The notes beneath the pieces are model-generated. The model had not been told where the DNA came from, ran no database searches, and saw only the letters and a list, made by a program, of their open reading frames with translations. This document shows, in pieces, positions 1-32,691 of a DNA stretch of 32,691 nucleotides. Source of the DNA: a virus; IMG/VR virus record IMGVR_UViG_3300045988_068683. One strand, 5' to 3'. The position numbers and the translations under genes are program-made. Numbering within the stretch: position 1 is the stretch's first letter; the number at the start of each line of letters is the position of its first letter.

Positions 1-55
1 GGTCGAATTCCACCGTCAAATCAACCCCGACGAGACGATGGTGTTCGACTTCGAC
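1..55. repeat. Terminal direct repeat, copy 1. Assembly overlap of a circular or circularly permuted genome.
   Basis: nt 1-55 are identical to nt 32637-32691. The repeat lies inside an ORF that reads across the junction. Confidence 0.9.
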
Positions 56-217
56 GATGAGCGAGTCCTGTTTCAGAACCAGTCGGATTTGAGCATGTTC
101 CTCACCGAGGAGAATTGGTTCCGTCCTTCGGGCGACGCGACGATACAGTTCACGCCGTTGGGCGTGCAGTCGGGAGAGCCGACTATGACGGTCGAATGGA
201 AGGAGGCTTGGCGGTGA
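1..217 (+). CDS. Distal tail protein (Dit-like), 3' part of the gene that starts at 32020 and crosses the junction
   Basis: The frame opened at TTG 32020 is still open at 32691. The same frame (codons from nt 2) runs to TGA 215-217, giving about 277 aa after removing the 55-nt duplicate. It is the first gene after the tape measure. Confidence 0.7.
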   Translation, partial: VEFHRQINPDETMVFDFDDERVLFQNQSDLSMFLTEENWFRPSGDATIQFTPLGVQSGEPTMTVEWKEAWR

Positions 218-1395
218 AAATCTATCTCGCGGATTTGTTGACTGGGCGCCGCATCATCCCTCTGCCGCACACGTCGGCGGAATGGGAGATGAAACTGAAC
301 GACACTGACTCGCTCACCGTCAAAGTGCCCATCTACGCTTCGTCCGGCGATACGCGCGTCCAATATATTGCGAACGATGCGCGACTGTTGGATTTGAGGA
401 ACACCGCCGCCATCGGCAAGACCGTCATGGTCGCCGAGGATGATGGGCTGACGGTCGGAGGAGTGCTCATGCGTCGAGACTATGACGCCGACTCTGGCAT
501 TCTTACCTTGGTTGCGTCCGGCATGTGGACGTATTTTGACCATCGGACGATTCTTCCGGCGAAGGCGATGGGCAAAAGCCTTATCAAGTCGGATGGCTCG
601 CCGGACACCCAATACGACACGCACTATAAGAACGTCACATGGAATACGGTCGCACGCAATCTCGTCGAACAGGCCATGAGCTGGCCCCACAGCAGCGTGC
701 CGGTCGTGTTGGAGACAGCGGAGGTCGGCAAGTCCGAAGCGAACTATCAGGCGGTCGATTTGAACTACGTCGGCGAAGTTTTGACGAACATCACGAACTA
801 CCAGAACGGTTGCGACATCGGATTCTTCCCAATGCGCACGGCCGACGGATTGGGGTATGAGTGGCATATGAAGACCGGCCATCCGCTGCTTGGCGGCGAA
901 ACCCACTATTTCAGCGCTTCGGCGCTGCAACCGGGCATCGCATCCCTGTCAGCAACGGATGATGGCGACAAGCTCGCCTCGCTGCAATGGTTCACGTCCG
1001 GTAAATCCGACGACACGACGCTCGTCGTGTCCGCCTACACGGATGTTCTGGAAAATGCGGGAGCGCCGATTTGGGAGAGCGTGGATTCCAGCCATTCGAC
1101 CGTGAAGCGACAGAACACGCTTCAGGCGTATGCGAACGAGGCCGCAGCCGTCTACTGGCAGCCGGTATCGTCCACTGAGGCGAAAGTGCATCGTGGATAC
1201 CTGCATTCGGTGAATCAGACGCTCGCCAACTATACGGTTGGCGATTATATCAGGTTCACGACGAAGGGCGACTGGTATTATGTGGACGGCGCGCATACGC
1301 GGCGCATCACCGGCATCAAAGCCGATGAAAGCTCGAATTGGATTACGTTCACCCTTGGTGACGTGTTCGACGGTGTGAAAGTGACGGTGGAATAA
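214..1395 (+). CDS. Tal-like minor tail / baseplate hub protein
   Basis: Track ORF 115..1395. Preferred start is GTG 214, in a GTGA overlap with the Dit stop and with GGAAGGAGG at 198-206. It is 393 aa and the second gene after the tape measure. Confidence 0.6.
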   Translation: MKIYLADLLTGRRIIPLPHTSAEWEMKLNDTDSLTVKVPIYASSGDTRVQYIANDARLLDLRNTAAIGKTVMVAEDDGLTVGGVLMRRDYDADSGILTLVASGMWTYFDHRTILPAKAMGKSLIKSDGSPDTQYDTHYKNVTWNTVARNLVEQAMSWPHSSVPVVLETAEVGKSEANYQAVDLNYVGEVLTNITNYQNGCDIGFFPMRTADGLGYEWHMKTGHPLLGGETHYFSASALQPGIASLSATDDGDKLASLQWFTSGKSDDTTLVVSAYTDVLENAGAPIWESVDSSHSTVKRQNTLQAYANEAAAVYWQPVSSTEAKVHRGYLHSVNQTLANYTVGDYIRFTTKGDWYYVDGAHTRRITGIKADESSNWITFTLGDVFDGVKVTVE

Positions 1396-2147
1396 TGGAA
1401 ATCGTAGTGCATCAGGGCGAGTCTGCTGACGGCACCCCCTTAGCGGCGGATGACGTGGATACTATCGACGTGAAGAATCCGGCTCAGGCGACCAACAAGC
1501 TCGTATCCACGTTGAACGAGTATGGTCGGCGCCTACGCGAATTGGAGAAGCCTTCCGGCTCGCAGTTGACTCAGGCGATTCAGAAGGTGTTGGATATCAG
1601 TGCGAACATCGACCAGACTGTGGCCGCATCCATCAGCCGGAACTCGTACGACCGGGCGACCATCGACCAGAAGTGCAATGCTTGGAATTGGGGTGTGCTG
1701 TCTACCGACCGTGGTGGCACGCATACGACGAACGCCTACAGCAATCTGTTCACGGTCGGCCCGTGGCGTGCGGTGTGGGCGTTGTCGGACGGCACGATGG
1801 GCACGTCGCAGTCCAGCCGCAAGGTGAAGCAGGATTTCATCGAGCCGGACATTACGTTGGAGCAGATGCGTTCCGTTGATTGGATGCTCTACCGTTTCAT
1901 CGACGATGTGAACCGGAACGGCGATAGTGCGACCATCCATGTTGGCATGATTGCCGAAGAGTTGGACGATAACGGCTTGGGGCTGTTCGTCGAGTATAAT
2001 GATGATTACGAGCCTGTTGGCATCAACTATCCGATGCTGGGCGTGTGGGCCATACATGAGGCACATCTCGCCCATGACCGTATCGACCGGCTTGAGGAAC
2101 GTTTGAAAGCGTTGGAAGGAAAGATTGATAATGGCGTTGAGGAATAG
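1395..2147 (+). CDS. Short tail fibre protein with C-terminal intramolecular chaperone (peptidase S74) domain
   Basis: TAATG start/stop overlap. The C-terminal part (SSRKVKQDF, DWMLYRFIDD, HVGMIAEELD, INYPMLGVWAIHEAH, then a coiled coil) resembles the auto-cleaving chaperone of phage fibres and spikes. Confidence 0.6.
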   Translation: MEIVVHQGESADGTPLAADDVDTIDVKNPAQATNKLVSTLNEYGRRLRELEKPSGSQLTQAIQKVLDISANIDQTVAASISRNSYDRATIDQKCNAWNWGVLSTDRGGTHTTNAYSNLFTVGPWRAVWALSDGTMGTSQSSRKVKQDFIEPDITLEQMRSVDWMLYRFIDDVNRNGDSATIHVGMIAEELDDNGLGLFVEYNDDYEPVGINYPMLGVWAIHEAHLAHDRIDRLEERLKALEGKIDNGVEE

Positions 2148-3102
2148 TATCTTCGCGGTGTCCGGTAATGCGTCGTTTCTAGATGCGCGCCGTGACATGA
2201 GCGGCCTGTTTGTCTGCGATAAGACCACGATGCTTCCGATTGCCGGTATTCTTGACCGTTCGCAGGATAATCTCGTGACCGGCAACAGCAATTCCATGGG
2301 TGTGACGGTGCATCCGTTCAACGCGGTGCTGAACCGTTACGGCGCGTTGCTTATCCAGAACGATGGCGATGTGAAAGTGCCGTTGAATGCTGCCCCGTCC
2401 GCTAATTCGCGTATCGACGTGGTGTATGTGAAGCAGCATGAGAGGCGCCCGCCAATGTCGGACGATTCGGATTTTCCTGTGTTCGGAGTTATGCAAGGCG
2501 TTGCCGCCGCGACGCCTGTGGCGCCCAGTGTTCCGGATGGCGCTTTGGCTTTGGCTCAGGTGCTGCTTCCGGCTGGCGTGTCGAACACGGCCGCTGCTGG
2601 CGTGGTCATCACGCAGACGTATATTGGTGCGGCCATGAAGGGTGACATGCTGCGTGTGCAGACTTCCGCCCAGCGTGACGCCTTGACCGAAGTGCCTGAC
2701 GGTACGTTGTTGCATAATGTGGCCGATAATTGCGATTATATCAGAAAAGACGATAAGTGGAAGTTCGAAGGATTCTTTACGGAGAGCAACCTTCTCAACA
2801 AGAACACTGCCGGATGGGATGTTGCGCAGATTCGCGGCGCCGTCCACAACGGCATTGCGAACGGGTTCTTCTGGGTCAATCGCGCCGGAGATTGGCGTAA
2901 CGCAAAAGCTTGGGATTCTTCGCACGTACTCGACTTCCCGGACTCTCTTAAGGCGAAAGGCATCGACCTGAATACCGCCACATCAAACAAGGATGTGGTG
3001 CTGCAAATCATCAACAACAGTATCAACATCCGTCCGACCGTGAACCGTGACTTCGTGAAAGGAGAGTGGGTTTCCGGCAGTTTCTCCTACCAGCTGGCGT
3101 AG
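2131..3102 (+). CDS. Tail fibre / receptor-binding protein. Its last 114 aa lie inside the invertible segment.
   Basis: ATG 2131 follows GGAAGGA (the track starts at TTG 2125). The N-terminal 210 aa look like an actinophage minor-tail shaft (RIDVVYV, LAQVLLPAG, DALTEVPDGTLL). The conserved junction ADNCDYIRKDDKW is encoded by the left inverted repeat. Confidence 0.7.
   Translation: MALRNSIFAVSGNASFLDARRDMSGLFVCDKTTMLPIAGILDRSQDNLVTGNSNSMGVTVHPFNAVLNRYGALLIQNDGDVKVPLNAAPSANSRIDVVYVKQHERRPPMSDDSDFPVFGVMQGVAAATPVAPSVPDGALALAQVLLPAGVSNTAAAGVVITQTYIGAAMKGDMLRVQTSAQRDALTEVPDGTLLHNVADNCDYIRKDDKWKFEGFFTESNLLNKNTAGWDVAQIRGAVHNGIANGFFWVNRAGDWRNAKAWDSSHVLDFPDSLKAKGIDLNTATSNKDVVLQIINNSINIRPTVNRDFVKGEWVSGSFSYQLA
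2722..2760. repeat. Inverted repeat, left arm (IR-L) of the fibre inversion segment
   Basis: gccgataattgcgattatatcagaaaagacgataagtgg matches the reverse complement of 3438-3476 at 36 of 39 positions. Similarity ends sharply at both edges. Confidence 0.9.
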
Positions 3103-3437
3103 TCCAATTGGAGGGCTTAGCCGATATTGTAGGTGAAAATGGTAGAAGCGGTGCGAGACCCTGAAGAGCCACCAGCATATTCGATGTACACGTTGCCGTT
3201 GTCTGCAACGCCTGCAACGGTCGGAGAATAGCTGTCTCTCGTTGGCACATAGACGCCTTCGGAGTTTACCGGATAGAATGCGGTGTTATTCACCTGCCCG
3301 ACAACCACCTTCGAACCCCAGCCGGTCAGATTGATGTTCGCGGTCAGCAGGTCGATGTTTCCCGTACCGCCAGAAGCCCACATATGCACCTTGTTCGCAC
3401 CGAGGTGAATGTCACGCCACGGCATGTTCCATCCGCG
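2761..3437. other. Putative invertible segment holding two convergent alternative fibre C-termini
   Basis: Bounded by the 39-bp inverted repeats. It contains the 3' end of 2131..3102 (+) and a start-less cassette on the minus strand. The two stops are 14 nt apart (3100-3102 and 3117-3119). Confidence 0.7.
3117..3425 (-). CDS. Silent alternative C-terminal cassette of the fibre gene. The reading frame actually extends through IR-R to 3476.
   Basis: The minus frame reads LADNCDYVRKGDKW-RGWNMPWRDIHLG...FTYNIG-stop. There is no ATG/GTG/TTG between the upstream in-frame TGA (3504-3506) and the repeat. ATG 3425, used by the ORF track, lies after the conserved junction. Confidence 0.65.
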   Translation of the reverse strand: MPWRDIHLGANKVHMWASGGTGNIDLLTANINLTGWGSKVVVGQVNNTAFYPVNSEGVYVPTRDSYSPTVAGVADNGNVYIEYAGGSSGSRTASTIFTYNIG

Positions 3438-3476
3438 CCACTTATCGCCTTTTCTGACATAATCGCAATTATCAGC
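3438..3476. repeat. Inverted repeat, right arm (IR-R) of the fibre inversion segment
   Basis: The reverse complement, gctgataattgcgattatgtcagaaaaggcgataagtgg, is in frame and encodes ADNCDYVRKGDKW. Confidence 0.9.
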
Positions 3477-3490
3477 TAAAATGGTGTCAC

Positions 3491-3862
3491 ATGAGCACTG
3501 ACATCATCGTCGCCCTAGTGACCGGATTTTGCGCCATCGTGGTCGCAGCGGTCACTTGGGCGCAAAACAGACGCGGCGACCTGAGCGAAGCCTACAGGCG
3601 GCTTTCGGAAGCCCAATTGAACATGCAGCGGGAAATCGACCGGCAGGACGAGAAGCTTGCCGAATTCATTCAGGAACGCGACGAACTCCGCTATCAGGAC
3701 GATTTGAAAACCTCCTACATTAGGGCGATTGGTCATTGGCTTGGCGAACTCTGCAACGTTCTCGACCCGGGGTTTCTGAAACAGTATCCGAAGCCAAGAC
3801 TTCCTGACGGTTTAAGGAGTACAATAGAACCGTTGGTAGACATCAACAGTAAGGAGCAGTGA
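3491..3862 (+). CDS. Membrane-anchored coiled-coil protein, first gene of the lysis cassette (function unknown)
   Basis: 123 aa with an N-terminal hydrophobic helix (IIVALVTGFCAIVVAAVTW), then a charged coiled-coil region. It sits directly upstream of the holin. Confidence 0.5.
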   Translation: MSTDIIVALVTGFCAIVVAAVTWAQNRRGDLSEAYRRLSEAQLNMQREIDRQDEKLAEFIQERDELRYQDDLKTSYIRAIGHWLGELCNVLDPGFLKQYPKPRLPDGLRSTIEPLVDINSKEQ

Positions 3863-4141
3863 ATGTTGTTCACCAAGGATTTTTGGGTTGACACGTTTGA
3901 GCGTGCAATCCGCACCGCATGTCAAGCCGCATTGTCGGCTGGCGTGGTCGGCGGCGCCGGCCTGTTCCAAGTGGATTGGCTGAACGTCTGCGGCATCGCC
4001 TTGGTCGCCGCCATTGCCAGCGTGCTGACGTGCGTGGCGTCGAGCGGCAAGACCGATTCAATCAGCCCGGCATCCTTCGTGATGTCCGATAAGGCGAAGG
4101 TAACTGGCAAGCATATCGCAGATACGGAGGTTTCGAAATAA
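3863..4141 (+). CDS. Holin (r1t-like family)
   Basis: 92 aa. FWVDTFERAIRTACQAAL followed by two hydrophobic helices is the r1t-type holin pattern. It abuts the endolysin. Confidence 0.75.
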   Translation: MLFTKDFWVDTFERAIRTACQAALSAGVVGGAGLFQVDWLNVCGIALVAAIASVLTCVASSGKTDSISPASFVMSDKAKVTGKHIADTEVSK

Positions 4142-5067
4142 TGAGGATTGTGGATATTAGCAATTGGAAGGCCGACATTGACGTTTCCAAGATTGACGCC
4201 GATGGCGTGGTAGTCCAGTGTACTTGGGGCGCGGGCGAATGTTCGAACGACCATGGTCTGGTGAATTCCGTGTGGACAGGCGCGGACGCGAAGATTCAGG
4301 CCGCAGCCAAGCGTGGTCTTGCGGTCGGATACATGCATTATATTCGTGGCGTCGGCGCTTCGGAGGAGGCGTATTTCTTCGCCGAACATACCAAGGGTTA
4401 TCTTGGCAAGTTCGTACCAGCCGTTGACTGGGAGGCGGACGATAACGCCGCTTGGGGCAATCGTGCCTATCTTGACGAGTTCCTTTACCAGTACATCCGA
4501 CTGACCGGTGTGAAGCCGCTCGTGTATGCGCAGCGTTCCGAAATCCCGTTCATCAAGGATATTTGCGCCAAGCATGATTGCGGCATTTGGGAGGCGTGCT
4601 ATGCTTCCATGGATGCGGTCGGCTGGCAGGATGCCGATTCCATTTGGTCGTATGTGGCGTATCCAATGCGTCAGTACACGTCGAACGGCCATATCGGAGG
4701 CTATGCCGGTTCGCTTGATTTGAACTATTTCGCTGGCGATAAGGCCGCTTGGGACAGGTATGCGTGTGTCGGCGCGAACACTCCCGTGAATCCGGCTCCG
4801 GTGCCGGTGGTTGACCCGTCTCCTGCCGTGGTCGCAACCACGTATGAGGTTACGGTCGACGCATTGAACGTGCGCACCGAACCGTCGCTGAAGGGGCAGG
4901 TTGTGGCAAGTTACAGTCGCGGCGAGAAGGTCGTGCTGGATGGTTGGGGTGCTTATGCTGACGGCTTCCTGTGGGGTCGTTATGTCGGCGCTTCTTCGGG
5001 CCAGCCGAGGTATGTCGCCATTGGCACTGAGTCCGGCAATGACTGGTATTTGACAATGTGCCGTTAG
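4141..5067 (+). CDS. Endolysin: GH25 muramidase plus C-terminal SH3b-like cell-wall-binding domain
   Basis: VDISNWKADIDVSKI...DGVVVQCTWG and DLNYFAGD are GH25-like. After a Pro-rich linker, YEVTVDALNVRTEPSLKGQVV...GEKV is SH3-like. Confidence 0.8.
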   Translation: MRIVDISNWKADIDVSKIDADGVVVQCTWGAGECSNDHGLVNSVWTGADAKIQAAAKRGLAVGYMHYIRGVGASEEAYFFAEHTKGYLGKFVPAVDWEADDNAAWGNRAYLDEFLYQYIRLTGVKPLVYAQRSEIPFIKDICAKHDCGIWEACYASMDAVGWQDADSIWSYVAYPMRQYTSNGHIGGYAGSLDLNYFAGDKAAWDRYACVGANTPVNPAPVPVVDPSPAVVATTYEVTVDALNVRTEPSLKGQVVASYSRGEKVVLDGWGAYADGFLWGRYVGASSGQPRYVAIGTESGNDWYLTMCR

Positions 5068-5126
5068 CCTGATACAATGAGGACTGTTGGAAGTTTTTCC
5101 AGCAGCCCTCCTTTGGTTTCTCCTCA

Positions 5127-5160
5127 GCCCCCGCACGGTTCATGCGGGGGCTTTCTCTTT
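5127..5160 (+). terminator. Rho-independent terminator after the lysis cassette
   Basis: Stem gcccccgca (5127-5135) pairs with tgcgggggc (5143-5151) around a 7-nt loop, followed by tttctcttt. Confidence 0.75.
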
Positions 5161-5314
5161 AATCATCTAACAGTACGCACATCACGTCGGCTACGACTGC
5201 CGTAGCCACGTATACGGTGAAGACGCGCGTGTCCCACGCGTCGCACGCCCACATGATGGCCGCGACGAATCCCAGCAGAGCGGCGTTGCAGATGATGAGC
5301 TTCAGGATTTCCAT
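5159..5314 (-). CDS. Small hydrophobic protein (51 aa, two predicted TM segments)
   Basis: Below the track cutoff. AAGGAGAG sits 9 nt before ATG 5314. Translation is MEILKLIICNAALLGFVAAIMWACDAWDTRVFTVYVATAVVADVMCVLLDD. Confidence 0.5.
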   Translation of the reverse strand: MEILKLIICNAALLGFVAAIMWACDAWDTRVFTVYVATAVVADVMCVLLDD

Positions 5315-5315
5315 A

Positions 5316-5684
5316 TCAGAACTTCTCTCCTTGCGCTTCCATCTTCCGCTTCATACGCCACACCTTGTGGTCTATCATGCGCCGCAAGTCGGATGATTTC
5401 AACCCGTAGATTTCGACCAGCAGGTCGAAGCATATCAGCGCGTCGGCCATCTCCTCATACAGGTTTTCGATAAGCTCGTTTCGGCCGACCATATTGGTCG
5501 GGTCTTCGGGATTGAAGCGTTTGAGCTTGCTGATTGCCTGAATGAGTTCGGCGAATTCCTCCATGCAGACGGTGGTTTGCGTGTCGGCGCCGTACCGTGC
5601 GATGCTTCGCATTTTCACGGCGCTTTCCTGTTCGGGGCTTAGATAGTATTTGCGGCTGTCACGCCAGTCTTGTTCAATCGCCAC
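5316..5684 (-). CDS. MazG-like nucleotide pyrophosphohydrolase
   Basis: 122 aa. EEFAELIQAISK and EEMADALICFDLL are the paired acidic helices of small MazG-like enzymes. GTG start. Confidence 0.6.
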   Translation of the reverse strand: MAIEQDWRDSRKYYLSPEQESAVKMRSIARYGADTQTTVCMEEFAELIQAISKLKRFNPEDPTNMVGRNELIENLYEEMADALICFDLLVEIYGLKSSDLRRMIDHKVWRMKRKMEAQGEKF

Positions 5685-5808
5685 CGCGCAACCTCCAACA
5701 TTTCGTACAGTACCCGTTGAGCAGGTACATTTCTTTCGTGGTGAGTTTTTTTAGGCAATGCTTGCATAGTTTCGGGTCGAGGTGTGCTAGTTTTCTAATA
5801 ACACTCAT
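5674..5808 (-). CDS. Mini zinc-ribbon protein (44 aa)
   Basis: Below the track cutoff. Translation MSVIRKLAHLDPKLCKHCLKKLTTKEMYLLNGYCTKCWRLRGGD has CxxC-N19-CxxC. Both ends overlap the neighbouring genes. Confidence 0.45.
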   Translation of the reverse strand: MSVIRKLAHLDPKLCKHCLKKLTTKEMYLLNGYCTKCWRLRGGD

Positions 5809-5953
5809 CGGGATACTCCAATCCTTCCTGTCTGTCTTCGTCCGTCAACGCTGAATCGATTTCCTGCTTGCAGGTTTCGCACAGCATTTCGGGATACCAT
5901 TCCTCTAATGTCATGTCTCGACCGCAGTCGAGGCACTGTCTGGGTGATTTCAT
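5795..5953 (-). CDS. Mini zinc-ribbon protein (52 aa)
   Basis: Below the track cutoff. Translation begins MKSPRQCLDCGRDMTLEEWYPEMLCETCKQEID... and has CxxC-N14-CxxC. It starts 2 nt after the dcd stop. Confidence 0.45.
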   Translation of the reverse strand: MKSPRQCLDCGRDMTLEEWYPEMLCETCKQEIDSALTDEDRQEGLEYPDECY

Positions 5954-5954
5954 A

Positions 5955-6494
5955 TCACACCTCCACCGCGGGCTGCGGAGCCTTCTGATGCTGATAGTGG
6001 CCGACCATGCCGTATGGTTTCACGGCCGCATCGTTCAAGTATTCGAACGACACCTGTCCGATTCGCATGCCGGGTGTCAGCATGATAGGGAAACTGTTCT
6101 CGTTTTTCAGTTCGACGGTGATGGTTCCGATGAATCCGGCGTCGATGAAGCCTGCGGTCACGTGCGTGCAGAGTCCGAGTCGGCCAAGGCTGCTTTTCCC
6201 GTCGAATCGTGCCATCATGTTGTCCGGGAGGCTGATTTTCTCCACGGTGGCACCTAGCACGAACTGTCCGGGCTGTAGCATGTAGCAATCGTCGATTTTG
6301 ACGGGTTTGGTGTATACGCCGTGCAGCGTGTGGTCGCCGCCGTCCGCGTAACCGTCTTCCATATCCTTGGCGTAGACGATTATGGTGTCCTGCAAGGTCA
6401 CGTCATACGAGTTGGGGTTCAACTGTTTTTCCGTGTATGGCAGGATGAGGTCTTGATGGTCCACGCACTGTTCGATGGTGATGTCGTTCAGCAT
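5955..6494 (-). CDS. dcd: dCTP deaminase (dUTPase-superfamily)
   Basis: 179 aa. GKSSLGRLGLCTHVTAGFIDAGFIGTITVELKN is the Dcd signature region. Confidence 0.8.
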   Translation of the reverse strand: MLNDITIEQCVDHQDLILPYTEKQLNPNSYDVTLQDTIIVYAKDMEDGYADGGDHTLHGVYTKPVKIDDCYMLQPGQFVLGATVEKISLPDNMMARFDGKSSLGRLGLCTHVTAGFIDAGFIGTITVELKNENSFPIMLTPGMRIGQVSFEYLNDAAVKPYGMVGHYQHQKAPQPAVEV

Positions 6495-6504
6495 TTTTCT
6501 CTCC

Positions 6505-6885
6505 TTACTCGTCGCAAAGGCGCTGCAACAGTTCTTTGTCGCTTATCGGGTTGATTTCATACAGGTACATTGCGCATGCGGATGGGTTTTCCATATTCGC
6601 TTCTGCTGGGAACCGTTCTTTGAGTTCCTGCACGGTCAAGCCGGTCAGCTTGGCGAACATGCTCCACGTCCAAGGGCTGGCCTCATAGTCGCCGAACGGG
6701 GTTTCTTCAAGGATGATGGCGTTGCCGAGATGCGTTCCTGTGAAGGCGTCGGTGAATATGAAAGCCACCGTCTCATATGGCGACAGAGATTCGCGGAGGA
6801 TGAAGCTTGTCTCCCCGGACTCTATCTTCTGCCATTCTTCGCGGCCTACTTTCAGCCTCGTCACATTGCGGTTATCGCTGGTCAT
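6505..6885 (-). CDS. ASCH/DUF3850-like PUA-fold protein (tentative)
   Basis: 126 aa. RLKVGREEWQKIESGETSFILRE resembles the N-terminal strand-turn motif of ASCH-type domains. Confidence 0.35.
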   Translation of the reverse strand: MTSDNRNVTRLKVGREEWQKIESGETSFILRESLSPYETVAFIFTDAFTGTHLGNAIILEETPFGDYEASPWTWSMFAKLTGLTVQELKERFPAEANMENPSACAMYLYEINPISDKELLQRLCDE

Positions 6886-7297
6886 TCTCTTCTCCTTCCT
6901 GCATGAACGACAATGCCATTACGAGGTAGGCGATGGCGTCCAGATACGAGTCTTCTTTTTTAAGGTCGTACTTGATGCGTTCGATTTTCAGTTCGGCCAT
7001 CATGATTGCCACGTCCACTTCAGCATCGTCGCAGCCGAACCACCGTTTGGAAATGTTTTGGAACATGGTGCGCGGATTGCCGTATTCCTTGGCTTTCTCA
7101 CCGTTGAGCATGTCGTTCACACGGACGAAGTTGTCGGCGATGCGCGTGTAGATGCCTGTCGGGGTGTTTGTGGTTTTCACAATCGGCGGGTCGATGAGGA
7201 TGTCGCTCAGGGTTTTCGGCCCGTGATAGTCGGATGGAATCGCCTTGTTGACGCCTTCCATCACCTCATCCCAATTGTTTTTCCTTGATGATGTCAT
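6872..7297 (-). CDS. All-alpha MazG-related / DUF6378-like protein (tentative)
   Basis: 141 aa. EYGNPRTMFQNISKRW...VDVAIMMAELKIERI...DSYLDAIAYLVMA resembles phage MazG-fold proteins. Confidence 0.35.
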   Translation of the reverse strand: MTSSRKNNWDEVMEGVNKAIPSDYHGPKTLSDILIDPPIVKTTNTPTGIYTRIADNFVRVNDMLNGEKAKEYGNPRTMFQNISKRWFGCDDAEVDVAIMMAELKIERIKYDLKKEDSYLDAIAYLVMALSFMQEGEENDQR

Positions 7298-8519
7298 CGA
7301 GGGTTTTCCTTCCTTCTATCACGTCCATGACCTTGCGGTTCCATGGCGTGTCCGGTACGAGTATGCGCTGCCGTCCTTGATATGGACTGCCGCGTCGCAC
7401 CAGCCGTCTGTTGGCCTGCTCCCAGTCGGCGTATGTCCACGGGAGGTCGAGCCATATCTGGTCTTTTATGAGATGCTGTAGGCCATCCACGCCGGTGCCC
7501 ATGGATTGCGGATTGGCGACGATGAGCCGGTATCCTGCCCGTTCTTGGTCGGTCATGGCGAGGAATGTCTTCGCGTCCGTGCATGGCGTCCAAGTCCGGT
7601 AGATTTCGTCTCTTACCGCTTTGAACCGCGTCCATACGAGCAGTGGCGTGGGGTCTTCGCGTCTCTTGGCTTCATCGTATACCGTTTTGATTTTGGACAC
7701 GCCGAACCAGTAGGATTCTGCCCGGTCTTCGGTCTTGTAGGCGAAACCATCGTCGAGTTGGGCGAGTTTGACGGCTGCGGCGCTCGCGCTTGCCGCGTAC
7801 ACGTCTTCGGCCAATTGGTGGGTGTTCGTCCACTGTTCGAGCGCCATGTCTTCCTGTTCGGTTTTCGGTGACGGGAGCCATTCGACTTGTGGCAGCGGGT
7901 TGCCGCCGCGTCGGATGTCCAACACGAGCTTCTGTAGTTGTCGGCACGCTTCGGCGACCATGGGCTTGGAGTACGTGTATTTGACCACTGTACGCCCTTG
8001 CACGCTCATCGTGTATGGTTTACCGTATCGCGTCCTGAAAGCCCCTAGAGTGCGCCAAGAATCGCCCAACAGGGCCGTCCTGTCCTTGGCGCGCGGATAC
8101 ATGACCACGGTCTGACCGTACAGGTCTTCCAAATCCTTCGGAGCGGGCGTGCCGGTCAGCATCAGCACGTCCTTGGCAAGGTCGCTGATGCCCTTCACGA
8201 CTTTGGAACGTCCACTCCTAGGATTCTTCACCATATGGCTTTCATCCACGATGAGACTGAAACCGTCCGGCACCTCACCCAGCTTAGCGGCCATATTGTA
8301 AGACACCACGAGGAAACGATGGTCTTCCAGCCAACCATGCTTGCGGTAGTCTTCGATGGTCAAAGCCTTGCCGTGAGACCATTGGCTGATTTGCGGAAGC
8401 CACGCGGTCTTCACGACGCTTGCCGGACAGATGACGAGAATATGCTCCGCATCGTCCAGCAGGTCCATGCTGCGCTTCGTCTTTCCCGTTCCTGCCTCGT
8501 CGAAGATGAAAGCCCTCAC
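7266..8519 (-). CDS. SNF2-family DNA helicase/translocase
   Basis: DEAGTGKTK (Walker A), LIVDESH (motif II), LMLTGTP, and C-terminal helicase motifs (QSMGTGVDGLQ, QANRRLVR). Preferred start is GTG 8519, in a GTGA overlap with a GAAGGAAA RBS. The track extends to 8549. Confidence 0.8.
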   Translation of the reverse strand: MRAFIFDEAGTGKTKRSMDLLDDAEHILVICPASVVKTAWLPQISQWSHGKALTIEDYRKHGWLEDHRFLVVSYNMAAKLGEVPDGFSLIVDESHMVKNPRSGRSKVVKGISDLAKDVLMLTGTPAPKDLEDLYGQTVVMYPRAKDRTALLGDSWRTLGAFRTRYGKPYTMSVQGRTVVKYTYSKPMVAEACRQLQKLVLDIRRGGNPLPQVEWLPSPKTEQEDMALEQWTNTHQLAEDVYAASASAAAVKLAQLDDGFAYKTEDRAESYWFGVSKIKTVYDEAKRREDPTPLLVWTRFKAVRDEIYRTWTPCTDAKTFLAMTDQERAGYRLIVANPQSMGTGVDGLQHLIKDQIWLDLPWTYADWEQANRRLVRRGSPYQGRQRILVPDTPWNRKVMDVIEGRKTLDDIIKEKQLG

Positions 8520-8896
8520 TGTGTTTCCTTCCCGTGTTCGGCCTCCCATGCGGCTATGCGCTCGCGTCCTTCGGGCGTTTCACGCCATCTGCGCCAAGTC
8601 TGATAGCATACGCCATGTTCGGCCTTGAATTTCTCCTGCCATTTGCGGCATGCGTCCCGGCTTTCCTCTCGATGCTGTCGCCGGTATCGCACCCAATAGT
8701 CGAGCATCTTCTCGTGGTTCTCGTTCATCCACTTCTTTTTGAGCTTCCGCTTATGCTCCACCTTTTCCGGCGCCATATCCTCGTATCGGGTGATGGTCTT
8801 CTTTTTCTTGGCGGGTGGCATGGGCTTGGGCTGGCGCATCTGCTCGATGTCGGCCCAAGCGTCGCCGTCAAGCCATTCGGATACGCTACTTTTCAT
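8516..8896 (-). CDS. Hypothetical basic, Trp-rich protein
   Basis: Track ORF 8516..8977. Preferred start is ATG 8896 (MKSSVSEWLDG...), which overlaps the upstream small gene. Confidence 0.45.
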   Translation of the reverse strand: MKSSVSEWLDGDAWADIEQMRQPKPMPPAKKKKTITRYEDMAPEKVEHKRKLKKKWMNENHEKMLDYWVRYRRQHREESRDACRKWQEKFKAEHGVCYQTWRRWRETPEGRERIAAWEAEHGKETQ

Positions 8897-9032
8897 CGTG
8901 GTGTCCCGAATGGTTGATGGCGTCGATGATGCCTTTGACCACACCGATGAGGATAAGGATGACCGCCGTGATTCCAAGCACGGACAGGATGATGACGAGC
9001 AGGTACAGGCAGTTCATCATGAACTCATGCAT
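8886..9032 (-). CDS. Small single-pass membrane protein (48 aa)
   Basis: Below the track cutoff. GAAGGAG precedes ATG 9032. Translation is MHEFMMNCLYLLVIILSVLGITAVILILIGVVKGIIDAINHSGHHDEK. Confidence 0.45.
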   Translation of the reverse strand: MHEFMMNCLYLLVIILSVLGITAVILILIGVVKGIIDAINHSGHHDEK

Positions 9033-9930
9033 TTTTCTTCTCCTTCACCACGCTGAGACGCGTGGTCTTTGATGTTTTCTGGAATGGGGTCAGGTCGGCT
9101 GGATGCTTGGTGAAATACGCTTTGTAGTCGGTGGTGGTGCGCGTGGTTTCCGCCAGTCTTGCGACGTGTCCGGCGCATGACACTCGTTCGCCGGGGTGTT
9201 CGTCCAGCCATGTGGCGAGCTTTTCCTTCAGCGCCTCGTACCGGTCTTTCGCTTCCAACAGTTCGGCCAACAGTTGCCGTCCGCCATTGTCGGCTGGATG
9301 TTCCGCACGCTCGTATTCCGCCGCATGCTTCTCCAATGCGCCAACGTCCATCACGTCGGGGACGATTACGATGTCGAGTGTTTCCTTGATTCGCTTGGTG
9401 ATGTGGTCGGCGTTCAGCGTCTCCCATGACGGGGGGCGTTGCGCGTAGATGATTTCCGCATAATCCGTGTCCATCATGCGGGCCTCTATCTGAGCTTGGG
9501 CCGCATATTGGCCGCGCTGTTCCGTGGAGAGGAACGCATAGGATGGTTTGCTGCCCGTCTTCACTTCGACGGTGTGCAGGAGGCCACCATGGTCGCGGTA
9601 TGCGGCGTCCAATGAGACGTGCAGGCGTCCGTCGGTGTAGAAGCTGTTGTCATACCATGCGAGCTGTCCGTTCTCCAGTTTTTCGACGGGCGTGTTCTTG
9701 GCGACGATGGCGAGTTGCAGGTGTTCCGCATACAGTTTGACGAGCATTGGTTCCCAGATGCTGCCGAACTGCAATGCCGACTGTACGGCGGGAACGTCGG
9801 GCGGGGGTGATGGCAGTTGTCCGGTGGCGATGAAATGCGCGAGACTGGACGCGCCTATCGTTTTCTCGCGGGCTTTAAGCCATGCCTCGCGGTCTTTGAA
9901 GACGCGGTATGTCAGATTTTTTTCGTCCAT
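9025..9930 (-). CDS. YqaJ/lambda-Exo-type recombination exonuclease (PD-(D/E)xK)
   Basis: 301 aa. IGASSLAHF near the N-terminus, then SLDAAY...VEVKTG, matches the YqaJ viral recombinase pattern. Confidence 0.65.
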   Translation of the reverse strand: MDEKNLTYRVFKDREAWLKAREKTIGASSLAHFIATGQLPSPPPDVPAVQSALQFGSIWEPMLVKLYAEHLQLAIVAKNTPVEKLENGQLAWYDNSFYTDGRLHVSLDAAYRDHGGLLHTVEVKTGSKPSYAFLSTEQRGQYAAQAQIEARMMDTDYAEIIYAQRPPSWETLNADHITKRIKETLDIVIVPDVMDVGALEKHAAEYERAEHPADNGGRQLLAELLEAKDRYEALKEKLATWLDEHPGERVSCAGHVARLAETTRTTTDYKAYFTKHPADLTPFQKTSKTTRLSVVKEKKNA

Positions 9931-10295
9931 TTCATTTTTCCTTCCGAATCGACGATGAGGATGTCGTGGTACATGTTCGTCAAGTCAACCCAGTTCCGGT
10001 AGAACAGCACGGTGTCCACGGCTTTCTTGCCGTATAGGAGCATGACGTTCGCGTTATGTTCGGCGAGCGTTTTGAGTTCGCGGCATTGGTCTGGGCTTGG
10101 CTTGCCTACCGTGCGTTTCAGTTCGATGAACCATACGTTGCCGAGCGTGTCTACGGCGGTCACGTCTGGGAATCCGTTGCGTGAGCGTCCTTCGGTTTTC
10201 TGCACGTACCATCCTTGCTGTTCCAAGACTTTGATGAGACGGTTTTGGATGGTTGACTCCAATGGTTCCGGCTTGTGGTTATTCAGTTTCGGCAT
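9912..10295 (-). CDS. VRR-NUC domain nuclease
   Basis: ESTIQNRLIKVLEQQGWYV...GFPDVTAV...FIELKRTVGKPSPDQ is the VRR-NUC PD-ExK pattern. Confidence 0.7.
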   Translation of the reverse strand: MPKLNNHKPEPLESTIQNRLIKVLEQQGWYVQKTEGRSRNGFPDVTAVDTLGNVWFIELKRTVGKPSPDQCRELKTLAEHNANVMLLYGKKAVDTVLFYRNWVDLTNMYHDILIVDSEGKMKWTKKI

Positions 10296-10557
10296 TGGCG
10301 TCCTCCTTGACTCTGACGGCGCTGACCCAGACGGAGTATGTGCCGTCCGCCTTTCGGCGTGTGACGGCAGCGTAGTCGACGTTTGGTTCCGTCCATGCGA
10401 CGCGGTGTTTGCGGATATGGCAGGCGATGGCGTTCGCGGTGGTGCGTTTCTCGTATGAACGGTATTCCGTCCATCTGCCTAGGTTGCGTTTGAGCATCGT
10501 GTTGAACACGGTGGATGCCAGAATGCTGGCGGGGGGGGTGTCTAGGAATTTCGTCAT
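10279..10557 (-). CDS. Hypothetical protein
   Basis: 92-aa ORF overlapping both neighbours. It carries a G8/C8 homopolymer at codons 7-9 (10531-10538). Confidence 0.45.
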   Translation of the reverse strand: MTKFLDTPPASILASTVFNTMLKRNLGRWTEYRSYEKRTTANAIACHIRKHRVAWTEPNVDYAAVTRRKADGTYSVWVSAVRVKEDANAETE

Positions 10558-10751
10558 TTGTTGTCCTTCGGTTTGAAATATGCTGGCATGATTGATTTCG
10601 GCAGGATTCTGCCTTCGCGCTCCAACCGTTTCGCGTGCGGGAACAGCCAGCCGCGGGACACTCCAAGTGCCTTCGCGGCTTGGCTGATATTCATGCAGGT
10701 GGTGAGCGCGTCAATCAGTGTATCGTCACTGTAGTGGATTGGCGCGTTCAT
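10554..10751 (-). CDS. Small helix-turn-helix DNA-binding protein
   Basis: Preferred start is ATG 10751, because the track start at 10793 would overlap the SSB gene. MNISQAAKALGVSRGWL is HTH-like. Confidence 0.5.
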   Translation of the reverse strand: MNAPIHYSDDTLIDALTTCMNISQAAKALGVSRGWLFPHAKRLEREGRILPKSIMPAYFKPKDNK

Positions 10752-10758
10752 GGGTTGA

Positions 10759-11298
10759 CTAGAATTCCGGTTCCGGCTCTTCGGCACCCTCATCGTCGAT
10801 GGTCAGCTGCGTGTACACACCGAACTTGTGGGGGGCGGGGGTGTTGTTCTTTTCGACTCGCAGCAGCTGCACGCCGGTCAGGAAGTATGTGAGCTTGCCT
10901 TCCTTCGTGTTGCCGATTTTGAACGCCACGTTGGCGAGTGTGCCATCGCCCGGCTCTTCGGTCAGTTCCACGTCGTTGGCGTTCTGGTCAACGATGCTGG
11001 GCTTCCACTTGGACGAAAGGTTGACGAGCCACTTGCCGCGTTGCGGCTGGGTTCCATCCTTGAGGGTGATTAAATCGCCGTCCTTGTAGCGCAGGTTGTC
11101 GCCATTGGCGCGCACGCCCAACTGTTTGGCGGATGCGACGAGTTCCTTATGCACGTCACCGTTCTTCGGGAAAGCGAGCTGCAATTGGTAGTTCGGTTCG
11201 ATGCCGCGCTGTTTCGCCGCGTCGGACTGATACTTGTCCTTGATGTGAACGAATCGGATTTCGCCCACCGCTTCGATTTCGAGCATGTTGTTTGCCAT
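10759..11298 (-). CDS. Phage single-stranded DNA-binding protein (T7 gp2.5-like / DUF2815-like)
   Basis: 179 aa. It has an acidic C-terminal tail ending in an aromatic residue (DDEGAEEPEPEF) and lies next to the annealase. Confidence 0.6.
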   Translation of the reverse strand: MANNMLEIEAVGEIRFVHIKDKYQSDAAKQRGIEPNYQLQLAFPKNGDVHKELVASAKQLGVRANGDNLRYKDGDLITLKDGTQPQRGKWLVNLSSKWKPSIVDQNANDVELTEEPGDGTLANVAFKIGNTKEGKLTYFLTGVQLLRVEKNNTPAPHKFGVYTQLTIDDEGAEEPEPEF

Positions 11299-11312
11299 TT
11301 TGTTTTTTCCTT

Positions 11313-11786
11313 TCAGTTGAATTCTTCTGTGAGGGAGGGGCGTGGGAGGGGGGCGGCTGTCTTGCCGTCATCATCCATCACGGTTGTGAGTCCAAGCAGA
11401 TGGATTAGACCATAACGCCGATAGTATGTTTCGAAGCTGCCCACCTGCTGGGCCGCGGCCGCTGGATACGTGTAGCTGCTGCTGACCGCTTCGCCTTGCT
11501 TAACCATGTCCATGAGGTTTTCGCCCTCATGCGTGGCTTCGTAGACGGCGATTGTGAGCGTGTTGTACACGGTTGGCATGTCAGTGTCGGCGCCGACTAT
11601 CTCGCTTGAGCAGACGGCTGTCCAGCCTAGGCCATGTTCTTCCATGCTGCTCTTGACAAGCTGCCAAACGTCAACCAGCGTGGCGTACTTGTAGCCGTAC
11701 CCCTCAGTCGTGCGCTTCACCGCTTCCACGGACTGCTGCACTTCCGCGATTCTGCTGAACACGTCGTGCCGTTTATCGTTCGCCAT
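11313..11786 (-). CDS. ERF-family single-strand annealing protein
   Basis: GYGYKYATLVDVWQLVKSSMEEHGL and YYRRYGLIHLLGL resemble ERF motifs. Confidence 0.6.
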   Translation of the reverse strand: MANDKRHDVFSRIAEVQQSVEAVKRTTEGYGYKYATLVDVWQLVKSSMEEHGLGWTAVCSSEIVGADTDMPTVYNTLTIAVYEATHEGENLMDMVKQGEAVSSSYTYPAAAAQQVGSFETYYRRYGLIHLLGLTTVMDDDGKTAAPLPRPSLTEEFN

Positions 11787-12159
11787 TATTGTTCCTCCTT
11801 TTTTCGAGTTCGTTTTCGATAAGCGTTTCGTCTATCGCAAGCCTATACGCGCGTTCCACAATATCATCGAAGTCGCACTGGGTGTGGGGGGTGTGTTCGT
11901 TGATTGCGTATCGGGCTATGGTGGCAAGGTTCTTGCCGTCCGGGTTCGCCTTATACGCGTCGATGCGGCTCTGCCACACGTCGTGTCGCCCTTGCAGCCA
12001 TGCCTCAAGCGCTTTCTGATAGTCCTTTGCCGCGAACGGGATTGCCAAGTCGTATACGATTATGGCGGTTATCACGTCAACCCCGGCTTCAAGCGCCCTG
12101 TCGGGCAGCATGGTTAGGAATGTTTCGACTCTGGCGGGAAAGTATTCCGAAGGCTTCAT
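11773..12159 (-). CDS. Hypothetical protein, first gene of the middle operon
   Basis: 128-aa ORF with a GAGGT RBS. It is preceded by the extended -10 element at 12192-12200. Confidence 0.5.
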   Translation of the reverse strand: MKPSEYFPARVETFLTMLPDRALEAGVDVITAIIVYDLAIPFAAKDYQKALEAWLQGRHDVWQSRIDAYKANPDGKNLATIARYAINEHTPHTQCDFDDIVERAYRLAIDETLIENELEKRRNNNGER

Positions 12160-12191
12160 TGTTTTACCTCATTTCTTTGATTTCATTGTTT

Positions 12192-12222
12192 ATTATATCA
12201 GGGCGTGCCTTGCGACACGCCC
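12192..12222 (-). promoter_or_regulatory. Extended -10 promoter (TGATATAAT) directly after a GC hairpin
   Basis: The minus strand reads gggcgtg-tcgcaagg-cacgccc then TGATATAAT (plus 12192-12200), about 32 nt before ATG 12159. The hairpin contains the CGACACGCC box. Confidence 0.5.
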
Positions 12223-12229
12223 GAAAAAT

Positions 12230-12727
12230 TCATTTCCAATACATGTTGGACACCCATACGCCACGGGAGAGTTCAATCGGCTCGCCCTCAAGCCACTTGA
12301 GACAGCCGTGGGGGGTTATAAGCGCGACATACCCTTGCCCGTCGAACACTGAATTGTTGTATCCGCTCTCAATCCACGCGTCAACCATGTTGCGGGAGTC
12401 GGACGCGTACGGGCCGACTTCGTACTTCCACGCGATACCGTTGTGCGCCACATAGCCCCTATCCGTGTGGAATGGGTGGCAGTTGCGCGGCTCTACCGCG
12501 CCATGCGTGGCGAGACGGAAGTGAATCAGGCACGGGGCGTCACGCAACTGCTGCCAATGGCTGTAGACGAAGCCAACCACTTTCAGCGGGTCAACGTTCT
12601 TGAAGACCCTCAGGCGCTCGCCATCCCACCAACTGACACCGCCCCCGTCCGGGTTGGCCTCACTCATGGCTAGGATGTCCTCAGGCTCAGGCATGGAGCC
12701 GGGTACTGCTGTCGCAATCACACACAT
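12230..12727 (-). CDS. Stand-alone class-II (Ntn) glutamine amidotransferase domain protein
   Basis: Met-Cys N-terminus (MCVIAT), HFRLATHG and NCHPF. 165 aa. Confidence 0.7.
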   Translation of the reverse strand: MCVIATAVPGSMPEPEDILAMSEANPDGGGVSWWDGERLRVFKNVDPLKVVGFVYSHWQQLRDAPCLIHFRLATHGAVEPRNCHPFHTDRGYVAHNGIAWKYEVGPYASDSRNMVDAWIESGYNNSVFDGQGYVALITPHGCLKWLEGEPIELSRGVWVSNMYWK

Positions 12728-12748
12728 TTTATTATTCTTCCTTAATGG

Positions 12749-12773
12749 CGGGGGCGGGACGTTCCCGCCCCCG
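12749..12773 (-). promoter_or_regulatory. GC-rich intercistronic hairpin (11-bp stem, no U-tract)
   Basis: cgggggcggga (12749-12759) pairs with tcccgcccccg (12763-12773). It lies between the amidoligase stop and the GATase RBS. Confidence 0.6.
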
Positions 12774-12784
12774 AAGATTGGTTG

Positions 12785-14422
12785 TCAGGCGTTGCCCCGC
12801 GTGGCTGCGATATGCTTGCGGATACGCACGTAACGTTCGGACAGTTCGGGGCGTCCCGCACGCTTGAGCATGCGCAACGCGGTGCGTTCCAGCGGTTCGG
12901 CCACCGGCTTGCCGTGGGACGCGCGTGCGATACGGCTGCGAACAATGTTCGCGGCCACGCGCTGGGCGGTGTCGCCATGTCGGCCGACGTACTCGAACCC
13001 GTTCCAAATGTTGTCGCCACTGTGCGCGTGGTACAAGTGGAAGAAGTCAAGAATCGGGGACTTGTCGCCCGCCTCAACCATAGCCGTAGCCATCTGCACG
13101 TAGCGGTGCAGCGGCCGCAGATTACGGGACGGGAGCGCGTAGCAGAGTTCGGGGGCCAGCAGGCGTTCCTCGACGCGCTTGCGGCCACGCTCACGGCGCT
13201 CCTCATGCCTGCGGTATTCGGTGGCAGCGGGGAGCGTGTCGCCATGACCACGACGCGCCTTGCGGGACGCCTTCACGTTGAACACGACACGACGGCGGAT
13301 TTCGTCCGCGCGTTCCTTACGCTCACATTCCTCTTGCATCTTCATGGCGGCCTTGACACGACGTGCCGCGTCGAGCCGTTCGGCGAGCGTGCGACGGGGC
13401 GCGTCGAGCACGTTATCGGCCATGCACGAAGAGTACTGTTCGATGAGAGCAGCCGTCACCGTGCCGCGGGGGTGCCTTTCGAAGAAGCGCCACATGGCGC
13501 GCACCCACTTGACGGCCGGGATAAGCTTATGGGCGCTGCCCGCATACCAACAGTCGAACGTACGCAGCTCGATAGTGTCCGCATGCTCGTCGTTGACGGC
13601 AGTGTGCTTGCCCGTGTACTCGCCATGAGTGAGGGAGCACCAATAATCATCGTCAACGTGGCGCATGTTGAGCAGACTGCACTGGGACGCGCTCAGCCCG
13701 TGCAGCGCCCAATACCACCGGCTAGCGCATTGGTTGCCCGTGCGGGCCACGTGGATATGCCCGCCCGCGTTCTCGCCGTATTCCGGGATGCCCTCGACGA
13801 TACGCTTCAAGGCGGGCAGTTTGGACATGTCGAGGATATTGGACTGCAATTCCGCCCCGTTGTGTTCTAGCGACGGGTCCTTGTCCCAACCGGCAATGAC
13901 GGCAGAGTCCGCGACTGCTTCCACGAAATCATCGGACAAGTCGGACTCAAGTTCAATCTCGACGCCGAAAGTGAATTGATTGCCGTCACCGAACGCGTAC
14001 GGGTAGATATAAGAGGGTTCCTTGCCGTTCATGAACGCTTCAGCGTCACGGTGGCGCGGGCAATAGTAGCCGTCGTACATGCCGCCCCTGCAGTGCTCGC
14101 ACAGCACGGCACAGCAATCGTAGACGTCACACGAATAGTACTCGCCACTGTCCGGGTCAATCGGCGTGCCGCATTGCGCGCACCAATAGTCCTCGTCTTC
14201 GAAGTCCCTCGCGTTGCTCACGCGTCGCATTCCGTCGCCGTTGGCGAAACACACGTACAGCTCGTCGCCGATTGCCACGCATTGCGTGTCACCTTCCGGC
14301 CACTGGGCGCGATACGCCTTGAAGAGGCGTTGCGCTTTGCCGTCGCGTTCAATCCAGTCGGCGTACGGTTCACCGCCCATGATTGCGATTCTGTCAGCCA
14401 TTGTTACCACTACTCCCTTCAT
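12785..14422 (-). CDS. GS/GCS2-like amidoligase (Amidoligase_2-type) with a Cys-rich N-terminal region and a long basic C-terminal extension
   Basis: FGVEIELES, HNGAELQS, GGHIHV and TIELRTF form the core. The N-terminal part has CAQCGTP...CCAVLCEHC...YYCPRH. An alternative start is ATG 14401 (MADRIAIMGG). Confidence 0.7.
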   Translation of the reverse strand: MKGVVVTMADRIAIMGGEPYADWIERDGKAQRLFKAYRAQWPEGDTQCVAIGDELYVCFANGDGMRRVSNARDFEDEDYWCAQCGTPIDPDSGEYYSCDVYDCCAVLCEHCRGGMYDGYYCPRHRDAEAFMNGKEPSYIYPYAFGDGNQFTFGVEIELESDLSDDFVEAVADSAVIAGWDKDPSLEHNGAELQSNILDMSKLPALKRIVEGIPEYGENAGGHIHVARTGNQCASRWYWALHGLSASQCSLLNMRHVDDDYWCSLTHGEYTGKHTAVNDEHADTIELRTFDCWYAGSAHKLIPAVKWVRAMWRFFERHPRGTVTAALIEQYSSCMADNVLDAPRRTLAERLDAARRVKAAMKMQEECERKERADEIRRRVVFNVKASRKARRGHGDTLPAATEYRRHEERRERGRKRVEERLLAPELCYALPSRNLRPLHRYVQMATAMVEAGDKSPILDFFHLYHAHSGDNIWNGFEYVGRHGDTAQRVAANIVRSRIARASHGKPVAEPLERTALRMLKRAGRPELSERYVRIRKHIAATRGNA

Positions 14423-14442
14423 AGAATGGCCGATATGTTTTC

Positions 14443-14475
14443 GTGCCCTTGCGGGACTCGAACCCGCATGTGTGC
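14443..14475 (-). other. tRNA 3'-half-like element (T-arm plus acceptor 3' strand). Not a complete tRNA.
   Basis: The minus strand reads gcggg-TTCGAGT-cccgc-aagggca-c, a canonical T-stem/T-loop. No D-arm or anticodon arm can be built upstream. Confidence 0.4.
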
Positions 14476-14491
14476 CGCTAGGGCTGGGCAG

Positions 14492-14713
14492 TCAGGCGGT
14501 GAAAGCGTCGATTACCCTTAGTGTTTCCGCGTCCGTCGTGCCCTCACGTGTTATGGCGGTCATGGTTGGCGTGCTGACATATACGATGTAGTCGGCGAGC
14601 AGTACGTACCGTACCGTGTAGACGCCTTTGGTTGCGGTGATGTTGCCGTTGCGGCTGTACTTCAGTTCGTACCCGCGTTCGGTCATGTTGTTGATGAACG
14701 TTTCCTTTTTCAT
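14492..14713 (-). CDS. Early protein, 73 aa, unknown function
   Basis: AAGGAGG RBS within the conserved leader caaccaaggaggtacgaaATG. It has its own promoter (P1). Confidence 0.6.
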   Translation of the reverse strand: MKKETFINNMTERGYELKYSRNGNITATKGVYTVRYVLLADYIVYVSTPTMTAITREGTTDAETLRVIDAFTA

Positions 14714-14739
14714 TTCGTACCTCCTTGGTTGATACTTTC

Positions 14740-14780
14740 AGTATACCACTCTGTATACTGTTGCCAATGTCGGCGTGTCG
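14740..14780 (-). promoter_or_regulatory. Early promoter P1 with upstream CGACACGCC box
   Basis: The minus strand reads CGACACGCC (14772-14780), TTGGCA (14762-14767), 16 nt, TATACT (14740-14745). The palindrome agtatac-N6-gtatact overlaps the -10. Confidence 0.55.
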
Positions 14781-14782
14781 CG

Positions 14783-15142
14783 TCACAGCTCCTTGAGCGT
14801 GTACACCTTGCGCCATGCCGTCTCAGCGCCTTCAATCGGGTTGCCGTCCTTGATGGCCTTGCGCAGCCACGGCAGCGTGATGCCGCGGAACGTATCGTCG
14901 GTCTGGGCCAAGAACTCCTTGACGTGCCGCAACGTCGTGGCGCTCAGATACCGCACGGCAATACGGACTTCATAGACTTCGGTGTCCGCGTCCGGTTCGC
15001 TGACCCGCTCGACGGCGGCAACCTCTGTGCCGTACGACTTGAGTACGAGTTGCGTGCTGTAGCGTTCAACGAACGCCTTGCCGTAGAACGATTGGTGCGA
15101 GTCGTACAGCGGCTGCAATTCGAACATTCCAAGATACTTCAT
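14783..15142 (-). CDS. Early protein, 119 aa, unknown function
   Basis: Preferred start is ATG 15142 (MKYLGMFELQPLYDSHQSFYGKAF...) after AAAGGAG. The track start at 15199 would run through promoter P2. Confidence 0.6.
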   Translation of the reverse strand: MKYLGMFELQPLYDSHQSFYGKAFVERYSTQLVLKSYGTEVAAVERVSEPDADTEVYEVRIAVRYLSATTLRHVKEFLAQTDDTFRGITLPWLRKAIKDGNPIEGAETAWRKVYTLKEL

Positions 15143-15170
15143 TTTAATCACTCCTTTGGTTGATGCTTTT

Positions 15171-15211
15171 ATCATACCGTACTTGGCGTTGGCCGTCAAG
15201 TCGGCGTGTCG
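15171..15211 (-). promoter_or_regulatory. Early promoter P2 with upstream CGACACGCC box
   Basis: The minus strand reads CGACACGCC (15203-15211), TTGACG (15194-15199), 17 nt, TATGAT (15171-15176). Confidence 0.6.
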
Positions 15212-15214
15212 TGT

Positions 15215-15352
15215 TCAGTCCGCGATAGGCCAAGGTCTGGCCGACGTCTGCGTGAGTTCGCCATCATGGTAATGGTAGCGTTCTCCCGTCGAGGTGATGA
15301 AGATGCCCTCGCCACCTTGGATGTAGCCTTTGCCGCTTAGTTCCTTGTTCAT
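15215..15352 (-). CDS. Early protein, 45 aa, unknown function
   Basis: Below the track cutoff. It has the same leader as the 73-aa gene (caaccaaggaggtacgaaATG). Translation is MNKELSGKGYIQGGEGIFITSTGERYHYHDGELTQTSARPWPIAD. Confidence 0.5.
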   Translation of the reverse strand: MNKELSGKGYIQGGEGIFITSTGERYHYHDGELTQTSARPWPIAD

Positions 15353-15378
15353 TTCGTACCTCCTTGGTTGATAGTTTT

Positions 15379-15419
15379 AGTATACAGCGCTTGGCATCAA
15401 GAGTCAAGTTGGCGTGTCG
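15379..15419 (-). promoter_or_regulatory. Early promoter P3 with upstream CGACACGCC box
   Basis: The minus strand reads CGACACGCC (15411-15419), TTGACT (15402-15407), 17 nt, TATACT (15379-15384). Confidence 0.65.
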
Positions 15420-15432
15420 TGAGAACGGTTCT

Positions 15433-15636
15433 CAATACCAACAAACCACATGAACCAAGTCAATAAATGAACCACGTTAACAAGTCAACACGGTTAACAT
15501 ATAAACCGCGTCAATAAATGAACCACGTTAACCAATGAACACGGTTAACACATGAACGAGGTTAAGACATGAACCACGTTAACAAGTCAACGCGGTTAAC
15601 ACATGAACCCGGTAAACCAATTAACCCGGCAAACAC
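15433..15636. repeat. Array of 12 tandem degenerate 17-bp repeats (three well-conserved 51-bp super-units). Putative iterons or a protein-binding array.
   Basis: ATGAACCACGTTAAC recurs at 15467, 15518 and 15569, exactly 51 bp apart. ATGAAC recurs at 17-bp multiples, and GTTAAC palindromes are embedded in the units. Confidence 0.85.
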
Positions 15637-16214
15637 ATGGGGGAGCACGCCCCAATACCCCGGGGGGGTACCCGGAGAAGACACGCGCGGGGCCTCACCG
15701 CACGCCTTGCTATTTGCGCCGACGAGGGCGAACGGGACAGGACACCATCTGAGAGCCATTCTTTGGGGCCTTGGACGGACTTTCACGCCGAACCCTAGTA
15801 CTTTTACCTTCCAGCGCCGGAAAGCCCTCAGAGACGCCTTTATTCGATTCGTGCGGAAGTCGAGCTACGGCCATGGTGGAAGCGTGTGGTCTGGCGAAGG
15901 CCCGTGCGACGCTGCCCATCGGTTGTAGGCGGCCATGTGATGACAGCGGTTCACCTCATGCCCACGGCCGGTCTGGATGCCGTTGTTACGGCGTCGTTCC
16001 AACGGTTTCGCGGCGTCACGCCACCACTGCGACCATGTTGGTGCGTGGCTGGTTCGGTGGAATCCGCGTCTCGTGGCCGAATGGCGTGCTGGTGTCTTGG
16101 TTTTGGCGGATTTCCAACGCTTAGCCTGTGGAAAACTCAAGTTAGGGGCAATAAATTCTGTGAAGGAATTGTGATGGTTTTGGCGAGTTTGACACAAAAT
16201 CAGTGGCCCAAATT
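15637..16214. other. GC-rich ORF-free segment. It could be a structured RNA, origin, packaging or attachment region; undetermined.
   Basis: Only short, mutually overlapping ORFs with non-protein-like translations occur in all six frames. There are no RBS-plus-start pairs, while the rest of the genome is tightly packed. Confidence 0.5.
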
Positions 16215-16243
16215 TTGACTTTTGGCGTGTCAGGGTGTATCAC
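16215..16243 (+). promoter_or_regulatory. Candidate rightward promoter
   Basis: TTGACT (16215-16220), a 17-nt spacer containing GGCGTGTC, then TATCAC (16238-16243). Confidence 0.3.
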
Positions 16244-16280
16244 GCGCGCGCACGAGAATGACCCTCCCAAACCCCAATGA

Positions 16281-16451
16281 ATGTAGGATGTAGGTGTAGG
16301 TAATAGGGGTATTAGGATTTTTTTTCGGGACTATTTATATATATATACGCGCGCGCGCGTACCGCCGTCGGGATGCGGATGTCGGGTCGAGTCGAAAAAT
16401 GCAAAAAAAAAAAATCCCAGAACACCCACTTACATTTCCTACATCCTACAT
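16281..16451. repeat. 14-bp perfect inverted repeat flanking an AT-rich, alternating purine-pyrimidine and poly-A core
   Basis: atgtaggatgtagg (16281-16294) pairs with cctacatcctacat (16438-16451). Inside are T8 (16318-16325), (TA)n(CG)n over 26 nt (16336-16361) and A12 (16403-16414). Confidence 0.8.
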
Positions 16452-16554
16452 TTCCTGTGGAAACCAACGATTTCCGACACGCCGTAGGAGAAGGCTCGTA
16501 GCGAGTGTGCTAGGATTGAACCTGTTGAAATCAACTATACCACAGGAGAAGACC

Positions 16555-18810
16555 ATGAGCCACACCTTCCACAAACCGCAAGACCCACCCACACTCGACA
16601 TCAGGCCATACAGGAACATCCCCAACGGCCTAGCCCGCGAAGTCAACGGCCTCACCATGGCCGCACAGACCAGCGAGTACACGTTCACCGACGCGCGACT
16701 CCAAACCATAGCCATGCCCGTCATGGACGGCACCGGCAAGCCACGCTGGGACGACGCCTACTACGACGCCTTCTGGTCGCTCAGAAACGGCGACCTGCGC
16801 CTCAGCGAAGACGGCGACACCATGTACACCCGCGACACCAACTGGCTCGGCGGAGACATGCCCAACACGTGGCATCCAATCAGCAGCCTAGCCGAAGAAT
16901 TCGGCTTCCCCACCGGAAACCACGCCGTCCGCAACCTCGAACCCATGTTCCGCGCCGAAACCCTCAAACTCCCCCGCCTCACACGCGGAATGCTGTTCGG
17001 CAACACCGCCTTCCACCCGCAAGGCAAACACACCGTCACGGTCGAAGAGGCCGACGAAAACGGCGCATACCTGTACGTGGACAACAGCCCATGGCTGAAC
17101 GACGGCAAGAAAACCGCCGAACTCGTCGAACAGGCCAACAAGTTCATCGCCCAACTCACCGCCGACGACGCGAGCCGCGAAAACCTCCTCCGCATGTTCG
17201 CCACCCCCTTCCTCGAACCGTACAAGCATCTCTTCTACGTGTTCTACGGACACGGCGGCGACGGCAAAAGCTTCCTCCTCGGACGATTGGGCGACGCCTA
17301 CCCCGACAAGGCCAGCGGCATCGGCATCAAAGCCCTCAACTCTCCCAGCGTGTTCGAAAGCGGCAACGAGGCGTTGAAACTCGACGGCCGCTACTGGGTG
17401 TACGACGAGGAAGGCGACATGCTCACCGACAAGGACATGGGCATCATCAAACGCATCGCCACCGGCGACACCATCCACGCCCGCGGCGTCGGCCGCAACA
17501 GCGTCAACGTGCGCCCGCAGGCCACGCTCGTCATCGCAAGCAACCATCCATTGGCGACCAGCAACGGCGACGCCAACATGCGTCGCCTCGTGCCCGTCAT
17601 GTTCTCCGGCCGCAAAACCCCGCAGCAGATGCAACCATTGGCCGACTTCATCGACGAGTACGGCATGACCCCGTTCATGCTTGCGAGCGCCATCCTCTGG
17701 GCCGACAAGCCGTTGGACGACGACATCCACCGCGACATCAGCTTCAACAACTCAGAGCAGGAGCTGGACGAACGCACCATGTGGATAGTCAACGAAATCT
17801 GCGAGAACGGCTACGCCGACACGCGCCTCTGCCCATACCCCGGCCACGTCAGCGGCGACATGTACAAGATGCTCGGCGTCGGACTGCGCAGCAAGCGCAT
17901 CGACGGGAAAGTCTGCTCCGTCCGCGTAGTCATCGACGAAGACCGTTTCGCCCCCTACCGCGAACGCTACGAGCAGGAACTGAACGAAACCCGCCTCCCC
18001 CTGCTCGAAGACCTGCCCGTGCCCGAAATCCAGACCGACATGGAACGGCGTGTCACCGAAGACGGCGAAATCGTCAACGTCAAAGCGCCCGAAGGCTTCA
18101 AATTCCACAAGGAGCCGACCGACCCGGCCAATCCGAAAGCCGTCCGCAACTGGAAGAACGGCAAGCAGGAGGATGTCGTGGAAATCGGCGCGGGCGACGT
18201 GTACGCCGTCATCCCGCAACCCGGCAGCATCATCATCGACATGGACGCGCCCAAGGACGACCACAGTCGCCACGGATACGACATCCTCCGTCCCATGCTC
18301 GAACCCACCCTCATGGTGCACACGCCGACGCACGGCGGCATCCACGCCTACTACCGGCTTCCAGAAGGCTGGACAGGCAAGCTCAAGAACACCAACCATG
18401 CGGACGGCATCCCCGTGGACGTGAAGGTGGACGGGCGCGGATACGTGCTCGGCGCCGGTTCCAACATCGAAGGCGTCGGCTTCTACCGGCTGGTAGGCGA
18501 CGAGACCGACGTGCAGGAGGCGCCAATCGGACTGCTCAACTGGCTCGTCGGACATGGCTACGGCGTCAAACCCATGCCGAAACCGGCCGCAGCCAAGGAG
18601 CGCTCGCCGCGCGACGGACGCCCCGACCTCACGCCGGTGCCCGAAGGACGCCGCAACGACACGCTCTACAGGTGGGCTTGGGGACGCCTCCACAACCATG
18701 AGGACAACGAAGCCAACATCCACGACGAACTCGTGCTCCGCGGCCACGTCAGCGGACTCGGAGACACCGAAATCGAACGCATCTGGCAGAGCGTGAAGGA
18801 AACCGCATGA
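16555..18810 (+). CDS. Replicase: D5/P4-type SF3 helicase (N-terminal half) fused to AEP prim-pol plus PriCT-1 (C-terminal half)
   Basis: Start is ATG 16555 after AGGAGA. Walker A is YGHGGDGKS, with DEEGD and VIASNHP motifs. These are followed by IIIDMDAP, HGGIHAYY and VDVKVDGRGYVLGAGS (AEP motifs I-III), and PEGRRNDTLYRWAWG (PriCT). Confidence 0.8.
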   Translation: MSHTFHKPQDPPTLDIRPYRNIPNGLAREVNGLTMAAQTSEYTFTDARLQTIAMPVMDGTGKPRWDDAYYDAFWSLRNGDLRLSEDGDTMYTRDTNWLGGDMPNTWHPISSLAEEFGFPTGNHAVRNLEPMFRAETLKLPRLTRGMLFGNTAFHPQGKHTVTVEEADENGAYLYVDNSPWLNDGKKTAELVEQANKFIAQLTADDASRENLLRMFATPFLEPYKHLFYVFYGHGGDGKSFLLGRLGDAYPDKASGIGIKALNSPSVFESGNEALKLDGRYWVYDEEGDMLTDKDMGIIKRIATGDTIHARGVGRNSVNVRPQATLVIASNHPLATSNGDANMRRLVPVMFSGRKTPQQMQPLADFIDEYGMTPFMLASAILWADKPLDDDIHRDISFNNSEQELDERTMWIVNEICENGYADTRLCPYPGHVSGDMYKMLGVGLRSKRIDGKVCSVRVVIDEDRFAPYRERYEQELNETRLPLLEDLPVPEIQTDMERRVTEDGEIVNVKAPEGFKFHKEPTDPANPKAVRNWKNGKQEDVVEIGAGDVYAVIPQPGSIIIDMDAPKDDHSRHGYDILRPMLEPTLMVHTPTHGGIHAYYRLPEGWTGKLKNTNHADGIPVDVKVDGRGYVLGAGSNIEGVGFYRLVGDETDVQEAPIGLLNWLVGHGYGVKPMPKPAAAKERSPRDGRPDLTPVPEGRRNDTLYRWAWGRLHNHEDNEANIHDELVLRGHVSGLGDTEIERIWQSVKETA

Positions 18811-19232
18811 CGGACCCGATAGGGCGCCTGTGCGACACCGGCGCGCGGCATGGGGCGGACGTGACAATCCGCCCCACCGGACGCGGACTGGCATGCGTCT
18901 ACGAATGCCCGCGATGCGGACGAACCCTAGCCGCATGCCATGTGGCCGAAGACGGCCGCATCATGTTCGGCGGGCGGACTAGAATAAGAAACACGCGCAT
19001 CGTCGGACTGGCATGCGCAATCGTCGGAAAAACCCTAGGAAAGGAGCACGAATGCATGACACGTTCCTCACAATCGCACGCGGAGCAATCGCCATCATGG
19101 CTACCATCATGCTCGCGTTCGCATGGTTTTGCGAATACGCGAACACGCCAGTGCATTACACGACGATTCAGACCGTCGACGAAGGTGGTTTCGAACACGA
19201 CTGCTTGGTCGCAACCTACAAGAAGGACATGA
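18807..19232 (+). CDS. Hypothetical small Cys-containing protein. The 3' extent is doubtful.
   Basis: ATGA overlap with the replicase stop; contains CPRCGRTLAAC. Beyond about 19050 the translation looks like the out-of-frame shadow of 19052..19261. Confidence 0.3.
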   Translation: MTDPIGRLCDTGARHGADVTIRPTGRGLACVYECPRCGRTLAACHVAEDGRIMFGGRTRIRNTRIVGLACAIVGKTLGKEHECMTRSSQSHAEQSPSWLPSCSRSHGFANTRTRQCITRRFRPSTKVVSNTTAWSQPTRRT

Positions 19233-19261
19233 GACTTGACTGCACCCATCCAAACGATTGA
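19052..19261 (+). CDS. Small membrane-anchored protein (69 aa)
   Basis: AGGAAAGGAG precedes ATG 19052. It has a TM helix (GAIAIMATIMLAFAWF) and coding-like third-position GC. Confidence 0.5.
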   Translation: MHDTFLTIARGAIAIMATIMLAFAWFCEYANTPVHYTTIQTVDEGGFEHDCLVATYKKDMRLDCTHPND

Positions 19262-19433
19262 GAACCAAGCCCGCTCAATCCAAGAAGAACTCGGACGGCA
19301 CCTCTCCGCACTGCCTGAAGACTTCGACAATCCGAAGACACTGAAGGCGCGAATGGACTTGCGCAGGGCGTATAATGCTGCTACGGACATCGTGGAACTC
19401 ACGATGCGGCTAAGATTGGAAAGACTGGTATGA
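19236..19433 (+). CDS. Hypothetical protein (65 aa)
   Basis: TTG start. The stop overlaps the next ATG (GTATGA). Confidence 0.35.
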   Translation: MTAPIQTIENQARSIQEELGRHLSALPEDFDNPKTLKARMDLRRAYNAATDIVELTMRLRLERLV

Positions 19434-19918
19434 ACTTCAAACGACACTTGAACAAGCGAATCCGACTAGTGGAAGGAACAGACCCGAATGCGACCGGTAC
19501 CGGAGTGGGAGGCTCTGAAGGCCAGAATGGAAGCGCAGCGGCCTCGACACAGCAGGAGCCGACAATCACCCAAGCCCAGCTCGACGCCATCATCAGCCGA
19601 AAGCTCGCCAAGGAACGCGAAAAGCTCGAAGCAGCCCAGAAAGCAGCCGAAGACGCCCGAAAACTAGCCGAAGAAACCGAGAAGCGCGTCGATGAGGCCC
19701 GTGAGAAGGGCATCAGCCTTGGCCTGTTGCAGGCGAAGCGCAACGCCATCGCCGAACAGTACGGGCTGAGCGCCGACCTGCTGCCCGCCGAGGAAGATAA
19801 GCTCGACGCCTTCGAAAAGCAGCTCGCGGCAAGCATCAACAGCCGCACGCGCGTCACGCCAGTGACCGTCGAACCGGCCACCAAGACCCCCGACTGGATG
19901 GGAGCCGCGCATGCGTGA
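19430..19918 (+). CDS. Capsid scaffolding protein (DUF4355-like)
   Basis: TQAQLDAIISRKLAKEREKLEAAQKAAEDARKLAEE is a charged coiled coil of the scaffold type. Confidence 0.55.
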   Translation: MNFKRHLNKRIRLVEGTDPNATGTGVGGSEGQNGSAAASTQQEPTITQAQLDAIISRKLAKEREKLEAAQKAAEDARKLAEETEKRVDEAREKGISLGLLQAKRNAIAEQYGLSADLLPAEEDKLDAFEKQLAASINSRTRVTPVTVEPATKTPDWMGAAHA

Positions 19919-20108
19919 CATCCGAATCCTCAGCATGATGATGCGTGACGAAAACGTTCCCGCGACCCTCTCAATCTTCAACGACGACATAGTGGTGACA
20001 ACACCAACGGAGCTGGACGAAAACGAGAAGGACAAGCTGGTAAAACGTTTTGCCGAGCGCATCCTACAGCTGGGACTCGCAATGCACGACTGGAAGGAAA
20101 AGGATTGA
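19911..20108 (+). CDS. Hypothetical protein (65 aa)
   Basis: GGGAG RBS. The ORF overlaps both neighbours. Confidence 0.4.
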   Translation: MRDIRILSMMMRDENVPATLSIFNDDIVVTTPTELDENEKDKLVKRFAERILQLGLAMHDWKEKD

Positions 20109-20524
20109 CCGACGAACTGAAGCCGCTCGCCACCGTCGAAGACACCGAGATATACCTGCGCCACAAAGTGCCCATCGACCTCGTGGATTATGAGGAACGC
20201 AAACGCGGAGCAGCATCCAACGTGCTACGCGTGATGTACCGCAACCAAGGCGACGACTTGGACAAGCAGGTCACGGAAGACCCGCTCACCCGCCAAATGG
20301 TCGCTGACATCATCGGCGTCAGCGTCGCACAGGACGTAAGCCGCAAGGAATCCATGTCCGACAGCGACACCGACCTGAGCGCGTTCAAAACATTCACCCA
20401 AACGGCGGGCGGCTACAGTTTCACCGGCGAATGGCGAGGCAACACGGACGACGTGTTCTTCACCAGCAACCAACTCAAACAGCTGGGCGTCGGACGCGCC
20501 ACCATAGCAAGGTTCCAACTCTGA
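20105..20524 (+). CDS. Head-tail connector protein (gp6-like, tentative)
   Basis: 139 aa. TTGA overlap, and the N-terminal LATVEDTEIYLRHKV pattern is typical of gp6-like connectors. Confidence 0.45.
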   Translation: MTDELKPLATVEDTEIYLRHKVPIDLVDYEERKRGAASNVLRVMYRNQGDDLDKQVTEDPLTRQMVADIIGVSVAQDVSRKESMSDSDTDLSAFKTFTQTAGGYSFTGEWRGNTDDVFFTSNQLKQLGVGRATIARFQL

Positions 20525-20832
20525 TGCGCTACGGACTCAAAACACACGAAATCACCATCACCACCGGCGACAGCCAACACACCGTCAAAGGCATCGTGAC
20601 CGCGAACACCACAAGCGAAGACACGAGCACCTTCGACAACATGACCGAAGTGAACGCGCTCACCATCCACGTCACCACGCCGGACACGCCACCGGAAATC
20701 GTCGGCGGCGAACTCGAATACTATGGAAACACCTACCACGTCACCTCCATCAAACCACCCATCGACCCCGAAAACAGGGTGATGTTCAACCCGTTCAAAT
20801 GGAGCTTCAACGCGAAGCAGGTGCAATACTGA
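20524..20832 (+). CDS. Head closure / head-tail adaptor protein (tentative)
   Basis: ATG 20524 overlaps the upstream TGA. 102 aa, with YYGNTYHVTSIK near the C-terminus as in head-closure proteins. Confidence 0.45.
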   Translation: MRYGLKTHEITITTGDSQHTVKGIVTANTTSEDTSTFDNMTEVNALTIHVTTPDTPPEIVGGELEYYGNTYHVTSIKPPIDPENRVMFNPFKWSFNAKQVQY

Positions 20833-21104
20833 TGGCAAGACTCAAAGGCGCCAAAATCATGGTCGCCGCACCGAACGCGGCGACCAACATCGTGATGCAG
20901 TCGGCGGGATTCCAACAGGAGTCACGCCGCGTCGCATCACGAATCATGCCGCAGCTGCGAATGGACTCATACAGGGGCAAACCGCCATCCATGACCACAT
21001 ACCGCACGCTCAGCAGCTTCAAAGGCACACGCCGAGCCGGAACGGAAATCAAATACCACAAGACGCCGCATTCCGGCGACACGCTGAAAGGATTCGGACT
21101 GTGA
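20832..21104 (+). CDS. Head-tail joining protein (tentative)
   Basis: ATGA overlap. 90 aa, positioned between the adaptor and the tail terminator. Confidence 0.3.
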   Translation: MARLKGAKIMVAAPNAATNIVMQSAGFQQESRRVASRIMPQLRMDSYRGKPPSMTTYRTLSSFKGTRRAGTEIKYHKTPHSGDTLKGFGL

Positions 21105-21478
21105 GCAAAGACAACGAAATCGTCAACGACATCATCGACGGACTGGCCCAACGGCTCGACATGCGCGTATACGACAAGTATCCGACCGTGAAGAACGCCG
21201 GCCAGTATCCGCTCATCATCGTCACACGCCAGAACGCGTCCGACATCACCCCATACATCCGACACTTGGACATCGCCGTCACCGTGGTGACACGCGAACT
21301 CTCAGGCGGAACCGACAACACGCTCAGCGCCGAAATCGGCGACGCATTGACCGACTGGTACAACCAGAGCCTGTGGGACATCATGGGCGCCCCGCTGCTC
21401 AACACCACCGACGTCCAGCCGACCAAAGACGGACGCACGTCCACCGTCTACGACTACCAGTTGGAGTACCTGAGTTGA
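21101..21478 (+). CDS. Tail terminator / tail completion protein (DUF3168-like, tentative)
   Basis: GTGA overlap. 125 aa, with the RVYDKYP...YPLIIV...DIAVTVVT pattern. Confidence 0.45.
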   Translation: MSKDNEIVNDIIDGLAQRLDMRVYDKYPTVKNAGQYPLIIVTRQNASDITPYIRHLDIAVTVVTRELSGGTDNTLSAEIGDALTDWYNQSLWDIMGAPLLNTTDVQPTKDGRTSTVYDYQLEYLS

Positions 21479-21978
21479 AGAGCACACAGGAGTCGGTCGA
21501 AGACCTCATGGAAATACTTTCACCGGCCGCTAAAGACATCATCACCGACGAACAGGTGCGCCAAGCCCAAGCAGCCGCCAGCAGCGGAGACAAGCATCTG
21601 GCCGGTAAGGTCTTGGGAGACATCTGGAAGCAGGTCGCGGAAAAATCGGCAGGATTGGGGTTAGAACGACTCGACTCCGACGCCTTCGGCAAGAAAATAG
21701 GCTGGCTCACAAGCCAGCAGCGTTCCGAGAAAACAGTCAGGGACTTCCTCGCCAAATACAAGCGCGAACTAGCTGTCCAGCCGATGCAGGAGGCGACAAA
21801 CAACCTGTTCGCCATCGACTCGACAACCGAAGTCGTGCGCGAATCGGTAGGCGAAACCTGCCAATGGTGTCTCGAACGGTGCGGAATATGGCACCCATAC
21901 GACGCGAACCATTACGGCGTCTGGGCGCGACACGCCGGATGCGACTGCAAAATCTACGTAAGGAACAGCCTCACATGA
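21475..21978 (+). CDS. Minor head protein, SPP1 gp7/MuF-like C-terminal domain
   Basis: TTG 21475 in a TTGA overlap, with GGAG 8 nt upstream. ETCQWCLERCGIWHPYDANHYGVWARHAGCDCKI resembles the Cys/His end of gp7-family proteins. Confidence 0.45.
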   Translation: MKSTQESVEDLMEILSPAAKDIITDEQVRQAQAAASSGDKHLAGKVLGDIWKQVAEKSAGLGLERLDSDAFGKKIGWLTSQQRSEKTVRDFLAKYKRELAVQPMQEATNNLFAIDSTTEVVRESVGETCQWCLERCGIWHPYDANHYGVWARHAGCDCKIYVRNSLT

Positions 21979-22118
21979 CGCCAATCATCAACAACATCGA
22001 CCACCACGAAAGCCCGACGCGCCGCACCACAGTGAAAACCGAAATGGTACGATGGTATCGGGAACAACGACGCCAAATGGCCGAACAGTTAAGGAGGATT
22101 CATGGCAGGGAAGACTGA
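21975..22118 (+). CDS. Hypothetical basic protein (47 aa)
   Basis: ATGA overlap. It is the in-frame tail of track ORF 21864..22118. Confidence 0.35.
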   Translation: MTPIINNIDHHESPTRRTTVKTEMVRWYREQRRQMAEQLRRIHGRED

Positions 22119-22413
22119 AGAAGCCCTCTCAAGCCGCATGGAACAGGTCAACGGACTCATCGACAAAGCCTACTCGGACATGGAAGAGTATGCTCGACGG
22201 GCCGAAACCAATGACGATGACCGCGAATACAACATGAGCATGGCCGCCAACGCGCAGAGAAACTACATCGGTTTCATGCAGCTGCTCATGACCATGACCA
22301 AAAACTTCGACGAAGCGGTGAAAGTCGACTCGCACAAAAGCAAGACCACCGCCGCCAAAGCGCCGAAAACCACTCTTCAGAAACTCGTAGCGAAGGAAGC
22401 GAAACGCTCATGA
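22102..22413 (+). CDS. Hypothetical helical protein (possible small terminase; unsupported)
   Basis: A strong AAGGAGG RBS precedes the start. 103 aa, lying two genes upstream of terL. Confidence 0.4.
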   Translation: MAGKTEEALSSRMEQVNGLIDKAYSDMEEYARRAETNDDDREYNMSMAANAQRNYIGFMQLLMTMTKNFDEAVKVDSHKSKTTAAKAPKTTLQKLVAKEAKRS

Positions 22414-23276
22414 CACTCACCATCGTGGACGAACAGGCAATCTCATTCCCATGGGTTGAACTCGTTAAGAACGCATACGCCATGCGCGTGCGCGTCACCA
22501 ACTTCAGCGCGGTCGGCAAACGCAGCTTCACCCGCATCCTCTCCAAAGCGGTCGGCGGCGTCAACTCCTACTTTTTGATGCAGGACGGCGACCCGCTCAG
22601 CACCGACTACCTCCCCTCCACAGACCTACAGTTGGAAAAGGTCGCCGCAGTAGGCTTGGACGGACGCTGCTATGACGAGAACGCCGACGAAATCGACGAA
22701 AACCTCCGATGCCTCACCCTCAGCCACGCGCCAGTCACCGACCAAGCCGTACTGTTGGCGCAGCGCGCAATGGTCATCGAAGGACTCATCTCCAAAAACA
22801 TCGAACACCTCATGCTGCCAGAACCAGTCGTGGTAGGCACCTCCCCCGACGTGGTAATCAAAGCCGACCCGAGCAAGAATCCATCCGACTGGACGAAATT
22901 CGACGCCAACGACGACCACGACACCATCGTCCGGCCGGAAGTCAAACGACTCAGCCAATGGGATAACGGACAGCTCAAAACGCTTCTTCAGAACACGGTG
23001 CTGAGCTTCCAGATGGAAACCGGACTCCCACCGCAGGACGCGCAGATTCTGGACACGCTCGGAGCGACCACCCAATCGTTGGTGTCGAACCGTGAAAGCT
23101 TCGTCAGCCGCATCTCCATCATCAAACAGGATTTGAACGCCGTGTTCGAACCATTGGGCATCACATTGGATTACGAACTCACGTTCCCACAGACCGCGCA
23201 GGACATCGCATCCATCGGCGACGCCTACGGCAAGGGCGCCGACGCCGACGTCCTCAAGAAATATCAGGTGGTATGA
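22410..23276 (+). CDS. Structural/packaging protein directly upstream of terL: candidate small portal, or an atypical small terminase
   Basis: 288 aa, coupled by ATGA to the previous gene and ending 1 nt before terL. I could not recognise a diagnostic motif. Confidence 0.3.
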   Translation: MTLTIVDEQAISFPWVELVKNAYAMRVRVTNFSAVGKRSFTRILSKAVGGVNSYFLMQDGDPLSTDYLPSTDLQLEKVAAVGLDGRCYDENADEIDENLRCLTLSHAPVTDQAVLLAQRAMVIEGLISKNIEHLMLPEPVVVGTSPDVVIKADPSKNPSDWTKFDANDDHDTIVRPEVKRLSQWDNGQLKTLLQNTVLSFQMETGLPPQDAQILDTLGATTQSLVSNRESFVSRISIIKQDLNAVFEPLGITLDYELTFPQTAQDIASIGDAYGKGADADVLKKYQVV

Positions 23277-23277
23277 C

Positions 23278-24726
23278 ATGTTGGTGAAGAATCCAAATTG
23301 GAGGGCGAACGTCCGCCCCACGTCCGACGTGGCAATCATGGCCGCAGAATACGTTAGCTGGGGACGCGGCAACGCAATCCTCCCGTTTCAGGTCGAATTC
23401 CTGAACAACGCCTTCCAACGCAAGAAGGACGGCACTTGGAAATACAAGCGTGTCGCATTGAATATGCCGCGTCAGAACGGCAAGACGAAAATCCTCACCG
23501 CCCCAATCCTCTACTATTTGTTCGTGCTCGGACTGAACGTGCTCGTCACCGCGCACGAGCAGATTGCCGCCAACAAAATCATGGAGGATTTGAAAGACGC
23601 CATCGATTCGAATCCCGAACTGAAGGCCGAAGTCACGCATTTCAGCACCACCATGGGACGCGAGCGCCTACAGTTGAGGAACGGCGCGTTCGTCCGGTTC
23701 CGCTCTCGCAAGAGCGCTTCCGCAGGCATGGGCGGTACGTTCGATTTGGTCATCTTCGACGAGGCTCAGGAACTTCGCTCCGAATACGAGGCGATGATTA
23801 CCAAGACGTTGAAGACGCGCCGCATGGCGATGATAATCTACACGGGCACGCCGTTCCTCCCCTCGTCCATCGGCGACACGTTCAATGTGTTCCTCGACAA
23901 CGCGGAAAACGACGATATGTCGTATGCCGTGCGCTATGGCATCGATGACGAGACGGCGGACATCGAAGACGAGCAGTTGTGGGCGCTCACCAACCCGCTC
24001 TACCCGGACGTGATTCCACGCGAAGCGTTCCTTACCGACGTGGCGATAGCCAAACAGGGCGGCGCGGACGGCCTTATCGACTTCCGCATCCAAGACTTGG
24101 GCCTGTGGTGGGCGGACAGCATTCCTCCGGCAATCCCGATGGACTTGTGGGACAGCGCCTACTCCGACCTCCAACATGACCGCGACACGCTCGTCTACGC
24201 GCTCACCTTCGACCCCGCGACCAGCACGCTCGCCCTGTCCGTCGCCGCCAGCACCGAAGAGGTGACGGTCGGCTCGCAGCATTACGACAAGTGGGCGTAC
24301 ATCATCGGCGAAATCGTGGACGAACGCCCAACCACCGAATCATGGCAGTGGGTCACGGACGAGCTGAAGACGCGCCCGCGCAAGACCACGCTCATCTTGG
24401 ACGCCGGAGGATTGAACAATCCGATAAGGGACATGCTCCCCCGCGGATTGAACGTCATCCAATTGACCGGCACCGAGTTCCTCGCCTCGCAGCAAGGATT
24501 CCTCGACCTGCTGAACGAGGGGCGGTTCAAGCATACGAACAATCCGCAATTGACCGCCGAAGTGCAGAACGCGCAGAAACTCAAGTCCGGTTCGGATGAC
24601 CAGTGGAAGTTCGCGCCGATTCGCAAGACCGAAACCACTGCGGGTTTGAAGGGCGTCAGCATCGCCGCATGGTATCGTGGCGTCAACCGTCCGAAGGAAC
24701 GTAAGGTTCGGGAGGTGATTGCCTGA
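23278..24726 (+). CDS. terL: Terminase large subunit
   Basis: Walker A is MPRQNGKTK and Walker B is FDLVIFDEAQ, followed by a C-terminal nuclease-like half. 482 aa. Confidence 0.85.
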   Translation: MLVKNPNWRANVRPTSDVAIMAAEYVSWGRGNAILPFQVEFLNNAFQRKKDGTWKYKRVALNMPRQNGKTKILTAPILYYLFVLGLNVLVTAHEQIAANKIMEDLKDAIDSNPELKAEVTHFSTTMGRERLQLRNGAFVRFRSRKSASAGMGGTFDLVIFDEAQELRSEYEAMITKTLKTRRMAMIIYTGTPFLPSSIGDTFNVFLDNAENDDMSYAVRYGIDDETADIEDEQLWALTNPLYPDVIPREAFLTDVAIAKQGGADGLIDFRIQDLGLWWADSIPPAIPMDLWDSAYSDLQHDRDTLVYALTFDPATSTLALSVAASTEEVTVGSQHYDKWAYIIGEIVDERPTTESWQWVTDELKTRPRKTTLILDAGGLNNPIRDMLPRGLNVIQLTGTEFLASQQGFLDLLNEGRFKHTNNPQLTAEVQNAQKLKSGSDDQWKFAPIRKTETTAGLKGVSIAAWYRGVNRPKERKVREVIA

Positions 24727-25010
24727 TGGGTAAGGATACGGGACTCTACCACCGCAACCGCTCCATCCTGCGCGAACGCACCAAGCGTACTGGGGCGCCC
24801 TGCTATTATTGCGGCGCGCCGTTCTATTGGGGCCGCAACACGGCGCACCCGTTGTCGTTTACCGCTGACCATGTGATACCGCGCGCCGCTGGCGGCAGCG
24901 ACAGAATGGACAATCTCGTGCCCGCCCACATGCAATGCAACCGCGCCAAGTCTGACCACATAGCAAGTCCGGCGACACGCCGAACGCGCACCGCGACGAG
25001 AAGGTGGTAG
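24726..25010 (+). CDS. HNH endonuclease
   Basis: CYYCGAP...ADHVIPRAAGGSD...NLVPAHMQCNRAK is a classic HNH motif. ATG overlaps the terL stop. Confidence 0.85.
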   Translation: MGKDTGLYHRNRSILRERTKRTGAPCYYCGAPFYWGRNTAHPLSFTADHVIPRAAGGSDRMDNLVPAHMQCNRAKSDHIASPATRRTRTATRRW

Positions 25011-25066
25011 AATAAATACCGTTACGCAGCAATGTGTAGCTCCTCTCTTGTGATTCTGGTTTGCAC

Positions 25067-25098
25067 ACACCCCGTTTGACGAAAGTCAGACGGGGTGT
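25067..25098 (+). promoter_or_regulatory. 14-bp stem hairpin with GAAA tetraloop
   Basis: acaccccgtttgac-GAAA-gtcagacggggtgt with one G-U pair. No U-tract follows. Confidence 0.7.
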
Positions 25099-25343
25099 TA
25101 TGCTATCTCTATGGAGATGGTCGATTAGACAATCAGAGCTTCGTTCACCATGCCAAGACCGACCGTCTCCCCAAAAATGTACCGACTTGAAACGCCCCGC
25201 ACAGTCGTTAAACAATGCAAGGGCATACCCACGGGCGGCCGTGGGGTCGAGGCGCACACAGCCGGAAACAATCGTGGTAGAGGCCGAGTCGGGGCCGCAA
25301 TGCAGAAGGCCGACACAATCCACCTCAACCACGAAAGGCAGTC

Positions 25344-26387
25344 ATGTCTCTAGCGACAATCGAACTGAAGCCCGGCTTCGTTGACCGCAAGCTGATTTCC
25401 AACCAGCCCGCAGCCGGAGCCATCGCCAAGATTTCCAACAGCACCCCAATCGACCTCATCGGCACCCAGATGCAGACCATCGACTTCTCCGGCGAAATGG
25501 GCATCTTCGGCGAAGGCGCCACCGGCGAAACCGAAGCCGAAAAGAAGAAGTCCTCCAACGACGCCACCAACGGTGTCGTGACCATCAACCCCATCACCTT
25601 CTACATCTCATACCGTTTCCCGAAGAAGTTCCTTCAACTGTTCGGCGTTGACGGCGCCTACAATCCGACCGACGCCACCTTCCGCGCCGGTTCCCCGCAG
25701 ACCATGCTTCAGAGCATCCTCGCGCAGCCGTATCAGGCCGGAATCCTCGACCAGTACCGCACGTATGTGAACCGCGCAATCAGCCGCGCCCTCGACTTCG
25801 CCCCCATCTTCGGCGTCAACCCGGCCACCAAGGCCGCGTCCACCGTCGCACGCACCAACGGCTACGTGCTCGACAAGGCCGGAGACATCAGCTACACGCC
25901 GGGCACCGGAGCGGAAGCGGCCACCGCGTTCAAGCAGGCCGTCCGTCAGGTCGCCGCACAGGGCGACGCGTCCGCGCAGGGCGTCACCACCTCCGCTTAT
26001 TTGGCCGCAATCGGTGACGGTCTCACCACCATTGGCACGCCGACCCAGTATGCCGCCGACGTTCCGCTCATTGGCAACATGGTCAACCTCGGTGGCGTCA
26101 CCCTCGCAGCCTCCAATACCGTGTCCGACACCGCAGCGGCCACCGGCTCCGGCCAGCTGACCAAGAAGGTGCTCGATGCGGTCATCGGCGACTTCGCCAA
26201 CCGTTTCGTCTGGGGCGCCATCCCGCTGTCCGGCATCGAAGTGTTCGACTCCGGCAACCCGGACAACTCCGCCGAAGGCGACTTGGGCGCAGTCAACAAG
26301 GTGATGCTCCGCACCGAAGTCGCAATCGGCTGGGGCTTCATCGGCGGAACCAGCAAGTTCTACGCCATCACCCACGCCACCGAGTGA
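25344..26387 (+). CDS. Major capsid protein (HK97 fold)
   Basis: 347 aa. The C-terminal GDLGAVNKVMLRTEVAIGWGF pattern fits HK97-fold capsids. There is a conserved ACGAAAGG leader and a hairpin after the stop. Confidence 0.75.
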   Translation: MSLATIELKPGFVDRKLISNQPAAGAIAKISNSTPIDLIGTQMQTIDFSGEMGIFGEGATGETEAEKKKSSNDATNGVVTINPITFYISYRFPKKFLQLFGVDGAYNPTDATFRAGSPQTMLQSILAQPYQAGILDQYRTYVNRAISRALDFAPIFGVNPATKAASTVARTNGYVLDKAGDISYTPGTGAEAATAFKQAVRQVAAQGDASAQGVTTSAYLAAIGDGLTTIGTPTQYAADVPLIGNMVNLGGVTLAASNTVSDTAAATGSGQLTKKVLDAVIGDFANRFVWGAIPLSGIEVFDSGNPDNSAEGDLGAVNKVMLRTEVAIGWGFIGGTSKFYAITHATE

Positions 26388-26401
26388 CATCACCCACACA
26401 C

Positions 26402-26425
26402 ATGGGCGGCGGCAACGCCGCCCAT
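26402..26425 (+). terminator. Hairpin after the capsid gene (10-bp stem, GCAA loop); attenuator or mRNA stabiliser
   Basis: atgggcggcg-gcaa-cgccgcccat. Confidence 0.6.
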
Positions 26426-26461
26426 CCACTGATTTAAACGTCAACAACGAAAGGAATTGAG

Positions 26462-27058
26462 ATGGGCGCAAAGCAGTCTTCCGCAAACGTGACATTCTCG
26501 AAGCCGGGCACCAGTGCCAACAAGTCCGGCTATATTTGGGTTGCCCCACTGGGCACCGCCATCCCCACCGACGCCACCACCGAACTGGACGGCGCGTTCG
26601 TCGGCCTTGGCTATCTGTCCGAAGATGGTCTGACCGAACCGGCATCGTTCGAGCCGGGCGACGATATTGTGGCCGCTGGCGGCGATACCGTCGCACAGGC
26701 CGACCCAACCTTCTCCAAGACGTGGACGGGCACGTGCATCGAAGCCCTGAACGAAGACCTGCTTAAGGTCGCCTACGGCTCCGCCAACGTGACGGTCGAA
26801 CAGGCATCCTCGACAAAGGATGGCTCTATCACCGTCAAGGAGCAGGCCGGTGACATCGAGCATCACGTCATCGTCATCGACGAAATGCTGAAGGGTGGCC
26901 GCAAGCGTCGTAACGTGATGGCAGACGCCACCTTCCTCATCACCGGCGACATCAGCCACGTGCATACGGCTCTCGTGAACTTCGAGTTCACAATCACCGC
27001 CTATCCGACCGCCGACCAGCCCGCACAGACCCAGTACATCACCATCCCAAAAGCGTAG
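26462..27058 (+). CDS. Major tail protein
   Basis: 198 aa. GYIWVAPLGTAIPTDATTELDGAFVGLGYLSEDG is a typical actinophage tail-tube N-terminus. It lies before the chaperone and tape-measure genes. Confidence 0.75.
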   Translation: MGAKQSSANVTFSKPGTSANKSGYIWVAPLGTAIPTDATTELDGAFVGLGYLSEDGLTEPASFEPGDDIVAAGGDTVAQADPTFSKTWTGTCIEALNEDLLKVAYGSANVTVEQASSTKDGSITVKEQAGDIEHHVIVIDEMLKGGRKRRNVMADATFLITGDISHVHTALVNFEFTITAYPTADQPAQTQYITIPKA

Positions 27059-27304
27059 GCCATCCAACTCAACGCCTTACAGCCGCCGCCGATACGACGG
27101 TGGCTGAAGGAGGTGGGAAAACGACGAACGGTGAGGTTGACCACCCTGCCGAAAGGCGCAATGTTCGTCTGAAATCCACTGTTGAAAACACGAGCGATGG
27201 CGACAACGCTCGAAACGGTTACGCAGGCTCTCCAAACTCGGATGCCACCCACGATTCGGAAGAGCTTGTTGACAATCAGAGTCCAAACGGCAGCTTTGGC
27301 TAAC

Positions 27305-27378
27305 CAGCGGGTTTGTCCCGCTGTGACAGCCGAACAATACCCCACATGCCATTACCGATTGACCGGCATGTGGGGTAT
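27305..27378 (+). terminator. Two tandem hairpins between the major tail and chaperone genes
   Basis: cagcggg-tttgt-cccgctg (27305-27323), and a perfect 14-bp stem ataccccacatgcc / ggcatgtggggtat (27337-27378). Confidence 0.65.
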
Positions 27379-27410
27379 CCTTGTATAGAAAGACAACGAA
27401 AGGAAACCCA

Positions 27411-27695
27411 ATGGCAAAACGCAAACCCACCATCACCATCGAAGACTTCAAGGACGGATGGGCGGACGCCTATGCGAAACTCCTCCGCAACCGCAAATTC
27501 CAGCAGGCCATCCACAGCGACAGCATGGAAGACAGCGTGGAAACCGTATGGCTCATCGACAAGCTCATGCAGGACGTTCTGACCGAATCCAAGTACGAGC
27601 AGCTTATGACCGCGGTTGACGATGACATCATCGACGCATGGGAATACTTGTCGGGAAAATTGCCGACAATTACGGAATCACAGTCGAAAGACTGA
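27411..27695 (+). CDS. Tail assembly chaperone (G-type)
   Basis: ATG 27411 follows the conserved ACGAAAGG leader. 94 aa, immediately upstream of the tape measure. Confidence 0.75.
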   Translation: MAKRKPTITIEDFKDGWADAYAKLLRNRKFQQAIHSDSMEDSVETVWLIDKLMQDVLTESKYEQLMTAVDDDIIDAWEYLSGKLPTITESQSKD

Positions 27696-28000
27696 CTTAT
27701 GCGATAGACCCGGACAAGTGGGACAGCCAAATCTTGGCTGATTTCGCAAGCCAATACGGTAGTCCACGACAATACACCATATTGGAACGGGCGAAACTCA
27801 TAGGCATGTTCGGAGCGACGGCCAGACTGCTCGACATCATCCAACAGTCAACGCTCGCCCCCTACTCCGGCAAGGGGCGGAAGCCGAAAAGCGTATTGCC
27901 GGAAAACCGGAAGAACACCAAGAAGGAGGATGATTACGAACTCGATTCGATGAACACTGAAGACATCGACAAGGCGTTGGGTCTTCACCGAAAGGAATAG
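27411..28000 (+). CDS. Tail assembly chaperone frameshift product (G-T type)
   Basis: 27411..27659 joined at -1 to 27659..28000. This is the canonical arrangement before a tape measure. Confidence 0.7.
27653..27659 (+). promoter_or_regulatory. -1 programmed ribosomal frameshift slippery heptamer G_GGA_AAA
   Basis: The zero frame reads TCG GGA AAA. The -1 frame continues GKIADNYGITVERL... to TAG 27998-28000, matching track ORF 27638..28000. Confidence 0.8.
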
Positions 28001-28003
28001 CAG

Positions 28004-31000
28004 ATGGCAAAGGGCAGCATCGCGACCGCATGGATACAAGTACTCCCATCGTTGGAAGGCTTGCAGTCCGCACTTGTCAAAGCAAGCAAGGGCGCGGTGC
28101 TCACCCCCGCCATCCAGCCCAAACTGGCATCCGGCACAAGCCGACTCTTCGCTTCGAACGGCTTGGGTATGTCCAGACTGTTTTCCGGCTCGTTCAATAA
28201 GAGCCTCAATCTGCAAGGCGGCGTGAAAAACGCGCTTAACGGCGTGTTCGCATCCTTCGGTTCCAGTGGTCGGCGTTCGGCCAACGCTTTCGGCAGCGGG
28301 TTCGCTAACCTCGACCTCGGCAAGTATCTGAACGCCGCAGCAGCCATCGCCGCTGTAGCATCGGTCGGCAAAGCCGTCAAAACCGTCACGTCCAACATTG
28401 TCGAAATGGGCAACCAGTGGGGTCAGACCACCGCCATGCTGAAAAACGCGGTAGGCGCCACCGGAGATTATAAAGACTCGCTCGAAACGTCGCTGGAATA
28501 CGCGAACAAGGTCGGCGTCTCCACGGACGATTTCATCCAGTCCGCGGCACGTCTCCGCACGCTCGCGCCGGAAGTCGTGACCAATTACGGTGACGCGGCG
28601 AAGTTCACCAAACTGCTCGACATGAACATGATTAGCACGGGCGCGTCCACGCAGGAAGCGTCCAGTGCCATGCGGCAGATTACCCAAGCATTGGGCAAGG
28701 GCATTGTCAACGGCGATGAGTTGAATTCCATCATGGAGAACTCGCCGCAAATCGCACGAATGCTCGCCAAGCATCTCAACGCGTCCGTAGGCGACCTGAA
28801 ACAGTTGGGCAAGGAAGGCTCAATCAGCGGCCAAGCCCTCTATGATACTGTGTTGGAGAACGCCGACGCCATCGAAAAGCAGTTCGCCGCCATGCCTGTC
28901 ACGGCAGACCGCGCGTGGAACAGCATCAAGAACACGATTGGCGCAAGGTCTTCGGAAGCCGCTACCGCATTGTCTGCGAATCTCGGCAAGACGTTGACCG
29001 CCATTTCCAATTCGGGCATGGTGGACACGTTCGGCGAAATGCTCGCTGGATTCGTGCCACTGTCGAACGCGGCAGCGACGTTGGCTTCGACGTTCGTAGA
29101 CCAGCTTGCGCCAGCCGTCAACAAGGCGTTCAACGTGCAGCAGGTCGAACAGTTCCTCAGCCCGTTGACGAATCTCATCAGCCTGAACTCGCAGAACGCC
29201 AACCTCCTATCCTCCTTCGGCGACGCGCTGAACACCGTAGGCGTCATCGGCACCACCGTATTCTCCCTCATGGTCGCCACGAACGACCGGTTCGCATCCC
29301 GCATCCCGTTCATCGGAACCGCGCTGGTGGGAGTGAAGAACACGCTCGTCAAACTTGGTTCCGGCTTCACAAGCGCGTTCGGGGTCGCCGTGTCCGCATC
29401 AGCTGCGGCCATCGACAAGCTCGCGTCCATGTCCGACGCGATGGCGAAAATGCTGTCCGAATCGACGAGGGTGCAGAACGCGCTCGGCAAGTTCAACGTC
29501 GCGTTCGAAGACTTGGGGTCGTACGCGTTCAGTTTCGGTGAGAAGGGCGCGGCAGGTTTCGATATCGTCCAGAAGGCCGCGTCGAATCTGCTGAACGGCG
29601 TCGGGTACGTATCCGACAATGTGAAGCTTCTGCAAAGCGGTTTGAACGCGATGGGTTCCGACGCTGAAGCGATTCCCGAAGCGTTTCTCAAAGCGTTCGA
29701 AACCCTCGGCACGGAAATTGATGCCGCCGCGCGGAAGAAGGCCCCATCCCTCATCCAAGCGTTCCGCGACATTCGCGCCGCCGCCGACACCATCGTCGTG
29801 GATTCGGACATCTACCGTTCGTTGGACACAGCCGGACAAAGCGCGGACATCTACCGTGACAAGCTCGTGCAGGTGGGACGCGAGTTCAAGGAGCTTACCG
29901 GCTTCAAGATTCCTGACATGTTCCTTCCATTGGTTGGTTCGGCCGTGTCCGCGTCCGACAGCATCATGCAGACGTTCGGCAATCTGAAGGCCGGATTAGC
30001 CAACTATGCCGCGAACACGGCGCAGCAGTGGGCGCCGGTCAAGGAGATTTTCGCCGAAGCCTTCTCGAACGCCGCCGCATCCGTCAAGACGAAGATGGAA
30101 GCCATGCGAGCTGATGTCGAATCCGGCGTGCTCTCCATGGTCGAAAACGTGAAGGGCAAGGCGTCCGAGTTCAAGGCGGCGTTCGACGAAATGCTGGACG
30201 TGACCGGCATTGGCGACACCATGTCCAAGCTTGGCTCGGCGGTAGGCAATGGGCTTTCATCCGTCAAGGGCGCGCTCAAGTCGTTCGGCTCCGAAGCGGC
30301 ATCCGCGTTGTCGGCTCCGTTCAATGGTCTTGCTGAAAAGGTTTTCGGCTCGTTCAAAGGGCAGAATCCGTTCGCGCCGTTAACTTCAGCAGCGAAGACG
30401 GTCAGCGCCGGACTGTCCGCCACGGTCGGTGGCGCCGTGTCGCGTCTTGCCGGACGGTTCAGCCCGTTGGCGTCCGCTGGAAAAGCGGCCTTCGCCACCA
30501 TCGGCTCCGCCGCGTTGAAGGTGTCTTCCGGCGCGTTGAAGGGCTTTGGCGTGGCCGTGAATGGAGTCGGTGCGGCAATCGGCAAGATTGGCGGCATCGC
30601 ATCCCAGCTGGGCGTGACCGGCGCGATATTCACCGGCCTGACCACCGGATTTCAGACACTGTTCAAACTCGACCCGTCCCAGATGACAGGCAAGTTCGAC
30701 GAATGGCAGAAAAGCCTCGACAATACGCTTACCGGCATCCAGACGAAGCTGCCAGCAATGGCGAGCGCGTTCGCCGCCGCCCTCCCACAGATGGTGGCGA
30801 GCGTCACCGCGGCATTGCCGGGCATCGCCAACGCGCTCATGAGCGTTGGGCAGACGCTCGCACCCGCACTGACGACGATATTGCCGCAAATCACCCAAGC
30901 GTTCTCCGACATGTTCGCCCAGCTGCCCGGCTTCATCGCCACCTACGGCCAGCCGATGCTGGAAGCGTTCGGCACGCTGTTCGCTACGATGGCGGCGCAG

Positions 31001-32023
31001 ATTCCGTCGCTCATGACCTCGCTTGGTCAGGCGTTGGTGGCTGGCGTTCAGGCCGCGTTCAGCGCCATCAGCGACAATAGTGGTGCCATCGCCGGATTCA
31101 TCAGCGGATTCGGCGCATCACTGGCTTCCGGCCTCCAAACGCTGGGAGCCACCGTGGTGGCCGCGCTCCCGTCCATCGGACAGAGCATCGCCTCCGCGCT
31201 GCCGACGCTGATTCCCTCATTGATGTCAGCGATTACCAGTGTGATAACGTCGCTGGCCGCCGCATTGCCGGGCATCGCCGTAGCCATCATCAACCAGCTT
31301 CCGGCAATCATCGGTGGTTTGGCGACCGGCATCGTCAACGGCCTGCCAACGCTGCTGGGCGCCTTCATTAGCGTGGTGACTAGCATCGCCGCGAACTTCC
31401 CGAGCATTTTCATGGCTGTTGTTGGCGCGGTTCCCGCGATTATCGGAAACATCGCCCGACCGTTCGCCGGATTGGGTGGTCGTATCCTCGGCTTTATCAG
31501 AGGCATTCCGGGTCAAATCACGGGCCTGTTCGCCGGCGCTGGCTCGTGGCTGGTCAATTCCGGCGCCGCGTTGATGAACGGTTTCAAACAGGGTATCCTC
31601 AACGCGGTCGAAAGCGTGAAAAGCGCGGTGAAGGGCGCGTTGCAGAAGGTTCGAGACTTCTTCCCGTTCTCCCCTGCTAAGGTCGGCCCGTTCTCCGGCT
31701 CCGGCTATACCAGCGTGTCAGGCGAGCATCTTATGCGCGACTTCGGCAAGGCCATCGGCGCCCAAGGCGCGTTCGTGCGCGGGCAGGTCGACGGCGTGCT
31801 CGGCTCCTTGGATTTCGACCAGATTGACGCCAGCGGTCTTGGCATGGTGTCGGCGCCGCAGCTTAAAGACTATACTGGAATGGTGTCAGCTGGCGACCAG
31901 CGGTATGCTGGCGGCGTCCACATCGACAATGTGGTGGCAAGCCCGTTGAGCGACGTGGAACTCGTGGCCCGCCGATTCGGATACGCGTTGAACAATGAGA
32001 TGATTGGAAGTGTCAGACCTTGA
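28004..32023 (+). CDS. Tape measure protein
   Basis: 1339 aa. It has the TMP core motif (MRQITQALGKGIVNGDELNSIMENSPQIARMLAKHL) and a long Ala/Gly/Ser-rich region with LP-periodic hydrophobic repeats. Confidence 0.9.
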   Translation: MAKGSIATAWIQVLPSLEGLQSALVKASKGAVLTPAIQPKLASGTSRLFASNGLGMSRLFSGSFNKSLNLQGGVKNALNGVFASFGSSGRRSANAFGSGFANLDLGKYLNAAAAIAAVASVGKAVKTVTSNIVEMGNQWGQTTAMLKNAVGATGDYKDSLETSLEYANKVGVSTDDFIQSAARLRTLAPEVVTNYGDAAKFTKLLDMNMISTGASTQEASSAMRQITQALGKGIVNGDELNSIMENSPQIARMLAKHLNASVGDLKQLGKEGSISGQALYDTVLENADAIEKQFAAMPVTADRAWNSIKNTIGARSSEAATALSANLGKTLTAISNSGMVDTFGEMLAGFVPLSNAAATLASTFVDQLAPAVNKAFNVQQVEQFLSPLTNLISLNSQNANLLSSFGDALNTVGVIGTTVFSLMVATNDRFASRIPFIGTALVGVKNTLVKLGSGFTSAFGVAVSASAAAIDKLASMSDAMAKMLSESTRVQNALGKFNVAFEDLGSYAFSFGEKGAAGFDIVQKAASNLLNGVGYVSDNVKLLQSGLNAMGSDAEAIPEAFLKAFETLGTEIDAAARKKAPSLIQAFRDIRAAADTIVVDSDIYRSLDTAGQSADIYRDKLVQVGREFKELTGFKIPDMFLPLVGSAVSASDSIMQTFGNLKAGLANYAANTAQQWAPVKEIFAEAFSNAAASVKTKMEAMRADVESGVLSMVENVKGKASEFKAAFDEMLDVTGIGDTMSKLGSAVGNGLSSVKGALKSFGSEAASALSAPFNGLAEKVFGSFKGQNPFAPLTSAAKTVSAGLSATVGGAVSRLAGRFSPLASAGKAAFATIGSAALKVSSGALKGFGVAVNGVGAAIGKIGGIASQLGVTGAIFTGLTTGFQTLFKLDPSQMTGKFDEWQKSLDNTLTGIQTKLPAMASAFAAALPQMVASVTAALPGIANALMSVGQTLAPALTTILPQITQAFSDMFAQLPGFIATYGQPMLEAFGTLFATMAAQIPSLMTSLGQALVAGVQAAFSAISDNSGAIAGFISGFGASLASGLQTLGATVVAALPSIGQSIASALPTLIPSLMSAITSVITSLAAALPGIAVAIINQLPAIIGGLATGIVNGLPTLLGAFISVVTSIAANFPSIFMAVVGAVPAIIGNIARPFAGLGGRILGFIRGIPGQITGLFAGAGSWLVNSGAALMNGFKQGILNAVESVKSAVKGALQKVRDFFPFSPAKVGPFSGSGYTSVSGEHLMRDFGKAIGAQGAFVRGQVDGVLGSLDFDQIDASGLGMVSAPQLKDYTGMVSAGDQRYAGGVHIDNVVASPLSDVELVARRFGYALNNEMIGSVRP

Positions 32024-32691
32024 GCACGATAACCGTCACAGTGGGTGACATCACGCTTTACGGCGACGCCGGACACGATTTCACACTGGTGTCCATAAGC
32101 GGTTTCGACGATTTGCCGTCAGCCAAGACCGAACAGGATGCTTGGCCTAGGGCTGACGGCAACGCCGTTCCCGGCACCACATACTATGATGGGCGCACCA
32201 TCACCATCAACGGATACTATGCGACCAGTACGGTCGAAGATACGGACGAGATGATGCGCCGTCTCCGCGGCATGGCCGGACGTTTGGTTCCAGTCACCGT
32301 GCAGAAGGGCGCTGGCGTCACATTGTCATGCGATGCGGAACTCAGGTCGATGACCGTTGACGAATACCGGTATCGTGGGAAGGCCGCGTTCCAGATTGGA
32401 TTACTCGCGCCATCCCCCTACCTGTATGGGCCTTTGCGCTCGCAGACGGTCGGCGTGCCGACTGACGGCGAAGGCATCACTGACCCACTGCTCGACCCAT
32501 TGTCCGAAGGCGAAGTCGGCAATCCGGGACGTGTAGCCATCACCGGAAGCGGTTTCGCACCGACGCATCTTGTCGTGAAAATCAGAGGCGGACTCTCCGA
32601 AGGCGTGCGCATCCACTGCATCGAAACAGGCGAAGCGGTCGAATTCCACCGTCAAATCAACCCCGACGAGACGATGGTGTTCGACTTCGAC
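32020..32691 (+). CDS. Distal tail protein (Dit-like), 5' part; continues at nt 56 after the junction
   Basis: TTG 32020 overlaps the TMP stop (TTGA), with GGAAG 9 nt upstream. The frame is open to the window end and in phase with 2..217. The ORF track misses it because it has no stop inside the window end. Confidence 0.7.
   Translation, partial: MSTITVTVGDITLYGDAGHDFTLVSISGFDDLPSAKTEQDAWPRADGNAVPGTTYYDGRTITINGYYATSTVEDTDEMMRRLRGMAGRLVPVTVQKGAGVTLSCDAELRSMTVDEYRYRGKAAFQIGLLAPSPYLYGPLRSQTVGVPTDGEGITDPLLDPLSEGEVGNPGRVAITGSGFAPTHLVVKIRGGLSEGVRIHCIETGEAVEFHRQINPDETMVFDFD
32637..32691. repeat. Terminal direct repeat, copy 2
   Basis: Identical to nt 1-55. Confidence 0.9.

Follow-up and report, generated by a model that had tools for sequence, protein, structure and literature searches.

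A probable two-state inversion switch in the receptor-binding protein gene of a virulent Bifidobacterium siphophage

Behind the receptor-binding protein gene of a Bifidobacterium phage (IMG/VR virus record IMGVR_UViG_3300045988_068683) lies a second, convergent reading frame, and both frames run through the arms of one inverted repeat. This raises the question whether the two frames are alternative ends of the same tail protein that are exchanged by inversion, and by which route the DNA would be flipped. In the following, the window denotes the whole stretch of 32,691 nt that was analysed. We consider it probable that this virulent Bifidobacterium siphophage alters the gene of its receptor-binding protein through an inversion switch with two states, flipped most likely by general recombination.

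Two convergent cassettes between coding repeats

The structural genes are arranged in the order TMP, Dit, Tal-like protein, Peptidase_S74 protein and receptor-binding protein, which is the last structural gene and is followed by the lysis cassette (Table 1). The fibre protein matches a PHROG of virion structural or minor tail proteins, and its N-terminus is 36% identical to minor tail proteins of Arthrobacter phages. In the ORF list the gene starts at TTG 2125, and ATG 2131 agrees with the start annotated in relatives (MALRNS). The identity range given for the constant region covers 58 IMG/VR loci and 8 isolates, irrespective of their C-terminus.

Table 1. Coordinates of the switch locus, the adjoining lysis genes and candidate recombination genes
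Feature	Position	Strand	Basis
Expressed receptor-binding tail protein, 323 aa (constant N-terminal part, arm and head A)	2131..3102	+	ORF, relatives' annotation
Constant region, residues 1-197, common to all head variants	2131..2721	+	84-97% aa identity
IR-L, left arm, encodes ADNCDYIRKDDKW, predicted beta-strand at head base	2722..2760	+	Repeat search; structure model
Head A cassette (KFEGFFTESN...SYQLA and stop), currently expressed	2761..3102	+	ORF, AF2, Foldseek
Head B cassette (RGWNMPWRD...TYNIG and stop 3117-3119), currently silent	3117..3437	-	Homology, AF2, Foldseek
IR-R, right arm, encodes ADNCDYVRKGDKW; frame closed 9 codons upstream	3438..3476	-	Repeat search, translation
Promoter-like site in arm and flank: CTGACA (inside IR-R), 17 nt, TAAAAT, ending 8 nt before ATG 3491	3454..3482	+	Motif
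Membrane/coiled-coil protein, 123 aa, first gene past the switch, outside the invertible segment	3491..3862	+	
Holin	3863-4141		
GH25 lysin	4141-5067		
RecE-like recombination exonuclease, presumed Erf partner	9025..9930	-	PHROG 434 2.4e-13; weak YqaJ match
Erf-family single-strand annealing protein, candidate trans-acting factor for arm recombination	11313..11786	-	Pfam ERF 1.3e-12

By inverted-repeat search, the two 39-nt arms are complementary at 36 of 39 positions (92%) and lie 677 nt apart, and they form by far the best inverted repeat of the entire window. Their 25-nt core occurs in exactly two copies in the window and in none of 100 dinucleotide shuffles; it holds a dyad, ATAAT-TGCG-ATTAT (5+4+5). 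A sequence-only reading of this DNA had described a 39-bp inverted repeat around two convergent C-terminal cassettes, with both arms in frame and with a minus-strand frame that has no start ahead of its arm, and all three statements were confirmed by repeat search and translation. The minus-strand frame is closed by a TGA at 3504-3506, has no ATG, GTG or TTG before IR-R, and past IR-R continues into the second cassette. Between the arms there are just the two convergent head cassettes, 14 nt apart, which are unrelated to each other (about 18% identity).

The outer arm also reaches into a promoter-like site ahead of the first gene past the switch. A -10-like hexamer (TAGAAT, TAAAAT or TATAAT) stands at equal distance from the ATG of this gene in 53 of 58 loci, among them genomes with a single cassette and no more than a stub of IR-R, and the motif suggests that the site may act as a promoter. 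The 123-aa gene itself is also present in the single-cassette isolate BA720P3.

Structure prediction, proposed with the earlier reading as a check, returned both C-termini as receptor-binding head domains (AlphaFold, Foldseek). Head A was modelled with a pLDDT of about 90, and its best PDB matches were the head of the bIL170 receptor-binding protein (RBP; 2fsd, TMt 0.68) and the TP901-1 RBP (4ios, TMt 0.67), at weak E-values. A natural protein of the B type reached a pLDDT of 85-97, and the top Foldseek matches of head B were the RBP heads of TP901-1 ORF49 and p2 (E 4e-4, prob 1.00, TMt up to 0.68). Within IR-L, a strand is predicted at residues 201-206 (pLDDT about 85). The models thus support the lactococcal RBP head fold of TP901-1 and p2 for both heads.

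When residues 1-197, the arm and the minus-strand cassette were joined in silico, an uninterrupted protein of 316 aa resulted, in agreement with the earlier claim that flipping would give an in-frame fusion. Searched against 5.8 billion proteins, this fusion had 902 homologues, the best of them natural 316-aa proteins with 93% identity over 100% of its length. As the best match was 93% and not about 100% identical, a flipped protein of the same strain was not found among the 5.8 billion proteins. An exact 76-nt pattern of the window-specific flipped junction had no match in metagenome contigs, and an exact look-up of the two proteins of the window gave no match beyond the source contig. A search for the two heads as real C-termini, also suggested at the outset, found head B at the end of full-length proteins of related phages. 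It forms the C-terminus of hundreds of 316-aa metagenomic proteins, and the isolate BA720P3 carries head B only, expressed and without a reverse cassette; the head B of the window is 79% identical to this expressed C-terminus.

Orientation of the segment in related genomes

Two cassettes were found in about 33 related genomes, paired as A/B or, with a further head, as C/B, and each pair occurs in both orientations. Head A is expressed and B silent in seven genomes, and the reverse holds for another seven; C is expressed with B silent in seven, and B with C silent in 12. Two heads are carried by roughly 40% of the sampled genomes, and more than two cassettes per genome were never seen among about 75 loci. 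The 755-bp segment of the window (arms included) aligns as a whole in the reversed direction to four loci (L012, L009, L017 and L004; 91-93%) and in the forward direction to four others (L006, L008, L011 and L013; 90.6-91.7%).

Orientation is scattered on the trees of both flanks and on the tree of the segment itself, all of them neighbour-joining trees on short, recombining sequences. In the A/B set (12 genomes), 4-5 Fitch changes were required, which is not below the count for random labels (mean 4.1); the C/B set (13 genomes) required 3-4. The nearest relative was oppositely oriented for 10 of 12 A/B genomes and for 4 of 11 C/B genomes. Even the loci L006 and L004, with 99.3% identity across the 3 kb upstream, differ in the direction of the segment. 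Orientation is therefore without phylogenetic signal in these comparisons, which show that the segment has been flipped repeatedly in this phage lineage. The flips documented in this way are those between relatives; over the course of a single infection, flipping could be rare.

The arms themselves carry a trace of exchange. Within A/B genomes the two arms differ by 1.82 mismatches on average, versus 3.22 between genomes (permutation p=0.0002), and both arms of one genome share genome-specific synonymous alleles. By this measure, the arms of A/B pairs evolve in concert within genomes. No significant arm homogenisation was found in C/B pairs (p=0.40).

A very improbable alternative is that no inversion is going on and that two ancient alleles have been spread by recombination in the flanks between co-infecting phages. 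These phages are indeed highly mosaic: between L006 and L004, identity falls from 99.3% in the upstream flank to 87% in the downstream flank. Four IMG/VR contigs (L005, L026, L010 and L016) break off at IR-L or no more than 16 nt from it, which fits co-existing strains as well as inversion. Together with L072, these contig ends were considered as a sign of heterogeneity within a sample, but they do not decide the matter, because assemblies would break there too if strains with different heads co-existed. Against ancient alleles speaks that the inner segment does not sort by orientation, as seen from the oppositely oriented nearest relatives and the parsimony counts of the A/B set, and that similar scatter arises independently in C/B pairs. 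Nor can exchange of flanks account for the homogenisation of arms within a genome.

The silent cassettes are maintained. For head B, dN/dS was 0.33 in reversed copies and 0.28 in expressed copies; by pairs, it was 0.30-0.39 among reversed and 0.28-0.59 among expressed copies. Judged by these ratios, purifying selection is shown to act alike on silent and expressed cassettes. Decay of the minus-strand cassette in relatives, which the sequence-only reading had regarded as contrary evidence, was not seen; in most cases the reverse cassette is intact, purifying selection acts on it, and it is therefore no decaying relic.

It had also been foreseen that gene callers would report nothing but an orphan reverse gene of 102 aa, and this is what they give (3117-3425). 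Taken at face value, this annotation, which is found in GenBank as well, would make the minus-strand frame an independent gene starting at ATG 3425 and the repeat a side effect, either of an old duplication or of the promoter for lysis. This ATG is preceded by a GGATGG at a distance of 3 nt, and the arm overlaps the promoter-like site of the downstream plus-strand gene, as such a reading would have it. We nevertheless find it scarcely credible. The methionine in question is an internal conserved residue (RGWNMPW) of full-length proteins in single-cassette genomes, and in reversed A and C cassettes, which lack a Met close to the 5' end, the frame is still open through the arm. For these reversed cassettes, the starts chosen by gene callers are inconsistent (92 and 107 aa). 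The frame is always continuous through the arm, which a separate gene would not need, and a head domain without the constant part cannot attach to the tail.

Candidate routes of the flip

In the switch that we consider probable, the constant N-terminal part (residues 1-197) would anchor the protein to the tail tip, and the 13-codon arm, present in two inverted copies, would bracket the two convergent head cassettes. Recombination between the arms would flip the 755-bp segment, so that the silent head would follow the constant part in frame and the head expressed until then would fall silent; the lysis genes downstream would be unaffected. Flipping may occur at low frequency and then be amplified by selection on whichever host is available. 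A flip would thereby probably change the host range. Isolates expressing head B came from B. adolescentis and those expressing head C from B. pseudocatenulatum, a correlation based on 8 isolates of about 3 lineages. B. pseudocatenulatum is the host of BP677P1-P8 and BP742P1, and B. adolescentis that of BA720P3 and BA746P1; in BP677P1, head C is expressed and head B silent.

The genome is complete and circularly closed (32.6 kb), and no site-specific recombinase was detected in its about 50 ORFs by Pfam (E<=0.01, for some ORFs E<=1) and PHROGs. None of these ORFs matched Resolvase, Recombinase or Phage_integrase-family domains, and the genome has no integrase. Thus, general homologous recombination on the 25-39-bp arms is the most likely route, and the phage's own Erf annealase and RecE-like exonuclease, or else host RecA, are candidate agents. 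It is mainly the absence of a recombinase gene, together with the arm homogenisation in A/B pairs, that points to this step.

Two further ORFs were considered. A 545-aa ORFan (12785-14422) was rejected as a cryptic enzyme: neither Pfam nor PHROGs nor the PDB gave a match, and the ORF is also present in the single-cassette BA720P3 and is therefore not linked to the switch. A gene at 5316-5684 (minus strand), which BA720P3 lacks, was a candidate for a factor linked to the cassettes, but it is MazG-like and no recombinase.

Stretches of 25 nt are short for RecA-type recombination. The C/B arm of only 25 nt with its lack of significant homogenisation, the dyad in the core, which could be a recombinase site, and a crossover placed in the first 17 nt in the pair L006 and L004 all count against general recombination.

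The same switch could instead be flipped by a dedicated site-specific recombinase that is supplied in trans by the Bifidobacterium host or a resident prophage and acts on the 25-nt core GCCGATAATTGCGATTATGTCAGRA. This differs from the preferred explanation in the mechanism step only, and we think it unlikely, although several observations fit it. Among genomes with two cassettes the core is almost invariant: their IR-L has an exact GATAATTGCGATTAT at 22 of 24 loci, versus 7 of 24 single-cassette loci. The core also contains the 5+4+5 dyad. C/B pairs flip with as little as 25 nt of homology, and in L006 and L004, the one informative close pair, the crossover falls in the first 17 nt of the arm. 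An invertase acting in trans has also been proposed for other bifidophages, to explain an inversion that has no recombinase of its own (Mavrich et al. 2018, PMC6109161). On the other hand, the core is absent from species-representative genomes, Bifidobacterium included, so that there is no known native host site of this sequence; a search with 20 nt of it in 185,579 representative bacterial genomes gave one chance match, in Microbacterium. The sites of two inversion systems of bifidophages, the rix site of the Rin shufflon and an 8-bp site, are not in the window either. Moreover, the gene-conversion-like homogenisation reaches the 3' end of the 39-nt arms, past any plausible core, and the length of the arms tracks the shared coding extent (39 nt in A/B pairs, 25-32 nt in C/B pairs).

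Returning to general recombination, a more far-reaching version can be offered tentatively. The locus might be an invertase-free programmed host-range switch, in which the phage's own Erf and RecE-like exonuclease flip a spare head via a coding repeat of 25-39 bp, the outer arm also supplies the -35 element of the promoter for the lysis genes, and the phage alternates in the human gut between Bifidobacterium species such as B. adolescentis and B. pseudocatenulatum.

Relation to known switches and significance

Tail-fibre inversion switches are textbook knowledge for temperate coliphages, in which an invertase gene adjoins the switch. Their gix/cix-type crossover sites have 26 bp with a 2-bp core and depend on a Fis-bound enhancer; the arm sequence presumably bears no obvious resemblance to gix. 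The sequence-only reading had likened the locus to the Mu G and P1 C segments and to fibre shufflons. This holds for the logic: as in Mu G, P1 C, p15B Min and e14 Pin, a constant N-terminal part lies outside and alternative C-termini lie inside in opposite orientations, inverted repeats mark the junction of constant and variable parts, and the outcome would be an alternative host range. It does not hold for the parts, as there is no invertase gene, no rix site and no extra gene in the segment. Where the Mu G and P1 C class has a serine invertase of the gin/cin type (Resolvase / HTH_7), the genome has none; instead of 26-bp gix-type sites there are protein-coding homology arms of 25-39 nt; and a second gene corresponding to the U/U' type assembly gene is missing from the segment. 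The carrier differs as well, being an apparently virulent siphophage of a Gram-positive actinobacterium with heads of the predicted TP901-1/p2 fold.

Closer in host is the Rin shufflon of dnaJ2-integrated prophages of Bifidobacterium breve and longum, temperate phages with an adjacent armless tyrosine invertase gene (rin), 11-bp rix sites TTCCCTAACCC upstream of each cassette and 3-5 cassettes (Mavrich et al. 2018, PMC6109161). Host genus, the combination of a constant (Rc) with variable (Rv) cassettes bearing a TP901-1-like RBP head, and exchange by inversion are shared. In contrast, the phage described here has no recombinase, no integrase, two cassettes only and coding arms of 25-39 nt, and the rix site had no match in the window with up to one mismatch. 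Since the complete genome lacks a recombinase and has Erf and a RecE-like exonuclease, the locus would work like Mu G, P1 C and the Rin shufflon but belong to none of them.

For the tRNA-Met-integrated bifidoprophages 689b-1 and Bb423phi2, a recombinase-less inverted locus was reported and a simple phase-variation system proposed, from two prophages with one inversion at the 8-bp CAGGGTTA and gene functions unknown (Mavrich et al. 2018, PMC6109161). That locus likewise inverts the 3' end of a structural gene with a small reverse gene and has no flanking recombinase. Its 8-mer is absent from the window, and the present case differs in an assignable RBP fold, in arms of 25-39 nt, and in dozens of genomes that document repeated flips, homogenised arms and selection acting on the silent copies. 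Gene-altering programmed inversions have been surveyed in bacterial genomes, including prophages, where recombinase genes are enriched nearby (Milman et al. 2023, PMC9881135). Those loci also pair a long gene with a shorter inverted partial copy through coding inverted repeats and affect specificity targets such as prophage tail fibres, whereas here the locus lies in the free genome of a virulent phage without recombinase.

Literature searches gave no description of this switch in these phages. The system is directly testable, because cultured isolates and their hosts exist.

The logic of an inversion switch is thus met in a common lineage of virulent Bifidobacterium phages of the human gut, with hundreds of metagenomic relatives and no encoded site-specific recombinase. 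If the switch is confirmed, spare receptor-binding domains would be missed systematically in gut viromes, because standard annotation labels the spare head an orphan gene, and host prediction for such phages should weigh both heads. Short coding repeats and general recombination may then suffice for a reversible switch of specificity, and the search space for invertons would widen beyond loci with a recombinase nearby.

Genome context and anatomy of the switch

The virus derives from a human-gut metagenome (ENA ERZ28580130, scaffold_489). The window ends share an exact 55-nt direct overlap (1-55 and 32637-32691), which identifies a circularly closed assembly and thus a complete genome of ~32.6 kb; a complete genome without integrase fits a virulent lifestyle. 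Across its tail and lysis genes, the window is 85-88% identical to eight cultured Bifidobacterium phages, isolated on B. pseudocatenulatum (six; BP677P1-P8, BP742P1) or B. adolescentis (two; BA720P3, BA746P1). Arthrobacter phage proteins annotated as minor tail proteins share 36% identity with the N-terminal 190 residues of the receptor-binding tail protein (RBP).

Features of the window
Feature	Coordinates (strand)	Remark
Tape measure	28004-32023	upstream in gene order
Dit		straddles window ends, after tape measure
Tal-like minor tail protein	to 1395	after Dit
250-aa protein with Peptidase_S74 chaperone domain	1395-2147	precedes RBP gene
RBP gene	2131-3102	site of switch; between Peptidase_S74 protein and small membrane protein
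IR-L, left arm	2722-2760 (+)	
Head A	2761-3102 (+)	expressed in window
Head B	3117-3437 (-)	silent in window
IR-R, right arm	3438-3476 (-)	
Predicted sigma70-like promoter	3454-3491 (+)	CTGACA, 17 nt, TAAAAT
Small membrane protein, holin, GH25 lysin	3491-5067	3' of RBP gene
MazG-like gene	5316-5684 (-)	122 aa
RecE-like exonuclease	9025-9930	phage-encoded
Erf annealase	11313-11786	phage-encoded
Class-II glutamine amidotransferase-like gene	12230-12727 (-)	adjoins ORFan
ORFan	12785-14422 (-)	545 aa
Imperfect inverted repeat	16280-16325 / 16407-16452	46 nt

The arms described from the sequence alone were recovered, with 36 of 39 positions matching and a spacing of 677 nt; they stand out from all other inverted repeats of the genome, and shuffled sequence gave no such match. 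Both encode the shared in-frame peptide ADNCDY(I/V)RK(D/G)DKW. Past IR-L, the plus-strand gene has a further 113 residues, head A (stop 3100-3102); past IR-R, the minus-strand frame has a further 106, head B (stop 3117-3119). This minus-strand frame is closed as had been claimed, by a TGA upstream of IR-R with no start codon between, and an in-silico flip yields the anticipated in-frame fusion, an uninterrupted 316-aa protein.

Head B was found to be a real C-terminus of full-length fibres, both in BA720P3 and in homologues of the fusion. The BA720P3 orthologue runs uninterrupted from the constant part through ADGCDYVRKGNKW to RGWNMPWRD...PYNIG-stop; its expressed head is 79% identical to the silent cassette of the window, and BA720P3 has no reverse cassette. 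For the in-silico fusion, 902 homologues were retrieved (E<=1e-20), the best being 93% identical over its full length. A third head, C (TPSGKWAKTRD...REWRA), is the expressed one in the B. pseudocatenulatum isolates, whose B-type head lies reversed behind an arm of 25-32 nt.

Heads 3' of the arm in the sampled loci fall into four main types, A to D, and the repertoire extends beyond these, as one locus (L054) carries a head type F (RENSEWRNLSNIK...SFSYTIK) with an IR-R stub and another (L030) a diverged A-like head. In the head-D genomes L023, L024, L041 and L044, a strong terminator-like hairpin directly 3' of the RBP stop (~3960-4100, locus coordinates) is followed by a reversed mini-cassette of ~28 codons whose own arm has TGA replacing the Cys codon (GATAATTGAGATTAT); the switch there seems disabled or vestigial.

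IR-R and its flank also supply the near-consensus promoter predicted here, which ends 8 nt short of the start codon, ATG 3491, of the lysis module's first gene. A -10-like hexamer (TAGAAT, TAAAAT or TATAAT) is found with this spacing in 53 of 58 loci, and in many single-cassette genomes CTGACA is supplied by a retained IR-R stub. The arrangement points to a lysis promoter with a short leader or none, which would explain the persistence of the stubs. Single-head-B genes (L031, L022 and other single-cassette loci) end in ...ATC GGC TAG, then AAT. Reverse-complemented, ATCGGC reads GCCGAT, the six bases with which the arm begins, so the outer IR-R boundary (3471-3482) coincides with a microhomology, which may mark the way in which the inverted spare cassette was originally acquired.

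Elsewhere in the genome, the MazG-like gene is shared by the window and the B. pseudocatenulatum isolates and missing from BA720P3, an accessory difference between sublineages with no relation to the switch. The ORFan combines a Cys-rich segment with a GxExE...HxH motif that resembles amidoligases; it had no match in Pfam, PHROG or PDB and retains only 61-65% amino-acid identity in seven isolates, a far faster divergence than that of the structural genes. The 46-nt repeat, whose arms are rich in TAGG and which includes an A/T run, is intergenic between leftward and rightward gene blocks, overlaps the primase-helicase gene start (16399) and may be an origin or regulatory region.

Orientation and upkeep among related genomes

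Related loci were collected from IMG/VR through the constant region (58 loci), from ENA through close protein matches (two contigs) and by the arm core (17 metagenome contigs). In every two-cassette genome, B was partnered with A or C, and both orientations are common in either pairing: A expressed with B silent and the converse in 7 genomes each, C expressed with B silent in 7 and the converse in 12. The 755-bp segment of the window aligns end to end in reverse with L012, L009, L017 and L004 (91-93%) and in the same orientation with L006, L008, L011 and L013 (90.6-91.7%).

Orientation is scattered on the trees of both the upstream and the downstream flank. Two old arrangements spread by flank recombination, instead of repeated inversion, would leave the inner segment sorted by orientation, but it is not: the tree of the orientation-normalised segment is likewise scattered, with 4-5 parsimony changes among 12 A/B genomes, not below random labels (mean 4.1), and 3-4 among 13 C/B genomes. 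The most similar inner segment sits in an opposite-orientation genome in 10/12 A/B and 4/11 C/B cases, and L006 and L004 are 99.3% identical across 3 kb upstream with opposite segment orientations. The lack of sorting shows that the segment has flipped repeatedly and in both directions among related genomes. Both orientations within one population were sought by a protein search with the fusion and a metagenome search for the flipped junction, both negative; contig ends at the arm, seen in some loci, are ambiguous as a sign of mixed orientations.

Taken over the three heads, dN/dS of reversed copies is no higher than that of expressed copies (0.39 vs 0.59 for A, 0.33 vs 0.28 for B, 0.31 vs 0.39 for C). 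Cassettes of types A and C, when reversed, lack a Met close to the 5' end, keep a frame open through the arm and are given arbitrary starts by gene callers; stand-alone translation, which the sequence-only reading had named as counter-evidence, therefore fails to explain the constraint. Decay, another of its counter-signs, is absent from most genomes and affects a minority, for example as an in-frame deletion (L012), a 3' frameshift (L015), truncations (L027, L028) or stubs only (L023, L024, L033, L054). As single-head genomes also make up about half of the lineage, the switch has been gained, kept and lost.

Making of the flip and known systems

Pfam and PHROG scans of the ~50 ORFs detected no tyrosine or serine recombinase, integrase or transposase, and no uncovered gap is big enough for a recombinase. 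The rix crossover site of the Rin shufflon, a bifidoprophage RBP inversion system, and the 8-bp site of a second bifidophage system are absent from the window, and a scan of 185,579 representative genomes for the arm core gave a single chance match. Besides Erf and the RecE-like exonuclease, the phage encodes an SSB-like protein and a VRR-NUC nuclease.

We favour general recombination between the arms, with roughly even chances of being the mechanism, because no recombinase gene was detected, the arms of A/B genomes are homogenised, and arm length equals the shared coding extent (39 nt in A/B, 25-32 nt in C/B). A/B arms differ by 1.82 mismatches within and 3.22 between genomes (p=0.0002), and genome-specific synonymous alleles are common to both arms out to the arm's 3' end. 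A trans-acting site-specific enzyme, which we consider rather unlikely, would fit the near-invariant 25-nt core of two-cassette genomes, the ATAAT-TGCG-ATTAT dyad in it, flipping with as little as 25 nt of homology and the L006/L004 pair, which points to a crossover within the first 17 nt; but a reciprocal exchange at one fixed position has no way of making the arms alike, which heteroduplex repair in general recombination can do. Both the identity of the flipping enzyme and the flip rate are what we infer.

Of the Mu G / P1 C / shufflon architecture proposed earlier, the functional logic held, and the functional idea is the same in Mu G, P1 C and Min; in invertase gene, crossover sites and number of cassettes, the switch does not fit what defines these families. 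Its nearest parallels in the host genus are the Rin shufflon and, sharing only the logic, the "second, recombinase-less" inverted locus of bifidophages (Mavrich et al. 2018, PMC6109161). Prophage tail fibres are listed in surveys of gene-altering inversions (PMC9881135), and viral invertons are only hinted at in a 2026 method paper (PMC13501310); the literature search found no description of this locus.

Structure and role of the heads

AlphaFold2 models built with family alignments were confident for the C-terminal third only (pLDDT 85-97 for B, ~90 for A). Both heads match RBP head domains: B those of lactococcal phages TP901-1, p2 and bIL170 (E 4e-4 to 1e-3, prob 1.00, TMt up to 0.68), and A those of bIL170 and TP901-1 (TMt 0.67-0.68, weaker E-values than B), followed by adenovirus fibre heads. 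The two heads share ~18% identity, and the beta-strand encoded by the arm lies at the head's base. These matches and the position of the strand indicate that the protein is an RBP with exchangeable heads. Among the eight isolates, those from B. adolescentis express head B and those from B. pseudocatenulatum head C, which is suggestive only; flipping would presumably change the host range.

Follow-up and report, generated by a model that had tools for sequence, protein, structure and literature searches.

What an amidoligase and a glutamine amidotransferase (GATase) do together for a phage is the question raised by two adjacent genes of a Bifidobacterium siphophage (IMG/VR record IMGVR_UViG_3300045988_068683), within a stretch of 32,691 nt that as a whole is called the window here. 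Amidoligase–GATase pairs were predicted by comparative genomics in 2009 (Iyer et al., 2009, Mol Biosyst 5:1636), and their annotation now extends to hundreds of phages, whose hosts include Pseudomonas, Escherichia, Vibrio, Mycobacterium and marine OM43 bacteria. The present pair is a divergent variant of this known, widely annotated pairing and is less novel than the initial annotation of the window implied. No substrate or phenotype was found in the literature searched for any phage amidoligase–GATase pair, in line with the statement in that annotation that phage members have no assigned substrate.

Genes and strand

Both ORFs proposed in the initial annotation, of 165 and 545 aa, were recovered with exactly its coordinates and lengths (Table 1), and every motif quoted there was located: MCVIAT (aa 1–6), HFRLATHG (69–76) and NCHPF (82–86) in the GATase, and the Cys-rich run CAQCGTP...CCAVLCEHC...YYCPRH (81–124), FGVEIELES (152–160), HNGAELQS (187–194), GGHIHV (220–225) and TIELRTF (283–289) in the ligase. 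The strand, absent from the annotation, is minus for both ORFs, so the ligase is transcribed ahead of the GATase. The true start of the ligase is probably the ATG at 14401, since an identical database protein (P0001) and all homologues open with MA[DE]RIAIM. Hundreds of database proteins are homologous to each gene and dN/dS values lie between 0.12 and 0.31 against 29–33 related phage loci; the ORF pair is therefore not due to chance.

Table 1. Features of the ligase–GATase locus and its surroundings, with positions in the window
Feature	Position	Strand	Details or basis
Nearest upstream promoter-like site	14740–14767	minus	TTGGCA-16-TATACT with TG; consensus match only
T-arm-like hairpin GCGGGTTCGAGTCCCGC (GCGGG-TTCGAGT-CCCGC)	14451–14467	minus	Upstream of the ligase gene, within a gap of 69 nt
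Ligase gene	12785–14401; longest ORF to 14422	minus	ORF call; 538 aa from M8, 545 aa longest
Ligase domain order	12785–14401	minus	N-terminal region, two-zinc finger, GS-fold amidoligase core, basic C-terminal domain
Cys-rich two-zinc finger	14051–14182 (aa 81–124)	minus	Seven Cys invariant or nearly so in 33 homologues
GS-fold amidoligase core	13418–13981 (aa 148–335)	minus	Invariant columns, hhalign, Foldseek, dN/dS 0.128
Ligase core key residues	within 13418–13981	minus	G153-E155-E157, D182/S184, E191, H222/H224, R254, K272/N277, E285/R287
Basic C-terminal domain	12788–13417 (aa 336–545)	minus	pI 10.8; phage forms only
Duplicated motif R..V..N[IV]..S[RK].AR.[SG]HG, copy 1	13241–13297 (aa 376–394)	minus	Homologue alignment
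Duplicated motif, copy 2	12911–12967 (aa 486–504)	minus	Homologue alignment
Intercistronic GC hairpin	12749–12773	minus	11-bp stem, 3-nt loop, about -25 kcal/mol, without U tail
GATase gene	12230–12727	minus	ORF call; 165 aa, predicted stand-alone class-II (Ntn) amidohydrolase
GATase key residues	within 12230–12727	minus	Cys2, D27-G28, R71, N96-G97, D110
9-bp hairpin GGGCGTGTC/GGCACGCCC and TGATATAAT	12201–12222; 12192–12200	minus	3' of the GATase stop
dCTP deaminase	5955–6494	same transcription direction as the pair	5.7 kb downstream

Catalytic core of the ligase

The 545-aa ligase had no match in Pfam, PHROG, NCBIfam or PADLOC. It scored below the Pfam gathering threshold for PF12224 (Amidoligase_2), outside the family by direct score, and at E ≤ 1 neither the ligase nor any of ten homologues, the most distant about 40 % identical, matched this model. 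Despite these failed scans, profile–profile comparison, the core of the AlphaFold model and Foldseek all agreed with the GS-like amidoligase of the initial annotation, and the core belongs to the glutamine-synthetase (GS)-fold Amidoligase_2 group as a very divergent member. A profile of the 33-sequence ligase family, compared by hhalign with 10 annotated phage amidoligases (nine of them matching PF12224), gave probabilities of 88.6 % (E=2.7e-6, 75 columns) and 90.6 % (E=1.3e-6, 163 columns), and the catalytic motifs were all collinear with those of the reference proteins. Within the model (mean pLDDT 76 over the whole protein) the core exceeded 90 along most of its length. Glutamine synthetases made up 49 of the 50 PDB matches listed by Foldseek (best E=3.6e-5), and in BFVD 40 viral proteins were matched at E ≤ 1e-3, down to 5e-10, about half of them named ‘Amidoligase enzyme’. 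The TM-scores were low (0.2–0.5), because the shared core comprises only about 190 of the 545 residues and the rest consists of extra domains. Both hhalign and Foldseek thus provided the match whose absence would have counted against the initial annotation.

The motif set of amidoligases, GxExE, D.SL..G.E, HxH, R, (K/Y)..A.N and ExR, is conserved in the ligase. G153, E155, E157, S184, E191, H222, H224, R254, K272, N277 and R287 are invariant in the homologues and E285 nearly so; in the alignment the conserved residues correspond to G30, E32, E34, S56, E62, H99, H101, R134, Y176, N180, E191 and R193 of the reference, and no obvious counterpart of reference residue E123 was seen. The catalytic residues remain invariant down to 32–40 % identity.

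The GATase

The 165-aa protein is assigned by its sequence to the class-II (Cys1 Ntn) GATases of the GATase_4 (YafJ/EgtC) group, as had been proposed. It is shorter than a typical GATase_4 domain and matched Pfam GATase_4 (PF13230) above threshold (E=3.4e-7, 29.9 bits, cut-off 23), and a chromosomal Bifidobacterium homologue reached 39.7 bits. The family profile matched solved structures in the PDB, namely 3mdn (4e-7), the GlmS N-domain (1.8e-5) and PurF, and the best NCBIfam match was EgtC (E=6.3e-7), whose 29 bits lie far under the cut-off of 218.65. Conservation of the proposed catalytic residues was borne out here as in the ligase, the N-terminal Met-Cys being kept in 41 of 42 complete homologues; the sole exception is L054, a locus from which the ligase is deleted. 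R71 (in HFRLATHG) and N96-G97 (in AHNGI) line up with the equivalent residues of GlmS and 3mdn, D110 (in SDSR) is conserved, and the Gln-binding and oxyanion motifs occur in nearly all homologues. The AlphaFold model of this protein is unreliable (mean pLDDT 52.6, residues 73–165 below 50), so its putative four-layer αββα Ntn fold is read from alignments. The protein keeps the residues for holding glutamine or a γ-glutamyl moiety, and these fit glutamine hydrolysis, with supply of ammonia, just as well as hydrolysis of γ-glutamyl-X.

Domains outside the ligase core

The candidate zinc ligands of the finger are C81, C84, C98, C103, C108, C111, C121 and perhaps H124. The number of CxxC units differs among homologues, and the ligase family profile weakly matches PHD, RING and FYVE fingers in the PDB (E about 2e-4). 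The C-terminal domain is modelled as long Arg/Glu-rich helices followed by a small α/β part (pLDDT 50–90), and no relative of it was found among PDB sequences. It is missing from the chromosomal Bifidobacterium homologues and confined to phage forms, and N47, A54, R55 and H58 (C-domain numbering), which belong to the first copy of its duplicated motif, are invariant in 12 homologues.

Linkage, selection and loss in culture

The ligase gene is followed on the same strand by an adjacent GATase gene in 34 of 34 related IMG/VR loci and in all six loci from Bifidobacterium genomes. The same order was found in Mycobacterium phage Tesla, a freshwater podophage (L057) and a human-gut phage (L058). Linkage is strict and near 1:1, with co-occurrence of the two genes almost without exception; in locus L054, which has lost the ligase by deletion, the Cys of the GATase is missing as well. 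In the chromosomal Bifidobacterium elements the pair forms the first gene set, adjoining a divergent gene with a weak HTH-like Pfam match (E=0.0075), and lies near an integrase and a toxin–antitoxin pair.

Against the 29–33 related phage loci, from about 30 divergent genomes, dN/dS was 0.128 for the ligase core and 0.119 for the GATase; purifying selection on these catalytic parts is strong. The zinc-finger N-domain (0.279) and the C-domain (0.312) evolve about 2.5 times faster, similar to small early proteins.

The ligase is broken by an in-frame stop, frameshift or deletion in eight of eight cultured relatives, in which the GATase is intact: it is split by a stop codon in BA720P3, frameshifted in BP677P1-8 and deleted in BP742P1. 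Since all eight carry an interrupted gene, the ligase looks dispensable in culture; its inactivation is common in cultured phages and the gene could be costly or decaying. Four of the 34 viral contigs have interrupted ligases too, and intact ones have so far come only from metagenome contigs. These losses could be read as the mark of a functionless remnant whose ORFs are conserved by descent only. That reading is barely tenable and largely refuted by the constraint on the catalytic parts across divergent genomes, by catalytic residues that do not change over such distances and by the sharing of the module between Bifidobacterium and Mycobacterium phages. The initial annotation had viewed the pair as an inserted accessory unit. 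Accessory and dispensable it appears to be, but insertion is not supported: the pair occupies the same position in phage L053, which is only 32 % identical, and is therefore old in this lineage.

Flanking elements and gene neighbourhood

The three elements said to set the pair off, a T-arm-like hairpin, a GC hairpin and a hairpin with a promoter, were all located. No tRNA was predicted at the T-arm-like hairpin by ARAGORN or Rfam. In 12 of 34 related viral loci an identical sequence precedes the ligase gene by about 50 nt, and L046 has a compensated variant. The intercistronic GC hairpin was found in most related phage loci, and when 19 sequences were aligned one of its pairs covaried (GC<->UA); an unrelated 14-bp stem takes this site in the distant locus L053. 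It may act as a partial terminator, attenuator or mRNA-stability element between the genes. Past the GATase, TGATATAAT is by sequence match a putative extended -10 directly after the 9-bp hairpin and ahead of the next gene (11773–12159). The interval 14423–14491 yielded no promoter-like site, and the nearest upstream one, ahead of a 73-aa ORF, probably also drives the ligase–GATase pair.

Upstream of the pair are three small ORFs, each preceded by a promoter; downstream are Erf, SSB, VRR-NUC, a RecE-like exonuclease and an SNF2 helicase. The gene termed ‘MazG-like’ in the initial annotation matched only DUF6378. That annotation had kept open a role in nucleotide or DNA modification. Amidoligase and amidotransferase Pfam domains do co-occur with thymidine-hypermodification genes on viral metagenome contigs, and a dCTP deaminase is transcribed in the same direction as the pair. 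The gene content nevertheless lends this option no support: minus-strand early genes between 5316 and 15352 were searched against Pfam, and the ten nearest neighbours also against PHROG, and none of the enzymes that start hypermodification pathways (dUMP/dCMP hydroxymethylase, 5-HMUDK, aGPT-Pplase, TET/JBP or DpdA) was found among them. The pair is also present in the chromosomal Bifidobacterium elements, where no replication or nucleotide genes lie near it, and the cultured relatives still propagate with a broken ligase. DNA modification by the pair is unlikely, and we give very little credence to a decorated base that evades restriction.

Relatives in other phages

The closest comparison outside the related loci is with the module of phage Tesla (Marvinvirus), gp108 (453 aa) followed by gp109 (299 aa); each carries the annotation ‘glutamine amidotransferase domain protein’. 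The zinc finger and whole core of gp108 align with the ligase (hhalign 98 %, E=2.4e-13, 212 columns; Foldseek E=1.2e-9), and gp109 aligns with the GATase from Met-Cys on (98.3 %, E=1.3e-14). Order, strand and adjacency are the same, the genes likewise lie among small genes of unknown function, and both hosts are actinobacterial. Identity is about 21–33 %, however, gp108 has neither the basic C-domain nor the duplicated motif, and the C-terminus of gp109 is longer.

Multi-ligase cassettes of LUZ24-like and Kuravirus phages were predicted by Iyer et al. (2009). Those of UFV-P2 (Pseudomonas, LUZ24-like) and XT18 (Escherichia, Kuravirus) comprise a COOH-NH2 ligase, Amidoligase_2, GAT-II, a RimK-type ATP-grasp enzyme and AIG2/γ-glutamyl-cyclotransferase. 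As in the Bifidobacterium phage, a GS-fold amidoligase with collinear motifs adjoins a class-II GATase among early genes. The Bifidobacterium-phage pair differs in having two genes only, with a GATase of 165 aa rather than 486–560 aa and a ligase that carries a zinc finger and basic C-domain and is missed by PF12224 and any PHROG. No COOH-NH2 ligase, ATP-grasp or AIG2 gene was detected among the early genes between 5316 and 15352 (Pfam) or the ten nearest neighbours (PHROG).

The class-II glutamine residues kept by the GATase (Cys1, R71, N96-G97 and D110) and the strict, near 1:1 linkage would also suit glutamine-dependent amidation of a cell-envelope precursor or small carboxylate, in which ammonia from the GATase would pass to the ligase and an altered receptor or wall could exclude superinfection. 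This role, which would follow the logic of MurT/GatD, AsnB and NadE, we consider possible but doubtful. In MurT/GatD (PMC3267633) an ATP-dependent ligase and a stand-alone glutaminase likewise amidate a carboxylate, but MurT is folded like the Mur ligases and GatD belongs to the class-I (triad) GATases, so that the folds are unrelated. According to two citing papers, Iyer et al. (2009) proposed that the phiEco32 system modifies the cell wall and excludes superinfection, a proposal that favours envelope amidation. For an enzyme acting on small molecules, the zinc finger and the basic, fast-evolving domain of 200 aa are unusual. To our knowledge, moreover, known class-II amidotransferases carry the GATase as an N-terminal fusion to the synthase domain, and of the stand-alone GATase_4 enzymes just one has been characterised, EgtC, a γ-glutamyl hydrolase; both points argue against amidation by ammonia transfer. 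So does AIG2, which is no ammonia source and is reported beside amidoligase genes in other phages: in reports on Arthrobacter phages and Clostridium prophages the two are listed together, with the presence of a GATase unstated. If AIG2 is able to replace the GATase, the role of the partner would be cleavage of a γ-glutamyl amide, not ammonia supply.

EgtA (GCS2)/EgtC (class-II GATase) and PuuA (GS-like)/PuuD are cellular pairs of a γ-glutamyl ligase and a hydrolase. They resemble the phage pair in their GS-fold, ATP-dependent ligase and in an amidohydrolase that later strips the glutamyl group. They differ in their small-molecule targets and intervening pathway enzymes, which are unlinked here, and show no sequence-level orthology. 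The nearest characterised folds being glutamine synthetase and γ-glutamyl-amine or γ-glutamyl-cysteine ligases, the pair might make or turn over a small γ-glutamyl or peptide metabolite, as an auxiliary nitrogen or amino-acid function or a secondary metabolite with no macromolecular target. Papers on OM43 phages and a Planctomycetes phage call such pairs auxiliary metabolic genes (nitrogen/amino-acid), a proposal based on annotation alone. We think a metabolite product rather improbable, as the pair is among the earliest genes, near the repressor/promoter region and away from metabolic genes, and its targeting-type domains evolve fast; loss of the ligase in culture without loss of viability also speaks against it, though it would equally fit a metabolic accessory gene.

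Proposed role of the pair

The pair is an early-transcribed accessory two-enzyme module, as its placement after three promoter-preceded small ORFs and the broken ligases of cultured relatives suggest. Our preferred reading, held with moderate confidence, is that early in infection the pair modifies a host macromolecule through ATP-dependent formation of γ-glutamyl-type amides, for host takeover or counter-defence. The ligase, a predicted ATP-dependent carboxylate–amine ligase of GS fold and far-diverged Amidoligase_2 relative, would by analogy activate a carboxylate as acyl-phosphate at a two-metal site (GxExE, E, HxH, ExR) and then join an amine. Both enzymes may act on one γ-glutamyl-type amide bond, to which the ATP-grasp and AIG2 genes of the UFV-P2/XT18 cassettes and the amidoligase–AIG2 listings elsewhere point. 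The ligase would write the amide onto a host macromolecule, most likely a protein, with the zinc finger and basic C-domain as fast-evolving target adaptors; the contrast between these domains and the constrained catalytic parts, and the variable CxxC number, are consistent with such a target. The Ntn enzyme would preferably trim or reverse the adduct, or else supply ammonia from glutamine. Against this mechanism, ligation and hydrolysis of one bond by the products of a single operon would amount to a futile cycle, unless the two activities differ in timing or target or a further step lies between them, and no candidate substrate gene is linked to the pair.

PafA and Dop of Actinobacteria show how similar chemistry is used on proteins: the GS/GCS2-fold Pup ligase makes γ-glutamyl-lysine isopeptides and has a paired deamidase/depupylase. 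In both cases a GS-fold ligase and an amidase would act on the same Gln/Glu, and the host phylum is the same, but the partner here is an Ntn GATase and not a PafA paralogue. Neither a gene for a Pup-like tag nor a conserved tag-like neighbour of the pair was seen. PafA and Dop are absent from the 50 PDB matches listed for the ligase, whose chemistry may nonetheless be PafA-like. Tentatively, and by analogy, the pair could form a phage protein-tagging system of writer (GS-fold ligase) and editor (Ntn amidase), PafA/Dop-like in function and built from different parts. Guided by the zinc finger and the C-domain, the ligase would mark a specific host protein, or a factor bound to nucleic acid, with glutamate or a γ-glutamyl-linked group in the first minutes of infection; processing or removal of this mark would fall to the Ntn amidase. 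The system would serve host takeover or the disabling of a defence system in Actinobacteria.

If the target of the preferred host-macromolecule modification is a host protein or defence factor, the pair would represent a new type of enzymatic host takeover in gut Actinobacteria. The Bifidobacterium-phage family shows that the system extends beyond the reach of current models, its ligase being missed by Pfam, PHROGs and NCBIfam, and is the minimal two-gene form of it. The series of broken ligases in cultured human-gut phages makes the target of a phage amidoligase directly testable.

Gene content around the two-gene module

The window is a 32.7-kb contig of the Bifidobacterium phage type, with about 76 % DNA identity to the cultured Bifidobacterium phages BA720P3, BA746P1 and BP677P1-8. 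Both ORFs claimed in the initial annotation, encoding the putative amidoligase (the ligase) and the class-II glutamine amidotransferase (the GATase), were found, and all the motifs quoted for the two proteins are present. Both ORFs lie on the minus strand, and transcription therefore runs leftwards from about 15400. The three immediate-early cassettes described upstream of the pair correspond to three small ORFs with promoter-like sites. For the long gene the most probable start is ATG 14401 (M8, giving 538 aa), as in the identical database protein P0001 and in every homologue.

Features of the amidoligase/GATase module in the window (in leftward order) and in related loci
Feature	Position	Strand	Remarks
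Three small ORFs			Promoter-like site before each; first in leftward order, upstream of 545-aa ORF
T-arm-like hairpin GCGGG-TTCGAGT-CCCGC	14451-14467	-	About 50 nt upstream of ligase start
545-aa ORF (ligase)	12785-14422	-	Next after the three small ORFs
Duplicated C-domain motif R..V..N[IV]..S[RK].AR.[SG]HG	13241-13297; 12911-12967	-	Two copies
Intercistronic 11-bp GC hairpin	12749-12773		Between ligase and GATase genes; no U tail
165-aa ORF (GATase)	12230-12727	-	Directly after 545-aa ORF
Perfect extended -10 TGATATAAT	12192-12200	-	After post-GATase hairpin, before 128-aa ORF and Erf gene
128-aa ORF			Follows 165-aa ORF in leftward order
Erf, gp2.5-like SSB, VRR-NUC, RecE-like exonuclease, SNF2 helicase, DUF6378, dCTP deaminase			After 128-aa ORF
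Ligase interruption sites, cultured relatives	L001 7359-7361; L059 about 2200-2210; L056 2447-3007
Natural deletion variants	L054 1280-2155; L048 928-2073		Ligase-ORF remnants fused to GATase ORF
Chromosomal Bifidobacterium elements with the pair	L012 5521-9663; L015-L020; L052		L012, B. callimiconis

Identification of the amidoligase core

Direct family scans were empty: no relevant match to the ligase was found in Pfam, PHROGs, NCBIfam or PADLOC, and Pfam held nothing relevant for ten remote homologues. A single-sequence search of the PDB gave no match, and a family profile matched PDB entries through the Cys-rich finger only, with none for the core. An exhaustive phmmer run against 1.84 billion cluster representatives retrieved 126 relatives, all in one tight family, none of them linking it to known amidoligases. 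When 33 homologues with identities as low as about 30 % were aligned, a sharply conserved core (aa 148-335) emerged, with the invariant residues G153, E155, E157, A177, G178, S184, E191, G220, G221, H222, H224, R227, R254, K272, N277, H280 and R287.

Comparison of the single sequence with one amidoligase by hhalign was weak (9 % probability), and a reference alignment was therefore built from ten annotated amidoligases of LUZ24-like, Kuravirus, Aeromonas, Vibrio and other phages, nine of which match PF12224 (Pfam Amidoligase_2). Profile-profile comparison of the ligase family with this reference gave 88.6 % probability (E=2.7e-6), or 90.6 % (E=1.3e-6, 163 columns) with a more permissive alignment. 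The motifs GxExE, D.SL..G.E, HxH, R..(N)..C, K/Y..A.N and ExR are collinear between the two groups. The AlphaFold model of the ligase had pLDDT values mostly >90 over the core, and Foldseek placed glutamine synthetases (GS) in 49 of the 50 PDB matches listed (best E=3.6e-5, probability 1.0). Against BFVD it returned 40 viral proteins with E<=1e-3, and roughly half of these bear the name ‘Amidoligase enzyme’. These lines of evidence agree with the GS-like amidoligase proposed in the initial annotation and identify the core as a GS-fold amidoligase missed by current family models. This core has the complete set of metal/ATP motifs.

The GATase

The 165-aa protein had been read as a class-II GATase from its N-terminal Met-Cys and two further motifs, in line with its match to Pfam GATase_4 (29.9 bits against a threshold of 23, E=3.4e-7). 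Its best NCBIfam matches, EgtC and GlmS, were both far under the cut-off. A profile of 18 homologues matched the PDB entries 3mdn (4e-7) and the GlmS glutaminase domain (1.8e-5), and also PurF and 1te5, the last deposited merely as a conserved hypothetical protein. R71 (in HFRLATHG) and N96-G97 (in AHNGI) align with the glutamine-binding Arg and the oxyanion Asn-Gly of solved class-II GATases, and D110 comes next, in SDSR. The Met-Cys start is present in 41 of 42 complete homologues; the sole exception is the viral locus L054, in which the Cys is replaced by Gly and the ligase is deleted. AlphaFold modelled the protein poorly (pLDDT 52.6), so that the fold assignment rests on sequence. On this basis it is classed as a Cys1 Ntn amidase whose pocket for glutamine or a γ-glutamyl group is complete.

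Additional domains of the ligase and selection on the module

The Cys-rich region noted before the core was located at aa 81-124 and contains seven conserved Cys residues which, together with H124 of the window protein, would fit a predicted two-zinc finger. Its profile weakly resembles PHD, RING and FYVE fingers, and the number of CxxC units varies among homologues. The C-domain (aa 336-545) is very basic (pI 10.8), is confined to phage forms of the ligase and was modelled by AlphaFold, with modest confidence, as two long helices and a small α/β unit. It carries a duplicated motif that is kept down to about 20-30 % identity. No significant match to the C-domain profile was found in the PDB; the best, a Cas12f1 segment (...IKHSGDARKGHG...) resembling SR.AR.GHG, had E=0.42 and was treated as chance.

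Median dN/dS was 0.128 for the ligase core (32 loci compared) and 0.119 for the GATase (33 loci), against 0.279 for the N-domain preceding the core (30 loci) and 0.312 for the C-domain (29 loci); the values for Erf and SSB were 0.069 and 0.099, respectively (34 loci each). The chemistry is conserved, with the core and the GATase constrained; in the flanking domains the rate of evolution is about 2.5 times that of the catalytic parts and resembles that of the small early proteins.

Interruptions of the ligase occur in all eight cultured relatives, in each of which the GATase is intact. In BA720P3 and BA746P1 an in-frame stop separates the core from the C-domain. A break within the core, leaving two matching pieces, is common to five BP677P isolates; in BP677P2, the single BP677P isolate examined in detail, it is a +2-nt frameshift. 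BP742P1 has lost the N-domain and core. Among the 34 viral contigs, the ligase is disrupted in four and intact in the other 30. The module is therefore accessory, and lytic growth in the laboratory does not require it. That the pair is a decaying remnant, as these interruptions could be taken to mean, is barely credible.

Linkage and distribution of the pair

IMG/VR and a set with a single genome for each GTDB species were scanned and yielded 34 viral and six genome loci, the latter all from Bifidobacterium species. In each of these loci the ligase is followed directly by the GATase on the same strand. Linkage is not absolute, since the most distant ligase clade (protein P0300, loci L013/L014) lacks the GATase and its adjoining 235-aa gene does not encode one. 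To the initial annotation the pair looked like an inserted accessory unit; recent insertion was rejected, as the module occupies the same position in a phage (L053) that is only 32 % identical. The linkage of the two genes and their early position are established, as is their dispensability in culture.

The chromosomal versions are shorter, with a ligase of about 340 aa (zinc finger and core) and a GATase of about 210 aa, and their genes abut or overlap with no hairpin between them. The pair adjoins a conserved gene that is transcribed divergently and whose only Pfam match, an HTH-like one, is weak (E=0.0075). An integrase of the phage type and a toxin-antitoxin pair (YoeB/YefM) lie nearby, and DUF3846 and many small genes without assignment follow downstream. 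From these neighbours the pair appears to come first in an early operon of an integrated element.

Mycobacterium phage Tesla has the same gene order, its gp108 matching the zinc finger and core of the ligase (98 %, E=2.4e-13) and its gp109 the GATase (98.3 %, E=1.3e-14); the ligase family is common to Bifidobacterium phages and Marvin-type mycobacteriophages. The order also occurs in one freshwater podophage and one human-gut phage. The latter (MT835576, locus L058), which is unrelated to the window, encodes an Amidoligase_2 protein and a short GATase, and directly upstream of them (861-1240) has three canonical T-arm sequences (GGTTCGAATCC), which are probably tRNA genes.

Comparative genomics has already revealed that phages pair a GS-like amidoligase with a class-II GATase, for which later papers cite Iyer et al. 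(2009). The pairing is widely annotated, and one reference amidoligase was matched by 316 phage records. The window family is therefore a divergent variant of a known pairing, not categorically new. It differs in being missed by Pfam and PHROGs, in having two genes only, and in a ligase that combines a zinc finger with a basic C-domain of a new kind.

Possible function of the module

As the initial annotation had stated, no substrate is known to have been assigned in phages: the literature searched contained no experimental or biochemical function, and a 2023 paper says that the functions of such genes ‘remain to be explored’. The ‘amidoligase’ of a paper on Klebsiella fimbriae is an ATP-grasp enzyme and hence irrelevant.

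The ligase would form an acyl-phosphate and then make an amide bond, probably of the γ-glutamyl type. This bond type is suggested by the larger phage cassettes, which add RimK-type and AIG2/γ-glutamyl-cyclotransferase genes to the minimal two-gene form seen in the window, and by other phages in which amidoligase and AIG2 genes are reported together, with the GATase unmentioned. It is also suggested by EgtC, which is a γ-glutamyl hydrolase; no other stand-alone GATase_4 enzyme is known to have been characterised. The fast evolution of the zinc finger and basic domain argues for a macromolecular target. As another role for the pair, a glutamine-dependent reaction that would amidate a carboxylate of the envelope or of a small molecule is unlikely, and a purely metabolic one seems distinctly unlikely. 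Nucleotide or DNA modification had been left open initially, with a dCTP deaminase gene in the neighbourhood; no starter enzyme was found among the early genes scanned, the reading was discarded on that account and we consider it very improbable. That an early γ-glutamyl-type modification is placed on a macromolecule of the host, to be trimmed or erased by the Ntn enzyme, has in our judgement an even chance of being correct. The value of the module is that a natural allelic series in cultured gut phages makes the long-open question of the substrate testable.

Hairpins and signals

Hairpins described upstream of, between and downstream of the two genes were all located, the downstream one closing the unit together with TGATATAAT. 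This extended -10 has no recognisable -35 and is absent from the consensus promoter scan list. The intercistronic GC hairpin recurs in most related phage loci (L021-L049), with one covarying pair (GC<->UA) in a 19-sequence alignment, and at this site the distant locus L053 carries a stem of 14 bp that is unrelated to it. The hairpin may be an attenuator or stability element setting the ratio of the two products.

No tRNA (ARAGORN) or Rfam family was detected at the T-arm-like hairpin and its surroundings. Of the 34 related viral loci, 12 have the element at the corresponding site, and L046 has a compensated stem, GCTGG/CCAGC. Elsewhere in the window, positions 15470-15552 (minus strand) contain two overlapping inverted-repeat copies, AACCGTGTT...GTTAACGTGGTT then CATTTAT. 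They lie in the intergenic region from which the early genes run leftwards and the primase-polymerase gene (16399-18810) runs rightwards, and could be operators or an origin.
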